NCBI GenBank assembly: GCA_964561085.1
Contig: CAZLNP010000003.1
Span: 72,310 to 136,309, forward strand
DNA: 64,000 nucleotides
Origin: an uncultured Candidatus Saccharibacteria bacterium
Lineage (GTDB): Bacteria; Patescibacteriota; Doudnabacteria; UBA920
Direction of reading: 5' to 3'
In this document: piece by piece, positions 1 through 64,000 of the stretch
Layout: the number at the start of each line of letters is the position of its first letter
Numbering within the stretch: position 1 is the first letter of the stretch
The notes under the pieces: model-generated
What the model saw: the letters and a program-made list of their open reading frames with translations, nothing else
Told to the model about the DNA's origin: nothing
Database searches by the model: none
Made by a program: the position numbers and the translations under genes

Positions 1-60
1 AAACCAAGAAGGATCTTCTCCTGATCATGCACCATCACTAATGTAAGAGCCTTTTTCATA

Positions 61-570
61 TTAACTTATGTGCCCTGCGATCTGACCAACGACTATACCA
101 ACAGCAATAGCCAAGCCACCCATTAATAGTGTTAAAAGTGCATCTTTCCATACTCGCACTCTAAATATATGCGCGTTTATAGCTCCTAATAAAGCCAGTG
201 CTGCTAAAGTCAAAATAATTGACATCCACACCGCTGCTCGTGAAGTCGAAAATACATATGGCGCTAATGGAATTAGCCCAGCCACAACGTACGATACAAA
301 CATTACTAGTGCAGCAAACCCAGGTTTAGCTAAATTTACTTCTTTCTTCGACTCGTACTCTTCTACTGATTGCTCTGAGAGCAAGCTACCAACACCCATT
401 GAGAATGCTTCAACAAAAATTAATACCACACCTGTTACCACAATGGTTTTAGTATCCACGCCTGCTAAGGCGATACCAGCTAATAAACCAACCGTGGACA
501 CCAAACTGTCTTCTACTCCAAACGTGAAGTTTCGGACAATCATGCTGTATTTTCGAGTACCTTTTCGCAT
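61..570 (-). CDS. VIT1/CCC1-family (DUF125-like) integral membrane protein
   Basis: 169 aa; hydrophobic C-terminal half with Gly/Ala-rich TM helices; overall resemblance to vacuolar iron transporter family. Confidence 0.5.
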   Translation of the reverse strand: MRKGTRKYSMIVRNFTFGVEDSLVSTVGLLAGIALAGVDTKTIVVTGVVLIFVEAFSMGVGSLLSEQSVEEYESKKEVNLAKPGFAALVMFVSYVVAGLIPLAPYVFSTSRAAVWMSIILTLAALALLGAINAHIFRVRVWKDALLTLLMGGLAIAVGIVVGQIAGHIS

Positions 571-896
571 TATCGATCGTCTCCCTGTCCTTTTAGGGTC
601 GAACGTTCTTTACGGGATTGTAATTTCTCTATATTTGCAGCGGCGACATCTTTCAAAGGGATATCAAGTTTTACCGCTAAATAATTAATGTACCAAAGCA
701 CATCACCTAATTCCTTTTTCAAAGTCTCTCGCATTTCGGGAGTGATAATATTATCATCTTCTCTGATCACTCTCTTAAGCTTTCCGGCTACTTCCCCGGC
801 TTCACTCGCCAAACCCAAGCCTCCATAATTAAATGCTTGGTCGCCATACTCTAATGCTGTTTGCATTGCTTTTTGTTCATATTCATCAAATGTCAT
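570..896 (-). CDS. MazG-like nucleoside triphosphate pyrophosphohydrolase (small NTP-PPase)
   Basis: 108 aa; EAGEVAGKLKR and ELGDVLWY motifs typical of MazG/NTP-PPase helices. Confidence 0.6.
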   Translation of the reverse strand: MTFDEYEQKAMQTALEYGDQAFNYGGLGLASEAGEVAGKLKRVIREDDNIITPEMRETLKKELGDVLWYINYLAVKLDIPLKDVAAANIEKLQSRKERSTLKGQGDDR

Positions 897-952
897 AGGT
901 TTGTTTCCTTTATTTTATTATAGCACTTTCACCAAACAGATGGTGGCTATGC

Positions 953-2254
953 TTGCCAGCCAATGATATAATAACTACATCATATTTTATGGAAAACTTT
1001 CTTAAAAGACTACGCAGTCGACCACTACCGGTTGTATTGCTAACCATTTTCGTAGACATGCTTGGCTACGGAATTTTAATTCCAATAGTCCCTCAATTGC
1101 TCGGTGATGAAAATTCAATTTTTTCAGTTCTTACCCCAGGCATGTCGATCGATCAAGGATATATATTACTCGGATTTTTAGTCGGCATATATCCATTCAT
1201 GCAATTTTTTGCCACCCCTATTTTAGGACAGCTTTCCGACAAGTTCGGAAGAAAAAAAGTCTTAGCAGTAGCCTTAACCGGCACGTGTCTTTCTTATATT
1301 GGTTTTGCGATTGGCGTAATCACCAGAAACATCCCCCTACTATTTATTTCCCGCGGAATTGATGGCATAACTGGCGGCAACATTTCGGTAGCGCAAGCAG
1401 CTATTGCGGACGTCTCAACTCCTCTGACTCGAGCCAGAAACTTTGGTTTTATCGGAGCCACTTTCGGGCTAGGGTTAGTTATTGGACCATACTTAGGAGG
1501 AAAACTTTCTGATCCTAATTTAGTATCGTGGTTTACCCCCGCTACACCGTTTTGGTTTGCTGCAGGGTTAAGTTTCATCAATGTGATGTCAGTATTATTC
1601 TTGTTCCCGGAGACATTAGATAAAATGCGCCGAGTGCGCGGTATTCAGTGGCTTCAATCAGTGAAAAATATAATAGCCGCATTCAAATTAAAAGCTTTGC
1701 GAGTCCCCTTTCTTAGTTCATTTATTTTCCAGGCTGGTTTTAGTTTCTTCATCACTTTCTTTAGTGTCTTCTTAATTCGAAAGTTCGACTTCACTCAAGG
1801 AAATGTTGGAGACTTTTTTGCATATGCTGGAGTGTGGATAGTCTTCGGGCAGGTCTTTGTAAATAGTACTATCTCACGAAAATTCAAAGAACATAATATT
1901 TTAAAGTTCGCGTTAATTGGCATGGCTACTTGCATCGCCCTATTCTTTGCCCCAAAAACTGGCTGGGGATTACTATTCATTAGCCCATTCTTCGCAATTT
2001 GTTTTGGATTAGTCCAAGCCAACTTCCTTTCGCTAATTAGCAAATCTGTAGGGCCTGATGAACAAGGCAGGACTCTGGGTGTAAACTCAAGCATTAACAC
2101 TCTTGGCCAGTCATTACCACCTATTCTTTCTGGATACATTGCGGCACTACTATCGCCAAATGCCCCATTGATGATTGCCGCGGCAGCTATTTTCTTTGCA
2201 GGGTTAGTATTTGTTTTACTGTATAAACCGCCACGTGAATCTGTTAGAAAATAA
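953..2254 (+). CDS. MFS transporter (drug:H+ antiporter-like)
   Basis: 433 aa; ~12 predicted TM segments; GxLSDKFGRKK motif between TM2-3 typical of MFS. Confidence 0.7.
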   Translation: MPANDIITTSYFMENFLKRLRSRPLPVVLLTIFVDMLGYGILIPIVPQLLGDENSIFSVLTPGMSIDQGYILLGFLVGIYPFMQFFATPILGQLSDKFGRKKVLAVALTGTCLSYIGFAIGVITRNIPLLFISRGIDGITGGNISVAQAAIADVSTPLTRARNFGFIGATFGLGLVIGPYLGGKLSDPNLVSWFTPATPFWFAAGLSFINVMSVLFLFPETLDKMRRVRGIQWLQSVKNIIAAFKLKALRVPFLSSFIFQAGFSFFITFFSVFLIRKFDFTQGNVGDFFAYAGVWIVFGQVFVNSTISRKFKEHNILKFALIGMATCIALFFAPKTGWGLLFISPFFAICFGLVQANFLSLISKSVGPDEQGRTLGVNSSINTLGQSLPPILSGYIAALLSPNAPLMIAAAAIFFAGLVFVLLYKPPRESVRK

Positions 2255-2299
2255 GAAGGAAAAACAAAAGCGCCTTGCGGCGCTTTTTTAAACTCTAAT

Positions 2300-3529
2300 C
2301 TAAACTACTAAATAATTATTATCGCTAGCCTTTTGTTCAGCTATGCGGTTCATAATCTCTTCCAAGTCTTCATCACTAAAGAAGTCAATCGTAATTTTTC
2401 CCCCACGACCCTGGCGTTGAATTTTAACTTGAGTTTGCAACTTTCCTCTAAGCTCTGTTTCTAGCGCCATCAATTTTGGATCTGGTGTAGCTGCATCCAT
2501 TCTACGCTTCACTGTAATCTCACGAACCTTGGCTTCTACCTGACGCACGTTTAATCCTTGTTCTTGGATTGCTTCATACATCAAAATCATCTTCTCAATT
2601 TCACCTAAACCTAAAATCGCCCGAGCATGGCCTTCTGTAATTTTTCCTTCAATCACACCGCGCTGAATTTCTGCTGGTAAATTTAGAAGTCGTAAAGTAT
2701 TAGCTACTGCACTTCTAGACTTACCAACTTTCTTTGCTACCTGATCTTGAGTTAGATTGAATTCTTTTATCATACGCTCATACCCACGTGCTTCTTCGAT
2801 CGCATTCAAATCTTGACGTTGAGTATTTTCAATCAAAGCGACTTCCAATTTAGTCTGATCATGCAAACTACTTTTTACAATCGCTGGAATTTTAGTCAGC
2901 CCTGCAAGTTGAGAGGCACGAAAACGACGCTCCCCTACAACTATTTCGTAGCCGGTGGGAGTTTTTGTAACTACTAAAGGCTGGATAACACCGTGCTCTT
3001 TAATAGAGTCTGCCAATTCTTGCAAAGCCTCTGGCTTAAACTGTGTACGTGGCTGATACGGATTAGCAACAATTTGCGATATTTCTAATTCTTGGATTGA
3101 GCTATCTGCGTAAGAAACTTTTTCCGTTGGGGCTTCCACTGCAGGGACTTCTGCCTGGGTCTCATTCACAAATGATTCCTCATTAGCAACCACTGGCTCG
3201 TCATATGAAATTGGCGCCGCTATTACAGGCTCCACTGCTAAGGGTAAAGGTTCTTCGTCAGGAGTAGTATCAACAAAATGAATTTCTTCTACAGCAGGAG
3301 CTGAATTTTGAGCATCATTAAAATATGCTTGTGCAGGATCGAAAGATGGAGTTTCAACAATCGGCTCTTTAATCACAGGGGCTTGATATTGCTGAGCAGG
3401 GACAATTTCATCGAACTCTTCCACTGGTTCCTGGACAGGCTCCATGACAGGCTCAGGTTTCACAGGTGGCTGCCAAGGCTGGGACGGCGGTTGACGATGA
3501 GGTTGTTGATGAGGAACAATGCTGTCCAT
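2300..3529 (-). CDS. parB: ParB/Spo0J-family partition protein with ~165-aa N-terminal Pro/Glu/Val-rich disordered extension
   Basis: C-terminal half has ParB box GERRFRAS, then HTH (SRSAVANTLRLL); no parA adjacent. Confidence 0.75.
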   Translation of the reverse strand: MDSIVPHQQPHRQPPSQPWQPPVKPEPVMEPVQEPVEEFDEIVPAQQYQAPVIKEPIVETPSFDPAQAYFNDAQNSAPAVEEIHFVDTTPDEEPLPLAVEPVIAAPISYDEPVVANEESFVNETQAEVPAVEAPTEKVSYADSSIQELEISQIVANPYQPRTQFKPEALQELADSIKEHGVIQPLVVTKTPTGYEIVVGERRFRASQLAGLTKIPAIVKSSLHDQTKLEVALIENTQRQDLNAIEEARGYERMIKEFNLTQDQVAKKVGKSRSAVANTLRLLNLPAEIQRGVIEGKITEGHARAILGLGEIEKMILMYEAIQEQGLNVRQVEAKVREITVKRRMDAATPDPKLMALETELRGKLQTQVKIQRQGRGGKITIDFFSDEDLEEIMNRIAEQKASDNNYLVV

Positions 3530-3531
3530 AA

Positions 3532-4131
3532 TTAAGCTTTAAGGGGTTTTACAATATTTAAAAAATCACGGACATTTTTGGACAGACGGACATGGTATGT
3601 ATACTTGGAATTATATTTGGATTTCGGTTGAAAGTGATATATATTAGGATCGTATCCAAGCCATTTAATCATTTGGTAAACATCCGTTGCAAGATCTTTT
3701 ACTGTGTTAGTGAACATCACCATTGGATATCCACGATCAGTGTAAACTGAACCATCAGTTTCAATCAATCCCTTTAAGCAGGCTGTAATATATTCGTCTT
3801 TGATCCATATCCAATCAGGCACTTTTGCGTTCTGAATGTATTTGCTTCCTTGCCCTGCTTTCCACCCTAATATGGTTTCCCAGTAATTCGAATACGAAGA
3901 AATATCTATACAGTTACTAGGCCTCTTTATAATATCTATTTTGCTTTCCGGCAAAATATAATTGATAGCTGCTATTATCTCAGTAATTAAAAAAGTATAT
4001 TTAAGATCACATGAAACTCTGAATCGAACACATCTACTATTTGGGTTTGATAGATTTCCATCACCCAATCCAATCCCAACAAGATAAGCTAAAACTTCTC
4101 TGTTCCACCTAATTGAATTAGTGTAATACAT
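3532..4131 (-). CDS. LAGLIDADG-family homing endonuclease (double-motif)
   Basis: Two LAGLIDADG motifs: LVGIGLGDGNLS and KGLIETDGSV; start placed at internal Met (MYYTNS) because the longer ORF would overlap tRNA-Leu. Confidence 0.8.
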   Translation of the reverse strand: MYYTNSIRWNREVLAYLVGIGLGDGNLSNPNSRCVRFRVSCDLKYTFLITEIIAAINYILPESKIDIIKRPSNCIDISSYSNYWETILGWKAGQGSKYIQNAKVPDWIWIKDEYITACLKGLIETDGSVYTDRGYPMVMFTNTVKDLATDVYQMIKWLGYDPNIYHFQPKSKYNSKYTYHVRLSKNVRDFLNIVKPLKA

Positions 4132-4137
4132 TTTATT

Positions 4138-4223
4138 TGGTGCCGGTGGTGGGACTCGAACCCACACGCCCAGAGGGCAAAGGTTTTTGAAACCTTCTTG
4201 TATACCAATTTCAACACACCGGC
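4138..4223 (-). tRNA. tRNA-Leu (anticodon CAA), type II long variable arm, CCA encoded
   Basis: Reverse complement folds as cloverleaf: acceptor GCCGGTG/CACCGGC, anticodon loop TTCAAAA, long variable arm, T-loop GGTTCGAGTCC, 3' ACCA. Confidence 0.8.
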
Positions 4224-4257
4224 AAGTTACTAAAATCCCTATTATTTTAGCAATAAA

Positions 4258-4803
4258 TCAGGTCAGCGTAAAGAACAAGGTGTAAGCGAAACAATAGGTC
4301 AAATAGCCCACAACGGAGCCAATAATTGCACCTACAAGGATGTCTGTTGGCCAGTGCCATCCCATTACAACACGCCCAACACCCGCGATAACAGAAGTCG
4401 CTATTAAGATTGATCCTAGAATTGGGTGGAACAGAAACACCACTGACGCAACCGAAAAATATGCAGCAGTATGACGCGATGGAAAAGAGTCGTGGTGATT
4501 ATCCCGGAAAGAAAAAAACTTAGTTTCTTCTGGCTTCGTATTATATCTTTGATATGGCCTAGCCCTCTTTACGAACTGATTAATGAAAGATACAACAAGT
4601 CCACGAGAAAAAACGAAAGATAGAATCGACAAGCCGATAAGCGCTTGCCAATTTTCGTGTAAATCAGGATTTACAAAAATCCAAACTGCCACTAAACCAA
4701 AAATAACGAAAGCGTAGTTCCCCCAAAAAATCCAAAAATATTTATACACCATGCTTTCATTGATTCTCTTTTGAAAATGTTTATACTCTTTTTCAGCGAT
4801 CAT
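4258..4803 (-). CDS. PAP2-family phosphatase (membrane)
   Basis: KxxxxxxRP (KRARPY), PSRH, and HWPTD motifs in a multi-TM protein. Confidence 0.7.
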   Translation of the reverse strand: MIAEKEYKHFQKRINESMVYKYFWIFWGNYAFVIFGLVAVWIFVNPDLHENWQALIGLSILSFVFSRGLVVSFINQFVKRARPYQRYNTKPEETKFFSFRDNHHDSFPSRHTAAYFSVASVVFLFHPILGSILIATSVIAGVGRVVMGWHWPTDILVGAIIGSVVGYLTYCFAYTLFFTLT

Positions 4804-4807
4804 AATT

Positions 4808-5617
4808 TTAGTTTCTTATTAAATAAATAATGACTATCACTGCTGCCAATGCAAATCTGTACCAAGCAAAAATAGCAAAAGACTTGTTTGCAATGTAACG
4901 TAGCATATATTTAATAGCAAGGAATCCAAAAATCATTGCTGAAAAGAATCCAACAATCACTGGGCCTAAATTATCTATTTGTGCAATGTCTGGAATTTTT
5001 AATACACCAGCTCCAAGAATTATCGGCACAGACATTAAAAAGCTAAACTTTGCCGCGGCTTCACGAGTAAGCCCTTGGGCTAGCCCGGCTGTTATTGTTG
5101 CACCGCTTCTTGAAATACCAGGAACGATTGCTGCTGCTTGAGCAAAACCAATTAGAATCGCATTACCCCAAGATGTGTCGTTTAAAGATTTAAGCTTATG
5201 ACCATATTTATCTGCAAGTAATAGAATAAACCCTACTACCGCTAAAGTTACAGCAATTAGAATTGGATTACGAAAAGCTGTTTCGACTTGATTTTCGAAA
5301 ATCTTGCCGATTACCGCCGCTGGGATTGTCGCAGCAATAATTAGCCATGAAAGTTTTTGATAAATATTTTCTTTGAAGTTTCTAGTACTCGGGAGCAGGG
5401 AGTGAAAAAAACCACGCGCTAAATTCCATATATCTTTTCTGAAATATGCGACCACCGCAATTAAGGTACCCCAGTGAAGCGCAATATCGAAAGCTAAACC
5501 TTGATCTGGCCAGTTAAAAAGATATGGCGTAATAATTAAATGAGCTGAAGAAGAGATTGGCAAAAATTCACCAAGCCCTTGAACTGCGCCTAATATAAAT
5601 GCTTGAAATAATTCCAT
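4808..5617 (-). CDS. uppP: Undecaprenyl-diphosphatase UppP/BacA
   Basis: 269 aa; N-terminal GxxQGLGEFLPISSSAHL signature of BacA/UppP. Confidence 0.85.
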   Translation of the reverse strand: MELFQAFILGAVQGLGEFLPISSSAHLIITPYLFNWPDQGLAFDIALHWGTLIAVVAYFRKDIWNLARGFFHSLLPSTRNFKENIYQKLSWLIIAATIPAAVIGKIFENQVETAFRNPILIAVTLAVVGFILLLADKYGHKLKSLNDTSWGNAILIGFAQAAAIVPGISRSGATITAGLAQGLTREAAAKFSFLMSVPIILGAGVLKIPDIAQIDNLGPVIVGFFSAMIFGFLAIKYMLRYIANKSFAIFAWYRFALAAVIVIIYLIRN

Positions 5618-5625
5618 TATAATTT

Positions 5626-6912
5626 TTATTCAATCCCCGGCACAGGAAAACCTAAAGAAAACTCTTTGACTTCCTGTTTAATTTTTTCGTGTAGGCCAGT
5701 GTCTTCAGGGTTTTTCAAAACTTGCACCATCCAATCAGCAACCTTTACCATATCTTCTTCTTTGGCACCGCGCGTTGTGATTGCAGGAGTTCCTAATCGA
5801 ATACCGCTCGGGTCCATCGGGCTACGAGTATCATCTGCTATCATATTCATATTTAAAGTAATTCCAACTGTATCTAACAACTCCTGAGCTTGTTTACCAG
5901 TAACATTCCATGATTTTACAACATCAACAAGAATTAAATGATTACTAGTGCCACCAGTAATTAAATGGCCGCCGCGTGCAATAAGTTCTTCCGCTAACTT
6001 TGAAGCGTTCTTGATTACTTGAGCCGAGTAATCTTGAAACTCGGGTCTAAGCGCTTCGCCAAAAGCCACTGCCTTTGCAGCAATGTTATTCATATGAGGT
6101 CCACCTTGAAGACCAGGGAAAACAGATTTATCAATTTTCTTGCCAAGTTCTTCAGCACGAGGTCCAGCGCACATAATCATTCCGCCGCGTGGACCACGCA
6201 AAGTTTTGTGAGTAGTGGTTGTAATAATATCGAAGCCATCATCAAAAGGATTGCGAAGCTGACCGCCAGCAATTAAACCAGCAATGTGCGCTGCATCCAT
6301 CATAGTAATTGCACCGACTTCATCAGCTATAGATTTCATCTTGGCGTAATCAATTTCTCTTGGGTACGCAGAAAACCCTGCGAGAATTAATTTTGGTTTT
6401 TCTCGCAAAGCAGTTTCACGCAGAGCATCGTAATCAATTTCACCAGTAGTAATATCTTTCATGCCATAGCGGACAAAGTTATACAACTTTGCCATGGCTG
6501 TAACAGGATGTCCGTGAGTTAAATGACCACCATGAGAAAGATCCATTCCAAGCACTGTATCTCCTGGTTGAAGCAAAGCAAAATACACCGCCACATTTGC
6601 AGGTGCACCACTTAACGGTTGTACATTAGCGTAGTCAGCTTTAAAAAGCTGTTTTGCGCGATCTATCGCTAATTGCTCAATTACATCGGTGTTTTCCTGG
6701 CCACCGTAATAACGCTTCCCAGGATAGCCTTCAGAATATTTATTAGTAAAAACTGTCCCCAAAGCTTCCAAAACTGCTGCGGAAACGTAATTTTCTGATG
6801 GAATCATCTCGATTCCCTCTTTCTGACGAAGCATTTCGTTGCGTAAACTGTCGTAAACGGTTTTATCTGACTTTTCTAGATTTTCGTAATTCATATATTT
6901 TAATCTTAACAA
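5626..6912 (-). CDS. glyA: Serine hydroxymethyltransferase
   Basis: 428 aa; LIPSENY, PLP-lysine region TTTTHKTLRGPRGG. Confidence 0.92.
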   Translation of the reverse strand: MLRLKYMNYENLEKSDKTVYDSLRNEMLRQKEGIEMIPSENYVSAAVLEALGTVFTNKYSEGYPGKRYYGGQENTDVIEQLAIDRAKQLFKADYANVQPLSGAPANVAVYFALLQPGDTVLGMDLSHGGHLTHGHPVTAMAKLYNFVRYGMKDITTGEIDYDALRETALREKPKLILAGFSAYPREIDYAKMKSIADEVGAITMMDAAHIAGLIAGGQLRNPFDDGFDIITTTTHKTLRGPRGGMIMCAGPRAEELGKKIDKSVFPGLQGGPHMNNIAAKAVAFGEALRPEFQDYSAQVIKNASKLAEELIARGGHLITGGTSNHLILVDVVKSWNVTGKQAQELLDTVGITLNMNMIADDTRSPMDPSGIRLGTPAITTRGAKEEDMVKVADWMVQVLKNPEDTGLHEKIKQEVKEFSLGFPVPGIE

Positions 6913-6937
6913 ACTCTGGTCGATTTACAAAAGAGCT

Positions 6938-8092
6938 CTATATTAAGAAGTAAAATAGGCTGAAAATTGCAGCGACAATAAACAGGGCAACGAAACTGCC
7001 AGTTGCCACAAAAACTACAATCCCGACTAATGCCGCTAGCATTTTGCCAATTGCTAACATTTGTTCAAACCCAATCACATACGGCAATATGTGGGTTTGT
7101 GCTGCTCTATCATATGTAAGCGCTGATACAGGAATAAATACCAGACTTTTTGTTGTGCGAGACAAAGTATCAGTTATGAAAGCAGCGAAAGGAGAAACCA
7201 CCGGAATTCTTGCCAACCAAGTTAATGCATAAATTACAGTCCCCGCACGGAGCAAAGATTCCTTGCTGTGTCTATCTGTATAAAAACCAATGTACAAAGC
7301 CAAGCCTGTTGCAACTAAAGTAGCTATGGTCACCAATGTTCCAACATCTTGATAGCTAGCAACTATTGTATACATGAAAATTGGCCAAATTGTGTAAACT
7401 AATAGTTCTTCACCGAAGCCGAAGTACCCCAGAAATTTTAACGGATACTTTTTATATAAATCTAGTGTGTCATGGAAACGATATGGCTTTGGAATAAATA
7501 CTTCCTTTGACCAAAGGATAGGAATTGCAGAACAGAAATAGACAATTGATGCGATTACAAACACTACCTCTATTCCGAAATAAGTCGATAAAAATCCACC
7601 AAGCATTGGACCAATGATTTGCATCAAATTCATTATCGCGTACATGAAGCTGAATTCACGACCGCGTTGCTTTTTGTCTGAGAATCTGGCCAAGCTAGCG
7701 TGAAGGGCAGGCCAATACAATGTCTTTTGAATGGCCAAACTAATCGCAGCAGGAATCAACATTAGTACATATTGCTCAGAATATAGAATTAGGAACCAGA
7801 ATATAATCTGGAATGGAATGCTGAAGAATATCGAATGCGCATAGCCAAACTTAGCCATAATTTTCCCACCAAATGGAATAATTAGAGCATACATAGAGTA
7901 AATAGCAGCGGTAAACATCAACACTTCTGGAACCGACAAACCAACTACATGATACAAAAAAATTGGCTCAAACAAGGTGATGATTGCTTGTGCCAAGTTC
8001 CCTATTGCCACCGATTCATACAGGTGTTCAATTTCTTTTTTTATTTTCGAAGCAAAGTAATGCGGTAAATGAAAGTGTTCAGTAAAAGTCAT
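6938..8092 (-). CDS. Multi-pass membrane protein, possibly MFS-type transporter
   Basis: 384 aa, ~11-12 hydrophobic segments; no diagnostic motif recognised. Confidence 0.4.
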   Translation of the reverse strand: MTFTEHFHLPHYFASKIKKEIEHLYESVAIGNLAQAIITLFEPIFLYHVVGLSVPEVLMFTAAIYSMYALIIPFGGKIMAKFGYAHSIFFSIPFQIIFWFLILYSEQYVLMLIPAAISLAIQKTLYWPALHASLARFSDKKQRGREFSFMYAIMNLMQIIGPMLGGFLSTYFGIEVVFVIASIVYFCSAIPILWSKEVFIPKPYRFHDTLDLYKKYPLKFLGYFGFGEELLVYTIWPIFMYTIVASYQDVGTLVTIATLVATGLALYIGFYTDRHSKESLLRAGTVIYALTWLARIPVVSPFAAFITDTLSRTTKSLVFIPVSALTYDRAAQTHILPYVIGFEQMLAIGKMLAALVGIVVFVATGSFVALFIVAAIFSLFYFLI

Positions 8093-8104
8093 TTTATATT
8101 CTTT

Positions 8105-8788
8105 TTATTTTTGTATCGTACTTCTAATTTGTTTCTCTGTGATTGGGCCCTTTCTCAAAACCTCGAATGTTCCATCATCATTAATTTTTATCAACGTTGA
8201 TGGTTTTCGTTTAGCAAGCCTTCCTGCATCAATAATTATATCAGGTTTATGCTTTTGTTTGGAAAATTGTTTGATTATGTCTTCAGCGGAATAGCTATCG
8301 TAGCCACCGGACAAATGCGCGGAAGGGTTGGCGCTAGTTGCAGTGATTGGTCTTTTTAGTGACTTAACTATGTCGAGAGCGATTTGATTTTTAGGCACTC
8401 GAAGACCGAGCGTGCCCGTTCCAGCTGAAAAGGATTTTAGAAAACCATTATGTTTTGATTCAAAAGCCAAAGTGTTAATCGGCAAAACTAAAGATAGTTG
8501 GCCAGGCCAAAACTTGGATGCTACTTTTTGAGCAAACTTATTCCAAACAACATATTTTTTTGCTTGAGCAACTGAAGCCACCACAATGTGCACAGGCTTT
8601 TTTGTAGTGCGCTCTTTAATCTTGTAGAACTTTCTCAACGCAACGGGATTGGTGGGATCTACCGCTAAGCCATACGAGGTGTCTGTCGGGTAAGCAACAA
8701 CTTTCCCATGCTTCAAAGCAAGAGTAACGGCATGAATTATTTTTTGATGGTGTTTCTTTTTGTATTCTAAAGTGATCATTTTTGCCAA
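8105..8788 (-). CDS. tsaC: L-threonylcarbamoyladenylate synthase (YrdC/TsaC/Sua5 family)
   Basis: YPTDTSYGLAVDPTNP and LRVP motifs of YrdC domain. Confidence 0.75.
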   Translation of the reverse strand: MAKMITLEYKKKHHQKIIHAVTLALKHGKVVAYPTDTSYGLAVDPTNPVALRKFYKIKERTTKKPVHIVVASVAQAKKYVVWNKFAQKVASKFWPGQLSLVLPINTLAFESKHNGFLKSFSAGTGTLGLRVPKNQIALDIVKSLKRPITATSANPSAHLSGGYDSYSAEDIIKQFSKQKHKPDIIIDAGRLAKRKPSTLIKINDDGTFEVLRKGPITEKQIRSTIQK

Positions 8789-8795
8789 GCTTATT

Positions 8796-11216
8796 TTAAA
8801 CCACGATGTTTAACAATTTATTTTCAACATAAATAATTCTCTTCGATTCTTTTCCACCCACAGCGGCAATTACCTTCTCCGACCTAATCGCCTCTGATTT
8901 CACTTCCTCTTCTGTTGCTCCAATTGGCAAAATTAACGTCTCCCTTACCTTACCGTTTACTTGAACTACAATTTTTGTAGTTTCTTCGCCAAGAACAGTT
9001 TCATCAACTTTTGGCCACGCGCTAAATTGCAAACTACCATTTTCGTTGGCTTGTAAAATTTCCGCAATTTCTTCAGCAATGTGAGGCGCTATCGGATAAA
9101 GCATTTTGGCAAAAGTTAAAATGGTTTCTTTGGAAACTTCTTTATCTTTTATTTCGTTATGAAGACTCATTAAGCTAGAAACAACTGTATTGAATTTGAA
9201 TGCCTCGATATCTTCAGTAACTTTTTTAACAGTTGTATTAAGTACGCGCAAGACTTCATCGCTATCTTTTTCTGATGGCTTTGTATTATTTACCCAATAC
9301 CAAACTCTATCCAAGAAACGAGCAACACCAATAATTCCTTTGTCGCTCCATGATACACTGGCTTCATGAGGGCCTAAGAACAACTCATACATACGTAGAA
9401 CATCAGCACCAAATTCTTTAACAATACTGTCAGGATTTACAACATTACCCTTACTCTTGCTCATTTTTGTACCATCGGCAGCTAAAATAATTCCGTGAGG
9501 AATACGCTTAGTATATGGCTCACTAACAGGGATTAGTCCTTGATCGTATAGAAATATATTCCAGAAACGTGAGTACAATAAGTGCAAAGTTGTATGTTCC
9601 ATCCCACCAAAATATAAATCAACTGGTAACCAGCTTTTTAATTTATCGGGGTCAGCAAATGCAGATGCATTTTTTGCATCTGTGTAACGCAAGTAGTACC
9701 AAGAACTTCCTGCCCACTGAGGCATGGTATTAGTCTCGCGCTTTGCGGGACCTTCACATTTTGGACAAGTAGTATTCACCCATTCATCCACGACGGCTAA
9801 AGGTGATTCCCCTGTCCCGGTCGGCTCATAATCTTTTACTTCAGGCAAAACCACTGGTAATTGATCTTCTGGTACTGGAACAACTCCATCTTTTTCACAG
9901 TGCACTAGAGGAATTGGTTCACCCCAATAACGTTGGCGAGAAAACACCCAGTCACGTAATCGGTAAGTGGTGTGACGAGCTCCGAATTTATTTTGTTCCA
10001 ACCAATCAATAATTTCATTAATTAATGCAGGTGAAATTTCTTTTCCAGTAAATGGACCTGAATTCAATAGAGTTCCAACATTTTCGTGCGCGTTGAAAGG
10101 AGCATCTTCAACAGAACGCTCAACTACTTCGACTAAAGGAATATTATATTTTTGTGCAAACTCAAAATCCCGTGGGTCATGAGCGCTGCACCTGATTGCG
10201 CCAGTTCCAAAATCCATCAAAGCAAAATTAGCAATCCAAATTGGCATTTTATTACCGCTTAGTGGATCTGTCGCATAACGACCTGTGAATACGCCTTCTT
10301 TTCCTTCAGCACGAGCTTCTGGGTCCATGGCAGAAATGCGGTTCACGAATTCAGTAACTTCAGCCTCCTTCTCTGTCCCTTCTACTAATTTTGATACCAA
10401 TGGATGTTCCGGCGCCAAGACAATAAAAGTATCTGCCCAAATCCAAGCTGGAAAAGCAGTAAACGTTTCCAAATTAATATCTAAATCTGCAACTGTGTGA
10501 TTTATAATCGCGCCTTCTTTTTTACCAATCCAGTTTTCCTGTTGCAACTTCACTGGCTCTGGCCACTCTGGCAAGTTCTTCAAACCTTCCAAAAGTTTAT
10601 CTGCGTACTCAGTGATTTTTAAATACCACTGACGCAACTCTTTCTTTTCTACTTTTGTACCACAACGTTCACATTCTCCAGCAATGACTTCTTCGTTTGC
10701 TAAACCAGTTTTATCTTTTGGACACCAGTTAATTAAACCTGTGGATTCATAAGCTAACCCTGCTTCGTAGAATTTTAAAAATAACCATTGAGTCCATTTA
10801 TAGTACTCTGGGTCTGTAGTATTAATTTCACGATCCCAATCAAAACTATATCCGATGCTCTGGAATTGCTTCTTAATATTTACAATATTACTAGCTGTAG
10901 TATCTTTCGGATCTTTACCATGCTTGATAGCATAATTTTCCGCAGGCAAACCAAAAGCATCCCAACCAATTGGGTACATCACTTCGTGGCCTTGCATTCG
11001 ATAGTATCTGGAAACTACATCACCGGCGGTGTAGCCACGCACATGACCCATGTGCAGACCATCCCCGGATGGATATGGAAATTCCATTAATACAAACTTC
11101 TTGGGCTTACCACTATCATCTTGCGCGGAAAAAACGTTATTGTCTTTCCAATAATCTTGCCATTTCTTTTCAATTTCTTGAGGGTTATATCCTCCGGAAG
11201 CCTTATTATTTTCCAT
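8796..11216 (-). CDS. leuS: Leucyl-tRNA synthetase
   Basis: HMGH and KMSKS class I motifs; ~800 aa; start placed at MENNKAS (ORF track extends to 11270). Confidence 0.92.
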   Translation of the reverse strand: MENNKASGGYNPQEIEKKWQDYWKDNNVFSAQDDSGKPKKFVLMEFPYPSGDGLHMGHVRGYTAGDVVSRYYRMQGHEVMYPIGWDAFGLPAENYAIKHGKDPKDTTASNIVNIKKQFQSIGYSFDWDREINTTDPEYYKWTQWLFLKFYEAGLAYESTGLINWCPKDKTGLANEEVIAGECERCGTKVEKKELRQWYLKITEYADKLLEGLKNLPEWPEPVKLQQENWIGKKEGAIINHTVADLDINLETFTAFPAWIWADTFIVLAPEHPLVSKLVEGTEKEAEVTEFVNRISAMDPEARAEGKEGVFTGRYATDPLSGNKMPIWIANFALMDFGTGAIRCSAHDPRDFEFAQKYNIPLVEVVERSVEDAPFNAHENVGTLLNSGPFTGKEISPALINEIIDWLEQNKFGARHTTYRLRDWVFSRQRYWGEPIPLVHCEKDGVVPVPEDQLPVVLPEVKDYEPTGTGESPLAVVDEWVNTTCPKCEGPAKRETNTMPQWAGSSWYYLRYTDAKNASAFADPDKLKSWLPVDLYFGGMEHTTLHLLYSRFWNIFLYDQGLIPVSEPYTKRIPHGIILAADGTKMSKSKGNVVNPDSIVKEFGADVLRMYELFLGPHEASVSWSDKGIIGVARFLDRVWYWVNNTKPSEKDSDEVLRVLNTTVKKVTEDIEAFKFNTVVSSLMSLHNEIKDKEVSKETILTFAKMLYPIAPHIAEEIAEILQANENGSLQFSAWPKVDETVLGEETTKIVVQVNGKVRETLILPIGATEEEVKSEAIRSEKVIAAVGGKESKRIIYVENKLLNIVV

Positions 11217-11220
11217 AAAT

Positions 11221-11760
11221 TTAGATTTCTTTCTGAAAATGCTGATAATCTTGATATTTTTCCCAATCACCTAGCCACTCCCAACCACGCTCTTTCATAA
11301 ATTCTACCACCGGATGACCGTTAAACAAAGTGCCAGCTTTCTCAATATTATAACTGCCATTAGCTGGCTGAATTGTTTCTCCTTGGACCCATGGATTAAT
11401 CCTGGGGTTTAAATCTATTGCCTTACCTTGAGAATGGAAAGACATAATATCTTGCCCTGCTATTTTCCGATAATTAAACCCTGATGAATTATTTGCAGAC
11501 ATGGAAGCTTCGTCATCCCAGTTGTATTTTACAATTGGCGAAACTTCTTCCAATGGAAATTTTTCTTGCTGCATTAACTCAAATAAATCTACAATATCTT
11601 TCTGAACATCTTGATGAACAACTATTTGTCCTTCATGAATTTTCGAATCAAAGCCCAGAAACTTTACATCTAGTAAAACAAGACTTTCTAAAATATCCCG
11701 CGGACAAGAGGGATCCTTCTCCAACATACTGTCGATGGCTTGTTCGCGAGTATAACTCAT
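11221..11760 (-). CDS. M15-family zinc metallopeptidase (D-Ala-D-Ala carboxypeptidase/VanY-like)
   Basis: HSQGKAIDLNP resembles LAS-fold H-x-x-G-x-A-x-D zinc site; stop 4 nt before leuS start. Confidence 0.5.
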   Translation of the reverse strand: MSYTREQAIDSMLEKDPSCPRDILESLVLLDVKFLGFDSKIHEGQIVVHQDVQKDIVDLFELMQQEKFPLEEVSPIVKYNWDDEASMSANNSSGFNYRKIAGQDIMSFHSQGKAIDLNPRINPWVQGETIQPANGSYNIEKAGTLFNGHPVVEFMKERGWEWLGDWEKYQDYQHFQKEI

Positions 11761-12627
11761 CTATATATTAAATAATTCTCTAGCGTTCATTGTAGTCACC
11801 TCCGCTACTTCCTCAACGGCAACTTCTTTCCACTCAGCAATCTTTTCTGCAACTTCAGGAAGATAGCTCGGCTCATTGCGCTTACCCCGGTTAAGTTTCG
11901 GTGTTAAATACGGCGCGTCTGTTTCCAGAATCATAAACTCAAGAGGCAAACCTTTAACCACTTCTTCGCTTCGTCCAGTTTTATCAAACGTAATAATACC
12001 ATTCAGCCCGATAAATCCACCGAGTTTTGCGAACTCCAACGCTAGCTCTAAATTTCCTGTGTAGCAGTGTACCTCAAATCTAAGTTGAGGATTTTCCATC
12101 TTAACCCGCTTCACAATTTCTAACATGTCTTCATACGCATCTTGAGTTCCCTCAGACGGGCGGCAATGGATGCACAGCGCTTTATTATTTTTTAGCGCAA
12201 AATGAATTTGCTTTTCAAAAGCATCGCGTTCCAAAGACTTAATTTCTTCTGCATCTCGATCTTCTGGCATTCGATAGTAGTCCAAGCCACATTCACCTAT
12301 TCCTACAATTCGTTTTGCATCTTCACCAGCATCATCGAGCAATGCCTGATACAATTCTGCATCAAAACTTTCTTCACGAGTTTTAAATTTTACCTCTTCA
12401 TCGTCTTCGTAATCATGATGGTAAGTATGCGTAGGATGAAGGCCAATTACAGCATAAACATCATTCGGAAATTTTTTAAGCATCTCTACTGCTTCGCGGC
12501 TAGTGTCGATTTGCGTGCCAACATTAACAACAGCAACGCCTGCATCTAAGGCGCGCTGAATTGTTTCTGGAGCATCATCTTTAAATGCTCTCAAATTTAC
12601 ATGAGTATGAGTGTCTATTAATTTCAT
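11761..12627 (-). CDS. tatD: TatD-family metal-dependent DNase/hydrolase
   Basis: MKLIDTHTHVNL start, conserved His/Asp/Glu pattern along TIM barrel. Confidence 0.8.
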   Translation of the reverse strand: MKLIDTHTHVNLRAFKDDAPETIQRALDAGVAVVNVGTQIDTSREAVEMLKKFPNDVYAVIGLHPTHTYHHDYEDDEEVKFKTREESFDAELYQALLDDAGEDAKRIVGIGECGLDYYRMPEDRDAEEIKSLERDAFEKQIHFALKNNKALCIHCRPSEGTQDAYEDMLEIVKRVKMENPQLRFEVHCYTGNLELALEFAKLGGFIGLNGIITFDKTGRSEEVVKGLPLEFMILETDAPYLTPKLNRGKRNEPSYLPEVAEKIAEWKEVAVEEVAEVTTMNARELFNI

Positions 12628-12637
12628 GCAGTTCTAT

Positions 12638-14074
12638 TTATTCGGTTAAACGTGGGAACAACGGTTCCACTTTAGTAATTTTCTCTGCCGTAACAGCATC
12701 TAAAATTTTCTGTGCTGAAGTTGGTATAAATGGCAACAGTTGCTGAGCAACTTCTTCAATAATCACTAGAACTTCTTTAGCAACACGGGCAAATTCATCT
12801 AAATCTGTTTTGCCTAATTCCCAAAGCTTAGTTTCATCAACAATTTTATTTGCACGAGCAACTTCCTTCCAAATTTCAGCTAGTGCTTCATGGAATTTAT
12901 AGCAATCGATTAACTCTGCGATGCTCGCAGGAATGACGGGCTGATCTGGAACCGTGCCACGTGGGATTTCACCATCAAGGAATTTTTCTACCAAAGTAGT
13001 GATGCGGCTGACTAAATTACCTAGTCCATTTGCTAGTTCTCCATCGTAGCGTGCCCGTAGTTTTTCTTCACTAACATCACCATGCGAATCAAAAGATACT
13101 TCACGCATCAAGAAATATCGCACTGCGTCTGCACCATACTTTGCTACCCAATCATTTGGATCAATAATATTCCCAGTGGACTTAGATATTTTTTGATTAT
13201 TTAAAGTCAAGAAACCGTGAACACGAACCGACTTTGGCATTTCCAAACCAGCAGCAAGCAATAGCGCTGGCCAAATAATACAGTGGAACTTCGCAATGTC
13301 AGGTCCCACAACGTGAGCATCTGCCGGCCAATAATTTTTTGCCCCATCTGGACCTACTACATTTGCACCAGTCACATAATTAATCAAGGCATCTACCCAC
13401 ACATAAATGGTTTGAGTGGTATCCCACGGCAATGGAATTCCCCATTTTACATTTGGACGACTCGCTGCAATATCATTGAATCCCTCATTCAACATTGCCA
13501 AAATTTCTTTTTTAGAATGTTCTGGGTAAACTATGAATTCTTCGCTCTCTATTTTCTGCTTAATAATATCTGTGAAAGCAGAAACTTTAAAAAACCAGTT
13601 CTTCTCTTTAATTAGTTCAGGCTTAGTTTTATGATCGGGACAAACCCCATCTACTAAATCTTTTTCAGTCAGAAACGCTTCGTGACCAATACAATACATT
13701 CCTTCGTAGTCTGCTTCGTACAGATAACCGTTATCTTTAATTTTCGTGACCAAATCTTCAACCACTTTAATGTGGTCAGCGTCAGTGGTGCGGATAAACC
13801 GATCGTAAGAAATATTTAAATTATCCCAAGCTAGTTTAAACCCTGCAGCAGTTTGATCGGCAAACTCCCCAATAGAAAGTTCTGAACTTAGTGCATACTC
13901 AGCTATCTTTGCACCGTGCTCATCTGTGCCAGTTAAAAACCTAACGTCATCTCCCTGCGCGCGATGAAAACGAGCCAAAACATCGGCTGCCACTTTTTCA
14001 TAAGAGTGGCCAATATGTGGCTTGCCATTGATATAGTCGATTGCGGTTGTAATGTAGTATTTCTTTTGTTCCAT
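12638..14074 (-). CDS. metG: Methionyl-tRNA synthetase (short form)
   Basis: YYITTAIDYINGKPHIGH (HIGH) and KISKS motifs; start placed at MEQKKYYITT (ORF track extends to 14143). Confidence 0.9.
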   Translation of the reverse strand: MEQKKYYITTAIDYINGKPHIGHSYEKVAADVLARFHRAQGDDVRFLTGTDEHGAKIAEYALSSELSIGEFADQTAAGFKLAWDNLNISYDRFIRTTDADHIKVVEDLVTKIKDNGYLYEADYEGMYCIGHEAFLTEKDLVDGVCPDHKTKPELIKEKNWFFKVSAFTDIIKQKIESEEFIVYPEHSKKEILAMLNEGFNDIAASRPNVKWGIPLPWDTTQTIYVWVDALINYVTGANVVGPDGAKNYWPADAHVVGPDIAKFHCIIWPALLLAAGLEMPKSVRVHGFLTLNNQKISKSTGNIIDPNDWVAKYGADAVRYFLMREVSFDSHGDVSEEKLRARYDGELANGLGNLVSRITTLVEKFLDGEIPRGTVPDQPVIPASIAELIDCYKFHEALAEIWKEVARANKIVDETKLWELGKTDLDEFARVAKEVLVIIEEVAQQLLPFIPTSAQKILDAVTAEKITKVEPLFPRLTE

Positions 14075-14163
14075 AGTCACTATATTATAGCTTTTATTGA
14101 TTTTTCTCTCAAACTGATAAAAAAGAGCGTGCTTCATCAGCACGCTCTAAATCCAAAGCAAAA

Positions 14164-14754
14164 TTATTGTTCAAAATACTTCTGATAAATCGGTTCAAAC
14201 TCAGTTCTCAATAAACCAAACAAGATTTTGTCCCAGTAGCGTCCTTCGCAATAGATGTCTTGCCGAACCACTCCTTCCTGAACATAGCCCTGTTTCTTTA
14301 ATGCGCCAGCACTGCGTTCATTGAACTCAGTGACTGACGAATTAATTTTGAATAAGTTCATCGTGCTAAACGCATGGTTTAGCAAAAGCATTTTGGCATC
14401 AGTTCCATAACCTTTACCCCAATACTCTTTCTCACCAATCAATGAACCCGTTGAACCAATTCGCACAATCGGCCTGATTGAGCTTACACCTACAGTGCCG
14501 ATGAACTTCCGCTCCTCCAATGTCTCTATGGCAAAGCAAACTTCATCAGAGTTTTTCTTGCTGACTCGGTCAAACCATTTCCGTTCTTCTTCCAAGCTCA
14601 CTGGGAGAGTTGCGAGTAAATACCGAGTTACCTCTGGATCATTAATCCATCTCCAACAAGATTCCAAATCGGTTTCTATGTTCAATGGTCGCAAAATAAC
14701 CAACTTCCCTGTGTAGCAAACTGGGTTACTAACTTTACTTATGTTTTCCTGCAT
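14164..14754 (-). CDS. GNAT-family N-acetyltransferase (RimJ/RimL-like)
   Basis: 196 aa; acetyl-CoA binding-like segment IGTVGVS...GYGTDA. Confidence 0.55.
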   Translation of the reverse strand: MQENISKVSNPVCYTGKLVILRPLNIETDLESCWRWINDPEVTRYLLATLPVSLEEERKWFDRVSKKNSDEVCFAIETLEERKFIGTVGVSSIRPIVRIGSTGSLIGEKEYWGKGYGTDAKMLLLNHAFSTMNLFKINSSVTEFNERSAGALKKQGYVQEGVVRQDIYCEGRYWDKILFGLLRTEFEPIYQKYFEQ

Positions 14755-14800
14755 AATTTCTCCTACTAGTTTTTAGTGTACGCCTCAGCGTATTTAGATA

Positions 14801-14828
14801 ACAAAAAATCTCGGTTATCTAACCGAGA
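14801..14828 (-). terminator. Rho-independent terminator downstream of AI-2E transporter gene
   Basis: ATCTCGGTT-atct-AACCGAGAT hairpin, followed on the minus strand by T6. Confidence 0.6.
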
Positions 14829-15013
14829 TCGTGTTGGAGATTAAAATTTGTAAAGAAAACTTACTTCATCTTAGAATAAACACCACCTGAGTTAGACAAC
14901 GAAAAAACACCACCACATAGGGGGGTTTCGTTTCCAGCGATATTCATTTGATGTTTAAAATTTATCATGGAAGTATTATACCGATTATTTAAGCAGTTGT
15001 CAAATTTACCTAT

Positions 15014-16054
15014 TTAAACGTTAGGTTGTATTTCTAAGTCTTTTTCTAATTGAGGCGCTTTTTCCTGGAAAAGCTCATGGATAACCACAGTAATAGCTCC
15101 TGCTAGAGGCACAGCCAGAAGTAGCCCTAAGATGCCCGCCAGCTTAAACCCAACCAGCAGCGCCAGCAATACAACCAACGGTGATGTGCCAACAGTCTTT
15201 TCCATCACTTTTGGAACTAATACATAACCTTCAGTTTTTTGAATAATTATATAAAGAATAATAACTCCAACTACAAGCGCTGGACTTTGGATTAAAGCAA
15301 AGAATACCGCAGGAATCGCAGCAAGGAAAGGACCAACATAAGGCACAATTTCTAATAGCCCAGCGATGAGCGCTAAGAACAATGCATACTTTACTCCAAG
15401 AATTGAAAGTCCAATATAGGTGAGAGTGAAAATAAATACACTCAGAATGAACTGCCCAACTACCCAAAGACCCATCTTGCGTTGAATTTTTTCTATTAAA
15501 TTCATTACCACTCTCTGGTGTGGGGCTGGGACAAGATCACGAATAAAATGCTTCATACCACGATCTGCAGCTACTAAGTAAAAAGAAACTACTAGAACTG
15601 TAATTACTGCAAACAAACCATTAAACAAACCTACTGTTCTACTGAAAATTTCACTAGTTCCCTCTCCTCCAGAGAACAATGAATGAACTATTGCCGTTAA
15701 ATCTGCCCCGCCGAAGAATGATGCAATTGTAGGATATCTTACTTGGAAATCAGCACTGTATTGAGGGAGGTTATCTGAAAGAACACGGAACTGTTCTGTA
15801 GCAAGTGGAGCCATTAATGCAACCAGCCCACCGATGAAAGCGATGACGATTACATAAGCACCAAGCACACTCACTGACCGAGGTATTTTCCAACGATTTA
15901 AATAATCAACCATTGGCTCCATCGCTGACGCTATTACAAGTGAAAGTAAAATTACTACTACGATATCTCGCACTACCCATAAAAACGCCAATGCCAACAA
16001 CACTGCCACGACTCTTAATATAACTTTTGTTGAATAATCTAATTGAAAGTTCAT
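15014..16054 (-). CDS. AI-2E family transporter (PerM/YdiK-like)
   Basis: 346 aa, 8 TM architecture typical of AI-2E family. Confidence 0.7.
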   Translation of the reverse strand: MNFQLDYSTKVILRVVAVLLALAFLWVVRDIVVVILLSLVIASAMEPMVDYLNRWKIPRSVSVLGAYVIVIAFIGGLVALMAPLATEQFRVLSDNLPQYSADFQVRYPTIASFFGGADLTAIVHSLFSGGEGTSEIFSRTVGLFNGLFAVITVLVVSFYLVAADRGMKHFIRDLVPAPHQRVVMNLIEKIQRKMGLWVVGQFILSVFIFTLTYIGLSILGVKYALFLALIAGLLEIVPYVGPFLAAIPAVFFALIQSPALVVGVIILYIIIQKTEGYVLVPKVMEKTVGTSPLVVLLALLVGFKLAGILGLLLAVPLAGAITVVIHELFQEKAPQLEKDLEIQPNV

Positions 16055-16089
16055 AAAATAAGTATACTACTAAAACAAAAATCCAGCCA

Positions 16090-16314
16090 TTAAGCTGGAT
16101 TTTGTTCTTGTTCAGATTGCTCTAAAGCTTCTTTTGCTTCTTCATAAGTAACATCAAGACGTTTTAAACCTTCAAGACAGTATGCTTTAATTTGTTCTCG
16201 TAAGAAGTCGTTTAAACCATCTGCTTGCAAATCGCGAATCAGAATATCTTTAATAGTTTGATCTAAATCAGACGACTGAATTAGATTTACTATTTTTTGA
16301 ATTTTTTCTTCCAT
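16090..16314 (-). CDS. Hypothetical small acidic protein
   Basis: 74 aa ORF tightly packed between neighbours. Confidence 0.3.
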   Translation of the reverse strand: MEEKIQKIVNLIQSSDLDQTIKDILIRDLQADGLNDFLREQIKAYCLEGLKRLDVTYEEAKEALEQSEQEQNPA

Positions 16315-16317
16315 ATA

Positions 16318-16488
16318 TTAACTTTCCTGCCCTTCAAGCTCACGCACAATCGCAGCAATTCTTTTCGCTGGACCCATATTAGTTTCACCTTCAGGGATTC
16401 GAATCAATTCACCTTTGAATTTGGCAGCATTTTCCGCTGCGTTTGATTTCATTGCTTCAGGGTTAACACCCATTTCTATTCCACTCAT
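16318..16488 (-). CDS. Hypothetical small protein (57 aa; not in ORF track)
   Basis: ATG at 16488 to TAA at 16318 on minus strand (MSGIEMGVNPEAMKSNAAEN...); exactly fills the gap between nfo and the 74-aa ORF. Confidence 0.25.
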   Translation of the reverse strand: MSGIEMGVNPEAMKSNAAENAAKFKGELIRIPEGETNMGPAKRIAAIVRELEGQES

Positions 16489-16499
16489 ATTTTGACCTT

Positions 16500-17504
16500 T
16501 TATTTCCAGGCTTTAGCTCGTAAAGCCTTCATTAGCTTGATGTCTGTCTCAACTTTATCATGCTCAGTTTCCAAAATCAAGGGCACGGCCAACTTTTTTT
16601 TCTTTAAGTAGCGCAAAATTGCCTCAAACCCCTTAGATCCAATTTGTCCTTCATTAATATGCTCATGTCGATCTTTATTTGAACCCAAATCCACCTTAGA
16701 ATCGTTAGCATGGAACATTTTTAAGTACTCAAAACCAATAACTTTGTCAAAATTGTCGAAAGTCTTTTTTACTGTAGCTTCATCTCGTAAATCATAGCCA
16801 CTACCGTACGCGTGTTGCGTATCAAAACATACTCCACCAAAACCTTTATGCTTTTTAATTGGCTTCATTAATTCAGCAACTTCTTCAAAATTGTCGCCAA
16901 TTACACTTCCTGCACCTGCAGAAATTTCTATTAGCAACTGTGTTGTACCAGTATAACCTTCGAGAACTTTGACTAAACCTTCCTGGGCTTGTTTCATTCC
17001 TTCTTTTTCCCCAAGATCTTTAAAACTTCCTGGATGGAACATTACATATTTAGCGCCAAGTTGAGTACCGCGCTCTAGATCTGTTCGAACGATGTTGATA
17101 GATCCATGGAAGGTTGATGGTTTAGCAGAACCAAAGTTTAAAATGTACGGCGCGTGAATAACGCAAATTTCAATTCCTGCTTTTTCCATTCCTTCTTTAA
17201 ACTCTTTCGCAACTTCGGGGGTGATAGGTGCCGCGCTTCCACCGTGCGGGCTTCGTGAGAAAATTTGAAATGTTTCGCACTGCAGTAGCGCGGCGCGAGC
17301 AGGTGCTTCTTGCAAACCCCCAGCAATGGAAACATGGCAACCAATTAGTGGCTGACCAGTTAGAGGCTTATCTATTTTTTTAATGCTCGCTTTTTGAGCA
17401 GCCGTTACCACCGCGCTAGAAATTTTGCTTTTTTTAATTGGCGCGGCCTTTTTTGCAACTTTTTTTGCAACGGCTTTTTCTGTTACAACTTTTTTTATAG
17501 CCAT
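16500..17504 (-). CDS. nfo: Endonuclease IV (AP endonuclease family 2) with ~55-aa Lys/Ala-rich histone-H1-like N-terminal tail
   Basis: Core GCHVSIAGG...HAPY...HANDSK matches Nfo; N-terminus AIKKVVTEKAVAKKVAKKAAPIKK. Confidence 0.8.
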   Translation of the reverse strand: MAIKKVVTEKAVAKKVAKKAAPIKKSKISSAVVTAAQKASIKKIDKPLTGQPLIGCHVSIAGGLQEAPARAALLQCETFQIFSRSPHGGSAAPITPEVAKEFKEGMEKAGIEICVIHAPYILNFGSAKPSTFHGSINIVRTDLERGTQLGAKYVMFHPGSFKDLGEKEGMKQAQEGLVKVLEGYTGTTQLLIEISAGAGSVIGDNFEEVAELMKPIKKHKGFGGVCFDTQHAYGSGYDLRDEATVKKTFDNFDKVIGFEYLKMFHANDSKVDLGSNKDRHEHINEGQIGSKGFEAILRYLKKKKLAVPLILETEHDKVETDIKLMKALRAKAWK

Positions 17505-17506
17505 AA

Positions 17507-18778
17507 CTAAATCTTACTAATTATGTTTGTAAATTTCTTGTCGCTTCGGAATGGTCCAATAATTGCCAAAGAAGTTTTAGCAGAGTTAAATAACTCATTC
17601 GCTACTGCTTGGACTTGCTTCGCAGTCACAGCATCAATCTCTTTAAAAGCTTCAGCAGGGCTTTTAGTTTTTTTACTGAATGCAGATTGCTCTAAGTACC
17701 AATCTAACCGCGCCTGGTTGTCTTCTAAATATAGAGTGGTTCTACCTTTTAAGTATGACTTTGCTTTCATTAATTCTTTTTCTGGAACAGGAATGGTCTT
17801 AATGTCTTTGATAACTTCCAATGTGACTTTCAAAGCTTCTTCTATGTTACTAACACGGATGCCCGCGCTAATGTCGAAAACACCAGTGTCTTGGTACTGT
17901 CCATTTCCAGATCGAACATAATACGCCAATCCCCGCTTCTCGCGAATTTCACTAAATAAACGACTGCTCATGCCGCCACCTAAAATCGCGGATAGAACAT
18001 TTGCAGCAGCATTTTTCTTGCTATTCACATCGTAGGCTTTAAATCCAAGATTGAAATGTGCCTGTTTAGTGTCTTTAAATTCTATTTTAACGCGCGGAGC
18101 TCTTTGAGAGTCTTTTACCTTTGGCCATTTTTGCCACTTATTTGCTGGCAATTTAGCCCAGTATTTATTAATTAACCTGTTTAAAGCGACACGGTCGTAC
18201 TTCCCAGAAATCCCTAGGAGCATGTTCCCAGGTTGGTAATTGCGATCCATATAGCTTGAGAACATCTTCTGAGTGAATTTATTCACTACTTCTGGAGTGC
18301 CGGCAATGTCTCTCCCTAGTGGGTCCCCCTGCCACATGGTTTGCTCCAAAACGGTACCCACATTAATTCGAGGGTTATCACGATACATATTAATCTCTTC
18401 TACAATCACACCTTTTTCTCGCTCCAGCTCTTCCTTATTCAAAATTGGGTGCAGAAGCATATCTGTTAGCACTTCGAATATTAAGGGCAAATGCGTATGA
18501 CGGCTTTTGATATAAAATTGAGTGTGTTCCTTGCCAGTATTGGCGTTCATCTCTCCACCGATGCCATCAATTAATTCTGTGATAGCCATTGATGTTGGAT
18601 ATTTTTCAGTGCCTTTAAATAAAAAGTGTTCAAGGAAATGTGAAATCCCATTTTCTTTTGCTGTCTCGCTGCGCGAACCAGTCTTAACAAAAAAGTCGAC
18701 AACAACACTTTCAGCATCATTGCTCGGCACTTCAATAATAGTTAATCCATTCTTTAAAACTTTTTTGTAATACTTCAT
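17507..18778 (-). CDS. M16-family zinc peptidase (insulinase/pitrilysin-like)
   Basis: Inverted zinc motif HFLEHFLF (HxxEH). Confidence 0.75.
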   Translation of the reverse strand: MKYYKKVLKNGLTIIEVPSNDAESVVVDFFVKTGSRSETAKENGISHFLEHFLFKGTEKYPTSMAITELIDGIGGEMNANTGKEHTQFYIKSRHTHLPLIFEVLTDMLLHPILNKEELEREKGVIVEEINMYRDNPRINVGTVLEQTMWQGDPLGRDIAGTPEVVNKFTQKMFSSYMDRNYQPGNMLLGISGKYDRVALNRLINKYWAKLPANKWQKWPKVKDSQRAPRVKIEFKDTKQAHFNLGFKAYDVNSKKNAAANVLSAILGGGMSSRLFSEIREKRGLAYYVRSGNGQYQDTGVFDISAGIRVSNIEEALKVTLEVIKDIKTIPVPEKELMKAKSYLKGRTTLYLEDNQARLDWYLEQSAFSKKTKSPAEAFKEIDAVTAKQVQAVANELFNSAKTSLAIIGPFRSDKKFTNIISKI

Positions 18779-19809
18779 ATAATCATATCTTTTAAATTTG
18801 TTGAAACTTTCTTAAAATACACTGGCTTACCCTTTTCTAAATATACCAAATCCTCGATTCTAACTCCACCAAGTTTCGGAATATATACACCAGGCTCAAT
18901 ACTGAATACCATACCGTTCTCCAAAACATCTTCCGCTCTACCATGCAAAGACGGACTTTCATGAACTTCGATTCCGGTTCCATGGCCTAAACTGTGAATG
19001 AAATATTGTTCTAGATTTTTTTCGGCTAAGTGAGTTCTAGCAATGTCGTCTGCGACTTTACCCTGCATACCACTTCGAACATTCTTTACCGCTAGTTTAT
19101 ATGCGCCCTCAACTGCCACATAAATTTCTTCTAATTTTTTTGGGACAGATTTGATAAAAACAGTTCTACTAAAATCACTGCAATATCCATCTACTTTAAA
19201 ACCAAAATCTAAAATAATGCTTTCGCCTGCTACTAGTTTTTTTGTAGTTGGCACATGGTGAGGCACAGCAGCGTTTGCACCACTTGCCACTATTGTAGGG
19301 AAACTGATGTCATCTGCACCTAATCTTAATCCAGCTAACCTAATGAATTCGGCTAATTGCTTCTCTGTTAGGCTCTTAGACTTACGCAGTTCCTTTTTTA
19401 CTAAGTCAAAAACTTTCGCAGTGATCGAATAGGCTGCTTTCATCTTACTTAGCTCTTGGGCATCTTTGTAGACACGCATCTGAACCAATGGCGAAGAAAT
19501 TGGTTTTAACTTTACTTTAGGTAAATACTTTTCTATGAACCCTAGTTCCCGTAATGAAATATGATTGTCTAACTCAAGAGTTTTCGAGCCAGACATATAC
19601 TTTGAAATGTTACTAAGGAAGTCGTTTTTTACAACACTGACTTGTTCTAAAAAACCACCAAATAGTACAACATGTTTTTTGGAAATAAACAAAAACCCGC
19701 CATCTAGCAAGTGATGTCCGGTAAGATAAAATAAATCATTCGGATTTCTTACTAATAACGGATTTTTTATGCTGCGTTGTAATTTTTTGATTCTCTGGTT
19801 TGGAGTCAT
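18775..19809 (-). CDS. M24-family Xaa-Pro aminopeptidase
   Basis: HSLGHGTGIEVHE metal-binding motif, creatinase/prolidase fold; 4-nt overlap with upstream gene. Confidence 0.75.
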   Translation of the reverse strand: MTPNQRIKKLQRSIKNPLLVRNPNDLFYLTGHHLLDGGFLFISKKHVVLFGGFLEQVSVVKNDFLSNISKYMSGSKTLELDNHISLRELGFIEKYLPKVKLKPISSPLVQMRVYKDAQELSKMKAAYSITAKVFDLVKKELRKSKSLTEKQLAEFIRLAGLRLGADDISFPTIVASGANAAVPHHVPTTKKLVAGESIILDFGFKVDGYCSDFSRTVFIKSVPKKLEEIYVAVEGAYKLAVKNVRSGMQGKVADDIARTHLAEKNLEQYFIHSLGHGTGIEVHESPSLHGRAEDVLENGMVFSIEPGVYIPKLGGVRIEDLVYLEKGKPVYFKKVSTNLKDMII

Positions 19810-19811
19810 TA

Positions 19812-21203
19812 TTACAATCGAGTACTAATGTAATTCACTAAGTCATCAATATTAATACGTACTTGCTGGGCAGTGTCACGGTCGCGAACTGTGACTGTGT
19901 TATCTTCAAGGGTATCGAAGTCAACGGTAATGCCAAACGGTGTACCAATTTCATCTTGGCTGTAATAACGTTTTCCAACGTTACCACGATCATCCCACGC
20001 CACCATAAAATGCTTACTAAGTTCTGCAAAAATACCACGAGCTTTTTCTACAAGCTCTGGCTTGTTCTTTAACAACGGGAAAATGGCTGCTTTGTACGGT
20101 GCGAGTTTTGGAGGAAGTGCTAGCCAAACGCGCTTGCTGTCACCTTCTCCTTCTTCTTTGTAATGGTCAACCAAAACCGCTAAGAAAGAACGGTCCACGC
20201 CCCAAGTTGGTTCAATTACGTGTGGTACATACTTTTCGTTTGTCTGAGGGTCAACATAAGAAAGATCTTGTCCTGATGCTTTAATATGATTTTGTAAATC
20301 AAAATCTCCTCTGTACGCCAAACCATAAAGTTCTTTTCTACCAAATGGGAAATCGTATTCAAAGTCTAAGGTACGTTTGCTGTAGTGAGCGCGGTCTTCG
20401 GCAGGAACTTCAAGTTCATGAACTTGCGTCATGTCTAACTGTAAATCATCACGCATCCATTTAATCATTTCCTCTTTCCAGCTTTCAAAGACATCGTTCC
20501 AGTCAGAATCTTGTTTTGGAACTGGAATAAAGTATTCGATTTCCATTTGTTCAAACTCGCGGGTACGGAACACAAAGTTTCCTGGAGTAATTTCATTACG
20601 GAAAGCTTTCCCCTGCTGAGCAATTCCAAATGGGATTTGTTTGCGAGAGGTTGTCTGCACATTCTTAAATTGCACGAACATTGCCTGCGCTGTTTCGGGA
20701 CGGAAGTATGCAACGTTCGCTGCTTCTTCTGCAGGACCTAAGAAAGTTTTTAGCATTAGGTTAAACTTTTTCGGATCTCCCAATACGTTTCCTTTTGGAC
20801 TTTTCAAATTTAACTCTTTAACCTTTGCTGCCATTTTATCTAGATCCATACCTACGACATCTACACCAGCTTCTTCGAGCAAATGGTCTAAGCGGTAACG
20901 TTCATGAGTAACACTATCTTCAATTAAAGGATCTGAGAAAGTTGCAACGTGCCCACTAGCTTCCCAAACTTTTGGATTCATTACCAAAGCCGCATCGATA
21001 CCGACCATGTCAGGACGCTGTTGCACAAAGCGTTTCCACCAAAGCTGTTTAATATTATTCTTTAATTCAACACCCAAAGGACCGTAATCCCAAGAGTTTG
21101 CTAGCCCACCATAAATTTCCGACCCTGGGTACACGTACCCACGACGCTTGGCTAAACTAACAATTTTATCCATTTTCTCTGGTGCTATATTTTCTTTTGA
21201 CAT
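19812..21203 (-). CDS. glyQS: Glycyl-tRNA synthetase (dimeric class II)
   Basis: 463 aa; N-terminus RRGYVYPGSEIYGGLANSWDYGPLG characteristic of GlyRS. Confidence 0.9.
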   Translation of the reverse strand: MSKENIAPEKMDKIVSLAKRRGYVYPGSEIYGGLANSWDYGPLGVELKNNIKQLWWKRFVQQRPDMVGIDAALVMNPKVWEASGHVATFSDPLIEDSVTHERYRLDHLLEEAGVDVVGMDLDKMAAKVKELNLKSPKGNVLGDPKKFNLMLKTFLGPAEEAANVAYFRPETAQAMFVQFKNVQTTSRKQIPFGIAQQGKAFRNEITPGNFVFRTREFEQMEIEYFIPVPKQDSDWNDVFESWKEEMIKWMRDDLQLDMTQVHELEVPAEDRAHYSKRTLDFEYDFPFGRKELYGLAYRGDFDLQNHIKASGQDLSYVDPQTNEKYVPHVIEPTWGVDRSFLAVLVDHYKEEGEGDSKRVWLALPPKLAPYKAAIFPLLKNKPELVEKARGIFAELSKHFMVAWDDRGNVGKRYYSQDEIGTPFGITVDFDTLEDNTVTVRDRDTAQQVRINIDDLVNYISTRL

Positions 21204-21226
21204 GCATAAATTATAGCAATATCGCT

Positions 21227-22507
21227 CTAATTGAGCCAGTGTAGAATAGTTTCTTTTTGTTTCTTTTTATCTATACTAATTAACTTTTGAGATGTTCGGT
21301 CGAATACCTGCCAAGCATCATCTCTATAGAAGACGATTTGATCTTCACTCGCATCCATTAATGCGAGATAGCGATTTTTAAATGCCATAGGATCGTACGG
21401 ATCAAACAAATAAACTTCCTCTACTTTTTTAGTACCACTAGAAATGTCTAAAATTGCACCTGGAACTACTGCAATAACATTGTTATTATCTTCCCACTTA
21501 TACTCGCCGAAAGTGCGCAAAGCTGATTTGTTCTCATTGTTATCGTAGCGGAGGTTTTGATATATAGGTTTTACTTCTTTAGTACCAAAATCGTACACTC
21601 TTAATTCTTCGCCAGATGTGCATGCTCCATAATTATCCTTTTCACGAGAAGCAACATCTGGTTGTTCGCAATGAGAATAAACCCATTTATTTCCATCGGG
21701 ACTTAAATCACCACGAAGAAAATCCATCTTGTCCTTTTCCACAATAGGATTAACTTTTACTAATTCTCCAGTAGCAATATTTACTTGATAGATATCGCCC
21801 CAGACTGCACCGGCATCCCCGCCTAGACCAGACACAATTAATTCTTTATCACCACTGCGCCAGCCGTTAATAGAAAAACCTTGATACACCCCAAGCTCGG
21901 TCTTCTTAACTATTTCTTTTTGCTCCTTGGTTTCAAAGTTGTATAACCAAATAGAGCCGCCGCTTTTACCATTAGCCTCATTACCTTCGTAGTTGCGCGC
22001 GTAGGCGAGCCATTGTTTATCTTCCGATACTGCGACATCGCGAATTAGAGGATTCTCTGCCAATTCAAATAGCAGGTCTACCTTGCCCTTTGATGCATCT
22101 AATAGAGAAATTTTATTTTCTGAATTAACGATGTATCTGAAGTCACCCATCTCGCCGATAACGCTAAAATTCTTTTCTTTAGTTTCAAAAATTTGCTTAT
22201 CGTCTTCACTTGAATCCTGAGAGTATTGATACAATCTTACAAATTTTTCAACAGAGCTATCGCCTTCACTATCCATGGTTAAGTAAAAACTGGCGCCGGC
22301 TTTTACCTTCACTTCTTCTTCCTGAACTGGTTTTTCTTCTGGAACAACTACTGAGATAGGTTTAGTAAAGTAGTAGTAACCCGCTCCAACACAAGCCAAG
22401 GCGACTAGTAGTATTAAAGGGACTATTAAATATTTCGCAATTCCTCGGCGCTTTGGCAATTCAAATTGTGCTTCTGGCTTTGGTGTTTCAATTTTAATTT
22501 CTGGCAT
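21227..22507 (-). CDS. Membrane-anchored PD40/TolB-like beta-propeller repeat protein
   Basis: N-terminal TM helix; repeated SxDxxWLAY / SPDGNKWVY-type PD40 repeats. Confidence 0.45.
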   Translation of the reverse strand: MPEIKIETPKPEAQFELPKRRGIAKYLIVPLILLVALACVGAGYYYFTKPISVVVPEEKPVQEEEVKVKAGASFYLTMDSEGDSSVEKFVRLYQYSQDSSEDDKQIFETKEKNFSVIGEMGDFRYIVNSENKISLLDASKGKVDLLFELAENPLIRDVAVSEDKQWLAYARNYEGNEANGKSGGSIWLYNFETKEQKEIVKKTELGVYQGFSINGWRSGDKELIVSGLGGDAGAVWGDIYQVNIATGELVKVNPIVEKDKMDFLRGDLSPDGNKWVYSHCEQPDVASREKDNYGACTSGEELRVYDFGTKEVKPIYQNLRYDNNENKSALRTFGEYKWEDNNNVIAVVPGAILDISSGTKKVEEVYLFDPYDPMAFKNRYLALMDASEDQIVFYRDDAWQVFDRTSQKLISIDKKKQKETILHWLN

Positions 22508-22584
22508 AGTATTTATTACCTTTCTTTATTCATTATATCAAACTAACTTAAAATCTATATAAAATCTGACGCAACTAAAAAGCA

Positions 22585-23802
22585 CTAATCATTAGTGCTT
22601 TTTGCCAATCCTTTAGGTGGAGTTAAATCTTTGAAGTCATTTAACATATCATCGAAGTAATCAAACTCAATGGCTTTACGGATTTTATCCATCAAATTCA
22701 AATAAAAACGAAGGTTATGCATAGTTGCCAAGCGAGCACCAAGCATTTCATCACTTTTAATTAAATGGTTAACATAAGCTCGAGTATGATTCAAACACGC
22801 ATAACAATTACAACTTGAGTCAATTGGAGTGAAGTCCTCGGCATACTGTGCATTACGCACATCGATGGTTTCATAAGCTTCTTTGCCGTCTTCTGTACGT
22901 GCAGATATATATAGACGGCCATGACGAGCTTCGCGCATTGGGATGACGCAATCAAAAGTGTCGCAACCTTGCCCCACTGCTTGAACAATATCAAATGGAG
23001 TTCCAACTCCAAGCAAATGTTTAGGTGCTGTTTCAGGCAAATACGGAATTGCGTAACTAACCGCTTTCATCATTTCTTCGTGAGGTTCACCAACAGCGAC
23101 TCCGCCAATAGCAAAACCTTCGAAACCAAGTTCCACCATGTTTTCTGCAGATTGTTTACGCAGATCTTCAAAGCTCGCACCTTGAACAATCCCCCATAAC
23201 TTTTGGCCAGGGTTAATCGGATCGCCATGATCCATAATTCTTTTATGCTCGGCAACAGCGCGTTCAGCCCATCGCTTAGTCAACTCGATAGATTCTTTGC
23301 TGCGTTTATGCTCAAATGGGAAACCAGGAAAATCGTCTAAGATCAAACAGATGTCGCTACCCAAGTTCGCTTGAATGTCGATTGATTTTTCAGGTGAAAG
23401 AATTTCTTGTTTACCGTCCATATCGAATTGGAATAGCACACCCGCTTCTAACACTTTGCGCATCTTAGCTAAAGAGTAAACTTGGAAACCACCAGAGTCA
23501 GTAAAGATCGGTCCTTTCCAGTTCATGAATTTATGTAAACCACCGGCTTTGTAAATTAACGCATCGCCTGGACGCTGCCATAAGTGATACGTATTAGCGA
23601 GCACCATAGTCGCACCCCAGAACTTAATTTCTTCACTGGTTACAGTTTTAATAGTTCCTTTAGTGCCGATAGGTAAAAACTGCGGTGTAGTTACATCGCC
23701 ATGAGCAGTATGAATAATACCCGTGCGTGCACGGGTGCCATCAACTTTTTTAGTTATTTCAAAATATTTTTCTGACTTGTTTTCTAAATTATTTTCTGAC
23801 AT
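22585..23802 (-). CDS. tgt: Queuine/tRNA-guanine transglycosylase
   Basis: 405 aa; FTDSGGFQ, zinc site CxCxxC...H near C-terminus. Confidence 0.9.
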   Translation of the reverse strand: MSENNLENKSEKYFEITKKVDGTRARTGIIHTAHGDVTTPQFLPIGTKGTIKTVTSEEIKFWGATMVLANTYHLWQRPGDALIYKAGGLHKFMNWKGPIFTDSGGFQVYSLAKMRKVLEAGVLFQFDMDGKQEILSPEKSIDIQANLGSDICLILDDFPGFPFEHKRSKESIELTKRWAERAVAEHKRIMDHGDPINPGQKLWGIVQGASFEDLRKQSAENMVELGFEGFAIGGVAVGEPHEEMMKAVSYAIPYLPETAPKHLLGVGTPFDIVQAVGQGCDTFDCVIPMREARHGRLYISARTEDGKEAYETIDVRNAQYAEDFTPIDSSCNCYACLNHTRAYVNHLIKSDEMLGARLATMHNLRFYLNLMDKIRKAIEFDYFDDMLNDFKDLTPPKGLAKSTND

Positions 23803-23897
23803 AGATAGATATTATAGCTTTTATATAGATAAAACAAAAGGTAAGCCGAGGATGACTTACCTGTTGCGCAATATGGAGTGAGGTCGGGGGGGGGTGA

Positions 23898-24119
23898 TTA
23901 GCGAAGCCAACTTGGGTCGTAACCCTTGGCTAAGTCAACTCGGTGCTTTGGATTCCCGCCACCATGACGGGTTGGATTAGTCTGACGACTACTCTTAAAG
24001 AACCTACGCCGGCTTTCTACTTCTTCTGGAGTATACTCCATTAATATCATTTTACCCGTTTCTGGGTCCAATTCCCTATTTTCCGAACCTGTAGTAAGGT
24101 CCAAAATATCAGTTGCCAT
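23898..24119 (-). CDS. Hypothetical small basic protein
   Basis: 73 aa ORF between tgt and pnp; no recognisable family. Confidence 0.3.
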   Translation of the reverse strand: MATDILDLTTGSENRELDPETGKMILMEYTPEEVESRRRFFKSSRQTNPTRHGGGNPKHRVDLAKGYDPSWLR

Positions 24120-24208
24120 TTATATTGCCCTCTCCTTAGAATTAAACTTTAGTAGCATACAGCCTTAAAACTACAAAACTGTTTTCTCAAGATAACACAT
24201 TTTCGCAC

Positions 24209-24245
24209 AAAAATCAAGAGGCGCCCTTTTGGGGCGCCTCTGTTA
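24209..24245 (-). terminator. Rho-independent terminator downstream of pnp
   Basis: Perfect 10-bp GC-rich stem AGAGGCGCCC/GGGCGCCTCT with 5-nt loop, U-run on minus strand. Confidence 0.7.
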
Positions 24246-24265
24246 TTTGCACTATATATTTAGAA

Positions 24266-26587
24266 CTATGATCGGTTTGCCCCAGTTGGGCGTGGGCTGC
24301 GTTGTGGGAATCCAGAACGAGGACGACCACCACCGTGACGATCTCCCCCACCAAATCCACCACGACCGCCGCCTGAGCCACCACTTGGACGTGGACCACG
24401 ATCATTACCACCACCTGTACCAGCAGAAGCTAGTTGTTCAGCAGTTGGTTCTGGAGCGAAAGGTTTGTGAGTTAAGTTAATGCGACCTTGATCATCAATT
24501 TCTTGAACTTGAACTTTCAAAGTATCACCCACTGCCACTACATCTTCTACTTTGTTCACTCGGTAATTTGCAAGTTGAGAAATATGAACCATTCCATCTT
24601 TGCCTGGCAAAATTTGTACAAATGCACCGAAGTCCATTAACTTCACAACTTTGCCTTCGAAGACTTCACCGGCTTGTACTTCGCGGACAATATCTTGGAT
24701 CATCTTCACTGCTTTTTCGCTTGCAGCTGCATCAACAGAAGAAACCATTACTAATCCACTGTCTTCAATATCAATTTTCACACCAGGACATTCAGCAATA
24801 ATTCCATTAATGGTCTTACCACCGCTACCAATAACTTCGCGAATTTGATCAGGCTTGATCATGAAGCTAGTGATACGAGGAGCATATTGAGAAAGTTCTT
24901 TTCGAGGAGCGTCTAAGGCTTCCTTCATTTTAGAAAGGATGTGCATGCGAGCTGGTTTAGCAGCAGCTAAAGCTTGAGCTAAAATATCTGCAGTCAAACC
25001 TTTAACTTTAATATCAAGTTGAAGTGCACTAACGCCCTTTTCAGAACCAGTAACTTTAAAGTCCATGTGACCGTTAAAATCTTCAATTCCAGCAATGTCT
25101 GTTAACACTTTAAAGTTGCTTGGATTTGATTCATCCATAACAAGTCCCATGGCAACTCCACCAATAATATCTGTAATTGGTACACCGGCGTCCATCAAGC
25201 TCAGAGATGAACCACAAGTTGATGCCATTGAAGTAGAACCGTTAGAAGACATAGTTTCAGAAACTAAACGCATTGTGTATGGGAAATCTTCTTGTGCAGG
25301 TAATACAATTTCCACAGCACGTTCAGCTAAAGCACCATGACCAACTTCGCGGCGACCAGCACCACGATTTGGAGATACCTCACCAACTGAATATCCTGGG
25401 AAGTTATAATGGTGGATGTAACGTTTTGCGCGACCTTCGGTTGGATCTTCCATGCCGTCTAGTAACTGCTCATCACCCTTACTACCTAAAGTAGTAACTG
25501 TAAGTACTTGAGTTTCACCACGAGTGAACAAAGCAGAACCATGAGTACGAGGTAATACGCCAACTTCAGCAGTAATTAGACGAGTTTCATCCATTGCACG
25601 GCCATCTACACGACGATCATGTTCAAGAATTTGCTTCTGCATGTACTTCTTTAAAACCGTATCAATTGCTAAGTATGCATCTTTAGAAACGTTAACGCCT
25701 TCAAGCGCTACGTCTGAAGATTCGGCTAAGGCTTCCACAGTTGCAGCAACAATTTCTTTTGTTAACGCTTTGGAGTTGCTTCCTCTCAACTGATGACCAG
25801 TTACATATAGAGCAGCTTCAATTTTTTCTGGAGTAAGCAATTCTTTCACTTTATCCATTACGATGTCAGAAGGTTTGATAACAATATAGTTTTCAGTTTT
25901 TGGCTTCCCAACTTGGGATTTAAATTCATCTTGAATTTCAGCTAATGCCTTCAAAGAAATTTGAGCGACTCTAATTCCTTCTACTATATCTTCTTCAGGA
26001 ACAAGATTAGCACCAGCTTCAACCATAATAATGTGTTCAGCTGTACCACAAACAATTAGATCCATTTCAGAGATAGCGCGTTGTTCGCTGTTTGGGTTAG
26101 CTACAAATTCGCCATTGATTTTACCAACGCGAACTGCACCAACTGGACCATCAAAAGGAATGTCAGAAATATGAAGAGCCATGGAAGCAGCATTAACTGC
26201 AATCATGTCTGGTTCGTTTTCACCATCAATTGAAAGAACGGTGGTAACAACTTGAACGTCATTACGCATTCCATCTGGGAACAGCGGACGAAGAGAACGG
26301 TCGATAACACGTCCAGTTAAAATAGCTTCGTCTGTTGGACGGCCTTCGCGCTTTACCCAACGGCTACCTTTAATTTTTCCTGCAGCGTATAGCTTTTCTT
26401 CGTAATCGACTAATAGAGGGAAGTAGTCGATTCCTTCACGCGGATTACTATTTAGAACTGCTACTGCCAAAACGACAGTATCACCAACGCGAGCAAGAAC
26501 TGCTCCGCTAGCTTGATTCGCTAACTTACCAGTTTCAAACTGCCAGTCAGCTCCTGCAATATTTGCAGAAATTTTCTTTGTATCCAT
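24266..26587 (-). CDS. pnp: Polyribonucleotide nucleotidyltransferase (PNPase) with C-terminal Gly/Arg-rich tail
   Basis: 773 aa; two RNase PH domains, KH and S1 domains; last ~60 aa GGGNDRGPRPSGGSGGGRGGFGGGDRHGGGRPR. Confidence 0.92.
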   Translation of the reverse strand: MDTKKISANIAGADWQFETGKLANQASGAVLARVGDTVVLAVAVLNSNPREGIDYFPLLVDYEEKLYAAGKIKGSRWVKREGRPTDEAILTGRVIDRSLRPLFPDGMRNDVQVVTTVLSIDGENEPDMIAVNAASMALHISDIPFDGPVGAVRVGKINGEFVANPNSEQRAISEMDLIVCGTAEHIIMVEAGANLVPEEDIVEGIRVAQISLKALAEIQDEFKSQVGKPKTENYIVIKPSDIVMDKVKELLTPEKIEAALYVTGHQLRGSNSKALTKEIVAATVEALAESSDVALEGVNVSKDAYLAIDTVLKKYMQKQILEHDRRVDGRAMDETRLITAEVGVLPRTHGSALFTRGETQVLTVTTLGSKGDEQLLDGMEDPTEGRAKRYIHHYNFPGYSVGEVSPNRGAGRREVGHGALAERAVEIVLPAQEDFPYTMRLVSETMSSNGSTSMASTCGSSLSLMDAGVPITDIIGGVAMGLVMDESNPSNFKVLTDIAGIEDFNGHMDFKVTGSEKGVSALQLDIKVKGLTADILAQALAAAKPARMHILSKMKEALDAPRKELSQYAPRITSFMIKPDQIREVIGSGGKTINGIIAECPGVKIDIEDSGLVMVSSVDAAASEKAVKMIQDIVREVQAGEVFEGKVVKLMDFGAFVQILPGKDGMVHISQLANYRVNKVEDVVAVGDTLKVQVQEIDDQGRINLTHKPFAPEPTAEQLASAGTGGGNDRGPRPSGGSGGGRGGFGGGDRHGGGRPRSGFPQRSPRPTGANRS

Positions 26588-26639
26588 TTAGATACCTTTC
26601 GCTTTGCTCCTGATGCAAGCGACCAAAAGTGCAGAGTTT

Positions 26640-26760
26640 GATGTAGAGAGAAATATTATCACGCAGACAGTGCTCACGTCGCTTAACTCGCAAAGCTCGT
26701 GTCGCGACTGCGCTTACCGTGACTGCCTGCTTTGCTAATATTTCTCTCTTTCAAACGCTA
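26640..26760 (-). promoter_or_regulatory. Long imperfect hairpin in pnp 5' leader (candidate RNase III / autoregulatory structure)
   Basis: AGAGAGAAATATTA...CAGACAGTG pairs with CGTGACTGCCTG...TAATATTTCTCTCT about 45 nt away. Confidence 0.4.
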
Positions 26761-26821
26761 TACTCTTGGAACTTGTTTCGGAAGAAAGCTTAATTAATTA
26801 GATTAATGATTAAATTAATAA

Positions 26822-27217
26822 TTACAGATCTGAATTGATATTAAAATCTTTAAGGAATGCATCTGGGTCCGGAGTACTGCCGAATAATAAGTGATGGATG
26901 TTGTCTTCAAACATATTCTGTGGTTTAGGCATTGCTGTTGCTCTTAGCTTATGCCAATGCTGCCAAGCTTTAGAGAACTCTGCATATCCTTCTGAATCTT
27001 CTGGACCAAACTTAGCAAAGATTACATCATATTTAATTTTGTTCACCAATTCGATGAACTGCTCACGATCGTCTAATTCAACATGACCTTGCGCACGAAC
27101 GCGCTGCTTAATCTGTTCAATATCTGGGTTAGCCAAAAGTTGGTTAACAACTTCTTCCATTGCGGCTACCCATTCTTTTTCAAATTCTTCTAAATCCCAG
27201 GATGCTTGTTGTGTCAT
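26822..27217 (-). CDS. Hypothetical protein inserted between rpsO and pnp
   Basis: 131 aa ORF, acidic, no recognisable motif. Confidence 0.4.
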   Translation of the reverse strand: MTQQASWDLEEFEKEWVAAMEEVVNQLLANPDIEQIKQRVRAQGHVELDDREQFIELVNKIKYDVIFAKFGPEDSEGYAEFSKAWQHWHKLRATAMPKPQNMFEDNIHHLLFGSTPDPDAFLKDFNINSDL

Positions 27218-27270
27218 AAAACGATATCAAGCCTCACCAGCCTTTCGGCCAAGATGAGGCTTGTAAGAAA

Positions 27271-27546
27271 TTAATTAGAGTCTCTCTTTAGTTTAAGCTT
27301 GTCAGAAATCTTTTCGTAACGCTTAACATCTTCACCTTTTAAGTAACGAAGTAAACGACGACGATTACCAACCATCTTTAGAAGTCCACGACGAGAATGA
27401 TTATCCTTTTTGTGAACTTGTAAGTGTTCGCTAACCTGCTCGATTTCTTTTGTCAGAACCGCAATTTGAACTTCTGGAGAACCAGTGTCATCTTTGTGAG
27501 TCTGAAACTTACGCATGATTGCGTCTTTTTCTTTCTTGGTCAACAT
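27271..27546 (-). CDS. rpsO: 30S ribosomal protein S15
   Basis: 91 aa; [15 protein letters not shown]...[29 protein letters not shown]. Confidence 0.92.
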
Positions 27547-27624
27547 ATACTTTACCTTTCTTTACCCGACACCAGCAGTATATTCTGGCGCGTACAGTTA
27601 ATTTATGTATGAATTATAACGAAT

Positions 27625-28431
27625 TTATTTAGATTTGGCAAATTCATTTTCTGCCTTCTTTATTAAGGTAAAACGGACCAAACCAGGCAATCTCAACATT
27701 CTTGGATGAGTAGTTTTGAGACCAATCGGCCTATCCAAACCCAAGGGCTCGCTTAATCCTTCATTTAAAACCTTACCCAATGCTACCCAATCAATTTTCG
27801 ACTTTTCAAAAATGAATAAATCTTTTTTATAACTATCTTTTCCATCGAACTTATAGTCTATGTTAATTAGCTCATAATTTTCAGGGTGCTTTAAATAATC
27901 TTCATATTTTTCCTCATCATCCTTCTTATGAAACTCATAGCCATTTTTTAGTAGCCATTCTGTTGTAGTGGGTTGCGAAGAATTAGCAGCAAATTTACTT
28001 ACTGACTCATATTCCAGGTCAGATACTTTGTTCATAAAATTTTCTGCTTGTTGCAAAAATTCGGAACCAGTAATACCAACTTCGCCGGTTTCTACCGTCC
28101 TATGAATTAATTTCCAGTGGGTTGTACTACCTTCTTTCTCAAAAATGATTTCTGCTTTTTTGTTTCCTTCATCATCAATCAATTGAAAATCTACACACCG
28201 ACCCCTCCTGTCTGCTAAATAAGCTTTCAAAGACCAACCTTCAAAATCTCGATTCATCATAAGCTTGCTTCGATACAAAAAGTTTTTCTGCCCCATCACT
28301 GACCATTCTGAATCTATTTCATCATCACTAAAAGGCTTCAGAAATTCTTCTTTAATTCTCTTGTATTTATCCTTCGACATTTCAGACTCATGAGCCTGGT
28401 CAGGATTAATTCCTGTCTCGCTTCTGTTCAT
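27625..28431 (-). CDS. Hypothetical protein, paralog A of tandem pair
   Basis: 268 aa; shares WKLIHRTVETGEVGITGSEFLQQAE and WLLKNGYEF blocks with the adjacent ORF. Confidence 0.5.
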   Translation of the reverse strand: MNRSETGINPDQAHESEMSKDKYKRIKEEFLKPFSDDEIDSEWSVMGQKNFLYRSKLMMNRDFEGWSLKAYLADRRGRCVDFQLIDDEGNKKAEIIFEKEGSTTHWKLIHRTVETGEVGITGSEFLQQAENFMNKVSDLEYESVSKFAANSSQPTTTEWLLKNGYEFHKKDDEEKYEDYLKHPENYELINIDYKFDGKDSYKKDLFIFEKSKIDWVALGKVLNEGLSEPLGLDRPIGLKTTHPRMLRLPGLVRFTLIKKAENEFAKSK

Positions 28432-28453
28432 TTGAAAATTATAATTAACTTAA

Positions 28454-29263
28454 TTACTCAACCTCTGAAAGTATGTCTTTTTTAAGATGAATTCTCAGCA
28501 GCCCCTTAACTTTTAATAGAGACATATTTCCATCTAAAAGCTCTGAATTATCTTCATTTCTAAATTTGTCTAGCTCTGTCCAATCAACCTCATCAGTTTT
28601 AAAAATGACTAATTCTCTGTCGAGTAATTTCTGACCCGAACCATCAGTTACTTTAAAAAACTGGTACTCATCTGGATTATTCAAGTAATGATCGTATATC
28701 TTACTGTCTTCAGCCGAGCTAAACTCATAGCCGTTTTTCAACAGCCAATTGATAACTTTTTCCTGTGAGGCATCTGCTGCAAATTCTTCAGCAATTATAT
28801 TTCTATTATTAGCAACTAACTTAATGTATTCTTCAGCCTTTTGTAAGAATTCGGTACCACTAATGCCCAACTCGTTCGTATTAACTGTTCGATGAGTTAA
28901 TTTCCATACCCCTACATGATCACGATGTTCTTCAAATATTAATTCAGCAACGTTCTGACTAGATTCATTTAATAAGCGAAATTGAATACTTCTGAAATCA
29001 TAAAAAGATAAGCAATCCACTGAATAATTACAACCCTCAAATTCCCGGTTGATTAATTTCTTTGGGTAAGCCATATTGCTGGGAGTGTGATTTTTTATCT
29101 CATCCCATTTATTAGCTATTTCTTCTTTCGTAAACGGCTCAGAAAATTGCTTTCTAATTTTCTCCTGTTTGCCAAGGAGTTCATCAGAATCTATGAAATT
29201 TTCAGGGTTATTATTCATATCAAAATTATACCAAAGAAACGGCGTATTTTCCCCTTGTCGCAC
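28454..29263 (-). CDS. Hypothetical protein, paralog B of tandem pair
   Basis: 269 aa; WKLTHRTVNTNELGISGTEFLQKAE and WLLKNGYEF blocks colinear with paralog A. Confidence 0.5.
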   Translation of the reverse strand: MRQGENTPFLWYNFDMNNNPENFIDSDELLGKQEKIRKQFSEPFTKEEIANKWDEIKNHTPSNMAYPKKLINREFEGCNYSVDCLSFYDFRSIQFRLLNESSQNVAELIFEEHRDHVGVWKLTHRTVNTNELGISGTEFLQKAEEYIKLVANNRNIIAEEFAADASQEKVINWLLKNGYEFSSAEDSKIYDHYLNNPDEYQFFKVTDGSGQKLLDRELVIFKTDEVDWTELDKFRNEDNSELLDGNMSLLKVKGLLRIHLKKDILSEVE

Positions 29264-29326
29264 AATCCAACGTTTTACGTCACGTAATTATGATATAATT
29301 TAGTAAAGGTTAATAAAGGCGCGCAA

Positions 29327-30349
29327 GTGCATAAAGCCATGCCCGAAACCAAAAGCCAAACAAAAACTACCAAAATCCAACGGACTGCGATTGAAAAAAA
29401 TATCCAGGACTTTTTGGAATACTGCGAAATTGAAAAGAATAAAAGCCTTTTAACTATTCGCAACTACGCCCACTATCTCGCCCGCTTTGCCGCCTTCACC
29501 CGCTCTCAAGGCGTTACTCGCCCAGAAGACATTGTACTAGATACCGTCAGAGCTTTTCGTCTATATTTAAACCGTTATGCCGACGAAAACACCGGCAAAG
29601 GATTAAAACCAGTCACCCAAAACTATCATGTGATTGCGGTGAGGGCCTTTCTAAAATATTTAGCACGCCGCGATATTAATTCCCTCTCTGCAGAAAAAAT
29701 AGAATTAGCGAAAAATCCAGCTCGCGAAGTAGAAATTATGGACAATGATGAAGTAGCGCGCATCAAAAAAGCAGTTGCTTCAGAAGACAATGAAGTAGCG
29801 CAGTTGCGAGACGCTGCTATCTTAGAACTTCTCTTCTCCAGCGGAGTTCGTATTTCTGAACTCGTGCAATTAAAACAGAGTCAGCTTAACTTTGAGCGCG
29901 GTGAATTTACTGTACGCGGCAAAGGTGATAAGCTTCGTTTGGTTTTTATGTCGGACGAGGCAGCGAAAATGATTAAGGCATACTTAAAAAAACGGGATGA
30001 TAACTCGCCAGCTCTGTTTGTTAGTCATAGTACTGTGGGCAACACTGTGACCAAGCAAATGGAATCAATTGGCAAAAAATCTGATCAACACAACGCTGCA
30101 GGCCTCACCGCTAGAAGCGTACAGCGTTTAGTAAAAAAGTACGCGGGCCTTGCTGGAATAATGCACAAGGTCACTCCCCACACCTTCCGTCACTCATTTG
30201 CAACAGACTTACTTCAAAATGGGGCAGACATTCGCAGCGTACAAACCCTATTAGGCCACGCCTCTATTACTACAACTCAAATCTACACCCACGTGACTAA
30301 CGATAGACTGCGTGAAGTGCATAAAAAATTCCATAATAATAAAGGTTAA
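29327..30349 (+). CDS. Tyrosine recombinase, XerC/XerD-like (phage-integrase family)
   Basis: N-terminal SAM-like core-binding domain; catalytic R...HxxR...Y (TPHTFRHSFATDLL...GHASITTTQIYTHV). Confidence 0.8.
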   Translation: MHKAMPETKSQTKTTKIQRTAIEKNIQDFLEYCEIEKNKSLLTIRNYAHYLARFAAFTRSQGVTRPEDIVLDTVRAFRLYLNRYADENTGKGLKPVTQNYHVIAVRAFLKYLARRDINSLSAEKIELAKNPAREVEIMDNDEVARIKKAVASEDNEVAQLRDAAILELLFSSGVRISELVQLKQSQLNFERGEFTVRGKGDKLRLVFMSDEAAKMIKAYLKKRDDNSPALFVSHSTVGNTVTKQMESIGKKSDQHNAAGLTARSVQRLVKKYAGLAGIMHKVTPHTFRHSFATDLLQNGADIRSVQTLLGHASITTTQIYTHVTNDRLREVHKKFHNNKG

Positions 30350-30450
30350 CTATCGATAAAATTTTGACCATACACTCCTTGACGGCTGGGTAGCTTAATA
30401 TATAATTAGGCTTTGTAATTGTTCGAAAATCATGCCTTGAGGAGGGCCCT

Positions 30451-31257
30451 ATGTTGAAAAAATTAGTTTGGAAGCTAATAGCGTTAATCGCTATAACTTT
30501 TTCCATTTACGCTGTCGTAGTTAGAGGTCAAACTCAGACTACTCCCCAGTTTCAGATAGATCAGTCGTCTCTACAAAAAGATGACTCGGAGAACAAAAAA
30601 CGACCTGTTAAGGTCAGAAACTACTCGTTTGGGCTAAGTAAGTATGAAAGTCCAAATGGTCAGGCCCTGATCGAGAGAGCATCGTTTGGAAACACGACGG
30701 TCATTACTACCGAGTTCGATACTAAAAAACTCGGCAAGTTTGAGGTTGAATTCACTGGAAACTTCACCGCTCCGGGTGACGGCGAGATTACAGAAATGTA
30801 TTCTAGCCTCGGGGTGAAGGCTACCAAGAAACAGAAAAACTTTGATCTAGCATTCTCTGCCCAATACTTTCGATCCCAGCGATTCTCTTTCGGAATAATG
30901 GGGATTGAGCTAAGTAAAGAGGTGGTGGTAAGAAAGTTCATCAAGCTGACCCCTTTCGGAAACATTAGTTACTACCTCCCGACGGAGTCGAGTAATAATC
31001 GAGTATCCCCTGGTTGGGTGTTACGCAAAGGCGTAAAGACTGATGTCGAACTCGAGGAAATAGTCTTTGAGTTCAATACTCAGATGATCTCTGACTCAGG
31101 GGCGTTGCATCCTGGAAAACGGTTCGGGTTCAATTTCGAAGGAAACTTCTTGTTCAAACTCCCCGGTTTCAAAGCCGGCCCGGTGTTGGGATACACAAGC
31201 TTCCTAAATGGAGAGAGAGGCGGGACTTACGGCTTTGCTCTACAATTTGGGAGATGA
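30451..31257 (+). CDS. Secreted hypothetical protein (signal peptide, beta-rich)
   Basis: N-terminal signal/TM segment; near-consensus promoter TTGACG-N16-TATAAT and GGAGG SD upstream. Confidence 0.45.
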   Translation: MLKKLVWKLIALIAITFSIYAVVVRGQTQTTPQFQIDQSSLQKDDSENKKRPVKVRNYSFGLSKYESPNGQALIERASFGNTTVITTEFDTKKLGKFEVEFTGNFTAPGDGEITEMYSSLGVKATKKQKNFDLAFSAQYFRSQRFSFGIMGIELSKEVVVRKFIKLTPFGNISYYLPTESSNNRVSPGWVLRKGVKTDVELEEIVFEFNTQMISDSGALHPGKRFGFNFEGNFLFKLPGFKAGPVLGYTSFLNGERGGTYGFALQFGR

Positions 31258-31282
31258 AATGAGTTGCGTCAAACTATACATC

Positions 31283-31313
31283 GGCGGCCAGAATTATCGG
31301 CCGCCTTTTTTTT
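31283..31313 (+). terminator. Rho-independent terminator
   Basis: GGCGGCC-gaattatc-GGCCGCC followed by T8. Confidence 0.7.
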
Positions 31314-31341
31314 ATGCCTTTTTTCTACTATAATAACCACT

Positions 31342-32415
31342 ATGACCCAAGAAAAAGGTAATGAATTCTGGAAAAAATTAGCTAAGCCTATTTTTGCGCT
31401 TGCACCAATGCACGACGTCACCGACGCCGCTTTTCGTAATATCATCGCTAAGTACGGCAAACCCGATGTGTTCTACACAGAATTTGTTTCTACCGAAGCT
31501 TTGATGTCTGAAAAAGGTCACGATAAAGTCATACACTACTTAAAATTTTCAGATGTTGAGCATCCAATCGTTGCCCAAGTGTTTGGGTGTAAACCAGAAA
31601 AATTTTACGAAACTACTAAGTTAGTTGCCAGTCAAGGTTTTGATGGAATTGATATTAACATGGGTTGTCCAGAAAAAAATGCCGTTAAGGGTGGTTCGTG
31701 CGCTGGCCTTTTCCACACTCCCGAAATTGCTCAGCAGCTAATACTAGCTTGTAAGCAGGGGGCAAAGGATTACGCAAAAGAACACGGCACTGAAGTAATT
31801 GATGTATCAATTAAAATCCGAATCGGTGACACAAAAGTTGATTGGGAAAATTGGCTCACCGCTCTACTAAAAGCTGAACCTGCAGCAATTGCAATTCACT
31901 TGCGCACAAGAAAAGAAATGTCTAAAGTGCCTGCACATTGGGAAGTTATGCCAGATATTATAAAGTTTATTAATGATCATACTACTCCAGAAAATCGCCC
32001 TGTGATTTTAGGCAATGGTGATGTACCAAATATAACCGAAGCTAAAAATCTTGTACGCGAAACTGGTTGTGACGGCGTGATGCTTGGTCGTGCTATTTTT
32101 GGCAACCCTTGGTTATTCACCAATGCTCATTCGGAAGAACCGTTCACTCCCCCAACTTTAGAAGAACGATTAAAAGTTTTACTTGAGCATACCAAGCTAT
32201 ACGAAAAGTATTTTGATGGCACAAAGCCATTTGATATTATGAAGCGCCACTTTAAAGCATATGTGGCTGGTTTTGATGGTGCCGCAGAACTTCGCGCGCA
32301 AATGTTTGAGACTAAGTCTGCATCAGATTTAGAATTAGTGATAACCAAATTTTTAGCTAAATCAAACCGAACGATTGGGATCTTGCCAAAAATCAAAAAA
32401 TTCCTTAGAATATAA
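31342..32415 (+). CDS. dus: tRNA-dihydrouridine synthase (DusB-like)
   Basis: LAPMHDVTDAAFRNI... FMN-binding TIM-barrel motifs; start at MTQEKG (the ORF-track extension would cross the terminator). Confidence 0.85.
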   Translation: MTQEKGNEFWKKLAKPIFALAPMHDVTDAAFRNIIAKYGKPDVFYTEFVSTEALMSEKGHDKVIHYLKFSDVEHPIVAQVFGCKPEKFYETTKLVASQGFDGIDINMGCPEKNAVKGGSCAGLFHTPEIAQQLILACKQGAKDYAKEHGTEVIDVSIKIRIGDTKVDWENWLTALLKAEPAAIAIHLRTRKEMSKVPAHWEVMPDIIKFINDHTTPENRPVILGNGDVPNITEAKNLVRETGCDGVMLGRAIFGNPWLFTNAHSEEPFTPPTLEERLKVLLEHTKLYEKYFDGTKPFDIMKRHFKAYVAGFDGAAELRAQMFETKSASDLELVITKFLAKSNRTIGILPKIKKFLRI

Positions 32416-32440
32416 AAGTTAATTTGCTAATTAACAGCAT

Positions 32441-32517
32441 GCACCCGTAGCTCAGCTGGATAGAGCGTTCGCTTGCGGAGCGAGAGGTCATAGGTTCAAA
32501 TCCTGTCGGGTGCACCA
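32441..32517 (+). tRNA. tRNA-Arg (anticodon read as GCG), CCA encoded
   Basis: Cloverleaf: acceptor GCACCCG/CGGGTGC, D-arm GCTCAGCTGGATAGAGC, anticodon loop TTGCGGA, T-loop GGTTCAAATCC; architecture close to bacterial tRNA-Arg. Confidence 0.65.
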
Positions 32518-32529
32518 GAAAACACTTAT

Positions 32530-32550
32530 ACGCCACATGGCGTTTTTTGT
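32530..32550 (+). terminator. Hairpin + T-run between the two tRNA genes
   Basis: ACGCCA-ca-TGGCGT followed by T6. Confidence 0.5.
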
Positions 32551-32566
32551 TATACTATATACATCA

Positions 32567-32643
32567 GGCTTCGTAGCTCAGTTGGATAGAGCAGGGGACT
32601 TCTAAGCCCAAGGTCACTGGTTCGATCCCAGTCGAAGCCACCA
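32567..32643 (+). tRNA. tRNA-Arg (anticodon TCT), CCA encoded
   Basis: Acceptor GGCTTCG/CGAAGCC, D-arm GCTCAGTTGGATAGAGC, anticodon loop CTTCTAA, T-arm ACTGG-TTCGATC-CCAGT; anticodon stem has mismatched terminal pairs. Confidence 0.65.
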
Positions 32644-32663
32644 TCAAAAAATAAAACAAAAAA

Positions 32664-34016
32664 ATGTTTAATCCCACTAATATTATATTTAGATCTAGAT
32701 GGTTTTTTATGCTGCTTATTGCAGTTATTTTTATTAGCGGTATTGCGCTGACTATATATGTTTATTCTTTTGTAAATCAAACTAACTTAGGAGCTCTATC
32801 CAGAGGAGCTCAAACTATCGCCTCTTCTATTGATGCAAGCGAAGTAGCGAATCTGAAAGGAACAGAGGAAGACTTAGAAAACCCGTCCTACTTAACTTTG
32901 AAGTCTAAGTTAAAAAAAATTCAGAGCGTAGAAAAAGATGTTCGCTTTGTGTACCTCACAGGCCAAACTGAAGCAGGTGGAATTTTCTTTTATGTTGACT
33001 CTGAGGACCCACTGTCAGCGGACTATTCCCCACCTGGCCAAACTTACGAAGAAGCTGATCAATCATTTGTAGATGCGTTCGCTACTGGAAAACCAAATAT
33101 CACTGGACCGACTTCGGATCGCTGGGGAACTTGGATAACTGCACTCGCACCCATTGTTGACCCTGAAACTAACAAGGTAGTTTCTACTGTTGGTGTCGAC
33201 ATAGATGCATCAGGTCATCAAAGGTATGTTTTAACAAACACGATGATCCCGGCTTTGATTACTTTGCTTTTACTCGCTCTAGCAATTATTGGACAACGAA
33301 TTAGTAGGCATGAGCAACAGATGGTGGAGTTAAAATCTGAATTTGTCTCTATCGCCTCTCATGAATTACGTTCACCGCTTAACGGTATTACTTGGGCGCT
33401 CGACAACATGAGTAAAGCCACAAATCTAACACCGCCCCAAACAAATATGATTGCAGAAATTAAAACCACTGCTAGTAATTTGATGGGTAACATAAACGAT
33501 ATCCTAAATGCTTCTTCCGTGACAGGCAATCGCCAAACAAAACTGATGCTTGAGGAAGTAGATATCGCGCGCCTATTAAAGATAGTGGCAGAACAACAAC
33601 TTCTCGCAGCAAAGGAACGTGGTGTTGAAATAGTTATAGAGAAGTTCCCTATTGGGAGCAATGCCATCAAAGCAGATAAAGAAAAACTGAAGCGTGTCTT
33701 TAGCAACATTCTTTCTAACTCAATTAAATATTCGAGCTCGGGCTCTTCAGTTGAAATAGCTTTTCAAAACGTCGGAGGTGCATATCAAATTAGTTTTACT
33801 GACCATGGCATAGGCATCCCTACAAAAGATCAAGCGAAAATTTTTGGTGGATACTACCGTGCTGCAAATGCTCAAAAATCTGGTGTCACAGGCACTGGAC
33901 TTGGCTTGTATTTTGCCCAAAAGATTGTGGAATTACACGGTGGTAAAATTTGGTTAAAATCTGACGAAGGGCAAGGTACTACAGTCTTTGTTCAACTGCC
34001 AATTCAGAAAAGTTAG
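32664..34016 (+). CDS. Sensor histidine kinase (orphan; no adjacent response regulator)
   Basis: N-terminal TM + periplasmic domain + second TM; H-box SIASHELRSPLN; HATPase N/G1/G2 boxes. Confidence 0.75.
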   Translation: MFNPTNIIFRSRWFFMLLIAVIFISGIALTIYVYSFVNQTNLGALSRGAQTIASSIDASEVANLKGTEEDLENPSYLTLKSKLKKIQSVEKDVRFVYLTGQTEAGGIFFYVDSEDPLSADYSPPGQTYEEADQSFVDAFATGKPNITGPTSDRWGTWITALAPIVDPETNKVVSTVGVDIDASGHQRYVLTNTMIPALITLLLLALAIIGQRISRHEQQMVELKSEFVSIASHELRSPLNGITWALDNMSKATNLTPPQTNMIAEIKTTASNLMGNINDILNASSVTGNRQTKLMLEEVDIARLLKIVAEQQLLAAKERGVEIVIEKFPIGSNAIKADKEKLKRVFSNILSNSIKYSSSGSSVEIAFQNVGGAYQISFTDHGIGIPTKDQAKIFGGYYRAANAQKSGVTGTGLGLYFAQKIVELHGGKIWLKSDEGQGTTVFVQLPIQKS

Positions 34017-34061
34017 TTAAAGCCTGCTAAAATCCTCATAATCTGCTAAGATACCTCATAT

Positions 34062-34751
34062 ATGGCAACTGAACGAGTTCAAAAATTTCTTAGTGAACAA
34101 GGCATAGCTTCTCGCCGAAAGGCCGAGGAGTTTATTAAGTCTGGCCAAGTTTCTATTAATGGCCGCAAAGCTAAACTTGGAGATAAAGTAGATCCGGAAA
34201 CTGATGAAGTGAAAGTTTATGGCAAAGTTGTTAAAACCGCTGGCCATAGAAAAATTTATATTGCCATGAACAAACCTAAAGGTGTTGTGGTAAGCAAATC
34301 TGATACACATGGTCGCAAAACTGTATTCTCCTTACTCCCTGAAGAACTTCGTACCAAAGTACATAATGTTGGTCGCCTAGATTTCGATACTGAGGGATTG
34401 CTTATCCTTACAAATGATGGCGACTTAACTCAACAGCTAGCCCACCCAAGTTATGAGCATGATAAAGAATATGAAGTTGTTCCTGATGCTGAACCTAAAC
34501 CTCAGCAACTTGAAAAGCTTCGCGATGGTGTAGAGCTACCAACTGGAATGACGAGACCTGCTGCAGTCAAACAACGTAGCGGCAAAGTTTACATTATTGT
34601 TCACGAAGGCAAGAAACGCCAAATCCGCCGAATGTTCACAGCGGTAGGATTAGGTGTTGTAAATTTAAAACGCATTCGTATTAATAAATTAAAGCTTCCA
34701 GAAATTCCAGCAGGAAGTTATATTGAAATCAAAAAATCAGATATTCTTTAG
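34062..34751 (+). CDS. rRNA pseudouridine synthase (RsuA/RluB family) with S4 domain
   Basis: S4 RNA-binding N-terminus; catalytic VGRLDFDTEGLLILTNDG. Confidence 0.8.
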   Translation: MATERVQKFLSEQGIASRRKAEEFIKSGQVSINGRKAKLGDKVDPETDEVKVYGKVVKTAGHRKIYIAMNKPKGVVVSKSDTHGRKTVFSLLPEELRTKVHNVGRLDFDTEGLLILTNDGDLTQQLAHPSYEHDKEYEVVPDAEPKPQQLEKLRDGVELPTGMTRPAAVKQRSGKVYIIVHEGKKRQIRRMFTAVGLGVVNLKRIRINKLKLPEIPAGSYIEIKKSDIL

Positions 34752-34773
34752 ATAAATTTGTTATCCTATTAAT

Positions 34774-35550
34774 ATGCTAAGGCCACCTAAAAATTCCGCG
34801 GCTAGGAAAAATTTTATAATTGCTTTTGTTGTACTACTTGTAGTTGGTGCAGCGTATTTGTATATGACGCGAGGAGAAACTGCTGAAGATAGATTAAATG
34901 CAAATTCTCAATCCAACTCTACACCTACTAACACTCAGACAAATTGGGACACCAAACCTACAAATGAGTCTACTACTAAAATCCCTTCAGAGCTTTTTCT
35001 GTCAGTTCCCTTCACCCCACAAGCACCGACAGCTAATTGGGATGAATTACACAATGAAGCCTGCGAAGAAGCTAGTGTAATTATGGCTAATGCTTATTTC
35101 AATGGCATTCATTCCCTACCCCCAGCAGTTGTAGAAAAGCAAATCGAACAGCTAACAAAATGGCAGCAAGATAACCTCGGATACTATTTAAGTATCAATA
35201 CCAAAGAAGTTACTGAGATGATTGAGGCTAACTACGACCTTAATGCAGAAATTGTTGATATTAGCGAAGACACCATTAAGAAAGCTCTATCTGAAAATAA
35301 ACTTGTAATTGTTCCTGCTAACGGGCAAATGCTAGGTAATCCTAACTTTAAGCAACCTGGTCCTATCTATCATATGTTTGTAATCACCGGTTACGATTCG
35401 GATAACTTTATTACTAACGATCCAGGGACACGAAACGGCTTAAACTATAAATACTCTTACTCAACAATTAGAGACGCAGCTGGAAATTGGGAACCAGGCC
35501 CCCACGAAGTTGACTTAAGCAATAAGAAAATTATCATCGTCTCCAAATAA
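34774..35550 (+). CDS. Membrane-anchored protein with C39-like (papain-fold) peptidase domain
   Basis: N-terminal TM; Cys in NEACEEASV and His in HMFVITGYD spaced as in Peptidase_C39_2. Confidence 0.4.
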   Translation: MLRPPKNSAARKNFIIAFVVLLVVGAAYLYMTRGETAEDRLNANSQSNSTPTNTQTNWDTKPTNESTTKIPSELFLSVPFTPQAPTANWDELHNEACEEASVIMANAYFNGIHSLPPAVVEKQIEQLTKWQQDNLGYYLSINTKEVTEMIEANYDLNAEIVDISEDTIKKALSENKLVIVPANGQMLGNPNFKQPGPIYHMFVITGYDSDNFITNDPGTRNGLNYKYSYSTIRDAAGNWEPGPHEVDLSNKKIIIVSK

Positions 35551-35568
35551 AAACCTAACTCGCCTACT

Positions 35569-37314
35569 ATGAAACTACTGTGGAATTATCTAAAAAATTA
35601 TAAAGGACTACTAGGTGGTGCTTTGGCTCTTGCGGCTATTAACCAAATATTCTCTTTATTAGATCCGCACATCTTCCGGATTATTATTGATAGATACGCG
35701 AACCGCTTTGCTGAATTAACAGCACGTGAATACGTTGAAGGAGTTATTCTATTGTTATTCGCGATTATGGGTGTTGCCCTAGTCTCCCGCATTGCGAAAA
35801 GCTTCCAAGACTATTACACCAACGTGATCACTCAACGTCTTGGTGCAAAAATGTACAACGATAGCATTACTCATTCTTTCTCTCTCCCCTACGCAGTCTT
35901 TGAAGATCAACGCTCTGGAGAATTTCTTTCTAAACTACAAGCGGCTCGTAACGATAGCCAAAAATTAGTACAACTTGCAATTAGCATTTTGTTCTTCACT
36001 TTAATAGGAATATTGTTCGTCTTAGTTTACGCCTTCATAGTTCATTGGAGCATTGGAGTTGTATTCGCATCTATGATTCCATTGATTGGAATTGTGACTT
36101 TTGTAATTACACGAAAGATTAAAGATTCTCAAACTGAAATCATTACTGAGACCCAAGCACTTGCTGGTAGCACAACAGAAACTTTGCGCAATGTTGAATT
36201 AGTTAAATCGCTTGGTTTGGAAAATCAAGAGATTAACCGCCTTAACGATACAAACGAAAGAATTTTAGAGCTCGAATTAAGGAAGGTTCGTTTAATTCGT
36301 ACATACAGCTTCATTCAAGGGACTTTCATAAACGGCATGCGCATGGCATTAATGCTACTCATGCTTTGGTTAATTTTCTCTCAAATAATTACTTTAGGGG
36401 AATTCTTTAGCTTACTGCTTTACTCTTTCTTTATTTTTGGGCCGTTAGCGATGCTTGGTGATGTTGCAACTAGCTATCAGGAAACTAAAGCGAGCTTAGA
36501 AAAACTCGAAGAAATCTTGAAACAAAATAAAGAAGAGTACGCGGAAAACCCTAGGCCAATAGAAAATATTAAGGTAGTGAAGTTTGAAGATGTATCTTTT
36601 GGATATCAAACTGGAAATACTGATGCACTACAAAACTTAACGCTAAATATTGAGGCAGGTAAAACCGTTGCTTTCGTGGGACCAAGCGGTAGTGGAAAAT
36701 CAACAACTGTTAAGTTAATTGTAGGACTATACAAGCCCACTAAAGGCCAGGTGAAGTTCAACGACATTTCTGTTGATGAAATCGATTTAGTCGCATTGCG
36801 TAACCGCGTTGGATTAGTGGCTCAAGAAACTCAACTTTTTGCAGGAACAATTCGAGAAAACTTATTGTTCGTTAATCCTAAAGCAACAGATTTAGATTGT
36901 ATAGAAGCTCTACGTGCTGCTAGCGCAGAAAGCTTAGTTGAGCGTGGTGACAAAGGTTTGGAAACTAAGATTGGAGAAGGTGGCTTAAAACTTTCTGGTG
37001 GTGAAAAGCAACGCCTAGCAATTGCTCGTGCTCTTCTACGAAATCCTGATATCCTAATTTTTGATGAAGCTACTTCTAGTCTTGACTCAATTACTGAAGA
37101 GCAGATTACTCACACTATCAAAGATATAGAAAAGAACCGTCCAGAACTGATTCGCATTCTAGTAGCTCATAGACTTTCTACTGTCATGCACGCCGATACT
37201 ATCTATGTTCTAGAAAAGGGAAAGCTGATCGAACAAGGTACTCACGAACAACTGTTAAAAGAAGGTGGTCTATACAACGCGCTATGGAGACAGCAAGTTG
37301 CTAGCGCTGAATAA
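35569..37314 (+). CDS. ABC exporter, fused permease/ATPase (MsbA-like)
   Basis: 6 TM N-terminal; Walker A GPSGSGKST, signature LSGGEKQRLAIARAL, Walker B ILIFDEATS. Confidence 0.85.
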   Translation: MKLLWNYLKNYKGLLGGALALAAINQIFSLLDPHIFRIIIDRYANRFAELTAREYVEGVILLLFAIMGVALVSRIAKSFQDYYTNVITQRLGAKMYNDSITHSFSLPYAVFEDQRSGEFLSKLQAARNDSQKLVQLAISILFFTLIGILFVLVYAFIVHWSIGVVFASMIPLIGIVTFVITRKIKDSQTEIITETQALAGSTTETLRNVELVKSLGLENQEINRLNDTNERILELELRKVRLIRTYSFIQGTFINGMRMALMLLMLWLIFSQIITLGEFFSLLLYSFFIFGPLAMLGDVATSYQETKASLEKLEEILKQNKEEYAENPRPIENIKVVKFEDVSFGYQTGNTDALQNLTLNIEAGKTVAFVGPSGSGKSTTVKLIVGLYKPTKGQVKFNDISVDEIDLVALRNRVGLVAQETQLFAGTIRENLLFVNPKATDLDCIEALRAASAESLVERGDKGLETKIGEGGLKLSGGEKQRLAIARALLRNPDILIFDEATSSLDSITEEQITHTIKDIEKNRPELIRILVAHRLSTVMHADTIYVLEKGKLIEQGTHEQLLKEGGLYNALWRQQVASAE

Positions 37315-37334
37315 ATTAAATTGCAAATAAAAAG

Positions 37335-37366
37335 CCCTGACAAAATGTCAGGGTTCTTTTATTTTT
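37335..37366. terminator. Bidirectional Rho-independent terminator between convergent genes
   Basis: CCCTGACA-aaa-TGTCAGGG flanked by A-run upstream and T-run downstream. Confidence 0.7.
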
Positions 37367-37868
37367 TCTGATCCTTCAAAGCCTGCAAATCTTCCATTAG
37401 TTTTTTCATATCGTCTTGAAGTGAATTCAAAGTTTTCATTGTAGCAGCATCATGTAGATCGTTCTCGTCTTCATCTTTTTCAATTTCATCCACGTCTTCT
37501 TGAATTTCATCAATATCTTTCTCAATACCTTCCACGTCTTCCTGAATTTCATCAATGTCTTTTTCAATACCTTCCACGTCTTCCGCAATTTCTTCGATAT
37601 CCTCTTCTACGTCTGCCAAACTCTTAGTGTTCTTGTTAACTGACATCTGAATGAACAAAGCCAGGTAAATAGCTTCCAAGGAAACAACAGTAGTTAGTGT
37701 AAGCAAAACTGTATCAAGTGGTACACCAAAAAGCACAAACGCAAAAGCAGCGATGAACACGATTGTGTGCACCACTATTGATGTTGTCGAACCAAGCCAA
37801 GAAGTAAACTTTTCTGCGATTACTTCTGCGACAGAGTTACTCTGAATTTTTTCGTGTTTCGGAGCCAT
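37359..37868 (-). CDS. DUF1003-like two-TM membrane protein with acidic repeat C-terminus
   Basis: N-terminus SVAEVIAEKFTSWLGSTTSIVVHTIVFIAAFAFVLFGV resembles DUF1003; C-terminal EDVEGIEKDIDEIQ x2 from 42-bp DNA tandem repeat. Confidence 0.5.
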   Translation of the reverse strand: MAPKHEKIQSNSVAEVIAEKFTSWLGSTTSIVVHTIVFIAAFAFVLFGVPLDTVLLTLTTVVSLEAIYLALFIQMSVNKNTKSLADVEEDIEEIAEDVEGIEKDIDEIQEDVEGIEKDIDEIQEDVDEIEKDEDENDLHDAATMKTLNSLQDDMKKLMEDLQALKDQKK

Positions 37869-38001
37869 GATGTGCCTTTCTTAGCTATTCAAAATTTAGG
37901 CAAACAAAAAATACTTTCCCCTGCCAATTAAAGTATTCGTTTTAATCTAAATTTATTATATCATTTTTTTGAATTTTGTCAATCTCTGATATAATATCTA
38001 T

Positions 38002-39639
38002 ATGGATCTATCATCCCTGAAACAAAATTTTAAAGGTGAAATAACAGAGCAAGAACAAGATATTGAACATTACAGTCGTGATGCCAGTATCTTTCAAATT
38101 GCCCCGCAGGCAATTGTGTTTCCAAAAGATGTAGCCGACGTAGAGTCGCTTGTTAAGTTTGCCGTTGAGCAGAAAGCTACACAGCCTAATATATCTCTAA
38201 CCCCTCGTGGGGGCGGTACTGATATGACCGGTGGAAGTATCAATGACTCAATTATCTTAGACACAACTAAGCACCTTAATGTTATCTCTGAGCAAACAGA
38301 TACGAGTGTGAAAACCGAATCTGGAGTAATGTTCCGAGATTTGGAAGTAAAGCTCACAGCAAAAAACAGAATGATGCCAGCCTACCCTGTATCAAAAGCT
38401 TGGGTATCTGTAGGTGGAATGACCGGCAATAACTGTGGCGGTGAAAAAACTTTCAAATACGGCCAAGCAAAAGACTTCGTTGAAGAACTTGAAGTTGTGT
38501 TAGGAGATGGAAACTCATACATAATCAAGCCATTGAACGAATCTGAATTGCAAACCAAAATGGCTTTGCAAAACTTTGAAGGAAGTTTCTATCGAGAAAT
38601 TTACAGACTAGTGACAGATAACGCGCGCCTATTACACGATGCAAAACCTACTACTTCTAAAAATTCATCAGGTTACTACCTATGGGACATATGGGATGGT
38701 AAAACTTTTGATCTAACTCAATTGTTTGTTGGCTCACAAGGCACCCTTGGAATTATTACAAAAATCAAATGGCGCATCGTTCCAATACAACGCCACACTC
38801 GCCTATTAATTTTCTTCTTAAAGGATTTGAAACAATTAGGTCAAATTGTTACGCATGTAAACGAGCTAAGCCCGGAGAGTTTTGAAATTTTTGATAAGCA
38901 CACTTTCAAACTTGCACTTCGCTACCTGCCAGAGATTGTCAGCAAAATGAAAGGCTCTCGCCTAAAAATGTTCTGGCAGTTCCTACCAGAACTTTGGATG
39001 ACCATTAAAGGTGGCCTACCGGAAGTAGTTCTCCTTGCTGAATTCGTAGGTGATGACGAAGAATCTGTTAGCAAACAAGTAGCGGATGCTGAGCACAATA
39101 TCCGATCCCATTTTAATTTACCTACACACATCTCACGCAGTCACGCTGAATCACAGAAGTACTGGACTATTCGTCGCGAAAGCTATAACTTGCTGCGCCA
39201 ACATAACGCACGCAAAATTTCCGCACCATTCATTGAAGATATTGTCGTGCACCCAGATCAACTTCCTGAATTTATGCCGAGACTAGATGCAATTCTAGCT
39301 AAGTATCCTGACTTCGTTTACACGATTGCCGGCCACGCTGGTGATGCTAATTTCCATATCATTCCCCTTGTTGATGTATCAGAAGAAAAGCATCGCAAGC
39401 AAATCATTACCATGAGCGATGAAGTCTTTAAGTTAGTTAAAGAATATGCTGGATCAATGGCTGGTGAGCACAATGACGGCCTGGTACGCGGGACATTCTT
39501 GCCATTCATGTTCGGCGATAAAGTTTTTGAGCTATTTAAAAGGACCAAACAAATATTTGATCCTTTAAACATCTTCAACCCTCACAAAAAAACTGAGGCA
39601 GATTTAACTTTTTACGCAGAACACGTTAGACATAACTAA
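38002..39639 (+). CDS. FAD-linked oxidase (GlcD/D-lactate dehydrogenase-like, PCMH FAD-binding domain)
   Basis: TPRGGGTDMTGGS FAD-binding motif; 545 aa. Confidence 0.7.
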   Translation: MDLSSLKQNFKGEITEQEQDIEHYSRDASIFQIAPQAIVFPKDVADVESLVKFAVEQKATQPNISLTPRGGGTDMTGGSINDSIILDTTKHLNVISEQTDTSVKTESGVMFRDLEVKLTAKNRMMPAYPVSKAWVSVGGMTGNNCGGEKTFKYGQAKDFVEELEVVLGDGNSYIIKPLNESELQTKMALQNFEGSFYREIYRLVTDNARLLHDAKPTTSKNSSGYYLWDIWDGKTFDLTQLFVGSQGTLGIITKIKWRIVPIQRHTRLLIFFLKDLKQLGQIVTHVNELSPESFEIFDKHTFKLALRYLPEIVSKMKGSRLKMFWQFLPELWMTIKGGLPEVVLLAEFVGDDEESVSKQVADAEHNIRSHFNLPTHISRSHAESQKYWTIRRESYNLLRQHNARKISAPFIEDIVVHPDQLPEFMPRLDAILAKYPDFVYTIAGHAGDANFHIIPLVDVSEEKHRKQIITMSDEVFKLVKEYAGSMAGEHNDGLVRGTFLPFMFGDKVFELFKRTKQIFDPLNIFNPHKKTEADLTFYAEHVRHN

Positions 39640-39646
39640 TTAGGGA

Positions 39647-41173
39647 TTAGAAACTACCGGAGTTGCTTCGACTGCGGCGAGTAGTTTCGCGAGTAGTGGT
39701 AGTAGTTGCGGCAGATCGCAAGCTAGTACGACGACCACCCATACTAGTGATCATAGCGCCACCTTTGAATGCGGCTACATCATAACCACCACGCCACCAA
39801 GACTCAAAGGCCACCAACTTACTGGAAACTTCTGACCCAGTCAGAGAAAACATCTTTACATGTGGGCCACCAGTTGTGGCTGGAGCTACGACAATTTCAC
39901 TGCCAGATTTAGAAGTACTAGAATCTCCTACGCTCACACGAAGACCTACAGTGAAAGTTCCGTCATAGGCAAAAAATTCTTTTTTAAGCGTGCCATTCTT
40001 GTCCCAAACTTTCACGTGTGGGCCGCCGCCTTTACCAGGGACAGTTACAAATCCGCCATCAAAACCCGCGACGTCAAATCCCATCATCACGTTAGCAGGA
40101 TAGGCCATTAACTCTTTCTTTACCGTCGGAGTAGCTCCATCTACTTCCCAAATTTTCACGTGTGGTCCCCCAGCTGAGGCTGGAGCAGTTACAACTTCCC
40201 AGTTGTCATCACTATCGATATCTGAAGTTGAGACTCTAACTCCCCCGTAAAAATTCATGTCGTACGCAAAAAATTCTTTTAACAACGTGCCATCGGCTTT
40301 AAATACTTTAATGTGTGGGCCGCCGCCAGGACCTGTAGAAGTAATAATTTCATCTACACCGTTGTCATCTATATCTCCCACTGCTACATCTACACCACCA
40401 GTAAAGTTAGTTGCGTAAGCATAGAACTGCTTAACTACTTTTCCATCCTTTTCCAAAACTTTTACCAATGGACCGCCGCCAGGGCCAGCCCCAGTTACAT
40501 ACTCAATCGCTGAGTCTTTATCTAAATTACCAGCTGCAACGTTAGCGCCGCCGCCAAAGTCATCGTACGGTAAAATTTCCCCACTTAGTTTTGGATAGTT
40601 GGTTACAGGTGCAGTGATTTTCGTTGCGTTCTGCAAACTTTGATATGGGCTAAAAGGAGTTCCATTCAAACGAATTTCAAAATGCAAGTGAGCCTGAGTT
40701 CCTTCCGCGTTACCACTGTCACCCATGTACCCAATCAACTGACCCTTAACTACTTTATTCCCAGCTTTAATGTCGGGGGCATACGCATTCATACCATCAC
40801 CCTTACCATCATCAGTGCCAGGGTTGTCGTTATTCATGTGTATGTAGTGATATGTGTATCCATCAGCATCACGAATAGTTACTGCCATCCCCCAACTAGC
40901 TTCTGGATAGTTCACGCTAGTGATTGTGCCGTCTACCGCCGCGACTAAAGGCAACATTTTCTTGCCCATTAAATCCTGACCTTCATGAGAACGCGCACCA
41001 CCATCGCGAGCAACTCCAAAGTCATCGTAATAAGTGACCTTACCAATTACCGGGAAAACGATAGATCTAATAGTGGAGACCTGTGCGTTTGCTATGTTTG
41101 TAGGCGTAAATGGGGTAAATACAAGCCCAACTGCCAACGCCAAAAAGAGAATTCTTTTCATATTTTGTTTCAA
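39647..41173 (-). CDS. Secreted M23 peptidase fused to FG-GAP/beta-propeller-like repeats
   Basis: Signal peptide; M23 motifs HEGQD...HLHFE; then ~5 repeats of GPGGGPH(V/I)KV...F(F/Y)AY...GG(V/F)DVA(V/G)GD. Confidence 0.7.
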   Translation of the reverse strand: MKQNMKRILFLALAVGLVFTPFTPTNIANAQVSTIRSIVFPVIGKVTYYDDFGVARDGGARSHEGQDLMGKKMLPLVAAVDGTITSVNYPEASWGMAVTIRDADGYTYHYIHMNNDNPGTDDGKGDGMNAYAPDIKAGNKVVKGQLIGYMGDSGNAEGTQAHLHFEIRLNGTPFSPYQSLQNATKITAPVTNYPKLSGEILPYDDFGGGANVAAGNLDKDSAIEYVTGAGPGGGPLVKVLEKDGKVVKQFYAYATNFTGGVDVAVGDIDDNGVDEIITSTGPGGGPHIKVFKADGTLLKEFFAYDMNFYGGVRVSTSDIDSDDNWEVVTAPASAGGPHVKIWEVDGATPTVKKELMAYPANVMMGFDVAGFDGGFVTVPGKGGGPHVKVWDKNGTLKKEFFAYDGTFTVGLRVSVGDSSTSKSGSEIVVAPATTGGPHVKMFSLTGSEVSSKLVAFESWWRGGYDVAAFKGGAMITSMGGRRTSLRSAATTTTTRETTRRSRSNSGSF

Positions 41174-41287
41174 TTTAATTAACTTTATTATGCATTTAAG
41201 TGTCTATCAATTATACCAGGAAGATATGATTTTTTTGTGTAGAACTCCCCACTTGCCAATTTAATAATTTTGTGTTAAAATAAAAAA

Positions 41288-42985
41288 ATGAAATTACAAG
41301 AATCTAATGAAGAAGTGCCAAGTGCAACTACTTCTGGTGCAAGATTCGAGAATCTAGGTATCGCTCCGAAATTACTTGAAATACTTTCACAACATAAATT
41401 TGTTACGCCCACACCAATTCAAGAAAAATCTATCCCAGCTGCCCTAACAGGTGCTGACCTTATGGGCATCGCCCAAACAGGAACTGGTAAAACTCTTGCT
41501 TTTGGTATTCCTATGATCCAACGCCTAGCCCAAAGTAGCGGCAAGGGTACTGGACTCGTAGTGTTACCTACTCGCGAACTCGCGTTGCAGGTTAACGAAA
41601 CTCTTAAGAAGATTGGAACTCCAATCGGCTTAAAAACTGCTATCTTAATTGGCGGCGAAGCGATCGGCCGTCAACACCAAGCGTTGAAACGCAACCCACA
41701 TATCATCATTGCGACTCCTGGTCGTCTGATTGATCACTTAGACAAAAAGACTGTTGATCTATCTAAGACTCTTGTCTTAGTTCTAGATGAAGCAGATCGT
41801 ATGTTAGACATGGGATTTGCGCCACAGATCACAAAGATCCTGGAAAAAGTTCCAAAAGGACGTCAGACTCTTTTGTTCTCTGCGACAATGCCTACCGCAA
41901 TTGTTAAAATTGCGAACACCTACATGAGTACCCCACTTCGCATTGAAGTAGCTCCTGCAGGAAGTGCTGTTAAATCTGTTACTCAAGAAATTTATTTCCT
42001 TGAACGCGGACAAAAACTTCCATTGCTTAGCACAATTCTTAAGCAATACAATGGTAGCATCTTAGTTTTCTCTCGTACCAAATTTGGTGCTAAGAAAATT
42101 GCACGAGACATTCGCGCTATGGGTGTTACAGCTACAGAAATTCACTCTAACCGATCTTTGAACCAACGCTTAGACGCGTTAAAAGGTTTTAAACTTGGAA
42201 ACTTCCGAGTTCTTGTAGCAACAGACATTGCCGCTCGTGGTATTGATGTTACTGGTATTCAATTAGTTATTAACTATGACTTGCCAGACCAAGCTGAAGA
42301 TTACGTTCACCGTATTGGTCGCACAGGTCGTGCATCTATGACTGGCCACGCCATTTCTTTTGCAACTCATGACCAACGTCGCGATGTAAACATGATTGAA
42401 CGTTTAATTAAAACTCAATTACCAGTAGCAAAACTTCCTGAGACTTTACCGCACGTAGCTAGATCTACTGAACCAGAACGTGATGATCGCGGTCGTGGTG
42501 GTCGTAGCTCTGGCGGACGCCCTTCATCTAGTCGCCCATCTACTGGTCGTTCAAGTGGTGGTCGCCCAGCTTATGGTAGTCGACCAAGCGGTCGTGATAG
42601 TCGCCCATCTTTTGGAGACAGAACAAGCCGCACTACTACTATGACACCTTCATCAAGTCGTCCTGCATCTGCTGGTCGTGGGTATGAAGGTAGCAAGCCA
42701 CGTCCTGGCGCTGCACCAAGAACTAGTGGATACGTACGCGGAGCAAGTGCTTCCGCACCACGTACTAGTGGTTATGTAAGAGGTGCAACTAGTGGTAGAC
42801 CAACAACTGGTCGACCAGATGCGCGCGGCGGCAGACCGTCCTCTACAGGCGGAGCTTCTAAAGGACGCAGAAAATGGTCTGATTACGAACGTGGTCGCAA
42901 ACCAGCACCAGCATCTTTGAAGAAAATCTCTCCAAATGCTAGCGGCTTCTACATTACTCGCAAAGTAAATCCAGAAGACGAATAG
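41288..42985 (+). CDS. DEAD-box ATP-dependent RNA helicase with ~170-aa Arg/Gly/Ser-rich C-terminal tail
   Basis: Q-motif, AQTGTGKT, DEAD, SAT, HRIGRTGR; tail RGRGGRSSGGRPSSSRPS... with a PRTSGYVRGA x2 repeat. Confidence 0.9.
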   Translation: MKLQESNEEVPSATTSGARFENLGIAPKLLEILSQHKFVTPTPIQEKSIPAALTGADLMGIAQTGTGKTLAFGIPMIQRLAQSSGKGTGLVVLPTRELALQVNETLKKIGTPIGLKTAILIGGEAIGRQHQALKRNPHIIIATPGRLIDHLDKKTVDLSKTLVLVLDEADRMLDMGFAPQITKILEKVPKGRQTLLFSATMPTAIVKIANTYMSTPLRIEVAPAGSAVKSVTQEIYFLERGQKLPLLSTILKQYNGSILVFSRTKFGAKKIARDIRAMGVTATEIHSNRSLNQRLDALKGFKLGNFRVLVATDIAARGIDVTGIQLVINYDLPDQAEDYVHRIGRTGRASMTGHAISFATHDQRRDVNMIERLIKTQLPVAKLPETLPHVARSTEPERDDRGRGGRSSGGRPSSSRPSTGRSSGGRPAYGSRPSGRDSRPSFGDRTSRTTTMTPSSSRPASAGRGYEGSKPRPGAAPRTSGYVRGASASAPRTSGYVRGATSGRPTTGRPDARGGRPSSTGGASKGRRKWSDYERGRKPAPASLKKISPNASGFYITRKVNPEDE

Positions 42986-43022
42986 ACTAAACTTTTAAAG
43001 CATAAATAAAGCCCCACTCTAG

Positions 43023-43661
43023 ATGGGGCTTTATTATTTACAAAAGTTTGGTATGATGAATCCAGAAGTAAAAATGATGCTTATGACTAAAATTGAAAGA
43101 GAAATCAGTTTCGACGAAGTGATGCTAAGTTGGTTGGAGGCTGAGATTAAACAAATCGAGGGGCGAGATATTTTGCCTGTTGCCAAAGATAAAGGATTCA
43201 GCTCCATTACAGAATGGCGGTTGGCTACTGCGTTAAGATTAGGCATGGATAAAAAAGTTTGGCACCTTGTAGAAATTGAAGATCCTAATACTGTTCTTCC
43301 TAAAATAATAGTTGGGCCGTATCAAGGCTGGTCACGCTTTTTTGATAATAAAATTGATACTACTTTTGAACAAGCCTTAGAAATTCCAGAATTCTTTGAG
43401 TGGTGCAAAACTCATGATCGAATACAGCCTATTATAAAGAATTATCCTCCATCATCAACTATAATCTTGTATCGCAAGCCGAGTGGTGAGCTAATTCATA
43501 TTGAGGGTGGGCATAGAATTTGCGCAGTGGCGTATCAAGAAAAAATTGGTGAATCAATTAATTTAGATGGTATAAAAATTACTGCCGCAATTGCAGACAT
43601 TGATGAGTCCGAGGTTGCGAAGCTGCAAGAATTTTTGAAGGTTGGAACCTATAAACAATAA
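43023..43661 (+). CDS. Hypothetical protein
   Basis: 212 aa ORF; no family recognised; bidirectional terminator hairpin AAAACGC-ttag-GCGTTTT at 43662..43684. Confidence 0.4.
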   Translation: MGLYYLQKFGMMNPEVKMMLMTKIEREISFDEVMLSWLEAEIKQIEGRDILPVAKDKGFSSITEWRLATALRLGMDKKVWHLVEIEDPNTVLPKIIVGPYQGWSRFFDNKIDTTFEQALEIPEFFEWCKTHDRIQPIIKNYPPSSTIILYRKPSGELIHIEGGHRICAVAYQEKIGESINLDGIKITAAIADIDESEVAKLQEFLKVGTYKQ

Positions 43662-43668
43662 AAAACGC

Positions 43669-44304
43669 TTAGGCGTTTTTTATTTTATCTATCATTTCTG
43701 CATAGGCAGAATTGAGTCGTTCCATTAATTCGTCGTCCTTACTAAATTCAGAGGCTTTATCAGTAACTCTGGTTGCAAGCTCAAACGGTAAGCCAATTTC
43801 CACCAACAGCGGATGGTAGCTCTCGATGCTTAATTCATTAGGATTAGAATAGGAGTTTTGGATTAAAGCATAAAATTTATCAATTAACTCACGACTCTCT
43901 CCATTTTGGAGTTCAGCAAATTTTACGTCTGGCAGAAACTCATTTATTTTAAAATTTGCAATGTCATTTAAGTCTTGCAGTATTTTTACTGCAGTAAGTG
44001 AAACCCAATCATCATCCCCCGTGTGCATGTTGTCATACGAAAATAGTGATGAAAACTTTTCAATGTATATCTGCGATTGGATTTCATCACAAGCCAAATG
44101 AGAGTGCCAACCCTTAGCGAAATCACTTATTGTGTTAATGTCCCATTGATCAAAATCCGAGGGGTGAGTTAGATTTCTCGGAGTTTTTGTGATGTATCGC
44201 GTATCAGGATATACCGCCCCAGCAATATAACTTTGCAGGTTTGAAGGGCTATAGTAGTCCTGAAGATCAATCGCAAATTTAATGTGTGTCCCTTGTAATG
44301 CCAT
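43669..44304 (-). CDS. Hypothetical protein (possible zinc-dependent PLC/P1-nuclease-like fold)
   Basis: N-terminal GTHIKFA...YPDTRY...HSHLACDE His/Asp pattern; weak. Confidence 0.35.
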   Translation of the reverse strand: MALQGTHIKFAIDLQDYYSPSNLQSYIAGAVYPDTRYITKTPRNLTHPSDFDQWDINTISDFAKGWHSHLACDEIQSQIYIEKFSSLFSYDNMHTGDDDWVSLTAVKILQDLNDIANFKINEFLPDVKFAELQNGESRELIDKFYALIQNSYSNPNELSIESYHPLLVEIGLPFELATRVTDKASEFSKDDELMERLNSAYAEMIDKIKNA

Positions 44305-44339
44305 GTAGTAATTATAACAAAATTGAGCAAAGTTGTAGA

Positions 44340-44368
44340 TTGACTATTCCTAGGTTTTTAGCTACAAT
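44340..44368 (+). promoter_or_regulatory. Near-consensus sigma70-type promoter
   Basis: TTGACT - 17 nt - TACAAT. Confidence 0.55.
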
Positions 44369-44374
44369 ACCAAC

Positions 44375-44450
44375 GGATTCAGTAATAGTGAATCTAGCCT
44401 GACACAGCAGGCCAGTTAGTTTTAATCGCTGTGGAAGCGATTTTTTATTT
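44375..44450 (+). ncRNA. Candidate small RNA (three hairpins, last an intrinsic terminator)
   Basis: Downstream of promoter: GATTCA-gtaatag-TGAATC; GCCTG-acacag-CAGGC; AATCGC-tgtggaa-GCGATT + T-run; no ORF. Confidence 0.35.
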
Positions 44451-44506
44451 TAGTACTTTAACAAAACTTTATCTAAATTTTATAAGCTTTAAGGCATAGT
44501 TAGAGT

Positions 44507-44998
44507 ATGCCTAAAGTTAACTGTAAAATTTGCAATTCTCCATTTTATGCCAAACCAAGACATTTAAAAATTGGTTGTGGAAAGTATTGTTCAAAAAAAT
44601 GCCAAAATACTTCTCAAAGAACTGGGTTTTGGACAGAATGCAATAACTGCGGCAAGTCAATATGGAAAACTCCCAGAGATGTTAGAGATTCAAAAAGTGG
44701 AAAATTCTTTTGCAGTAAAAGTTGCCAGACAGTTTGGAGAAACAAGCATTATAGCGAAACCAAACATCCTATGTGGAAAAATGGCATTAACACATACCGT
44801 AACATATTACTTAGAAGTAAGGTTCCTGTGATGTGTTTAAAATGTAAATTGAAAGATAAAAGAATTCTAATTGTTCACCATCTTGACAAAAATAGAACAA
44901 ATAATTCTTTGGGCAATTTAGTTTGGTTATGTGCAAATTGTCATATGTTAATTCATGCTGATAATAAAGAAATGAAAAGTTTTTTAAAGAATATATAA
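44507..44998 (+). CDS. HNH homing-type endonuclease with N-terminal paired zinc ribbons
   Basis: C-terminal HHLDKNRTNN...NLVWLCANCHMLIH HNH motif; duplicated CxxC...YAKP..GKYCSKxCQ N-terminal modules. Confidence 0.8.
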   Translation: MPKVNCKICNSPFYAKPRHLKIGCGKYCSKKCQNTSQRTGFWTECNNCGKSIWKTPRDVRDSKSGKFFCSKSCQTVWRNKHYSETKHPMWKNGINTYRNILLRSKVPVMCLKCKLKDKRILIVHHLDKNRTNNSLGNLVWLCANCHMLIHADNKEMKSFLKNI

Positions 44999-45005
44999 AT
45001 ATTAT

Positions 45006-45080
45006 GGTGGCTGTGGTGTAGTGGTAACACAATTCTCTGTGGCAGAATTATCGGGGGTTCGATTCCCCTCAGTCACCCCA
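45006..45080 (+). tRNA. tRNA-His (anticodon GTG) with encoded G-1 and CCA
   Basis: G-1 + GTGGCTG acceptor pairing with CAGTCAC, discriminator C73; anticodon stem ATTCT/AGAAT, loop CTGTGGC. Confidence 0.85.
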
Positions 45081-45231
45081 TTAAAAATAACGCTTGTTTA
45101 AAGCGTTATTTTTTGTTACCCTTAACAGGAATTGAACTGTGACCAAAAACGTGAAGTATAATTTATAAAATAATAAAGGTTCAATTTAAAATATATTTGT
45201 ATATAATTTTTAATAATTAAAACTTTCCACT

Positions 45232-45801
45232 ATGCAAAACGAATTGGAAGCTAAATTTCTATCAATTGATAAGGAAGAAGTTAGAGTCAAGCTAACTAGT
45301 GCTGGGTACACTCTCTCGACGCCTGAGTATACCATGCGAAGAAAAACTTTTGACTTCTCAAAAGTAGATCCTGGAAAAAATAAATGGGGTCGTGTTAGAC
45401 AAGAATCTGACAAAACAACAATGACTATCAAAGAAGTCAGAGGTGAAGGTGTTAATGATACTTTTGAAGTAGAGCTAGTTGTTAATGATTTTGATATTGC
45501 AGCCAACTTCTTCGAAGCATGTAATATCCACGCAAAAGCCTTTCAAGAAAATATGCGTGAGGTATGGAAAAAAGATAATGTCGAGGTAACCATTGATACC
45601 TGGCCAGGATTAAAGCCATTTATAGAAATTGAAGGTCCTACCGAAGAAAGCCTAAAAGAAGCTAGTGCGGAATTGGAGTTTGATTATGCAATAGCATCAT
45701 TTGGAAGCATCGATATGATTTATGAAAAAGAACTTGGCATCCCTGCTTCAGAAATAATTAAATTGCCAGAAATTACATTCGCGTCAGTACCAACTAAATA
45801 A
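45232..45801 (+). CDS. CYTH-domain protein (CyaB-like triphosphate tunnel metalloenzyme)
   Basis: N-terminal ELEAKF (ExExK) signature; 189 aa beta-barrel-like alternating pattern. Confidence 0.7.
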   Translation: MQNELEAKFLSIDKEEVRVKLTSAGYTLSTPEYTMRRKTFDFSKVDPGKNKWGRVRQESDKTTMTIKEVRGEGVNDTFEVELVVNDFDIAANFFEACNIHAKAFQENMREVWKKDNVEVTIDTWPGLKPFIEIEGPTEESLKEASAELEFDYAIASFGSIDMIYEKELGIPASEIIKLPEITFASVPTK

Positions 45802-45813
45802 TTACCAAAATGA

Positions 45814-45842
45814 AAAGCCGTGGAATTTCTTCTACGGCTTTT
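45814..45842. terminator. Bidirectional terminator between CYTH gene and radical SAM operon
   Basis: AAAGCCGT-12 nt loop-ACGGCTTT with flanking A/T runs. Confidence 0.55.
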
Positions 45843-46845
45843 ATCTTTTAAGTTGAACTAAAGTTGGTTTGATCGGCGGGTATGTGTACTCACCAGGTTC
45901 TTCCATGCACCACCCTTCAGATTGCCCAGGGGTCCTGCAGTTAAAATTACAGCGAGGTACAACCGTCAAGCGAAGCGATGTCTTGGCAAGCAAGTTATCG
46001 ATTTCGATTTCTCCGATCTTGCTTTTTATAGCAGCCTTGAATTGCGCATCGTCGTCATCAAATTCGGGGACTGAGAATCCTATGTCCCTTCTTAGATAGC
46101 AAAAATACATTTCAAGTTTCGGATCAACACGTGCGTAATCACCAAACTTTTCTTCGCAGACAAGTTTGTGATCACAGGAATTACAAGGCTCAACAGATCT
46201 ATCCAACTTATCTCCCAGCTTCACTTCAACCATGCCACCGCCAGAAAGATGAAACCGTAAGCGTTTTCTTCCTAAGTCTTTCTTCACCCGTTGAATGAGA
46301 GAAGTCTTAGAGAGCACTTCCGATTTGATCACTGGTCGCCAGTCCTGATATTGAGACTGATAATTTGAGTCGCTACTTGGAGTCCAAAGCAAAGTGAATA
46401 GTTTCAATCTGCTCTTATAGGTATTTAAGAGAGATAACTGCTCGGGAATGTCTGAGGTAAAACCTTTTAACAATACTCGATTGAAATCAACCTTGATACC
46501 TAAATCCAAAGCCTCGGTAACTCCTGAGATAAACTTTTGGTAATCTCCATAACCACCTGAAATCTCTTTAAAGATTAGTGGGTCTGTAGAATGCCAACTC
46601 GTTCGAATCAGGGATAACCCAGCCGTCTGTAGCTTTTTCGCATAAGCTTTAAGCAATTGCCCGTTTGTGGTCATCGAGGTTATAAAACCCCGATCGACAA
46701 GGGCTTTCACAACATCGTCAATATGATAATTGCCGTCTCGCCATAAAAGTGGTTCTAACGCACCGATCTCGACATTAGGGTTACCCCCAATACTCAACCA
46801 GTTATCAGCCACTTTCATTATATTTTCAAACGAAAGTGGTTTCAT
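45841..46845 (-). CDS. MoaA-like radical SAM protein, apparently circularly permuted (Cys-motif strand at C-terminus)
   Basis: N-terminal part aligns to MoaA from the GGEPLL element onward (GALEPLL, TNGQLL, SWHS); CX2C...C auxiliary-cluster-like region CNSCDHKLVC...RVDPKLEMYFC; C-terminal LRLTVVPRCNFNCRTPGQSEGWCMEEPGE resembles the MoaA N-terminal [21 protein letters not shown]. Confidence 0.6.
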   Translation of the reverse strand: MKPLSFENIMKVADNWLSIGGNPNVEIGALEPLLWRDGNYHIDDVVKALVDRGFITSMTTNGQLLKAYAKKLQTAGLSLIRTSWHSTDPLIFKEISGGYGDYQKFISGVTEALDLGIKVDFNRVLLKGFTSDIPEQLSLLNTYKSRLKLFTLLWTPSSDSNYQSQYQDWRPVIKSEVLSKTSLIQRVKKDLGRKRLRFHLSGGGMVEVKLGDKLDRSVEPCNSCDHKLVCEEKFGDYARVDPKLEMYFCYLRRDIGFSVPEFDDDDAQFKAAIKSKIGEIEIDNLLAKTSLRLTVVPRCNFNCRTPGQSEGWCMEEPGEYTYPPIKPTLVQLKR

Positions 46846-47423
46846 GCGTTTACCCTCCCAGCAATATGCTTTTTGATCAACTCAACAGTTTCTAATGCCG
46901 TCACAACACCCGTGTCAATGTAGATCAAATTAAACGAAAGAAAAACTTCGTTAACTTGATCCAAAAACGGACTATTATTTTCGAGGTTGGCATCAGGAAT
47001 GTTTCGTTTACGTGCTACGATTCGCTTGTCTCGAGTTTCTGAATCGCAGTTTAGATGAAACGCATAATCAGGTAGCAGTAGATGAGTATCAGAATGAATC
47101 AACTTCACTCTTTCATCTAATACATAATGATATGCTGCCGTTGTTGCTACGTAACGATCGGCTACAACTGGTCCTTGTTTCAAAAGATCCGTAATATGCT
47201 GGGTGTCATACTGCACAGCCATCATATAAAAACAATACCTTTCCAAAGGGCTTGCTCTCAGATCAATCTCTTTCCGTAATTCCGCGAACGCACCCGATGG
47301 TGATTTATAATATTGAAATCCCTGCTCAGCCAACAATAAAGCGGCTGTAGTTTTTCCAACACCATCTACGCCATCGAGACTTATAAATACATTTTTTTGC
47401 ATAAAGCCTCCCAGCTCATTCAA
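46842..47423 (-). CDS. tmk: Thymidylate kinase-like P-loop nucleotide kinase
   Basis: ISLDGVDGVGKTT P-loop and VVADRYVATTAAYHY (DRY motif); ATGA overlap with downstream radical SAM gene. Confidence 0.65.
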   Translation of the reverse strand: MNELGGFMQKNVFISLDGVDGVGKTTAALLLAEQGFQYYKSPSGAFAELRKEIDLRASPLERYCFYMMAVQYDTQHITDLLKQGPVVADRYVATTAAYHYVLDERVKLIHSDTHLLLPDYAFHLNCDSETRDKRIVARKRNIPDANLENNSPFLDQVNEVFLSFNLIYIDTGVVTALETVELIKKHIAGRVNA

Positions 47424-47904
47424 TGGATAAAATCAGAAGTTCTCTTTTGGAGTTCTTCAATCTTACCGTAACCTCATCATCTTCATGCTTACCGATTAAA
47501 GCACTTGATATTGGGGTGCCCAATGAAATAACCGTTATAGTTTTTCCATCATCTTCGTGTTCAGTTCCTCCGCCCGCTGGCAAAAGGAAATAATAAAGCC
47601 TTTCTCCTGAATTACAATCTTCCAGCTTGATTAACGCATAGAGTGAGCCATGCTCAATCTTAGGTGGATTGTTTCTCAAGACTTCCAAGGTTCCAAGTTG
47701 TTGCCGAAGTTCTGACAAATTCTTTTCAAAAGCACCGGCTAAATACTGGGCTTCTTCTTTGAACGTGTCATATCGGGACTGCATGGCTCCTTTATGAAAC
47801 CTAGATTCCTTTTCAGCTGTTTTGCGACCGGTTTCGGCTGTTTCAATTGCTGAACGAGTGGTTGCGATTATTTCTTCCAAAATCCGCAATTTTAGTTCTT
47901 GCAT
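47416..47904 (-). CDS. greA: GreA/GreB-family transcript cleavage factor
   Basis: N-terminal coiled-coil + C-terminal FKBP-like VISLGTPISSALIGKHEDDEVTV; 8-nt overlap with tmk-like gene. Confidence 0.7.
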   Translation of the reverse strand: MQELKLRILEEIIATTRSAIETAETGRKTAEKESRFHKGAMQSRYDTFKEEAQYLAGAFEKNLSELRQQLGTLEVLRNNPPKIEHGSLYALIKLEDCNSGERLYYFLLPAGGGTEHEDDGKTITVISLGTPISSALIGKHEDDEVTVRLKNSKRELLILSIE

Positions 47905-48116
47905 AAATTCTCCTTATATATGTAAAAGTAAGCCACTTAAATGTATAAATGACTTACAATTATGGGATATTTTTGTCGAATTGTCAACCGAATACAGAAT
48001 CTGTATTTTACAGTATCATTTCAGGAAAGAACCCATCCCTCTTCCCATATACCTCCCCTTGTAACTTAAATTGACAATGATATAAATACTTCTGTTTCTC
48101 TCGCCACAGTTGCCAC

Positions 48117-48173
48117 GTCTTCCACTATGCGACCCTACAAACAACATCTGTTAATCGCAGGTGTTTTTTGTTA
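48117..48173 (+). repeat. Conserved leader/terminator element copy E1
   Basis: TCCACTATGCGACCC...CATCTG-ttaatcg-CAGGTG + T6, 11 nt before ridA ATG. Confidence 0.6.
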
Positions 48174-48183
48174 AACTTATTTT

Positions 48184-48603
48184 ATGAACGACACTCACAT
48201 CAACTCTTCCAGAGCACCTAAACCCTTGGGCTCATATCCTCATGCAAGGCGCGTTGGCAATCTTTTATTCCTATCTGGTATCGGCCCTCGTGAAATTGAT
48301 TCAAAAAATATTCCTGGAGTACAGCTTAATGACGCTGGAGATATAATATCTTATGATATTGAAACTCAATGTCGATCTGTATTTAAAAATGTTAAGTTAG
48401 TCCTCGAAGATGCAGGATCTTCGTGGGACCAAATAATTGATGTCACTGTGTTTCTAACAAACATGGAAGATGATTTTGAAGTTTACAATCAAGTCTATAA
48501 TGAGTACTTTTCAAAGAATCAGCCATGTCGGACAACTATCGAAGTTAATAAATTACCAACGCCAATAGCTATTGAATTAAAGGTCATTGCAACAGTAAAC
48601 TAA
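48184..48603 (+). CDS. ridA: RidA/YjgF-family reactive-intermediate deaminase
   Basis: 139 aa; RVGNLLFLSGIGP...TTIEV...ELKVIA signature. Confidence 0.85.
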   Translation: MNDTHINSSRAPKPLGSYPHARRVGNLLFLSGIGPREIDSKNIPGVQLNDAGDIISYDIETQCRSVFKNVKLVLEDAGSSWDQIIDVTVFLTNMEDDFEVYNQVYNEYFSKNQPCRTTIEVNKLPTPIAIELKVIATVN

Positions 48604-48621
48604 TAGCACGGTGGTGCAGAC

Positions 48622-48678
48622 ATCCTCCACTATGCGACCCCAGCAAAAAGCATCTCGTAATCCGAGGTGTTTTTTGTT
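48622..48678 (+). repeat. Conserved leader/terminator element copy E2
   Basis: TCCACTATGCGACCC...CATCTCG-taatc-CGAGGTG + T6; near-identical to E1. Confidence 0.6.
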
Positions 48679-48689
48679 ATGCTAATTGT

Positions 48690-49154
48690 ATGATATTAAA
48701 ATTTTCTAACTTAGATACGCTAAGAAATCAGAAAACTGTCTATACAGCCGGCTCTTTTGATTTATTCCATCATGGCCACGTTAAGTATCTAAGAGCGATT
48801 AGAGAAAAATATCCGAACCATAAAGTAGTTCTTGGTTTACTTCCTGATAAAAGAATTGCCGGCAAAAAAGGGAGCTCACGACCAATTATAAAAGAAAAAG
48901 ATAGAATTGCGGTGATCGATTCAATAAAGTACGTGGACTATGTTTTTATCTGCCCTATTTACAAACATGCGGAAGATGCGACATTTATAATTTTAGAGAA
49001 GCTTAAACCAAAATATGTGGTGTTCCCTCAAAAGAAGTATCTTAAACTAAAACATGAATTTGAAAAGACGGGCTCAAAAATAGTCATTTTGAATAGGCAG
49101 TTAAACTCCGAGTCAACCTCTAACATAATTAAGAGGATTCAAAATATCAAATAG
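48690..49154 (+). CDS. Cytidylyltransferase-family nucleotidyltransferase (TagD/RfaE-domain-II-like)
   Basis: GSFDLFHHGHVKYL = G-x-FD-x-x-H-x-GH nucleotidyltransferase motif; 154 aa. Confidence 0.65.
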   Translation: MILKFSNLDTLRNQKTVYTAGSFDLFHHGHVKYLRAIREKYPNHKVVLGLLPDKRIAGKKGSSRPIIKEKDRIAVIDSIKYVDYVFICPIYKHAEDATFIILEKLKPKYVVFPQKKYLKLKHEFEKTGSKIVILNRQLNSESTSNIIKRIQNIK

Positions 49155-49179
49155 CGATGACCTTGCCTTAGTCCTCACT

Positions 49180-49232
49180 TCTTCCGCAATGTGACCCCCA
49201 AAAAACACTAGCATCCGCTAGTGTTTTTTGCT
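49180..49232 (+). repeat. Conserved leader/terminator element copy E3 (diverged)
   Basis: TTCCGCAATGTGACCCCC...CACTAGC-atcc-GCTAGTG + T6. Confidence 0.55.
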
Positions 49233-49260
49233 ACGCTTTAAGTAACTAAAGAAAAACTTA

Positions 49261-49410
49261 TGAAAATCAAAGTTGAACACCACACTTTTCCTGGAGCGCT
49301 TTGGCTAATTGGCTGGCTGTTTACAATTGGCTTTTTAGACCTTCACTTTTGGAAAGGTGTATTGGCTATCATTATCTGGCCATACTACCTAGGCATTTTC
49401 TTCCGCTAAA
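49261..49410 (+). CDS. Small hydrophobic protein (49 aa, two predicted TM; not in ORF track)
   Basis: ATG 49261, MKIKVEHHTFPGALWLIGWLFTIGFLDLHFWKGVLAIIIWPYYLGIFFR, stop 49408-49410. Confidence 0.3.
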
Positions 49411-50245
49411 TTTTTGGTAAAGCTAAAATCCAGAACAAAATTAGACCTAGAATGGCATTAATTGCTGGGAACCACCAGTAAATGGTTTTAATTTTGTGTA
49501 GGTTGATGTAAGTGTAGATCGTTGCGATTGGATACAACAGCACTAACCAAACTAAAATACTGGCGTTGAAGTTTTGGATAACTAGCACGCTAGATATAAT
49601 CCATAATACAAAACAAACTACCAGAGAAAGCTTGTGTCCTAGCACCACGGCTGTAGTAGACAGATTAGCTTTGGCATCACTTTCAATATCTGGGACTGCG
49701 GAATAGATGTGCATGCTAGCAGTCCACGCCCAAGCAGCTAACATTGCCCACACCGGTGGAACATCACCAGTTATAAAACTGTAAGCTAGGAATCCAATCA
49801 CTGCATAATGAACATTGGAAGCCGCGTCGATAACAGGCTTAGCTTTAAAGCGAAACGGATACGCGCTATAACATCCAGCTAAAGCAAGGAACAAAATCCA
49901 TAGCCACATTGTAGTTGAATTTGGCGTAAAGAATGCCAACACAATACCAAGAACAAGCGATGCGACAACCCATATAGTTAGGGCTCTGCGTTCTAACATT
50001 CTTAGACGATGTTCTTTATCGTCTTTTTTAGCGTTGAACTGATCTGTATCATCGTCGAACAAATCATTGATGCCGTAAATATAGATGTTTGCAAAGAAAA
50101 TAAAATAGACTAAATAAACTAACAACAGCGGATTAATTAAGTCAGTTAAAGTTTGCACTCCAGCCACTGCCCCAACTAAAAATGTGCCAGCTGCATAAAG
50201 CCAAAACCGAGGTCTTGAAATTTTGATTAAAGTTTTAAGGTTCAT
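49406..50245 (-). CDS. UbiA-family prenyltransferase (lycopene elongase/cyclase-like, in carotenoid operon)
   Basis: 279 aa, ~8 TM; Asp-rich motif GINDLFDDDTDQFN (NDxxDxxxD). Confidence 0.55.
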   Translation of the reverse strand: MNLKTLIKISRPRFWLYAAGTFLVGAVAGVQTLTDLINPLLLVYLVYFIFFANIYIYGINDLFDDDTDQFNAKKDDKEHRLRMLERRALTIWVVASLVLGIVLAFFTPNSTTMWLWILFLALAGCYSAYPFRFKAKPVIDAASNVHYAVIGFLAYSFITGDVPPVWAMLAAWAWTASMHIYSAVPDIESDAKANLSTTAVVLGHKLSLVVCFVLWIISSVLVIQNFNASILVWLVLLYPIATIYTYINLHKIKTIYWWFPAINAILGLILFWILALPKI

Positions 50246-50254
50246 TTGTTTAGA

Positions 50255-51313
50255 TTATTTTTCTCGTACGGCTAAATAATTTATCAAGTCTTCCATTACT
50301 ACTAATTGATTTTTATCAAAAGGTAGTTTCTTAAGTAGAGTTAATACGTTCTTCTGTTGAGCTTGTAATTCCCTCTCAGCTAACTCAGGAATACGAGCCT
50401 CTTTCATTTTTGAAATTACAAAAGCTTGTTGAGACTTAGTCATCACATTGTGAGAATTAAACAGCGTAGAAATTTTCTTTGCGTCTGATTTACTAACTTT
50501 CTTAAGAAGTCGGAAGTATAGCCAAGTTTTTTTGCGCTCACGAATGTCACCGCCAACTGACTTTCCTGTTTTTACTGTATCGCCAAATACCCCTAAGTAG
50601 TCGTCACGGAGTTGAAATATAATTCCTAAAGATTTTGCCAACTGTTGAACTTTAACTTCCATGCTTTTGGTGTACTTCCCTGCTAGAATAAGTCCTGCTA
50701 AAATTGGCAGTCCAAACGTATATCGGCCAGTCTTTTGTTCATAAATCCTCAGGCAATCTTTTTCACTTGAAGCACTCATAGTACCAGTATTAAGATCATC
50801 CATTTGTCCGAGACCAAGCAAACCCATTTCTAAGCTAAACAGCTCCACTAGTTTTGCTAGCCCTTTGTTTGTTTTAACTTTTCCAAATTCACTCATGGCC
50901 ATAAAGTAAGCAAGGATTCCGACACAGCTTGCCATACCTTCTCCATAATGAACACTCTCGGCTTTACTAGGAAGCTTGCTTAAAGCGGTGTACTGGGCAT
51001 GAATTGTAGGTTTCCCGCGGCGCAAAAGATCACGATCCATAATATCATCATGGACTAAAATACCGGAATGCATTAGCTCTAAAGCCGCACCAATTTTAAT
51101 AGCATCAGATTGAGCCTGCTTCGATTTATTCCCAGTTGCCAATACTACTAAAAGTCCACGAATCATTTTTCCAGAGACTGTAAAATTTTCTAAACGATTT
51201 AAGGCGTCGTTTGACCAAGGATATTCAGACTTTGCATATTGCTTCTGAAGCCTTATAATCTCAGAGATTTCTTTCTGAATCAGACTTTTTTTTGATATAA
51301 AAAACTTGTTCAT
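50255..51313 (-). CDS. Polyprenyl diphosphate synthase (FPP/GGPP synthase type)
   Basis: First Asp-rich motif LVHDDIMDRD (DDxxD), second FQLRDDYLGVFGD. Confidence 0.8.
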   Translation of the reverse strand: MNKFFISKKSLIQKEISEIIRLQKQYAKSEYPWSNDALNRLENFTVSGKMIRGLLVVLATGNKSKQAQSDAIKIGAALELMHSGILVHDDIMDRDLLRRGKPTIHAQYTALSKLPSKAESVHYGEGMASCVGILAYFMAMSEFGKVKTNKGLAKLVELFSLEMGLLGLGQMDDLNTGTMSASSEKDCLRIYEQKTGRYTFGLPILAGLILAGKYTKSMEVKVQQLAKSLGIIFQLRDDYLGVFGDTVKTGKSVGGDIRERKKTWLYFRLLKKVSKSDAKKISTLFNSHNVMTKSQQAFVISKMKEARIPELAERELQAQQKNVLTLLKKLPFDKNQLVVMEDLINYLAVREK

Positions 51314-52155
51314 GTAAATATAAGTTGCTTAATGGCTGTTGTCGCTATCTGTACCTTTGATGGTATTACTTTTCTTTCAAAAATAACTTGTGGGTTTTTA
51401 GAAATTTCTTCAATCGTATCGTCAAACAAATTTAGTGCTATCTTAATGGGTACCAAATAACGTGATGGAATAAAATGGAAACCGCTCTTAGCTTGCTCCC
51501 GCCACTGTTCGTAAATTTTAATTTGAGCATGAATGAATTCATTAAATTGTTCTGGCTTAGCAGTAGCCTCTGCTTTACTGACTTCAAGTAACCCAAACTT
51601 TCTAAACTCTTCTTCTGGCAAATAAATTCTCCCCAAAGAAATGTCATCTGCAACATCACGAATCATATTCATGTACTGAAAAGCTTTTCCTAAAGCCTGG
51701 GATGCTGGAAAACTAGCTTCATCAAGTTTCATAATCTTTGCCATCATCAAACCAATTACTTCAGCCGACCCATGAATGTAATGTTCAGTTTCCTCCAAAG
51801 TTGCGTAAGTAGTTTTAACTAGATCATCTTCCATTGAACCAAAAAAAGATTCAATCCATTTTTGATCAAAATTATATTCTTTTTGAAGCTTCACAAAGCT
51901 CTGGACCACTTCCGTATTTTTTTCTGAACTAAGTGATTGAGTCGCTTCCCCGTTTAGTGTGGCATAATATTCGGTTTTCAGTTGAAAATATTCATCTTTC
52001 TGAGGAGGGACGCAATCAACGAAGTCATCAAAAACTCTAACGAATGCGTATAAATCAAATACAGCCTTCTTTTCTGCAGAAGGAAAAAATAGTGACGCAG
52101 CGAAGAACGTTGTGCTGCCATTTTTAAAAATTTCGTAACTAACTGATTTGCTCAT
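51310..52155 (-). CDS. Phytoene/dehydrosqualene synthase family (CrtB/CrtM-like)
   Basis: YAFVRVFDDFVD and MIRDVADD Asp-rich motifs of squalene/phytoene synthases; 4-nt overlap with downstream gene. Confidence 0.75.
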   Translation of the reverse strand: MSKSVSYEIFKNGSTTFFAASLFFPSAEKKAVFDLYAFVRVFDDFVDCVPPQKDEYFQLKTEYYATLNGEATQSLSSEKNTEVVQSFVKLQKEYNFDQKWIESFFGSMEDDLVKTTYATLEETEHYIHGSAEVIGLMMAKIMKLDEASFPASQALGKAFQYMNMIRDVADDISLGRIYLPEEEFRKFGLLEVSKAEATAKPEQFNEFIHAQIKIYEQWREQAKSGFHFIPSRYLVPIKIALNLFDDTIEEISKNPQVIFERKVIPSKVQIATTAIKQLIFT

Positions 52156-53623
52156 TATCTTTTGTAATATTATCGCGAGTTAGTTGGCCCGAGATTAAAG
52201 TCATGGGCACACCAATTCCTGGTTGAGTAAATTGACCTGAATAGTAAAGGTTTTTAACTTTTTTGCTTTTCATTCGAGGGCGCATCATGGCTGTTTGCCA
52301 TAAAGTGTGACTCAGCCCTAAAGCGGTTCCCTTAAAAGCATTATAATCCTTTGCGAAATCTTCTCCGGTGAAAATTCTTTTTACTTCAATGTTCGGTGTA
52401 ATACTTTCCCCTGTCTCTTCCTCAAAGTGAGAAATAATTTTTTGTGCAAACTCCTCGCGGAACTCTGGAGTCTCTGGTAAGTCACTTGCTATTGGTACTA
52501 GGACAAATAAGTTTTCTTTGCCTTCTGGTGCTGTTGTAGGATCGGTCTGCGATGGCGCACATACATAGTAAGACGGTTCATCAGGCCAAGAAGGCTTGTC
52601 GAAAATAGCATTAAAATGCTTGGTCCAGTCATTGCTTAGAACTAGATTATGATGGCTCAAAGAATTTAACTTTTTATTTAGCCCCAAATAGATAATAAAC
52701 GCAGAAGGTGCCACCGTTCGGTTATTCCAATATCTGTTCGAGTAACTTTGAGAGGACTTTGGTAACAAGCTTGTTTCAATATGATGATAGTCCCCGTTCC
52801 CGACTACTACATCTGCTTCGAACTCATCTGTCTCAGTACTTACTGAAGTGGCAACGCCATTAACGACATTAATTTTTGTGACTGGAGTATTGAATATAAA
52901 TTTTGCGCCATAGCTTTCAGCGAGTTTTTGCATTGCCACGGCCACCGCGTTAAATCCACCTTCCGGATACCATACTCCCAAATTAAAGTCAGCGTGATTA
53001 ATTACTGAATAAAGCGCTGGGGTGTTGCTTGGAGCACCACCAAGAAAAACCATACTGTACTGCAAAATTTTTCGCAAGCGTTCACTCTTAAAAAATCTTT
53101 TTGTAAAAGCGTCTAGGTTTTCAAACACATGAAGCTTGCGGCCCTCTGTTAACATGCGCTTATTAAAGAAGTCAAAAATTGATGTAAAATTTTTGTACAA
53201 GAATTGCTTCATCGAGACATCGTACTGATATTTAGCTTGCTCTAAATACTCTACTAATTTCTCTCCAGCTCCAGGCTCAAGAGACTCAAATAACGCAATA
53301 TTCTTCTGCAAATCTGAGCTAATGTCTAATTTATCTCCAGGACCAAAAAATATTCTGTAAGATGGATCTAAACGAATTAATTTGTACAAGTCTTCAGGCT
53401 TTTTCCCGAAGTTAGCAAAGTAAGTTTCAAAGGCATCCGGCATTAAATACCACGATGGACCCATGTCAAACGAAAAGCCGGCCTCTCGCCAGATGCGAGC
53501 ACGACCGCCTACCATTTCATTTTTTTCTATAATTGTCACTTTATGGCCATCTCTAGCCAAAAGCGCTGCCGCAGCCAAACCACCAAACCCGGCGCCTATA
53601 ACTACGATCTTTTTGCTTTCCAT
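52139..53623 (-). CDS. Phytoene desaturase family (CrtI/CrtN-like FAD oxidoreductase)
   Basis: N-terminal dinucleotide fold VVIGAGFGGLAAAALLARDGHKVTIIEKN; 494 aa; 17-nt overlap with synthase gene. Confidence 0.75.
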   Translation of the reverse strand: MESKKIVVIGAGFGGLAAAALLARDGHKVTIIEKNEMVGGRARIWREAGFSFDMGPSWYLMPDAFETYFANFGKKPEDLYKLIRLDPSYRIFFGPGDKLDISSDLQKNIALFESLEPGAGEKLVEYLEQAKYQYDVSMKQFLYKNFTSIFDFFNKRMLTEGRKLHVFENLDAFTKRFFKSERLRKILQYSMVFLGGAPSNTPALYSVINHADFNLGVWYPEGGFNAVAVAMQKLAESYGAKFIFNTPVTKINVVNGVATSVSTETDEFEADVVVGNGDYHHIETSLLPKSSQSYSNRYWNNRTVAPSAFIIYLGLNKKLNSLSHHNLVLSNDWTKHFNAIFDKPSWPDEPSYYVCAPSQTDPTTAPEGKENLFVLVPIASDLPETPEFREEFAQKIISHFEEETGESITPNIEVKRIFTGEDFAKDYNAFKGTALGLSHTLWQTAMMRPRMKSKKVKNLYYSGQFTQPGIGVPMTLISGQLTRDNITKDNEQIS

Positions 53624-53649
53624 AAGTAACTTAATTGTATCAAAATCTA

Positions 53650-54672
53650 CTATATAATGGTAGGTTCAACCTCCAATTCAATTCCAAACGCCTCTTTTAC
53701 TTTCATTTTAGTGTCATTCACAACCGATTCAAGCTCCGGGAACGTAGCACCACCTCTATTTGTCATTACTAACGCATTATTAAAATAGAACTGTAACTTT
53801 CCAAACTGTTGGCCTTTCAACCCCAAAGTTTCTAGCATCCATCCTGCACCAATCTTATATCCACCACCTTCAATCGGAAAAGCAATTATATTAGGATAGA
53901 CCTGCTTCAACTTTTCATATTGGCTTTCATCAATGAAGGGATTTTTGAAAAACGATCCCACTGAGGCGATTTCTTTTGGATCAGGCAATTTAACATTTCT
54001 TATATCTATGATTGCTTGTCGAATTTGCGAAAGAGTAGGATTAGAAATTCCCTTCTCTTCAAAATATTTTTTAACTCCTGGGTAATCTGGAGCAACGCCA
54101 GGTTCTTTTGAAAGCCTAATTGTAATGGAAGCAATAATATACTTGTCTTTCGCTTTTTGTTTAAATAAGCTGTCTCTATAACTAAACTTGCATTGCTCTC
54201 TAGAAAATTCTCGCATTTCGCCAGTCGCCACTTCATACGCCTCTAAAGAAATTAAAACGTCCGCAATTTCGGTACCATATGCACCAACATTTTGAATCGG
54301 GGTTGCACCAGCAGTTCCAGGAATCCACGACATTGCCTCTATTCCCCACAAACCCATTTCTACAGATCGCTTTACTACATTGTCCCAAATTTCACCAGCA
54401 CCAATTTTTATAATCGCGTCATTTTCGTTTTCTTCAGCAACTTCAAACCCTGGCAATTCAAGTTTTAATACTACGGCATCAAAAACATCCGATTGGCTAA
54501 AAATAATGTTTGACCCTGAACCTAAAATAAATAGAAAAAGATTTTTGCTCTTTGCAAAGTTGCATCCGTACTTCAAGTCTTCCATGTTTTTTGCCACAGC
54601 AAAATAGCGCGCAGTTGGGCCCATGCGGAAAGTTGTATGTTGAGAAATATCTACAAATTCTTCAATTTCCAT
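53650..54672 (-). CDS. murB: UDP-N-acetylenolpyruvoylglucosamine reductase
   Basis: FAD-binding HTTFRMGPTARYF...ILGSGSNIIF; start placed at MEIEEF. Confidence 0.8.
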   Translation of the reverse strand: MEIEEFVDISQHTTFRMGPTARYFAVAKNMEDLKYGCNFAKSKNLFLFILGSGSNIIFSQSDVFDAVVLKLELPGFEVAEENENDAIIKIGAGEIWDNVVKRSVEMGLWGIEAMSWIPGTAGATPIQNVGAYGTEIADVLISLEAYEVATGEMREFSREQCKFSYRDSLFKQKAKDKYIIASITIRLSKEPGVAPDYPGVKKYFEEKGISNPTLSQIRQAIIDIRNVKLPDPKEIASVGSFFKNPFIDESQYEKLKQVYPNIIAFPIEGGGYKIGAGWMLETLGLKGQQFGKLQFYFNNALVMTNRGGATFPELESVVNDTKMKVKEAFGIELEVEPTII

Positions 54673-54681
54673 ATTTGCATG

Positions 54682-54701
54682 ATATATCACATGTGATATA
54701 T
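54682..54701. promoter_or_regulatory. Perfect 20-bp palindrome ATATATCACATGTGATATAT in murB/HTH-murA divergent region (candidate operator)
   Basis: Read directly; lies 10 nt upstream of the HTH-murA start codon and 10 nt from the murB start. Confidence 0.55.
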
Positions 54702-54710
54702 AATCAACCA

Positions 54711-56237
54711 ATGACAAACTCACAATCTAAATCGGATCAAACAAAGATTGGTTCGTTTATTAAGTCCTTACGCGAGCAACGAGGCTTAACCCAAGAAGAC
54801 TTTGCCAAAGCATTGTCTACCTCACAAAGCGCCGTAGCTCGTATGGAAAAAGGTGATCAAAACATGACCTTAGAGCAACTCGCTAAAATTAGCGATGTGC
54901 TTGATCACAAGATCGTTTCGATTTCGGATTCTGTTGATTTTAAAATTCAAGGTGGTCGTAAATTGTCTGGTACTATCCAGACTAATAGCTCGAAGAATGG
55001 TGCGATTGGTTTAATTGCAGCTGCTCTAATTAACAAAAATACTACTGCTCTTAGCGGTATTCCTCAGATCGAGGAAGTGCATCGCATGACCGAAGCTTTG
55101 CAAAGCATTGGCGTAAAGCTACGATGGACCGGTCGAAACACTTTAGAAGTTACCCCTCCCAAAAAATACACATTCAAAAAAATTGATGAAAAAGCTTTTC
55201 GCAAAATTCGCGTCGGGCTATATCTTTTTGGCGCGCTAGGAAAGCAATTAGATACCTTTGCTATCCCCCACTCTGGTGGCTGTAAAATGGGTAAGCGCAC
55301 TATATCTGCTCATGAAGGTGCGCTAAAAGCGTTGGGCTTGAAGATCAAAACTACAGATACTCACTACGAAGTCAGTCATGGCAAACTAGCAGGTGCAGAC
55401 ATTACCATGCTTGAAGCCGGAGATACCAGCGCAATTAACGCTCTACTTCTGGCTGCACAAATTCCCCAAAAGACTATCATCAGATTCGTACCACCAAACT
55501 ACCAAGTACAGGAAGTTTGTTTTTTCCTACAAAAACTTGGCGTACAAATTGAAGGAGTTGGTACAACTACTCTAACAGTTAAAGGCAAAGAAAATTTTAA
55601 CAAAGCAATCTCTTACGAAAACAGTGAAGATCCGATTGAATCAATGATGTTTATTTCTGCGGCAATTATGACTCGCTCTAAATTAACCATCACACGCTGC
55701 CCAATAGATTTTTTGCGTTTGGAACTAGAGAAACTAAAAGGGATGGGTCAAAAGTTTATTATTTCTAAACCTTACTTAGCAAAAAATGGTTTTACAGAAT
55801 TAGTAGACTTGCAAGTTATCCCTTCAAAGCTAAAAGCGCTATCGGACAAAATTCATTCTCTTCCCTATCCAGGGATTAACACTGACAATCTACCGTTCTT
55901 TGTCCCGATTGCTACTCAAGCAGATGGCACTACTTTAATCCATGATTGGATGTGGGAAAATCGTGCAATTTACTTCACAGAGCTAAACAGACTTGGTGCG
56001 AACATCCACTTAGCAGATCCGCATCGTGCTTTCATCGAAGGGCCTACAAAATTAACTGGCGCACAAGTAGTTTGTCCTCCGGCTCTTCGCCCGGCTATGA
56101 TTATCTTAATTGCCATGCTTGGTGCAGAAGGGACATCAACTCTTAGAAACGTTTACTCCATTCGCCGGGGCTACGAAGAAATCGCTGAGCGATTAAACTC
56201 AATCGGTGCTAAGATTACAGTAATCACCAGCGTTTAG
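54711..56237 (+). CDS. murA: UDP-N-acetylglucosamine 1-carboxyvinyltransferase fused to N-terminal XRE-type HTH domain
   Basis: HTH: IGSFIKSLREQRGLTQEDFAKALSTSQSAVARMEKG; MurA: FKIQGGRKLSGTIQTNSSKNGAIGLIAAAL, active-site HSGGCKMGKRT, C-terminal IRRGYEEIAERL; start at MTNSQS (longer ORF would overlap murB). Confidence 0.8.
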   Translation: MTNSQSKSDQTKIGSFIKSLREQRGLTQEDFAKALSTSQSAVARMEKGDQNMTLEQLAKISDVLDHKIVSISDSVDFKIQGGRKLSGTIQTNSSKNGAIGLIAAALINKNTTALSGIPQIEEVHRMTEALQSIGVKLRWTGRNTLEVTPPKKYTFKKIDEKAFRKIRVGLYLFGALGKQLDTFAIPHSGGCKMGKRTISAHEGALKALGLKIKTTDTHYEVSHGKLAGADITMLEAGDTSAINALLLAAQIPQKTIIRFVPPNYQVQEVCFFLQKLGVQIEGVGTTTLTVKGKENFNKAISYENSEDPIESMMFISAAIMTRSKLTITRCPIDFLRLELEKLKGMGQKFIISKPYLAKNGFTELVDLQVIPSKLKALSDKIHSLPYPGINTDNLPFFVPIATQADGTTLIHDWMWENRAIYFTELNRLGANIHLADPHRAFIEGPTKLTGAQVVCPPALRPAMIILIAMLGAEGTSTLRNVYSIRRGYEEIAERLNSIGAKITVITSV

Positions 56238-56260
56238 TATTTAAACGTTTAAGCCACAAT

Positions 56261-56995
56261 ATGAAAATCATTTACGCCCTCATCATAATACTTGCAGTAT
56301 ATTCCATCGGTACATTCATTAGACTCAGATACACCCTATCGGTCGCGAATCTACCTAATATAGTGCAGCAAGATAAAACCTTTGCTAATCAACAAAGTGC
56401 TTCGGACGGAAACAAAACCCTACGATACATCGCCGCTGGCGATAGCACTGCTGCAGGTGAGGGCGCAAGTAGCGTACAGAAAACTTATACCTACAGAGTA
56501 GATGAGTTCCTATCCCAGAGGAACACGGTTGAATACAGGAATGTCGGTGTTCGTGGTGCTCAAACTCAAGACATCCTAGATGATCAATTAGAAAAAATTA
56601 TTGCATTTAACCCCGACGTGATTACACTATCTGTTGGAGCGAATGATGTTACTCATCTTAAGAGTTCAAATAAGGTAGTTACCAACTTCAAGACTATTAT
56701 TGAAACTCTACAGGCTAAAACAAGCGCACAAATTTATATCACAGATGTGCCAATTCTAGATCAAGTTACTCTGCTCCCATATCCATACAAAAAATACTTA
56801 GGTCATCAAATTAAAAAAATAAACCCGCAAATCCTTTTGTTAGAAAATGAGCGGGTTCATATTATAGACATATATAATTTTGGGTGGAACACCTATCCAG
56901 ATGTAAATATCACTTTCGCGAAAGACGGCTTCCATCCGAGCGATGAAGGATATAATAACTGGACCAACGCTTTTCTATCTAGAATCCAAGATTAA
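56261..56995 (+). CDS. SGNH/GDSL-family hydrolase (secreted/membrane-anchored)
   Basis: IAAGDSTAAGEG (GDS block), GANDV, DGFHPS blocks. Confidence 0.7.
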   Translation: MKIIYALIIILAVYSIGTFIRLRYTLSVANLPNIVQQDKTFANQQSASDGNKTLRYIAAGDSTAAGEGASSVQKTYTYRVDEFLSQRNTVEYRNVGVRGAQTQDILDDQLEKIIAFNPDVITLSVGANDVTHLKSSNKVVTNFKTIIETLQAKTSAQIYITDVPILDQVTLLPYPYKKYLGHQIKKINPQILLLENERVHIIDIYNFGWNTYPDVNITFAKDGFHPSDEGYNNWTNAFLSRIQD

Positions 56996-57013
56996 CTTCA
57001 GGAACAAAAAACT

Positions 57014-58231
57014 TTAAAGGCCTAGCGCTAAAACTATCCAAAAGATAAGCGCTAGGTCGTTTTTTAAATATGGGATGTCTATTAGACCATGCACCACCAT
57101 AGCAACAATAAACAACAACATGCCAAACGCTAGTTTACCATTACGACGTTGCACAAATCCCCGCGCCACACTCAACGTTAAAATTCCCATCATACTCACG
57201 AGCCCTAACAATCCTAAATCAACCCAGAAGTTTAAAAATATATTATGTGGGAAATTATAATGCTCTAAACCAGGATCAGTATTATATTTATCCCAATTAT
57301 CGCTGAAACCATTTACGCCTTTGCCTAATACAGGGCTATCTTTAATCATCTTTCCGGCAGTATCCCACAAACTAAAACGAGCCACAGTAGATTTTTCACC
57401 CTGGAAAGGAAGCATTACTCTATATCTCAAGTTTGGCACAGCAGCTATTGCTCCCGCCAAAATTAACACTGCTAAACCAAAACCTAGTATCACTTTTTTA
57501 TTTGCGGTTAATAAAGCGTAAATTGCCGCAGCTGCAAATAATCCCAACCAAGCTCCACGAGACAAAGATAGAAACATTCCTGCAGCACCCAGAACCCACA
57601 AGCCAGGCAAAATTAAGTTAGCTCTATCACGCAATTTTTTGATTGCATCTGGAATTAACCAAGCTAATAGCGGAGTCATAAATAATCCGAAAGCATTAGC
57701 ATGAGCGAAGAAAGCAATGGCGCGCTTTGGCTCATTAGCATTCCCCCACCAAACTGATGGCAAATACATTAAAGTGAAATATTGGACGAGTGCCAAAGCA
57801 CCAGCTAACCCAACAAAAATATAGGCAGCAATTTTAAATCTTTCATTCCATTTCCCTTCTGGATCAAAAAATCTAATCAGAAAGAAAATAGCGATTGGTT
57901 GTGCATACAGAACTAACCACTGCGCTAACTTCTCCATGTTAAGACCAAACACGAACAAAGAAATTAAACTAGCAGCAAAGAACAATCCAATTACAACGCT
58001 CAAGGGTTTCCCTAAATCTGCAAAAACTTTTTTTACCCTTGCTTTAATATCGCCGCTAGATGCGCCTTGCCTAAACACCATAACCACAGCGACTGCGATG
58101 ACTAAGAAATTAACGATCATCAAAAAGTTTGTTGGTAAAGAAATGCCAAAAAAGCTAATCGAAAAGCGCCAAACATAGAGTGGCGCTAGAATAATTAATG
58201 ATGCAAATAAAAATGACATACTACTTGGCAA
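57014..58231 (-). CDS. O-antigen ligase/Wzy_C-family membrane protein
   Basis: Polytopic; LSLSRGAWLGLFAAAAI motif typical of Wzy_C. Confidence 0.55.
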   Translation of the reverse strand: MPSSMSFLFASLIILAPLYVWRFSISFFGISLPTNFLMIVNFLVIAVAVVMVFRQGASSGDIKARVKKVFADLGKPLSVVIGLFFAASLISLFVFGLNMEKLAQWLVLYAQPIAIFFLIRFFDPEGKWNERFKIAAYIFVGLAGALALVQYFTLMYLPSVWWGNANEPKRAIAFFAHANAFGLFMTPLLAWLIPDAIKKLRDRANLILPGLWVLGAAGMFLSLSRGAWLGLFAAAAIYALLTANKKVILGFGLAVLILAGAIAAVPNLRYRVMLPFQGEKSTVARFSLWDTAGKMIKDSPVLGKGVNGFSDNWDKYNTDPGLEHYNFPHNIFLNFWVDLGLLGLVSMMGILTLSVARGFVQRRNGKLAFGMLLFIVAMVVHGLIDIPYLKNDLALIFWIVLALGL

Positions 58232-58240
58232 TACTATTAG

Positions 58241-59278
58241 TTAAGACAAATACTCCTTAAAATCATTACGGTACATATCAACTAAGGCTACGAAAATTGC
58301 TAGGAGAATTGGTCCAATTAAGAAACCAAGTATACCGAAGAATTGTAATCCTCCAATAACAGCTAACAGCACTAATACTGGGTGAAGCTTTGTAGCCTGG
58401 CCAACTAATTTTGGTCCGAGGAAATTGTCTACTAAACCAACAGCAACCGCTCCCCAAATTAGCAAACCAATGGCTTGAGGGGTTTGGCCAGTAACAAATA
58501 AATATATTACAGCTGGTACTAATGAAAGTGCAGTACCAACGTTAGGAACTAATGCCGCCAAGACTGTAAACAAACCCCAAAGGAAAGGTTCTGGAATACC
58601 AAAAATTAAAAATCCAATCGTCGCTATTACACCTTGTGCTAAAGCAATTAAGAATTGACCTTTTACAACCCCATTTACAGCAGCAACGATTTTATCTATT
58701 AGTTTATTTTCATGAGCAGAAGAGATTGGTGAGATATCTTTTAAAACTTCCTTAATCTTAGTGCCATCTTTCAGTAAATAGTAAACGATGAAAAACAGCA
58801 TGAACGCTGAGATCACGAAACTGGCAATATTTGAAACAATACTAGAGAATGATGCGAACGCCTGTGAACTTAAACGACCAATGAAAGCATTGATGTCTGC
58901 GCTTAGGCTTTGAACAGTAGCTTGAGCTTGTTCCGGCAATGAAGAAATTATCTGGCTCTTATCTATTACTAATCCGCCATCTTTATATCTTTCATACAAA
59001 CCGCTGATTTCGTTATAAATTACTTGTCCGAAAAACCAAATCGGTACTGCAATAATCAGCAAAATAAGAACAACTGTTAATACGCTAGCGATGCTTGGAT
59101 ACTTTACTCTAGTTAACAATCTAACGTATATAGGGCGGAACAAAATAGCCAAAATCACACCCAGCGCCATTATGTTTACAAAGGGCTTAAAAATGAAAAG
59201 CACTAAAATAAACACTGCGAAGAATAAGATTAGAAAGCTAATTGTTTGAATGCGTTGTGATTTAGTCGTAGTGGCCAT
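58241..59278 (-). CDS. AI-2E family transporter (second copy in window)
   Basis: 345 aa, topology and conserved C-terminal G-rich TM like the 15014..16054 gene. Confidence 0.7.
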   Translation of the reverse strand: MATTTKSQRIQTISFLILFFAVFILVLFIFKPFVNIMALGVILAILFRPIYVRLLTRVKYPSIASVLTVVLILLIIAVPIWFFGQVIYNEISGLYERYKDGGLVIDKSQIISSLPEQAQATVQSLSADINAFIGRLSSQAFASFSSIVSNIASFVISAFMLFFIVYYLLKDGTKIKEVLKDISPISSAHENKLIDKIVAAVNGVVKGQFLIALAQGVIATIGFLIFGIPEPFLWGLFTVLAALVPNVGTALSLVPAVIYLFVTGQTPQAIGLLIWGAVAVGLVDNFLGPKLVGQATKLHPVLVLLAVIGGLQFFGILGFLIGPILLAIFVALVDMYRNDFKEYLS

Positions 59279-59452
59279 ATTTAAAATTAATTTAAAGTTT
59301 ATCTCACTTCTTTATCTCTCAATATTATAGCAAAAAACAAGCCCTGACGCATCAAGGCAAAGGTTGACTAAATGCTTAATGTTCTGTATACTAATTCAAG
59401 TTCCAGCCCGGTCTGCGGGCATTTTTATTTGCTAATTATAGAGAGCTTCAAA

Positions 59453-61312
59453 ATGAAACGAGATAACATTCGAAACGTAGCGATCATCGCTCACGTTGAC
59501 CATGGCAAAACAACTCTTGTAGACGCCATGTTAAAACAAACTGACACTGTTAAAGACAGTGGCGGTGATTTAATTATGGACAGTGGTGATATTGAACGAG
59601 AACGCGGAATCACCATCACTGCAAAAAATGCCTCTGTTATGTACAAAGGTAATAAGATCAATATTGTAGACACTCCTGGTCACGCTGACTTCGGTGGTGA
59701 AGTTGAACGTACCTTAAAAATGGCTGACGGCGTACTTCTATTAGTAGACGCTAAAGAAGGTCCTATGCCTCAAACGAAGTTCGTTTTGAAGAAAGCTCTT
59801 GAGCTTGGCCATCAGGCTATCGTTGTAATCAACAAAGTTGATAAACCAGAAGCTCAAGTTGAAGATGTAATCAACCGTACATTTGATTTATTTGTAACTC
59901 TTGGTGCAAGTGACAAACAATTAGACTTCCCTATCATTTACGCTTCAGGTATTAATGGCGTGGCTCATACTGAACTTCAACCCGTTCTTGATGCAGTAAA
60001 ATCTAAAGACACAGGAGCAACTCTTCCAAACGATACTCACAATATTATTCCTGTATTCGAAGCAATTATTGAACACATCGAAGGTCCAGAAGTTGCTATT
60101 GATGAACCTTTTGGAATGCTAATCTTGGCTCTACGCTACGATAACTACAAAGGTAAAATCGGTATTGGAAAAATTACTGCTGGCAATGTTAAAAAAGCAG
60201 AAAATGTTACTCACATTAGCCGTGACGGTACACAAGTTAAAGGCAAGATTTCTTCCCTACAAATGTACGATGGTTTACTTCCTGCTGAAGTTGAAGAGGT
60301 AACCGCTGGTGACATTGTTGCTGTTGGTGGTTTTAACAATATCCAAATCGGTGACACTCTTGCCGATGCAACTAACCCAACTCAAATTACTCCTGTAGAA
60401 ATTGAACAGCCTACTATTAAAATGACTTTTGGTGTTAATACTTCCCCATTTGCAGGTCGCGAAGGGACTTTATTAACTTCTCGCCAAATTAAAGATCGTC
60501 TAGACCGTGAATTAGAAACTAACGTTGCTCTTCGCGTAGAACAATCCACTGAATCTGGTGATGCTTTCATGGTTTCTGGTCGTGGTGAACTTCACTTAGG
60601 AGTCCTAATTGAAACAATGCGCCGTGAAGGTTTCGAACTACAAGTTTCTCAGCCTCAAGTTATTTTCCACGAAGAGAACGGTGTAAAAATGGAGCCTTTC
60701 GAAATTCTTACAATCGATGTTCCAGCAGAACACCAAGGTGTAGTTATTGAAGAAGCTGGAAAACGTGGTGGTCAATTACAACAAATGGATACCACTCCTG
60801 GTGGAGAAATTCATGTTGAATATATTATTCCAACTCGTGGTATGATCGGTTTAAAGAACTTACTACTTACTCGTACTAAGGGAACTGCTATCATTAATAA
60901 CTTGTTCGATAGCTTCAAACCAATGCACGACATTGACCTTCGCAGCAACGAACACGGTTCTATTATTGCTTCAGAGTCTGGTTCTGCTCTAGCTTACGGT
61001 ATCAACAACGCTCAAGGCCGCGGTACTATGTTCATCGGTCCTGCAACAGAAGTTTACGAAGGTATGGTTGTTGGAAAAAACGCCTTAGACATGGACCTTG
61101 AAGTTAATGTTACTAAAGGTAAAAAACTTACTAACATGCGTGCGTCTGGTTCTGACTCTAGCATCATCCTTACTCCTCCGAAAGAAGTTACATTGGACTT
61201 TGCTCTTGAATACATAGGCGCTGATGAACTTGCAGAAGTTACTCCAAAGTCTATCCGTATTCGTAAGAAGTACTTAACGCTAAACGAACGCAAAAAGAAT
61301 AAAAACGCTTAG
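59453..61312 (+). CDS. typA: Translational GTPase TypA/BipA
   Basis: AIIAHVDHGKTTL, DTPGHADF, NKVD G-motifs; EF-G-like domains; start at MKRDNIRN. Confidence 0.9.
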   Translation: MKRDNIRNVAIIAHVDHGKTTLVDAMLKQTDTVKDSGGDLIMDSGDIERERGITITAKNASVMYKGNKINIVDTPGHADFGGEVERTLKMADGVLLLVDAKEGPMPQTKFVLKKALELGHQAIVVINKVDKPEAQVEDVINRTFDLFVTLGASDKQLDFPIIYASGINGVAHTELQPVLDAVKSKDTGATLPNDTHNIIPVFEAIIEHIEGPEVAIDEPFGMLILALRYDNYKGKIGIGKITAGNVKKAENVTHISRDGTQVKGKISSLQMYDGLLPAEVEEVTAGDIVAVGGFNNIQIGDTLADATNPTQITPVEIEQPTIKMTFGVNTSPFAGREGTLLTSRQIKDRLDRELETNVALRVEQSTESGDAFMVSGRGELHLGVLIETMRREGFELQVSQPQVIFHEENGVKMEPFEILTIDVPAEHQGVVIEEAGKRGGQLQQMDTTPGGEIHVEYIIPTRGMIGLKNLLLTRTKGTAIINNLFDSFKPMHDIDLRSNEHGSIIASESGSALAYGINNAQGRGTMFIGPATEVYEGMVVGKNALDMDLEVNVTKGKKLTNMRASGSDSSIILTPPKEVTLDFALEYIGADELAEVTPKSIRIRKKYLTLNERKKNKNA

Positions 61313-61336
61313 AGCTAATAAATTTTGACTATTAAA

Positions 61337-61362
61337 AATCCCGCTTATGCGGGATTTTTTTT
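61337..61362. terminator. Bidirectional Rho-independent terminator
   Basis: AATCCCGC-ttat-GCGGGATT + T8. Confidence 0.7.
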
Positions 61363-61370
61363 CAATGAAT

Positions 61371-62333
61371 TTAGTAAATACCAGATTCCGACAGTACACG
61401 AGGCCCAGCCTTAAGACCGCTAATGCTTTTACCTAAACAAAAGTTTAAAGTGTAAGTGCTATTAGAAAGGTACTTGTAAGTGTATGTGTTTTGACTTGCC
61501 TTACATTTCGATCCTGATTTTTTAGGAGCTACTGGCAAAGCACTTAGGTAAGTTGGGACTAAGACATCCAATGAATATGGATAGCCATTGTGATCGTTAT
61601 AATATAACTCTAAAGCTGAGGCCATCTGCCTAACATCCGATAGACGTTTTGCATCACCAGTATTTGGAGTTACTGTAGGGTTACCACCTGGGTTTGTAGG
61701 ATTTGGCTCTCCTTGGAAAAACTGCTCATAAAAATCTTCACAGAGGCTCTTTGATTGTTTTCTAAGATCCTTCCAAATCTTTTCAGAAGATTTAGAATCA
61801 AACTTGAACTGTACTTCTTCTTCCGAATTTGGATAGGTCTTTTTGAATATTCTAGATTGAGAACCTATTTCTTTTAATTGGTTACTTGTGTAAATATCTA
61901 CAACTTGGGAGCAAACCTTAGCTACTCTAGTTTTAGACAATAGTGAGCTCTCTGATTTAAGGCAAGTGATTAAATCGTTTTCAATGACTGAATCCATGCT
62001 ATTACTAGCTCCTTCTACTGTATCTTTTCTCATATTAAATGCTTGCCAGGCAGTGTTTCTCAGAACCTCTTTCGCGTCTTCTTTAGAGACTCCTGCCTTA
62101 ATAGAATCTTTATAAGTTTTCTCGGCAGCTTTCACAGTAGAGTTAAAAGACTTATCACTACTCTTCACTTTAGCATTATAATCTTTCTGTGCTTTAGTGA
62201 TTACACTTTGACATGTTGAGTTATTACTACCAGAGCTTGCATTGGCATAAGATGGTATAAACAATGCTACAAGTAAACATATAGCGATAATTTTTTGCAC
62301 ATGTTTCATATACGAAAAGTTTAATTCTTTCAA
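61371..62333 (-). CDS. Secreted Lys-rich protein with C-terminal pilin/pseudopilin-like globular domain
   Basis: Signal peptide; C-terminal DAKRLSDVRQMASALELYYNDHNGYP resembles the conserved post-helix block of type IV pilin-like proteins. Confidence 0.4.
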   Translation of the reverse strand: MKELNFSYMKHVQKIIAICLLVALFIPSYANASSGSNNSTCQSVITKAQKDYNAKVKSSDKSFNSTVKAAEKTYKDSIKAGVSKEDAKEVLRNTAWQAFNMRKDTVEGASNSMDSVIENDLITCLKSESSLLSKTRVAKVCSQVVDIYTSNQLKEIGSQSRIFKKTYPNSEEEVQFKFDSKSSEKIWKDLRKQSKSLCEDFYEQFFQGEPNPTNPGGNPTVTPNTGDAKRLSDVRQMASALELYYNDHNGYPYSLDVLVPTYLSALPVAPKKSGSKCKASQNTYTYKYLSNSTYTLNFCLGKSISGLKAGPRVLSESGIY

Positions 62334-62350
62334 CTAAAGTATATCACGTA

Positions 62351-63292
62351 CTACATATCCGCAATAATCAAATCCAACACAACATGCGGAGGCATAGTAC
62401 CAGTTTTCATTTCACGGTCTAGATTCTCAAGTTTTAACAAAGCCTGTTTAACTTTCGGCGCTGTAAAGTTGCGCGATAGTTTCTTTAAAACATATAGTCG
62501 CCCACTCTTCCAACCAGTTAGTTTTAAGACGGCATCATCGGGCATGCGACGGTCATCTGCATCTATGACAATTAATAGACTCCGAAACTGATCACTTAAT
62601 AGTGCAACAACCTTAATAGCATTAGTTTTTTCGTCAGCTGTTTCAGTAGCAAAATATGTTTCCAGCATTTCTACTGCCAACTTTTTATTCTTTGTAGCAA
62701 TGGCATTTAGTAATGCGAAGATCCCGGCACCAGTGGAGTTCTCCACCAACAAAGCCACCATATCTTTAGTGACTACTTTACCCGCAGCATACTGCTTTAA
62801 CTTTTCAATTTCATTCTGAGCATCGGAGACATTTAAGGCTGAATCTTCATCCAAAAGTAGGGCGGAAGCTAAAGCAAATGCTGCGGCTTGATCAATCTTA
62901 ATATTATTTTCATTTGCGTATTTAACAATCCAATCAGTTGAACTGCGCGTTCCAATCGGAGCGCTCAGTTCAACGACCGAGACACGTTTGTCATTCAGAA
63001 ATTCTTTATTCGCGTTTATACGCTTGTCTAAAGAATCTTCTACTATATATACCTCAGCGGATTTATTTTCACCCAGCTTCTCCAAGATTTCTTCTAGGTC
63101 TAACTTCTTCCACAAATGGTCAAATACCACAATTTTTGGAGCACCAAAGAGTTGCTGCTCAAACATATGCTCAAGTTTTGGAATAATACTAGATTCAGTG
63201 AAAGTTTCTACTTCAGCCGAGCGTAGTTTTGCAGCTTTCTGTATATGTTGTTTTTTGGCCAAAACATTGGTACCAAGAAGTAAAGTAATCAT
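62351..63292 (-). CDS. holA: DNA polymerase III delta subunit-like
   Basis: 313 aa; overall clamp-loader delta architecture; weak motif support. Confidence 0.45.
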   Translation of the reverse strand: MITLLLGTNVLAKKQHIQKAAKLRSAEVETFTESSIIPKLEHMFEQQLFGAPKIVVFDHLWKKLDLEEILEKLGENKSAEVYIVEDSLDKRINANKEFLNDKRVSVVELSAPIGTRSSTDWIVKYANENNIKIDQAAAFALASALLLDEDSALNVSDAQNEIEKLKQYAAGKVVTKDMVALLVENSTGAGIFALLNAIATKNKKLAVEMLETYFATETADEKTNAIKVVALLSDQFRSLLIVIDADDRRMPDDAVLKLTGWKSGRLYVLKKLSRNFTAPKVKQALLKLENLDREMKTGTMPPHVVLDLIIADM

Positions 63293-63388
63293 ATCTTTTG
63301 TAGTATATCATGGCCTGGCTGCCTGGGAACTTGTCCCCTCTCTAGCCATTGATTTTATTTGCCATATGGCTTAAAATGAGTCAGTTAC

Positions 63389-63465
63389 GCACCCGTAGCT
63401 CAACTGGATAGAGTGTCCGGCTTCGAACCGGGAGGTTGTAGGTTCAAGTCCTGCCGGGTGCACCA
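63389..63465 (+). tRNA. tRNA-Arg (anticodon TCG), CCA encoded
   Basis: Acceptor GCACCCG/CGGGTGC, anticodon stem TCCGG/CCGGG loop CTTCGAA, T-loop GGTTCAAGTCC. Confidence 0.7.
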
Positions 63466-63498
63466 CAACACAATCTTACAGATCCTAATTAGACATAT

Positions 63499-64000
63499 AT
63501 GCAAGCAGTTATTCTTGCCGCAGGTAAAGGCCTGCGTCTCCGCCCGTTTACAGAAAAACACCCGAAGCCGCTCATTCCCATTGCGAATAAACCACTACTC
63601 AAATACACATTAGAAACTCTGCCGGATAGCATCACAGAGATTATTATTGTTATTGGATATCTTGGTCAACAAATTCATGACTACTTAGGCACTGAGTGGA
63701 ACGGCAAACCAATTAAGTATGTAGTGCAAGAAAATCTTGTTGGTACTGGCGACGCTCTTTTGCAAGCCAAAGATTTAGTAGATAAGAATTTCCTCGTAGT
63801 AAATGGTGATGACCTTTACTCTAAAGAAGACCTAACTGAATTACTGAAGTACCCTTACAGTATTCTTGCTTGGGAAAGCACTGTTCCCTATCCGTTTGGC
63901 TTGAGTGTTTTAGAAAATGGCCAACTAGTTGGGTTCGATGAAAATTCATCGTTACTAAATTGCGGTGCATACCATTTAACCAAAGATTTTTTCAAAGACC
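63499..64000 (+). CDS. Sugar-phosphate nucleotidyltransferase (RmlA/GlmU N-terminal-domain-like), 3'-partial at window edge
   Basis: MQAVILAAGKGLRLRPFTEKHPKPLIPIANKPLL = G-x-G-x-R-L nucleotidyltransferase signature; runs off window end so absent from ORF track. Confidence 0.7.
   Translation, partial: MQAVILAAGKGLRLRPFTEKHPKPLIPIANKPLLKYTLETLPDSITEIIIVIGYLGQQIHDYLGTEWNGKPIKYVVQENLVGTGDALLQAKDLVDKNFLVVNGDDLYSKEDLTELLKYPYSILAWESTVPYPFGLSVLENGQLVGFDENSSLLNCGAYHLTKDFFKD

Follow-up and report, generated by a model that had tools for sequence, protein, structure and literature searches.

The radical SAM enzyme encoded at this locus is not an ordinary MoaA but a circularly permuted, twitch-type relative of it. 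Its gene forms a module with those of a P-loop kinase (tmkL), a Gre-fold paralogue (greL) and a CYTH protein of the triphosphate-tunnel type. We have established the gene content of this module, the permutation of the enzyme, the fold assignments of the products, the linkage of the genes and their genomic contexts. The module may produce a modified nucleotide, much as viperin does, and be tied to the secondary channel of RNA polymerase, a reading to which we give somewhat less than an even chance and whose chemistry and biological role we infer.

Layout of the locus

The window, that is, the whole 64-kb stretch of DNA analysed, contains the CYTH gene on the plus strand (45232-45801, 189 aa) and, on the minus strand, the genes of the radical SAM enzyme (46845-45841, 334 aa), tmkL (47402-46842) and greL (47904-47416, 162 aa). 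An ORF check places the four genes where the preliminary description had put them, and all four products score above the Pfam gathering thresholds. The CYTH and radical SAM genes are convergent. A bidirectional terminator-like hairpin with a 13-pair stem and T-runs on each side (45813-45842, both strands) falls between their two stop codons, in keeping with the tail-to-tail arrangement and shared terminator first described. Two gene overlaps had also been proposed. The 4-nt ATGA overlap of tmkL and the radical SAM gene (46845-46842) is real and recurs in related loci. The 8-nt overlap of greL and tmkL is doubtful since it needs a TTG start at 47423; the likelier in-frame ATG at 47402, which follows GGGAGG (47412-47407), leaves a 13-nt spacer and gives a protein of 186 aa, as in the closest homologues. 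Upstream of greL is a promoter-like site, TTGACA-17-CATAAT (47987-47959, minus strand), which is a consensus match only, at 11 of 12 positions. An Rfam search revealed no riboswitch, leader RNA or other known regulatory RNA upstream and matched only tRNA-His. The ~60 ORFs in the window include no paralogue of any of the four. No molybdopterin gene, moaC, moaB, moaD and moaE included, was recognised among these ORFs, partly by reading their N-terminal sequences, as had been noted before.

A circularly permuted relative of MoaA

The radical SAM protein had been assigned to the MoaA/NifB type. It matches the Pfam Radical_SAM family (PF04055) with 45 bits against a gathering threshold of 29.5, and has the three-Cys motif, the aromatic residue before the last Cys and the partial TIM barrel of the superfamily. 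In both sequence and structure it is nearest to MoaA, but the assignment masks its main peculiarity. The N-terminus of the enzyme corresponds to about residue 48 of MoaA and has no CxxxCxxC motif; β1 and the cluster loop sit at the C-terminal end, where the cluster motif reads LRLTVxPxCNFNC-x9-C (residues 291-313, LRLTVVPRCNFNCRTPGQSEGWC; 45907-45975, minus strand). Of 66 sequences, all have C299 and C313 and at least 90% have C303, and the CX3CX9C motif is retained in members from Acidobacteria, Myxococcota and Gemmatimonadota. The searchable literature yielded no case of a radical SAM barrel that is circularly permuted in nature, and we know of none; this would be the first described in the superfamily. 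If true, the β1 cluster-binding loop can come from the C-terminus, which bears on annotation and on enzyme engineering. Motif-based detection of radical SAM proteins expects an N-terminal CX3CX2C, and permuted proteins are consequently called ‘MoaA’.

Other differences from MoaA accompany the permutation. In the S. aureus enzyme (1TV7/1TV8/2FB3) the motif is CX3CX2C and N-terminal, whereas here it is CX3CX9C and C-terminal. The GGE of MoaA is GALE, and the Gly-Gly tail of MoaA is missing, the chain ending in the cluster loop. MoaA has an auxiliary CX2CX13C motif with three Cys and an open iron site; the window enzyme has a putative auxiliary [4Fe-4S] motif with four Cys, C-x2-C-x5-C-x18-C (residues 221-249; 46099-46185, minus strand). 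The same 66 sequences all contain C221, C230 and C249, at least 90% of them contain C224, and the four-Cys motif is also found in an un-permuted sister family. Four conserved auxiliary Cys are a usual feature of twitch/SPASM enzymes, and peptides are what many of these modify. The MoaA models score far below their cut-offs, with 58.7 of 284 bits for TIGR02666, 86.1 of 325 for TIGR02668 and 68 of 231 for NF001199, and a canonical MoaA role, which the preliminary description already considered not obviously supported, is disfavored on this count. Neither does the enzyme score as a viperin, with 17 bits against a cut-off of 180 for NF038283 and 25 bits for the pVip models of PADLOC. Its next structural neighbours after MoaA include viperin and the nucleoside-modifying twitch enzymes BlsE and AbmM. 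Sequence similarity to the twitch enzymes BlsE, AbmM, BtrN and DesII is marginal (22-25 bits); none of these is permuted or has a Gre-like partner.

The comparison with MoaA had carried with it the suggestion of action on GTP. In the literature on MoaA-GTP structures, the GTP-binding residues of S. aureus MoaA include R17, R71, N124 and R192. In HMM alignments two are kept, R17 as R292 and R192 as K148, and three are changed, R71 to an invariant E26, N124 to R81 and D128 to H85. Because the enzyme is permuted and the set is partly replaced, MoaA-like action on GTP cannot be transferred to the permuted enzyme, and its substrate need not be a nucleotide.

The Gre-fold, kinase and CYTH partners

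The gene described as greA-like does not encode a plain GreA. Its product matches the C-terminal domain of Pfam GreA_GreB with 36.8 bits (gathering threshold 26.9), has no match to the N-terminal model GreA_GreB_N and reaches 39 bits against a cut-off of 139 with TIGR01462. The AF2 model (pLDDT 90.4) predicts a coiled-coil hairpin (helices 2-36 and 44-78) followed by a C-terminal β domain. The best Foldseek match is the Gfh1-RNA polymerase complex (3aoi_X), where Gfh1 occupies the secondary channel, followed by GreA, GreB, the N-terminus of HelD and Rnk, with a probability of 1.00 for Gfh1, GreA and GreB. The greL protein shares its architecture, its length and a YDxxKEE stretch after the tip with the Gre-family factors GreA/GreB, Gfh1 and Rnk, to which DksA belongs functionally. 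The tip itself differs. Transcript cleavage by GreA uses an acidic pair, D41 and E44 in E. coli, at the tip of the coiled coil. In a manual alignment on the common YDxxKEE these residues align with K38 and M41 of greL, whose tip loop (residues 37-43, HKGAMQS) is without a conserved acidic residue. In their place greL has a new invariant motif, G-x-M-x-S-R-Y-D-T, within residues 37-55 (HKGAMQSRYDTFKEEAQYL; 47740-47796, minus strand). Despite a mean identity of just 46% and divergence outside the tip down to 34%, all 55 greL sequences compared agree at G39, M41, S43, R44, Y45, D46, T47, K49, E50, E51, Q53, Y54 and L55. We conclude that greL is a dedicated GreA paralogue with a full Gre fold that lacks the catalytic acidic pair.

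No partner accompanies the enzyme as constantly as greL, which is always encoded beside a permuted radical SAM gene. Members of its family (86 bits) also accompany a distant permuted subfamily, where the two genes overlap by 4 nt and form a minimal pair with no kinase or CYTH gene nearby (L043 and L044). A second Gre-like type stands in place of greL in L003 and alongside the enzyme in L040; no Gre-like gene adjoins that of the enzyme in L039 and L045. Such a pairing could mean that greL is the substrate, the radical SAM enzyme acting as a maturase-like protein that modifies the invariant tip post-translationally and so yields an altered secondary-channel factor. The bare overlapping pairs, the constancy of the tip in an otherwise divergent protein and the likeness of the four-Cys motif to fully ligated twitch/SPASM clusters are all consistent with this idea. 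However, each of the other recurrent partners is an enzyme of nucleotides or nucleotide sugars, the nearest relative, MoaA, acts on a nucleotide, Pfam detects no RiPP-recognition or leader-binding domain, and the two loci that are devoid of a Gre-like gene do not fit. We consider a modified greL quite improbable.

The kinase partner points towards nucleotides. The protein matches Thymidylate_kin (PF02223) with 48.4 bits (gathering threshold 27) and keeps the P-loop DGVDGVGKTT, the DRY motif and a YKSPSG stretch. It reaches 52.2 bits with the Tmk equivalog model TIGR00041 (cut-off 83.25) and just 23 bits with solved Tmk structures. Two PADLOC models score higher, PDC-M51B with 82 bits and the viperin-associated kinase VakA with 66.5 bits; PDC-M51 was traced as far as the ‘two-gene candidate FAM_01858>>FAM_00353’. 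The family is closed, 118 of its 119 members scoring at least 168 bits and one partial sequence 89 bits. By sequence, tmkL is a P-loop kinase of the Tmk/CMPK2 superfamily in a clade separate from canonical Tmk. The thymidylate-kinase-family label given at the outset holds for the motifs and the superfamily.

Viperins have CMPK2-type kinase neighbours and fusions to COG1437/CYTH-type domains, and a dedicated Gre-fold protein is not described for them in the same source (bioRxiv 10.1101/2023.09.13.557418). With the VakA match this substantiates the parallel to viperin partners that the preliminary description had drawn. The window module resembles viperin loci in placing a radical SAM enzyme related to MoaA next to a kinase of the Tmk/CMPK2 superfamily, in its patchy occurrence and in its association with defence islands; it differs in the permutation, in the auxiliary-cluster motif, which viperin lacks, and in the presence of greL. 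To our knowledge, no Gre-fold partner of viperins has been described elsewhere, and a literature search returned nothing relevant that joins the secondary channel to a radical SAM enzyme, or CYTH, GreA and radical SAM proteins to one another.

The CYTH protein matches PF01928 with 27.5 bits (gathering threshold 23.2), and the nearest solved chain is a CYTH protein of P. furiosus (1yem). It shares the domain, the ExExK start (ELEAK; E4-L-E6-A-K8) and the conserved basic and acidic tunnel residues with the CYTH/TTM proteins, i.e. class IV adenylate cyclase CyaB and inorganic and thiamine triphosphatases. It differs in remaining below the cyaB cut-off (TIGR00318, 33 against 58 bits), and most homologues have Thr where ExExK has Lys. 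With 63% mean identity it is the best conserved of the four proteins. Its gene adjoins that of the radical SAM enzyme in 23 of 31 loci, which show three distinct gene layouts, so its place in the module is upheld; it is missing from the versions outside CPR bacteria, which marks it as an accessory part.

Genomic contexts and proposed function

Only four families recur in the flanks of 31 loci, namely radical SAM (30 loci), tmkL (26), greL (25) and CYTH (23), which indicates a self-contained module. Neither moa genes nor any further family is recurrent in the flanks of 30 loci. The genes are linked in ~25 of 30 independent loci, which is above chance. The operon-like unit described at the outset is thereby confirmed in many genomes, and the linkage of tmkL and CYTH to the radical SAM gene, whose loss in relatives would have spoken against a module, is conserved. 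The families are of similar size (165 homologues for radical SAM, 147 for greL and 119 for tmkL) and the three co-occur.

These data bear on the simplest explanation, that GreA, dTMP kinase and a MoaA for molybdenum cofactor synthesis merely lie next to one another as housekeeping genes. The source annotations (‘molybdenum cofactor biosynthesis enzyme MoaA’, ‘thymidylate kinase’ and ‘GreA/GreB family’) say as much, and the Pfam assignments agree with them at the superfamily level. Against it are the equivalog scores, all three far under the cut-offs, the permuted enzyme with its altered substrate-binding residues, the missing acidic pair of greL, the absence of moaC, moaB, moaD and moaE from the window ORFs and of any further recurrent family from the flanks, and the co-occurrence of such tiny families, with ~120-165 members each out of 5.8 billion clusters. 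Ordinary MoaA, Tmk and GreA are rejected on these grounds, and we regard the explanation as highly improbable.

The module is found mostly in ultra-small CPR bacteria, its taxonomic distribution is patchy and its flanks show no synteny between genomes; it is horizontally mobile and moves between phyla. Outside CPR, one locus (L033) adjoins RAMP, Cas10-like and Card1-like genes of type III CRISPR and another (L030) is flanked by GmrSD and a DnaB-like helicase. The un-permuted sister family adjoins type IIG restriction-modification, toxin-antitoxin, HD, PLD, HEPN and Csa3 (CARF) genes. In CPR flanks there are scattered matches to restriction-modification, Cas1 and reverse transcriptase models, and at many of these loci the adjoining genes are housekeeping ones, for example those of ATP synthase and tRNA synthetases. 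Relatives of the enzyme are accompanied by PfkB kinase, DegT aminotransferase, NUDIX, NTP_transferase and HD phosphohydrolase proteins, all of them nucleotide or nucleotide-sugar enzymes. A known defence system was excluded, since PADLOC models match neither greL nor CYTH and give only the weak pVip hit for the enzyme. A phage origin was also rejected. Searches of IMG/VR and INPHARED gave no relatives of the enzyme, INPHARED giving partial moaA-like matches only, and no PHROG family matches greL, the enzyme or CYTH.

Could the module be regulatory and not defensive? In that case an alarmone-like nucleotide and greL would act on the cell's own RNA polymerase, as ppGpp and DksA do, under sensor kinase control in some lineages. 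The predicted character of greL as a secondary-channel factor without cleavage residues, the class IV adenylate cyclases among CYTH proteins together with the weak cyaB match, the 7TM-HisKA sensor kinase that directly adjoins the module in 8 loci and the housekeeping neighbours in CPR genomes would suit such a circuit. A rare, patchy and phylum-hopping distribution is a poor fit to a core regulatory circuit, as are the defence islands outside CPR and the lack of a riboswitch or known regulatory RNA upstream, and we hold this explanation to be unlikely.

Our preferred reading remains a viperin-like nucleotide factory with a conflict function, antiviral or antagonistic. A nucleotide substrate is favoured by the kinship with MoaA, the kept equivalents of R17 and R192, the kinase, the partners of the relatives and the viperin precedent; a link to RNA polymerase by the fold and tip of greL and the recurrence of Gre-like proteins; and a conflict role by the defence-type contexts and the patchy distribution. 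The replaced GTP-binding residues, the four-Cys motif, the greL pairs with no kinase or CYTH gene nearby, the weak PADLOC matches and the housekeeping neighbours in CPR genomes count against this reading. We infer its substrate, reaction, polymerase binding and role as follows. The kinase tmkL would phosphorylate a nucleoside monophosphate or an analogue and feed the di- or triphosphate pool. The C-terminal CX3CX9C cluster of the enzyme would cleave SAM, and the resulting 5′-deoxyadenosyl radical would take a hydrogen from the sugar of a nucleotide. MoaA abstracts H3′ and viperin H4′. The auxiliary cluster, presumably ligated by Cys throughout, would serve in electron transfer, and CYTH would act on the triphosphate end of substrate or product by hydrolysis or cyclisation. 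The secondary channel, the entry route of NTPs, is the predicted site of greL, which may there protect the host polymerase against the product or else use its invariant S-R-Y-D tip to keep the product in place at the active site. More tentatively, the permuted enzymes as a group may make a small nucleotide-derived molecule for which the cleavage-dead Gre-fold protein in the channel is receptor or antidote. As a similarly speculative extension, the two might form a kind of system not recognised before, an effector/immunity or second-messenger pair that targets transcription and differs both from the chain terminators of viperin (3′-deoxy-3′,4′-didehydro-NTPs) and from ppGpp-DksA.

If the preferred reading is true, nucleotide-analogue synthesis would have, next to viperin, a second lineage derived from MoaA, whose clusters are arranged differently and whose product probably differs too; new nucleotide chemistries active against viruses or bacteria are of direct pharmacological interest. 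The dedicated Gre-fold partner would also point to a new means of linking a small molecule with the secondary channel of RNA polymerase, for immunity, co-inhibition or regulation. The defence repertoire of CPR/Patescibacteria is poorly known, and the module would be among the few candidate specialised conflict modules in them.

We also looked at the immediate surroundings of the module. A functional link to the adjoining carotenoid/squalene-type genes, an HpnH-like idea, was rejected because such genes do not recur beside the module in other loci. As a check for an island border, we searched for a direct repeat of the 3′ end of tRNA-His, and none was present within 4.4 kb. Genes for tRNA lie at most ~700 nt from the module in just 5 of ~28 loci, and the tRNAs differ from one locus to another.

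The four-gene module and its conservation

Four open reading frames (ORFs) make up the module, and the Pfam domains of all four exceeded their gathering scores. ORF calling and Pfam place a CYTH protein on the plus strand (45232-45801). On the minus strand lie a Gre-like protein of 162 amino acids (greL, 47904-47416), a Tmk-like kinase (tmkL, ending at 46842) and a radical SAM protein of 334 amino acids (46845-45841), called the enzyme below. The kinase and radical SAM genes do share the ATGA overlap reported in the preliminary description, and it was seen again in related loci. The 8-nt overlap also claimed for greL and tmkL exists only if the kinase starts at TTG; it is doubtful because an in-frame ATG at 47402, with GGGAGG just before it, yields 186 amino acids, the length of the nearest homologues. 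A promoter-like TTGACA-17-CATAAT site precedes greL. Between the stop codons of the tail-to-tail CYTH and radical SAM genes, where a shared terminator had been described, lies a terminator-like hairpin of 13 pairs with a T-run on either side. No riboswitch was found upstream of the module. The other window ORFs include no paralogue of the four genes and, as stated earlier, no recognisable molybdopterin gene. They do include many aminoacyl-tRNA synthetases, Tgt and PNPase, and outside the module the window has the look of a CPR/Patescibacteria bacterium with a small genome.

ORFs called in 27 loci from GTDB and 3 from metagenomes were searched with the window proteins (handles beginning with L denote such related loci). 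The arrangement proved to be conserved: in most of these loci greL, tmkL and the enzyme gene come in this order, and a convergent CYTH gene follows. When all flanking proteins were clustered across 31 loci, the only recurrent families were those of the module (radical SAM, tmkL, greL and CYTH, in 30, 26, 25 and 23 loci, respectively). The next commonest, a 7TM-HisKA sensor kinase, was found in 8 loci, and all others were confined to one lineage. The CYTH gene may converge on the rest of the module, lie downstream of it on the same strand (L013, L023) or lie upstream (L029); these three layouts argue for functional linkage over inherited synteny. In a 5.8-billion-cluster database the families are of similar size (165 for the enzyme, 147 for greL and 119 for the kinase). 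Mean pairwise identity across the same 16 loci was 63% for CYTH, 59% for the enzyme, 55% for the kinase and 34% for greL.

The hosts are chiefly CPR (Paceibacterota, Peribacteria, Doudnabacteria, Kerfeldbacteria, Adlerbacteria and Saccharibacteria-labelled MAGs), with a few from Acidobacteria, Myxococcota and Gemmatimonadota. The 7TM-HisKA sensor histidine kinase gene lies directly beside the module in several lineages (L003, 3801-5366; L007, L008, L011, L021, L022, L024 and L025), and its product may regulate the module. In CAZBOT01, the MAG of the closest relative, the radical SAM gene is split over two contigs (L028, 5150-6496; L020, 1-561), and of the kinase gene before it just the final ~70 nt are present; this could reflect module decay or a chimeric co-assembly.

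The radical SAM enzyme and its clade

The MoaA-type label given to the enzyme held as a statement of kinship, but not as one of identity with ordinary MoaA. MoaA models align to the protein only from model position ~40 (86 bits against a cut-off of 325) and the Pfam match begins at model position 27; the N-terminal CX3CX2C motif is therefore absent. In its place the protein carries the C-terminus LRLTVVPRCNFNCRTPGQSEGWC. A family profile matched S. aureus MoaA in two segments of swapped order, query 292-307 to MoaA 15-30 (LRLSVTDRCNFRC) and query 4-155 to MoaA 48-197. Moving the C-terminal ~50 residues to the front let the MoaA models align from position 10 and raised their scores from 86 to 93 bits and from 59 to 71 bits. 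A profile of rearranged family members gave a single contiguous alignment to MoaA 16-202, in which a 7-residue insertion before the third Cys produces CX3CX9C, with an aromatic residue preceding the last Cys. Across 66 sequences, C299 and C313 never vary and C303 hardly does, and members from Acidobacteria, Myxococcota and Gemmatimonadota keep the C-terminal cluster motif. A confident AF2 model (pLDDT 90.6, pTM 0.90) has the order alpha1-beta2 ... beta6, twitch-like region, linker helices, strand 290-293 and cluster loop. Together, these results support a circular permutation of the protein, the barrel position of its C-terminal strand being taken from alignment and model confidence.

The protein has another conserved Cys motif, C221-x2-C224-x5-C230-x18-C249, probably the site of an auxiliary cluster that is fully ligated. 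HMM alignments indicated that several GTP-binding residues of MoaA are altered (E26, which is invariant, stands for R71, R81 for N124 and H85 for D128) and that equivalents of R17, S126, N165 and R192 are retained; the MoaA GGE is GALE. The enzyme is therefore derived from MoaA without being a MoaA itself. To our knowledge no circularly permuted radical SAM enzyme and no pairing of a radical SAM enzyme with a Gre factor is known, and no description of either was found in the searchable literature.

When 1.84 billion cluster representatives were searched exhaustively with a profile, 52 proteins reached E 1e-30 or better, among them two related groups beyond the window family. An un-permuted sister family has the same unusual cluster motif at the N-terminus (e.g. 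ELRLFINDVCNFRCSFPKTQKFWCH) and the same auxiliary motif; a second permuted subfamily has a C-terminal motif with canonical CX3CX2C spacing (e.g. RAVINNYCNFQCSWCHENG). The CX3CX9C loop is thus common to permuted and un-permuted enzymes, and the second permuted subfamily retains the canonical spacing. The cluster motif that the sister family shares is the CX3CX9C 'WCH' motif. Genes of this family overlap a PfkB kinase gene (L035, 2248-4132), adjoin genes for a HEPN protein (L037) or a Csa3-like CARF protein (L038), or lie between type IIG restriction-modification enzyme and toxin-antitoxin genes on one side and HD and PLD genes on the other (L042, 4660-7751). Second-subfamily enzymes (L040, 354-3201; L043, 915-2566; L044, 4513-6164; L039; L045) neighbour DegT aminotransferase, NUDIX, NTP_transferase, AIRS and inositol-phosphatase genes, a setting that looks like an aminosugar or aminocyclitol-nucleotide pathway. 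In L040, L043 and L044 the enzyme is paired with a Gre-like protein.

Partner proteins and a possible pathway

The kinase had been assigned to the thymidylate-kinase family. It is related to Tmk, but it does not appear to be a canonical dTMP kinase: it scored 52 with the dTMP-kinase equivalog, where the cut-off is 83, and 23 bits at most with solved Tmk structures. The search for its homologues stopped at 119 proteins, a closed set in which 118 score 168 bits or more and one is a partial match at 89 bits. No canonical Tmk is among these 119 listed homologues, although the search was word-seeded and a distant Tmk could escape it. In PADLOC, tmkL matched PDC-M51B (82 bits) and the viperin-associated kinase VakA (66.5 bits). 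A preprint presents PDC-M51 as an untested two-gene candidate that sits inside BREX, DISARM or type I restriction-modification systems (bioRxiv 10.1101/2024.01.29.577857).

The Pfam match of greL is limited to the C-terminal domain, and its AF2 model (pLDDT 90.4) has a complete Gre architecture, with helices 2-36 and 44-78, the tip loop 37-43 between them and a beta domain after. The best Foldseek matches were Gfh1 bound to RNA polymerase (RNAP), GreA, GreB, the HelD N-terminus and Rnk; greL is predicted to bind RNAP. Mean column identity in the family is just 46%, and G39, M41, S43, R44, Y45, D46, T47, K49, E50, E51 and Q53 of the tip are invariant. When greL and GreA were aligned by hand on their common YDxxKEE stretch, the catalytic D41 and E44 of GreA corresponded to K38 and M41, and the greL tip loop has no conserved acidic residue. 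It should therefore be unable to stimulate transcript cleavage, and the greA-like label would describe its fold rather than a cleavage factor.

The most persistent partner of the enzyme is greL. Its gene is downstream of the enzyme gene in the Acidobacteria and Myxococcota loci, and divergent and upstream of tmkL in the Gemmatimonadota locus. In L043 and L044 a greL family member (86 bits, tip APGRMQTRYDS) overlaps the second-subfamily gene by 4 nt. L003 lacks greL and has a different Gre-like type (MYYF...GQEMGAS..ETxHDNF) after CYTH; the same type immediately follows the second-subfamily enzyme in L040. L001 carries a second greL paralogue (7141-7620, tip APGAMQSHSDT), convergent downstream of the enzyme in the usual place of CYTH. 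A reading in which greL is the protein substrate of the enzyme is favoured by the pairs that consist of greL and the enzyme alone and by the four cysteines of the auxiliary motif; the nucleotide-enzyme partners of the clade argue against it, and we regard it as quite unlikely.

The recurrent enzymatic partners of the clade all act on nucleotides or nucleotide-linked sugars. Among the nearest characterised relatives of the enzyme, MoaA acts on GTP, BlsE and AbmM on nucleoside derivatives and viperin on CTP. CMPK2-type kinases are known companions of viperins, some of which carry a fused COG1437/CYTH or cyclase domain (10.1101/2023.09.13.557418). The most economical reading of these partners, relatives and precedents is a viperin-like pathway for a modified nucleotide, which we favour tentatively, at somewhat less than even chances. 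The kinase would feed or activate a nucleotide, the radical SAM enzyme would transform it and CYTH would handle the triphosphate; greL, as a cleavage-dead Gre-fold protein, would dock in the NTP-entry channel of RNAP and either shield the cell's own polymerase or work jointly with the product. What sets the module apart from the viperin precedent is this Gre-fold protein. The best-supported explanation implies that, at the system level, the module belongs with viperin-plus-kinase systems, with new features. Should the Gre-fold partner turn out to serve as receptor or antidote for the product, the system itself would be of a new kind. Synthesis of a regulatory alarmone is an unlikely alternative use of the same genes, and a set of ordinary housekeeping genes is very improbable; the remaining probability falls to functions beyond these readings.

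Neighbourhoods of the module

Outside CPR, the module adjoins RAMP, Cas10-like and Card1-like genes in L033; in L030 it has a GmrSD-type restriction gene on one side and a DnaB-like helicase gene on the other. Integrase-like and relaxase-like genes, both identified by reading their sequences alone, are near the module in L026/L027. Comparison of 128 flank proteins of CPR loci with PADLOC gave scattered matches, among them type II methyltransferases, a Cas1, a reverse transcriptase and a type I specificity subunit. Taken as raw hits, these are no more than suggestive of a defence context. No relatives of the enzyme were found in IMG/VR or INPHARED phage records, and greL, the enzyme and CYTH matched no PHROG family.

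Directly at the CYTH end of the module in the window are a tRNA-His(gtg) gene (45007-45080) and a phage/homing-type HNH endonuclease gene with zinc-ribbon repeats (44507-44998). G+C is locally low on this side (0.354 at 44001-46000), and a search for an att-like repeat of tRNA-His found none. An element of ~70 nt occurs three times (48115-48187, 48620-48693 and 49177-49240). Its core, TCTTCCACTATGCGACCC, has 0, 1 and 3 mismatches in the three copies, with 0.02 matches expected by chance. Terminator-like hairpins and T-runs occur in all three copies, and copies 1 and 2 end at ATG. The copies flank two small plus-strand genes (RidA-like and cytidylyltransferase-like), resembling a small cassette array, and TTTCCACTATGC, the sequence context of the CYTH start, is similar to the core. 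A carotenoid/squalene-type cluster (49406-53623; UbiA prenyltransferase, polyprenyl synthetase, phytoene/squalene synthase and CrtI-like amine oxidase) is unusual in a CPR-like genome; other genomes show no linkage between it and the module. Elsewhere in the window, a LAGLIDADG-type endonuclease ORF (3532-4167) overlaps the position of a tRNA-Leu gene (4138-4223) on the same strand, and a DEAD-box helicase (41288-42985) has a low-complexity C-terminal tail of ~180 residues rich in Arg, Ser, Gly and Pro.

Follow-up and report, generated by a model that had tools for sequence, protein, structure and literature searches.

A probable circularly permuted MoaA-like radical SAM enzyme encoded with a nucleotide kinase-like and a Gre-like gene in Patescibacteria

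Introduction

The usual hallmark of a radical SAM enzyme is a CX3CX2C motif in its N-terminal part. Varied cluster motifs are known from QueE (CX14CX2C), from HmdB (CX5CX2C) and from ThiC, in which a CX2CX4C domain lies at the C-terminus and the cluster-binding domain of the neighbouring subunit completes the active site. MoaA carries in addition an auxiliary cluster held by three cysteines (CX2CX13C), with an open iron site for GTP; its GTP phosphate-binding arginines include R17 and R268, within a basic set formed by R17, K69, R71, R266 and R268 (S. aureus numbering). Viperins produce 3'-deoxy-3',4'-didehydro-NTPs (ddhNTPs) and have an antiviral effect; CMPK2 and VakA are their kinase partners, and to our knowledge no Gre-like partner has been described for them. 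The genomes of Patescibacteria are very small, and no function is known for the majority of their genes. A viperin preprint describes the linkage of viperins to kinases and reports viperins fused with a triphosphatase or a cyclase domain, and circular permutation of a SAM-using fold whose spatial structure is kept has been described for the SAM-dependent methyltransferases (PMC1282579).

We analysed a window of 64,000 nucleotides from an uncultured Candidatus Saccharibacteria bacterium (contig CAZLNP010000003.1), in which the first-pass annotation had read one radical SAM gene as circularly permuted. It knew of no described family of this kind, and in the literature that we searched neither a permuted radical SAM enzyme nor the gene module in which this one is found is described.

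Results

Organization of the radical SAM gene

The gene lies at positions 45841..46845 of the window, with the minus strand as its coding strand (which refines the earlier reading), and encodes 334 residues between an ATG start and a TAA stop codon. Upstream of the ATG, an in-frame stop is found at 13 codons and further stops lie beyond; moreover, the gene shares its first 4 bases with a kinase gene (46842..47423, minus strand) that is read in a different frame. A hidden N-terminal cysteine motif is thus impossible. Pfam and NCBIfam alignments, together with the secondary structure of the model, delimit the radical SAM core as residues 3-180 (46306..46839, minus strand), which run from helix α1 to helix α6 (strands β2 to β6) without strand β1. 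The core contains the motifs GALEPLL (residues 28-34, GGE-like), TTNG (59-62) and SWHS (83-86), the last of which replaces the SLD of MoaA. The auxiliary-cluster region follows at residues 221-249 (46099..46185, minus strand), with the pattern CX2CX5CX18C (C221, C224, C230, C249) and R239; it reads C221-NSC224...C230...R239-VDPKLEMYF-C249. A linker (residues 258-289, 45979..46074, minus strand), which is helical in the model, poorly conserved, and variable and gapped in the alignment, then leads from the former C-terminal domain into the former N-terminal strand.

The terminal segment of the protein, LRLTVVPRCNFNCRTPGQSEGWCMEEPGEY, comprises strand β1 (LRLTVV) and the three-cysteine loop (residues 290-313, 45907..45978, minus strand), as placed by phmmer, by the re-ordering test described below and by the loop alignment. 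In the C-terminal stretch L291-RLTVVPR-C299-NFN-C303-RTPGQSEGW-C313-MEEPGEY, the cysteines are spaced C299-X3-C303-X9-C313 and W312 precedes the third of them; a 7-residue insertion, RTPGQSE (residues 304-310, 45916..45936, minus strand), separates the second from the third. Across the corresponding loop, the canonical relative P0249 reads CMPEEGVKFIPHDEILKFEEIEEIV. Residues 314-334, MEEPGEYTYPPIKPTLVQLKR (45844..45906, minus strand), match the MoaA loop that enters helix α1, and the new termini therefore sit in the surface loop between the cluster loop and α1: the permuted protein runs through CMEEPGEY...LVQLKR to its stop and its N-terminus begins MKPLSFENIMKV. All the elements listed in the first-pass annotation, from GALEPLL to the C-terminal cysteine segment, are present. 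In common with the radical SAM superfamily, the protein has the partial TIM-barrel fold and three conserved cysteines after β1, the third of them preceded by an aromatic residue, but it departs from the superfamily in the N-terminal placement and the CX3CX2C spacing, the loop starting at residue 299 of 334.

The C-terminal segment is the displaced N-terminus of the barrel

The radical SAM profile PF04055 matched the protein with 45 bits (cut-off 29.5), pairing residues 3-132 with profile positions 27-157 of 166. Because the match starts at position 27, the part of the profile that contains CX3CX2C has no counterpart at the N-terminus. With the archaeal MoaA model, residues 4-208 were aligned on positions 40-238 of 303. 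A phmmer search against PDB sequences gave the two parts in swapped order, residues 4-143 corresponding to MoaA 50-184 and residues 290-304 to MoaA 15-29, in agreement with the initial claim that the sequence normally found at about residues 15-45 of MoaA is at the C-terminus here. When the tail was placed first in silico, a single continuous alignment was obtained from position 10 of the MoaA model, in line with the permuted order proposed in the first-pass annotation, and the re-ordered sequence matched PF04055 from position 3 to position 157. Removal of the insert from the re-ordered protein increased the scores further, from 47.9 to 58.9 bits for PF04055 and from 91.2 to 102.3 bits for TIGR02668. 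With the insert removed, the true tail (102.3 bits with TIGR02668) was compared with nine shuffled tails, five of which retained the cysteine positions; these scored 80.1-83.5 bits, about 20 bits below the real one.

Used alone against solved structures, a tail-only profile gave marginal matches to MoaA (E 0.57) and TigE (E 1.6), and its top match was crambin, by chance (NFN-CRLPGT). This profile being too short to decide by itself, the re-ordering test with shuffles and a search of non-permuted relatives were used. The tail-only profile matched the N-termini of the non-permuted relatives with up to 28.5 bits, and the family HMM fell on these proteins in swapped order, with profile positions ~255-320 on residues 3-66 and positions 4-281 on residues 48-350. 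In the loop alignment (A4), the arginine and the three cysteines were invariant across their columns and the canonical-loop sequences showed a gap of 7 columns; this gap and the gain in score on removal of the insert bear out the proposed expansion of CX3CX2C to CX3CX9C by seven residues. We also carried out a mean-field coevolution analysis (147 sequences, ~77 effective). Terminal gaps and lineage effects produced the strongest couplings, and because these artefacts dominate, the analysis carries no usable evidence on the β1/β2 contact. Altogether, these data confirm that the order is permuted and that the tail is homologous to the N-terminus of MoaA.

The cysteines of the tail might still bind an extra cluster or a metal, the protein being a pseudo-enzyme or an iron-sulfur protein that does not use SAM. 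The non-canonical CX3CX9C spacing, the weak E-values of the tail-only profile against solved structures and a weak match (21 bits) to an NCBIfam pseudo-SAM/SPASM family speak for such a reading. However, placed where β1 belongs, the tail exceeds the cysteine-preserving shuffles by the margin given above and thus behaves in scoring like the cluster loop of a radical SAM enzyme, which lends no support to the scenario in which it would be part of an auxiliary domain. It bears the strand signature LRxxV-xx-CNFxC, the aromatic residue before the third cysteine and an arginine at the position of MoaA R17; the same expanded loop is N-terminal in non-permuted relatives; GALEP and TTNG are conserved and S83 is invariant; and a separate four-cysteine auxiliary site exists. 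A pseudo-enzyme is therefore distinctly improbable, and the permuted protein presumably cleaves SAM.

The permuted layout is conserved

We collected 165 homologues (~35 clusters at 50% identity), mostly from Patescibacteria and some from Acidobacteria and Gemmatimonadota MAGs. Several of the source databases label them MoaA or cyclic pyranopterin phosphate synthase. The C-terminal motif CX3[C/S]X9C was present in 117 of the 120 homologues checked, which were drawn from NCBI, ENA, JGI and Logan assemblies, so that more than a hundred uncultured bacteria share it; the remaining three were 240, 258 and 310 residues long instead of the usual ~335. None of the 120 had CX3CX2C in its N-terminal region, and the only such string among them was in the auxiliary-cluster region of P0108.

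Could the layout come from an error of assembly, a frameshift or gene calling? One related MAG has the gene split over two contigs, with unrelated DNA upstream, and a few loci contain frameshifts or an internal stop. Against this, the same architecture of 330-340 residues recurs in those 117 homologues, found in all four sources and on contigs of up to 356 kb, and at the locus itself the gene is closed on both sides, by the in-frame stops and the overlapping upstream gene at its start and by a terminator hairpin after its stop. The many independent assemblies thus contradict the mis-assembly scenario raised in the first-pass annotation, and we find an artefact scarcely credible. The homologue search proposed there has instead returned the same layout.

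In the loop, C299 and C313 are invariant, and C303 and W312 are at least 90% conserved. Residues P306 and G307 of the insert were invariant in a 37-sequence alignment and at least 90% conserved in a 114-sequence alignment. As for the auxiliary cysteines, all four were invariant in the smaller alignment; in the larger one C230 and C249 were invariant, and C221 and C224 were at least 90% conserved. The SAM-contact positions in GALEP and TTNG are strongly conserved.

The predicted structure favours packing in cis

A MoaA-like fold was confidently predicted for the permuted protein: the AF2 monomer model had a pLDDT of 90.4 and a pTM of 0.89, and Foldseek aligned it to MoaA with a TM of 0.61. The best fold matches are twitch or SPASM enzymes (MoaA, BlsE, AbmM, SuiB, PqqE, SkfB and anSME), and, as in this subgroup, a cysteine-rich region (221-249) follows β6/α6. 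The order of elements in the model starts with helix 6-18, strand 24-27, helix 42-51 and strand 55-59; the linker forms helices 259-262, 266-277 and 282-288, and strand 290-293 comes behind them.

An alternative is that the tail works in trans, each subunit completing the barrel of its partner in a domain-swapped dimer. The segment follows a flexible, poorly conserved linker of ~30 residues, the AF2 model is of a monomer only, and ThiC provides a parallel for an active site shared between subunits. On the other hand, the monomer is confidently modelled through the tail, the 10-residue blocks having pLDDT values of 90 (281-290), 95 (291-300) and 89 (301-310), which suggests a self-contained fold and counts against the trans arrangement; in addition, joining the termini restores the usual topology of a single chain. 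We consider the dimer unlikely; the tail presumably packs in cis as β1.

Permutation and loop insertion are separable

Three architectures were found among the relatives: non-permuted with a long loop, permuted with a long loop, and permuted with a canonical loop. In the non-permuted long-loop relatives the xPGxxxxW insert is likewise present, there in the N-terminal loop, and a second permuted group has a canonical CX3CX2C at the C-terminus. Since each occurs without the other, the permutation and the 7-residue insert are separable. The four-cysteine auxiliary pattern is also present in the non-permuted and in the canonical-loop relatives. In a neighbour-joining tree of the core only, which is a crude one, all permuted proteins formed one clade with the canonical-loop permuted group at its base, and the long-loop non-permuted group was placed elsewhere. 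This tree supports a single origin of the permuted proteins, and the shared xPGxxxxW pattern makes the long-loop inserts of permuted and non-permuted proteins look homologous. A search of IMG/VR, as a check for viral origin, returned no relatives. One of the non-permuted long-loop genes, P0166, adjoins a PfkB kinase gene and two others, P0163 and P0176, are on very short contigs; none of the three has a kinase, Gre-like or CYTH neighbour of the kind described below, and because no module neighbours are shared their context is uninformative on function.

The gene belongs to a conserved module

The overlapping kinase gene (PF02223, E 1.1e-12) encodes a thymidylate kinase-like NMP kinase, which PADLOC models relate to PDC-M51B (E 1.1e-23) and VakA (E 9.8e-19); 22 of the 23 genome loci have this gene directly before the radical SAM gene. 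All 22 also have a Gre-factor-like gene, here at 47416..47904 (minus strand, 162 residues), which is the first of a three-gene operon. Its product matches PF01272 (E 4e-9), TIGR01462 (E 6.7e-10, far below the cut-off of that model) and E. coli GreA (BLASTP E 2e-7), and its motif SRYDTFKEEAQ is conserved. From the gene layout, the radical SAM gene is translationally coupled to the kinase gene and co-transcribed with the Gre-like paralogue. A candidate promoter, TTGACA-17-CATAAT (11 of 12 consensus positions), lies upstream of the Gre-like gene at 47959..47987 on the minus strand; it was found by consensus scan only, and the total of promoter-like sites in the region is not above that expected from shuffles.

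Facing the radical SAM gene in convergent orientation is a CYTH gene (45232..45801, plus strand; PF01928 E 3.2e-6, TIGR00318 E 4e-8) for a triphosphate tunnel metalloenzyme, whose N-terminal ELEAK fits the ExExK signature. Between the two genes, a terminator scan and the sequence itself point to a 13-bp hairpin with A and T runs (45813..45842, no strand assigned), which is likely to be a bidirectional terminator. The CYTH protein is 60-67% identical among distant loci. Its gene adjoins in loci of the Patescibacteria type and is absent from those of Acidobacteria and Gemmatimonadota, and it is retained at loci with a decayed radical SAM gene; for this last reason CYTH may stand outside the pathway. 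The Gre-like protein, the NMP kinase, the permuted enzyme and usually CYTH form a conserved module found mainly in Patescibacteria. Among the PADLOC models there is none for the radical SAM enzyme or the Gre-like protein.

In two loci outside Patescibacteria, genes for a 2TM effector and Cas10/CARF proteins adjoin the module; a defence-island context was seen in these two loci only. Soil bacteria carry the module in a three-gene form that is mobile.

The permuted protein is MoaA-like in fold only

We then compared the protein with MoaA, since it could be the MoaA (GTP 3',8-cyclase) of the organism itself in an odd layout: MoaA gives its best sequence and structure matches, databases give its homologues that name, and residues are kept at two of the phosphate-binding positions. 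R292 falls at the position of MoaA R17 (phmmer and loop alignment), and R239 is separated from C249 by the same spacing that separates R268 from C278 in MoaA. Yet the scores fall far short of the MoaA equivalog cut-offs, with 86.1 versus 325.25 bits for TIGR02668, 68 versus 231 for NF001199 and 58.7 versus 284 for TIGR02666, and neither the permuted family nor the two related groups reached the cut-off of any NCBIfam model. The auxiliary site has four cysteines (CX2CX5CX18C) where MoaA has three. The GG tail of MoaA is missing: the permuted enzyme ends ...TLVQLKR, whereas the same search found canonical relatives with ...IGG at the end, and a C-terminal GG tail is impossible because of the permuted layout. 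N24 and E26 stand where MoaA has K69 and R71, and R266 is without counterpart; with these replacements and the fourth auxiliary cysteine, substrate binding must be unlike that of MoaA. The neighbours are kinase, Gre-like and CYTH genes, and the recovered gene lists of the loci contain no Pfam-annotated molybdopterin-synthesis gene. It is thus highly improbable that the gene is a MoaA, from which (structures 1TV7, 1TV8 and 2FB3) the permuted enzyme differs in order, in its CX3CX9C loop and in its gene neighbours. The "MoaA-like" of the first-pass annotation holds for the fold only.

Discussion

Taken together, these results make it very probable that the gene is a genuine, conserved and circularly permuted MoaA-like (twitch-type) member of the radical SAM superfamily. 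The chain starts at α1 and proceeds through β2 to β6, the four-cysteine auxiliary domain and a helical linker of about 30 residues; β1 and the three-cysteine loop (C299, C303 and C313, with W312 as the aromatic residue) come last, and this loop, with its 7-residue insertion (xPGxxxx) that also occurs in non-permuted relatives, is predicted to hold the SAM-cleaving [4Fe-4S] cluster. Joining the ends would give the normal MoaA order, with no part missing or doubled.

The catalytic-cluster strand and loop of a radical SAM enzyme can therefore move to the opposite end of the chain and be stretched by seven residues. Because the loop has moved and is stretched, annotation by motif or profile recognises no more than a truncated or "MoaA-like" protein; the homologues that source databases name MoaA fall outside the MoaA criteria examined here. 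The three architectures constitute a natural experiment on how a barrel can be re-connected and on loop length in relation to cluster and SAM binding, and they would be useful in enzyme engineering and as structure-prediction benchmarks.

As to function, the module context suggests a nucleotide-modifying role. Coupling to the kinase, co-transcription with the Gre-like gene, the facing CYTH enzyme and the retention of R292 and R239 lead us to infer that the substrate would be a nucleoside triphosphate or a phosphorylated nucleotide related to one, while the Gre-factor paralogue would act at the secondary channel of RNA polymerase. The likeliest kind of product seems to us a modified nucleotide comparable to the ddhNTPs of viperin, a suggestion that we offer tentatively. 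Bolder, and in our view rather doubtful, is the idea that this is both the first natural permutant of the radical SAM barrel and the catalytic core of an undescribed nucleotide system of three to four genes (NMP kinase, permuted enzyme, dedicated Gre paralogue and, as an option, CYTH), making a modified nucleotide aimed at transcription. The Gre-like factor would then either shield the RNA polymerase of the host against this product or work together with the product at the secondary channel, and the whole would amount to an immunity or regulatory module of the viperin kind that arose independently, on the MoaA side of the family, and is widespread in Patescibacteria. The conserved pairing of a viperin-type kinase, a Gre paralogue and a triphosphate enzyme points to unexplored nucleotide chemistry.

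Comparison with known systems

With viperins, the permuted enzyme shares the linkage to a nucleotide kinase, the VakA-like gene lying upstream. The PADLOC pVip models match it with E 3e-6, over residues 31-153 only, and its score with the viperin model NF038283 is 17 bits, where the cut-off is 180. Viperin lacks an auxiliary cluster and has the canonical CX3CX2C at the N-terminus; the permuted enzyme is the opposite on both counts. BlsE (7VOB) and AbmM (8WM2), twitch enzymes that act on nucleotide-linked sugars, differ from it in having canonical order and loop, and we found no family match to them at the sequence level. The permuted SAM-dependent methyltransferases are a likeness in layout, but theirs is a Rossmann-type fold and their chemistry is unrelated. 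QueE, HmdB and ThiC provide precedents for variable cysteine spacing and, in the case of ThiC, for a cluster element located C-terminal to the barrel. In QueE and HmdB, however, the insertion is N-terminal and lies between the first and second cysteines, whereas in the permuted enzyme it lies between the second and third; and while the cluster domain of ThiC is a separate domain, the permuted enzyme has relocated the β1 strand and loop of the barrel itself.

Results

The permuted radical SAM gene lies at 45841..46845 on the minus strand and runs from an ATG start to a TAA stop, encoding 334 residues. Reading upstream in frame, we met a stop 13 codons 5' of the ATG and several more beyond it, and the preceding gene (46842..47423) shows a four-base overlap with the start codon in a different frame; no longer N-terminus is therefore possible. 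Every motif that the first-pass annotation had listed for this ORF was found in the translated protein, namely GALEPLL (residues 28-34), TTNG (59-62), SWHS (83-86), the auxiliary-cluster region C221-NS-C224 ... C230 ... R239-VDPKLEMYF-C249, and the C-terminal segment LRLTVVPR-C299-NFN-C303-RTPGQSEGW-C313-MEEPGEY.

The Pfam radical SAM model aligned residues 3-132 with profile positions 27-157 of 166 (45 bits, cut-off 29.5), and the archaeal MoaA model aligned residues 4-208 with positions 40-238 of 303. The part of both profiles that covers strand beta-1 and the CX3CX2C loop had no counterpart at the N-terminus. With phmmer against PDB sequences, two segments were obtained in swapped order: query residues 4-143 matched Staphylococcus aureus MoaA 50-184, and residues 290-304 (SLRLTVVPRCNFNCR) matched MoaA 15-29 (DLRLSVTDRCNFRCD). 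We then transferred residues 282-334 to the N-terminal end in silico. The re-ordered protein gave one unbroken alignment, starting at position 10 in the MoaA models and at position 3 in PF04055. The TIGR02668 score rose from 86.1 bits (native) to 91.2 (re-ordered) and 102.3 (re-ordered without the 7-residue insert), and the PF04055 score from 45 to 47.9 and 58.9 bits. In nine control constructs the moved segment was shuffled, with the Cys positions retained in five. The controls scored 80.1-83.5 bits with TIGR02668 (compare 102.3 with the real tail), 61.9-64.9 with NF001199 (79.7) and 50.3-57.6 with TIGR02666 (77.5), meaning that the tail is worth about 15-25 bits over three correctly spaced Cys alone. 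HMM and pairwise alignments to MoaA (TIGR02668, PF04055, phmmer) thus confirm the permuted order, and the claim of a circular permutation with the Cys strand at the C-terminus is supported by the profile and phmmer matches, the re-ordering and the shuffled controls.

Searched against all PDB sequences, a tail-only profile of 51 positions gave E-values of 0.57 for MoaA and 1.6 for a second radical SAM enzyme, and crambin outranked these real radical SAM proteins (E 0.024). The loop NFNCRxPGT (45916-45936, residues 300-313) is close to crambin residues 10-31. We judged this likeness a chance match, the profile being too short on its own, and it is a warning for short Cys-rich profiles generally.

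We compared the ends of the protein (C-terminal end CMEEPGEYTYPPIKPTLVQLKR, N-terminal start MKPLSFENIMKV) with the stretch downstream of the third Cys in a canonical relative, P0249 (CMPEEGVKFIPHDEILKFEEIEEIV). This comparison places the new termini within the loop that normally leads into alpha-1; judged from these sequences, the break point is clean, with no residues lost or doubled relative to the canonical order. The new join between the old protein ends is residues 258-289, a variable helical stretch in the alignment. The AlphaFold2 model, built from a 114-sequence alignment, had a mean pLDDT of 90.4 and a pTM of 0.89. It begins with helix 6-18 (alpha-1), followed by strands 24-27, 55-59, 79-83, 118-126 and 146-151 (beta-2 to beta-6) and their helices, then by a small sheet (181-209), the Cys-rich region, helices 259-288, and strand 290-293 leading into the three-Cys loop. 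Ten-residue blocks of pLDDT were 90 (281-290) and 95 (291-300). On the permutation reading, residues 290-296 would lie beside beta-2. A sequential structural alignment to MoaA covered 251 residues, the part that is collinear with MoaA.

From about 5.8 billion proteins we recovered 165 homologues, nearly all of 330-340 residues and 46-90% identical to the query. The same permutation was sought in relatives, and CX3[C/S]X9C stood at the C-terminus in 117 of the 120 homologues listed, which come from NCBI, ENA, JGI and Logan assemblies; the other three are shorter than usual (240, 258 and 310 residues). None of those listed had CX3CX2C in the N-terminal region, the sole such string falling in the auxiliary-cluster region of P0108. 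The layout is therefore a family trait and not an accident. In the 114-sequence alignment C299, N300, C313, C230 and C249 were invariant, C221, C224, C303, P306, G307, W312 and R292 were at least 90% conserved, and core residues at this level include E31, P32, T59, N61, R81, S83, W84, H85, N122 and K148. With one GTDB genome per species, the family was present in 31 loci. Most belong to Patescibacteria MAGs (labelled Saccharibacteria, Paceibacterota, Peribacteria, Adlerbacteria, Kerfeldbacteria or Doudnabacteria), and a few to Acidobacteria, Gemmatimonadota and one 'Gammaproteobacteria' MAG. At 89-92% identity, the nearest match was a MAG labelled uncultured Candidatus Saccharibacteria, and the window therefore probably derives from a close relative of it. 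No member was found among IMG/VR viral contigs.

When 1.84 billion cluster representatives were searched with a profile, 50 matches fell below 1e-30 and 631 below 1e-10. We sorted the top 150 by position and spacing of the Cys loop into four kinds: (a) the permuted family, with a C-terminal loop of mostly X9 and occasionally X8, X10 or X13 spacing; (b) non-permuted MoaA-like proteins with a long CX3CX8-13C loop in the ordinary N-terminal place, e.g. VRLLVNEVCNYSCSFPGTGCKWCHEDG and CNYSCSFPGTGCKWCHEDG (P0159, P0162, P0163, P0166, P0167, P0171, P0176, P0180, P0182, P0184, P0193 and P0267 among them; locus L008 1931-2959); (c) permuted proteins with a canonical CX3CX2C at the C-terminus, e.g. IRATITSKCNFKCFFCHADG (P0164, P0165, P0169, P0170, P0186; locus L009 6001-7077); and (d) ordinary MoaA-like proteins with an N-terminal CX3CX2C and IGG at the C-terminal end. 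On group (b) the family HMM matched in swapped order, positions about 255-320 on residues 3-66 and positions 4-281 on residues 48-350, and the tail-only profile scored up to 28.5 bits on the N-termini, covering the whole strand-loop unit. In an alignment of the loops, one row of which is a MoaA-like consensus composed by hand and not a real sequence, the Arg and the three Cys were invariant, a single 7-column gap divided long-loop from canonical-loop sequences, and the insert read xPGxxxx in permuted and non-permuted proteins alike. The annotated 7-residue insertion that gives CX3CX9C is thus real; it is not tied to the permutation, the two traits being separable. The three non-MoaA groups have in common a four-Cys auxiliary motif, CX2CX5C...C, and none of them reached the NCBIfam cut-offs.

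In a crude neighbour-joining tree of the shared core only (profile positions 20-262), all permuted proteins formed one clade with group (c) basal, which fits a single permutation event. The insert may have been lost in group (c) or gained twice, both being compatible with the tree. One group (b) protein adjoins a PfkB kinase. The neighbours of P0165 (a DegT-type aminotransferase, an NTP transferase, an AIR-synthase-like and an inositol-phosphatase-like protein) suggest a sugar-nucleotide pathway.

The radical SAM gene closes a run of three minus-strand genes whose stops and starts overlap. The first (47416..47904) encodes a Gre-factor-like protein (PF01272, E 4e-9) with about 26% identity, across 124 columns, to an approximate E. 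coli GreA sequence, and the second (46842..47423) a thymidylate-kinase-like NMP kinase with PADLOC matches to PDC-M51B (E 1e-23) and to VakA, viperin-associated kinase (E 1e-18). The Gre-like gene is preceded by a promoter-like site close to consensus, and a hairpin comes after the radical SAM gene; facing the operon is a CYTH gene (45232..45801) with an ExExK signature. In alignments, a conserved SRYDTFKEEAQ of the Gre-like proteins falls on the acidic coiled-coil tip of GreA, in place of GDLKENAEY. The tip motif of this paralogue, in the window and in the Gre-like ORFs of L001-L039, is HKGAMQSRYDTFKEEAQ, with a subgroup having APGAMQSHSDTTKWQ. Elsewhere in the window, UbiA prenyltransferase, polyprenyl synthetase and squalene/phytoene synthase genes, adjacent on the minus strand, form an isoprenoid cluster (49406-52155) in a genome that is probably of Patescibacteria, and a Cys-rich 163-residue protein carrying an HNH endonuclease motif (PF13392, slightly under cut-off) is encoded immediately before tRNA-His (45007-45080; whole region 44507-45080).

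Across genomes, 23 loci contain the 5' end of the radical SAM gene; in 22 of them the kinase gene lay directly upstream, and all 22 also had the Gre-like gene, which is kept with the other two outside Patescibacteria as well. The exception, L031, is a contig that ends inside the radical SAM gene and has a reverse-transcriptase gene upstream. In this MAG, the closest to the window, the radical SAM gene is divided between contigs L031 and L023, and at L031 2785-4176 the reverse-transcriptase gene (YADD motif) and a 133-residue ORF stand where the kinase and Gre-like genes are expected; this may be a chimeric assembly or an element of the diversity-generating or retron-like type. The CYTH gene adjoins in Patescibacteria-type loci and is 60-67% identical even where radical SAM identity is 47%. 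The modules of Acidobacteria and Gemmatimonadota lack CYTH and run kinase, radical SAM, Gre-like, and their surroundings look mobile or defensive: a PycTM Pycsar/CBASS-type 2TM effector adjoins the module (L006 7614-8264, E 3e-31), genes for a Cas10-like protein and a CARF-PD-(D/E)xK nuclease lie upstream of it (L035 150-3670), and ORFs resemble by eye a relaxase, an SRAP peptidase and an ATP-dependent DNA ligase (L029 729-3113 and 7038-10059).

Several MAGs carry 3' remnants of the permuted gene without a start codon, beginning from residue about 205, 233, 243 or 293. Remnant or decayed copies are at L034 4989-5384, L036 4983-5309, L038 2449-2766, L040 5001-5114, L033 4941-5951 (frameshifts) and L012 4968-5999 (internal stop). 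Remnant loci gave no kinase or Gre-like matches except a Gre-like ORF in L036, and the CYTH gene is intact beside them except in L036. Because remnants lie beside intact CYTH genes and other copies carry frameshifts or a stop, the module is dispensable, and it is being lost in some lineages. On the 121-kb contig L001, whose homologue is 73% identical, the kinase is read as two overlapping ORFs of 94 and 99 residues (7477-8041), an apparent frameshift.

Discussion

The fold is that of a radical SAM enzyme, and presumably so is the chemistry. To our knowledge, its connectivity and loop length have no precedent. Full-text literature searches that covered few subscription-journal papers turned up no account of a radical SAM enzyme with a circular permutation, of a radical SAM loop spaced CX3CX9C or of the module gene set, and Pfam, NCBIfam and PADLOC have no model for the permuted family.

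A preprint on the evolution of viperins reports linkage to a kinase in 12% of the bacterial ones, and also triphosphatase or cyclase domains fused to viperin (10.1101/2023.09.13.557418). From the gene neighbours and this viperin-kinase precedent we infer that the permuted enzyme would have a phosphorylated nucleotide as its substrate, with an NTP the likeliest; genomic context likewise suggests that its product would bear on transcription via the Gre-like factor. R292 and R239 are at the positions of R17 and R268, phosphate-binding residues of MoaA.

A viperin identity was rejected because the protein scores 17 bits where the cut-off is 180. The reading of the gene as MoaA-like stands as regards the alignment to MoaA; the protein itself is not a MoaA. 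Its NCBIfam equivalog scores are a quarter of the MoaA cut-offs, and MoaA K69 and R71 are replaced by N24 and E26 (phmmer alignment). The permutation reading is supported and refined, with the insert separable from the permutation. The auxiliary site of MoaA has three Cys, whereas the permuted enzyme has four, and the C-terminal GG tail of canonical MoaA-like relatives is impossible in the permuted layout.

Follow-up and report, generated by a model that had tools for sequence, protein, structure and literature searches.

The genomes of CPR bacteria (Patescibacteria) are minimal, and to our knowledge little is known about the gain and exchange of genes in this group. In integrons, the attC sites are conserved in structure and not in sequence, with an inverse core RYYYAAC at the 5' side, a core GTTRRRY at the 3' side and the paired arms R''/R' and L''/L'. 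CIMEs are att-flanked segments that lack recombination genes of their own, accumulate as tandem series next to a tRNA gene and are presumed to be mobilised in trans. Elements of the Xer/dif type (IMEX, pdif) use a 28-bp site composed of two 11-bp inverted arms and a 6-bp centre, the chromosomal dif site being located at the replication terminus. The general principle of islands at tRNA genes has been worked out with Islander (PMC4383910), and in Dehalococcoides, islands standing in tandem at ssrA have as their boundaries 20-bp repeats of the 3' end of ssrA, each of which follows a conserved 15-bp motif not alignable to ssrA (PMC3146451).

In the window analyzed here, i.e. the whole 64-kb stretch of DNA, which represents a Saccharibacteria-type (CPR) genome, three copies of a conserved element, named E1, E2 and E3, follow a tRNA-His gene. 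On balance, these copies appear to be att-like junction repeats of a tandem array of mini-islands that is anchored at tRNA-His. Like the ssrA islands of Dehalococcoides, the array starts with an intact RNA gene and contains co-oriented repeats that appear to correspond to the extreme 3' end of this gene, a conserved non-aligning motif just upstream of each repeat, and tandem islands with strain-variable cargo between conserved flanks; the arrays comprise two to five co-oriented elements, their block does not align to the tRNA and their cargo differs between syntenic genomes. In contrast to the Dehalococcoides islands, which measure roughly 10 kb or more, the units of the present array have a size of 0.4-3 kb and are mostly single genes, an integration module is lacking and the repeat shared with the tRNA covers only 6-9 nt. 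Moreover, the junctions described here also provide a predicted terminator and leaderless promoter, and one junction sequence is common to very divergent Patescibacteria. Segments without recombination genes of their own that are located in tandem at a tRNA gene are likewise a feature of CIMEs. For the latter, a cognate ICE/IME integrase is known, whereas none was detected here, and the present segments are far smaller.

The tRNA-His locus and the anatomy of the repeated elements

The array is preceded by a plus-strand gene for an HNH-family nuclease (44507..44998; weak Pfam matches to HNH_3/HNH), the stop codon of which is located 8 nt before the tRNA-His(GTG) gene (45007..45080, plus strand). 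The latter was detected by ARAGORN and Rfam, and its 3' end reads CAGTCACCCCA. It is followed on the same strand by a trailer (45081..45118) consisting of an A-rich stretch, a hairpin (AATAACGCTT/AAGCGTTATT), T6 and GTTA, which folds with -13.7 kcal/mol (z -6.0) and the 3' half of which is matched weakly by the element profile. A tRNA-His gene was found directly 3' of the HNH gene in all seven homologue families looked up, whereas the HNH gene is located upstream of only one of the 6-7 arrays found by pattern search. The HNH protein was rejected as a candidate cassette enzyme, since its gene is always linked to tRNA-His but missing upstream of most arrays, and it is probably genomic context and not part of the cassette mechanism.

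The region behind the trailer starts with a first inserted segment of mixed gene orientation (45119..48103), which is bounded distally by E1 and contains, according to Pfam, a CYTH gene on the plus strand followed by radical-SAM, thymidylate-kinase-like and GreA-like genes, all on the minus strand. This segment is missing in the syntenic genome L132/L054. The upstream neighbour of E1 is the start of the minus-strand GreA-like gene, in line with the earlier observation that no plus-strand gene precedes this copy. The next units on the plus strand are the ridA cassette, encoding a RidA/L-PSP family protein (48184..48603; PF01042, E 1.7e-28), and the cytidylyltransferase-like cassette gene (48690..49154; PF01467, E 2e-14), both of which had been named correctly from the sequence. 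The terminal unit of the array is a 49-aa membrane ORF (49260..49409, plus strand) without an element after it, and this ORF is not on record. This ORF shares 79% nucleotide identity with its counterpart in L054/L132, the homology starting at the T-run/GTTA, and it occupies the same terminal position there, so that it is probably the original resident gene after tRNA-His. The GC content of the variable region shows no difference from that of the flanks, and the source genome was met in one other contig only, in which the arrangement is identical.

The sequences of E1 (48117-48173), E2 (48622-48678) and E3 (49180-49232) agree with the preliminary description, TCCACTATGCGACCC being identical in E1 and E2 and differing at three positions in E3. 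The number of matches across the three copies was reached by none of 100 shuffles, and a profile built from them detected only E1, E2 and E3 as strong matches in the window (E 1e-16 to 1e-19). The likeness of the copies is far above chance, and their interpretation as paralogous and not convergent sequences is supported. The extent of about 55 bp assigned to the element has to be enlarged, as the copies are present as described but the conservation starts about 13 nt earlier (yAGT-nnnn-ACRTC...) and continues at the 3' side through GTTAnnnT. Similarly, a hairpin and T6 occur in each copy, but the stems are longer than the 6-7 bp first given when flanking A/U pairs are included.

With these revised limits, E1 covers positions 48104..48178 of the plus strand and consists of the block at 48108-48137 (AGTTGCCACGTCTTCCACTATGCGACCCTA), the hairpin at 48143-48165, T6 at 48164-48169 and the extended -10 sequence TGTTAAACT at 48169-48177, followed by 6 nt and the ATG at 48184. 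E2 (48609..48684, plus strand) begins 6 nt past the ridA stop codon and comprises the block at 48613-48642 (GGTGCAGACATCCTCCACTATGCGACCCCA), the hairpin at 48650-48670, T6 at 48670-48675 and the extended -10 sequence TGTTATGCT at 48675-48683, again with 6 nt before the ATG at 48690. E3 (49166..49238, plus strand) is a diverged copy with the block at 49170-49200 (AGTCCTCACTTCTTCCGCAATGTGACCCCCA), a hairpin at about 49204-49226, T6 at 49224-49229 and the sequence TGCTACGCT at 49229-49237, from which the ATG is separated by 22 nt. Measured from the element ends as first reported, the distances to the ATG are 10, 11 and 27 nt for E1, E2 and E3, respectively. Each element thus reads as a structure of three parts: a conserved block of about 30 nt that terminates in ACCCCA, the same letters as the end of tRNA-His; a terminator half composed of an A-rich spacer, a G+C hairpin and T6; and an extended -10 promoter of the form TGnTAnnnT, which is located exactly 6 nt before the ATG in E1 and E2.

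Occurrence in other Patescibacteria and variation of the cargo

The same element was detected at at least 15 other loci of Patescibacteria labelled as Saccharibacteria or Doudnabacteria, in which the architecture of block, hairpin and T6GTTA recurs in arrays of two to five copies. In the window, in seven loci found by pattern search and in the HNH-anchored loci L132, L139 and L140, the elements are preceded by a tRNA-His gene of the same strand. Wherever tRNA-His is in view, the arrays are positioned downstream of it and are co-oriented with it, regardless of the orientation of the neighbouring genes. In a scan of the sequence collection one 8-kb stretch was matched per genome, the window contains one cluster in 64 kb, and the copies of any one locus are all located on one strand. 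When ORFs of 60 aa or more were called in a crude way, the upstream gene was assigned to the opposite strand in 9 of 35 scorable elements and the downstream gene in 13 of 33, which indicates that the orientation of the element tracks the tRNA and not the genes. The stop codon of an upstream ORF abuts the 5' end of the element or falls within it. The small mobile intergenic repeat considered in the preliminary description comes closest among the options listed there, but the element is not dispersed and, in the sequences scanned, has a single locus in each genome, downstream of tRNA-His; REP/BIME and MITE families are characterized by many scattered copies in both orientations, whereas a single cluster on one strand was found here.

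The 3' letters of the block and the beginning of the spacer, (C/G)ACCCCA and RCAAAA, resemble the 3' end of tRNA-His. With respect to a displaced copy of the tRNA 3' part, as known from islands detected by Islander, the repeat shares (C/G)ACCCCA with the tRNA proper and the trailer in three of ten genomes, in which trailer and terminator of the element are 83-95% identical to those of the own tRNA-His (95th percentile of cross-genome comparisons: 77%). The identity with the tRNA proper spans only 6-9 nt, and the trailers differ in most genomes. The block itself is nearly invariant between genomes, even across labelled phyla and where the flanking protein genes are only about 70% DNA-identical, and the adjacent spacer and hairpin vary freely between copies.

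The cargo between the conserved flanks is hypervariable. The genome L132/L054 shares with the window the order helicase-HNH-tRNA-His on one side and 49-aa ORF-murB-murA on the other side, and between these flanks it contains four elements with wholly different cargo. One-gene cargo types of related genomes include RidA, cytidylyltransferase, NUDIX, HAD, SET and kinases, the functions of the downstream genes being unrelated from copy to copy. One cargo gene is shared between distantly labelled genomes, as a cassette encoding a 255-aa phosphorylase is 89% DNA-identical in L083 and L062. A gene-specific cis element was rejected, since the element is missing next to cytidylyltransferase homologues (55-75% identity) located on other contigs.

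Predicted terminator and promoter, and a candidate integration model

For the complete elements E1 to E3, the minimum free energy lies between -17 and -27 kcal/mol and the z-score between -3.4 and -7.7, and all three form a G+C-rich stem-loop followed by T6, E1 being also listed by the terminator scan. By these criteria hairpin and T6 represent an intrinsic terminator, and termination of transcription at this position is predicted; similar terminators are present after tRNA-Arg and tRNA-His. The spacing TAnnnT-N6-ATG occurs in 13 of 33 elements and in 12 of 59 genes of the window, the gap of 6 nt standing out sharply against a background of 2.1%. Shine-Dalgarno sites are missing before the downstream genes, including ridA, which would be explained by the extended -10 promoter of a leaderless mRNA. 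The position of this promoter exactly 6 nt before the ATG suggests that the downstream mRNAs are most likely leaderless and that the element is located outside the transcript. In the window, the ridA and cytidylyltransferase-like genes are predicted to be leaderless, with putative transcription start sites at the A of their ATG. In its 3' half, the element agrees with the consensus of a terminator as well as with that of the extended -10 region of a leaderless gene, and this hairpin/promoter half is a generic intergenic module of these genomes that occurs without the block as well. The module covers the 3' half alone, whereas the block and the restriction to one locus are left unexplained by it. 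If the prediction is true, the element constitutes a compact natural insulated expression unit with terminator and leaderless promoter within about 40 bp.

In the model of a tRNA-anchored array, tRNA-His would represent the anchor at the attB side and would hold the place that is taken by the block in the later units. In an att site of this kind, the block would be the arm contributed by the element, whereas ACCCCA and the trailer would be a short direct repeat that arose when the element integrated into the tRNA-His 3' end. Within this repeat, the intrinsic terminator would close the upstream unit, and from the extended -10 promoter the following gene would be transcribed as a leaderless mRNA beginning with its ATG. 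Repeated integration by a putative recombinase acting in trans could then generate the order tRNA-His - cargo - repeat - cargo - repeat ... - resident gene. We infer site-specific integration and this role of the block from the sequence arrangement. A Pfam search that covered the genes between 43 and 61 kb of the window as well as 20 cargo ORFs of other arrays revealed no recombinase in or next to the arrays, and no integrase is located in the island next to the tRNA, as it is in islands recognized by Islander; the sole tyrosine recombinase of the window (29327-30349) is encoded 15 kb away and has an XerC/D/A-like score. Besides the missing recombinase, the short identity with the tRNA proper and the generic nature of the hairpin/promoter half, further observations count against the att interpretation: by visual inspection the block is devoid of the obvious dyad symmetry usual in core sites of tyrosine recombinases, and in the few informative cases the crossover point is inconsistent, since the homologous stretch begins with the T-run in the case of the 49-aa ORF, but 25 nt ahead of the ATG in that of the phosphorylase cassette. 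Neither an excised circle nor an empty site in a close strain was found, and in the two viral scans covered, out of eight, the search for a phage or plasmid attP yielded chance matches only.

A more specific reading, which we regard as tentative and less probable than not, is that Patescibacteria own an integron-like system in which the 3' end of tRNA-His is the docking site for circular one-gene cassettes. Each cassette would carry the recognition block of about 30 bp and, in addition, a terminator and a leaderless promoter of its own, and the recombinase would be encoded elsewhere in the genome or on an undiscovered mobile element. Like integron arrays, the locus is a series of compact cassettes that mostly share one orientation, comprise one gene each and have miscellaneous functions; a 60-80-bp site with a hairpin inside and GTT at its end follows closely after each cassette, stop codons are often located inside the site, and the oldest or resident gene is found at the far end. 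Unlike integrons, the locus is devoid of intI and of an attI/Pc platform, the neighbours of the array being the HNH gene and tRNA-His, and each cassette has a predicted promoter of its own. Additionally, the site differs from attC by the absence of R''/L''-L'/R' inverted repeats and by the conservation of a linear 30-nt sequence. The attC core GTTRRRY fits E1 only (GTTAAAC) and neither E2 (GTTATGC) nor E3 (GCTACGC), and the AAC of the inverse core is missing, as the 5' end of the element reads yAGTTGCC.

The array, if interpreted correctly, would offer a concrete path for gene flux, open to testing, in genomes labelled as Saccharibacteria or Doudnabacteria. Its cargo is rich in small enzymes of nucleotide and metabolite conversion (RidA, NUDIX, HAD, HIT, kinases, phosphorylase), and the integron-like reading, if true, would imply a common pool of small accessory enzymes for episymbiotic bacteria. 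The 30-nt block can serve as a probe for metagenomic arrays and for the missing recombinase.

Alternative explanations of the element

The location of hairpin and T-run just 5' of three consecutive genes and the lack of an upstream plus-strand gene to be terminated by E1 had led to the proposal that ridA, the cytidylyltransferase gene and the 49-aa ORF are regulated through premature termination in a 5' leader, by an attenuator or riboswitch-like RNA. This proposal has become highly improbable, as a -10 box with the leaderless spacing typical of the genome is located between T-run and ATG, which would place the element outside the downstream transcript, and as the downstream genes are functionally unrelated and cytidylyltransferase homologues elsewhere are free of the element. 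Moreover, a structured RNA motif received no support: Rfam searches of the window and 15 loci at gathering and permissive thresholds returned tRNAs and noise only, RNAalifold predicted no consensus pairs, the only inverted repeat of the element is the terminator stem, an alternative pairing between block and terminator is absent from the minimum-free-energy folds, and the candidate block helices 8-12/26-30, 11-15/31-35 and 6-10/30-34 showed no covariation and were no better than shuffles. In genome annotations, these hairpins should consequently not be called attenuators or riboswitch candidates. The same lack of an acceptor-like or other helix speaks against an RNA 3'-end element, in which block, ACCCCA and trailer, as the last part of the upstream mRNA, would imitate the 3' terminus of pre-tRNA-His and thereby expose the message to trimming or stabilisation by the nuclease or protein that acts on the tRNA precursor. 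The close succession of a co-oriented ORF and the element, with 0-20 nt between stop codon and element start in 26 of 35 scorable cases, the sharing of ACCCCA, trailer and terminator with tRNA-His and the similar abutment of the HNH stop codon on the tRNA gene speak for this explanation; it is nevertheless unlikely, because the remaining 9 of 35, including E1, follow an opposite-strand gene, the block is unlike a tRNA body and a general mRNA device is not expected at one locus per genome.

The stable, terminator-like appearance of hairpin and T6 and the resemblance to the terminators of tRNA-Arg and tRNA-His would also agree with ordinary paralogous terminators, in which the block is a neutral passenger without function that was copied along in local duplications. 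The near invariance of the block next to a freely varying spacer and hairpin makes this a poor explanation of low probability, and the block is absent from generic members of this terminator family, in agreement with the earlier view that the elements are more than plain terminators. Among the alternatives without a dedicated recombinase, homology anchors deserve somewhat more credit, although we regard them as rather unlikely too. According to this explanation, which follows the style of the 'minimal mobile element', RecA would swap or insert cargo between elements of 70-85 bp after DNA uptake, and the arrays would grow via duplication of intergenic modules. It is favoured by the lack of a link between any array and a recombinase, by the generic nature of the terminator/promoter half and by the reshuffling of block subtypes, spacer types and hairpin types among copies with apparent homology break-points that differ from case to case. 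It leaves unexplained, however, why the block occurs only behind tRNA-His in one orientation and ends in the ACCCCA of the tRNA followed by its trailer, and why it is strongly conserved between distantly labelled Patescibacteria.

Several further candidates were rejected. A pseudo-tRNA was dismissed since ARAGORN and Rfam find no tRNA in the block and, with the exception of one copy, 14 blocks align to the 3' part of their own tRNA-His no better than shuffles. Translation of a leader peptide from the ATG within the block is incompatible with E3, which reads ATG TGA, and with out-of-frame changes of the spacer length, and for a small minus-strand ORF running through the block the frames disagree between copies. 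A dif/Xer-like site, DnaA boxes, a DNA-uptake sequence and a mimic of the anti-Shine-Dalgarno sequence were discarded in view of the missing dyad, the single locus and the downstream genes without Shine-Dalgarno sites; by eye, the block contains no dyad of the Xer/dif type and matches the XerD arm consensus poorly. In the window, parB is located in the vicinity of the locus, and in L142 dnaA is, which suggests a position near the origin.

The repeat elements and their copies in other genomes

Sequence inspection placed the three elements E1, E2 and E3 of the forward strand where the preliminary description had located them, and likewise confirmed the genes situated 3' of them, which specify a RidA-family protein, a cytidylyltransferase-like protein and a 49-amino-acid hydrophobic ORF, respectively. 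On its upstream side E1 borders on the start of a GreA-like gene of the minus strand. The 15-mer TCCACTATGCGACCC is identical in E1 and E2 and carries three changes in E3, a match count that was not reached by any shuffle of the window. The three-copy element is present as described, but its extent had been drawn too short, as it reaches from approximately 13 nt 5' of the 15-mer to the GTTAnnnT motif past the T-run. With this extent E1 covers 48104-48178, E2 48609-48684 and E3 49166-49238. A profile generated from the three copies yielded strong matches only to E1, E2 and E3 in the 64 kb searched, and the remaining weak matches were located on the terminators following tRNA-Arg and tRNA-His. 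A copy of the 11-nt block core, TTCCACTATGC, also covers the CYTH start codon at 45225-45235, where the rest of the element is absent; CYTH is the first gene past tRNA-His. Approximately 0.03 exact occurrences would be expected for the window, and this copy could be either a recombination scar or a product of chance.

When one genome per species was scanned with TCYTCCRCWATGYGACCC, 596 Gb in total, at least 119 matching loci were detected; approximately 280 chance matches are expected by our own arithmetic. Most of the matches among those listed are single and belong to high-GC genomes. Multi-copy loci with the full architecture of block, A-rich spacer, hairpin and TTTTTTGTTA were found under the labels Candidatus Saccharibacteria (L026, L036, L054, L083 and L090) and Doudnabacteria (L031, L046 and L062), and a metagenome scan added loci L121 to L130. 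Profile searches revealed diverged copies beside the exact ones, resulting in arrays of two to five elements that occupy one strand per locus and share the consensus yAGT-nnnn-ACRTCYTCCACTATGC(G/C)ACCCCA-RCAA. In one element of L123 (reverse strand, approximately 1440-1650) block and terminator are separated by about 130 nt of G+C-rich sequence that forms strong hairpins of its own; this insert could be a structured RNA or a small element that was inserted here. A block-like 37-mer is present at 1067-1103 of L122, a contig with a GC content of 0.60, and in identical form in L127. In L122 it separates a possible methyltransferase ORF from a possible glycosyltransferase ORF, both guessed from translations; neither a terminator or hairpin nor, within 1 kb, a tRNA-His gene accompanies it. 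It is either a chance match or a distant relative from beyond the low-GC CPR.

Predicted terminator and promoter half of the elements

The hairpins of the elements are stable according to fold computation. Past the T-run, E1 continues with TG-T-TAAACT and E2 with TG-T-TATGCT, followed in both cases by exactly 6 nt and the ATG, and the general pattern TGnTAnnnT-N6-ATG was recognized in 13 of 33 elements. The same spacing recurs in the window, where TAnnnT precedes the ATG by exactly 6 nt in 12 of 59 genes, forming a sharp peak over the average of about two genes at other gaps (background 2.1% per position), and a Shine-Dalgarno-like site was detected in only 15 of the 59 genes. An extended -10 region separated from the ATG by 6 nt, and hence a predicted leaderless start, would explain the absence of Shine-Dalgarno sites, and judged from the sequence this layout is genome-wide. 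Hairpins of the element type with the same promoter layout are also found at ordinary intergenic sites devoid of the block. A hairpin ATCGCC...GGCGAT followed by TTTTTTGnTAnnnT-N6-ATG, for instance, is located at 2975-3020 of L135, at 5734-5774 of L140 and at 32518-32560 of the window, where the module serves as an ordinary intergenic terminator and promoter; hairpin sequences are common to different genomes to a surprising degree. The 3' half of the element is predicted to be a generic terminator combined with a leaderless promoter.

Since the extended -10 region lies between hairpin and ATG, the hairpin is positioned upstream of the promoter and, with transcription starting at the predicted sites, outside the transcript of the downstream gene. 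The earlier view of the element as a 5' leader, attenuator or RNA motif moreover found no counterpart in the computed structures: no Rfam family was recovered at gathering or permissive thresholds, RNAalifold predicted zero consensus pairs for 26 copies, three candidate helices within the block performed no better than column shuffles, and antiterminator-type pairing of block and terminator was absent from the minimum-free-energy folds. Homologues of the cytidylyltransferase with 55-75% identity occur in other contexts without the element. We find this reading unsupported and regard a 5' leader as very improbable.

The tRNA-His gene and the variable cargo

ARAGORN identified a tRNA-His(GTG) gene at 45007-45080 (plus strand), 5' of the elements and on the same strand, and an equally placed tRNA-His(GTG) gene in L121, L125, L126, L083, L090, L031 and L046. 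The tRNA ends with CACCCCA and continues with GCAAAA or CAAAAA, a hairpin and TTTTTTGTTA; identical letters follow the block in the elements. In L083, L090 and L125 the tRNA-His trailer and that of an element in the same genome share 83-95% identity, compared with a cross-genome 95th percentile of 77%, and in the other seven genomes, including that of the window, the trailers differ. The block 5' of ACCCCA has no measurable similarity to the tRNA body. Among 35 elements with a scorable upstream gene, this gene is co-oriented in 26 cases, with its stop codon -4 to approximately 20 nt from the element and sometimes within it; the other nine, including E1, follow an opposite-strand gene, and 13 elements precede one. 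Every element is nevertheless co-oriented with the tRNA, irrespective of the strand of the neighbouring genes.

The cargo varies between conserved flanks. A related Saccharibacteria contig (L054/L132) shares approximately 70% DNA identity with the window on both sides, comprising helicase, HNH and tRNA-His upstream and the 49-amino-acid ORF, murB, murA, Wzy and AI-2E downstream. The interval of this contig from tRNA-His to the 49-amino-acid ORF contains four elements with wholly different cargo, namely a NUDIX gene and three genes without Pfam match; L090 and L126 each have one flank in common with the window. In the window as well as in L054 the 49-amino-acid ORF closes the array and has no element after it, which makes it the probable original resident downstream of tRNA-His. 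Other arrays carry genes for HIT, peptidase S51, SET, PNP/UDP phosphorylase, NUDIX, two HAD hydrolases, P-loop kinases, a SpoU methylase and DUF6879. No gene among their cargo was recognized as a recombinase. The cassette of the 255-amino-acid PNP/UDP phosphorylase is 89% identical over 794 bp of DNA between L083 (oriented 5382-6175, reverse strand) and L062 (oriented 5740-6533). The two contigs are labelled Saccharibacteria and Doudnabacteria, respectively, and this identity speaks for horizontal transfer, or at the least for a common cassette pool. The gene has its own TATAAT-N6-ATG promoter; an element follows it in L083, and one precedes it in L062, where the gene is terminal. The window additionally contains, between the 49-amino-acid ORF and murB, a carotenoid-type cluster of four genes (49406-53623, minus strand) encoding a UbiA prenyltransferase, a polyprenyl synthetase, a phytoene/squalene synthase and a CrtI-like desaturase. 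This cluster is unexpected for a CPR genome, is missing from L054/L132 and has no element at its borders.

Origin of the array and nuclease genes adjoining tRNA genes

We favour, with somewhat better than even confidence, the interpretation that the elements are composite junction repeats of a cassette array anchored at tRNA-His in a Saccharibacteria-type genome, in which an att-like block is joined each time to a terminator and a leaderless promoter. The single locus per genome with fixed orientation to the tRNA, the short direct repeat of the tRNA 3' end and trailer, the conserved motif 5' of each repeat that is not alignable to the tRNA, and the variable cargo between conserved flanks jointly fit a model in which small islands integrated in tandem at the tRNA 3' end. 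The block would then be the island-derived arm of the att site, with integration at or just 5' of (C/G)ACCCCA. This would also account for E1, which would mark the distal end of an inserted segment of 3 kb with four genes instead of forming a leader of ridA. The closest published case found is that of the ssrA-specific islands of Dehalococcoides, which are likewise arranged in tandem and have a 20-bp repeat of the 3' end of ssrA at their boundaries. In front of each repeat lies a conserved motif of 15 bp that is not alignable to ssrA and was taken by the authors as marking the insertion point (PMC3146451). The array would represent a variant of tandem tDNA islands with integron-like compactness, lacking a linked integrase and conserved across very divergent Patescibacteria; no description of such a tRNA-His cassette array was found in the literature searched.

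Several observations fit integration less well. No integrase was detected in or beside any array, the sole tyrosine recombinase of the window (29327-30349) being Xer-like and 15 kb distant, no dyad symmetry was seen by eye in the block, no circles or empty sites in close strains were found, and two scans of viral contigs yielded no phage or plasmid partner. The apparent homology break-points are not uniform: homology starts at the T-run/GTTA, with differing hairpins, in the comparison of the 49-amino-acid ORF, and extends from 25 nt before the ATG to the stop codon in that of the phosphorylase cassette. Along with the reshuffling of block, spacer and hairpin subtypes among copies, this leaves room for the view that the elements merely serve as anchors of homology, which we consider unlikely. 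An RNA 3'-end element appears less probable still than homology anchoring, and a set of passive terminator paralogues ranks slightly lower again; the 5' leader comes last among the named readings, and what probability remains is left to explanations other than these.

The HNH-family gene of the window (44507-44998, plus strand) has Cys-rich repeats in its N-terminal part and terminates 8 nt upstream of tRNA-His. The tRNA-His gene directly follows the HNH gene in all seven homologue families examined from diverse Patescibacteria (L132-L149) and is overlapped by it in L148. Since the HNH gene is missing upstream of most arrays that were found without using it, its association is with the tRNA rather than with the arrays, and it may be a free-standing homing-endonuclease-like gene. 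A second nuclease gene joined to a tRNA gene in the window is the LAGLIDADG_3 homing-endonuclease-like gene at 3532-4167 (minus strand), which abuts or overlaps tRNA-Leu(CAA) at 4138-4223 on the same strand.
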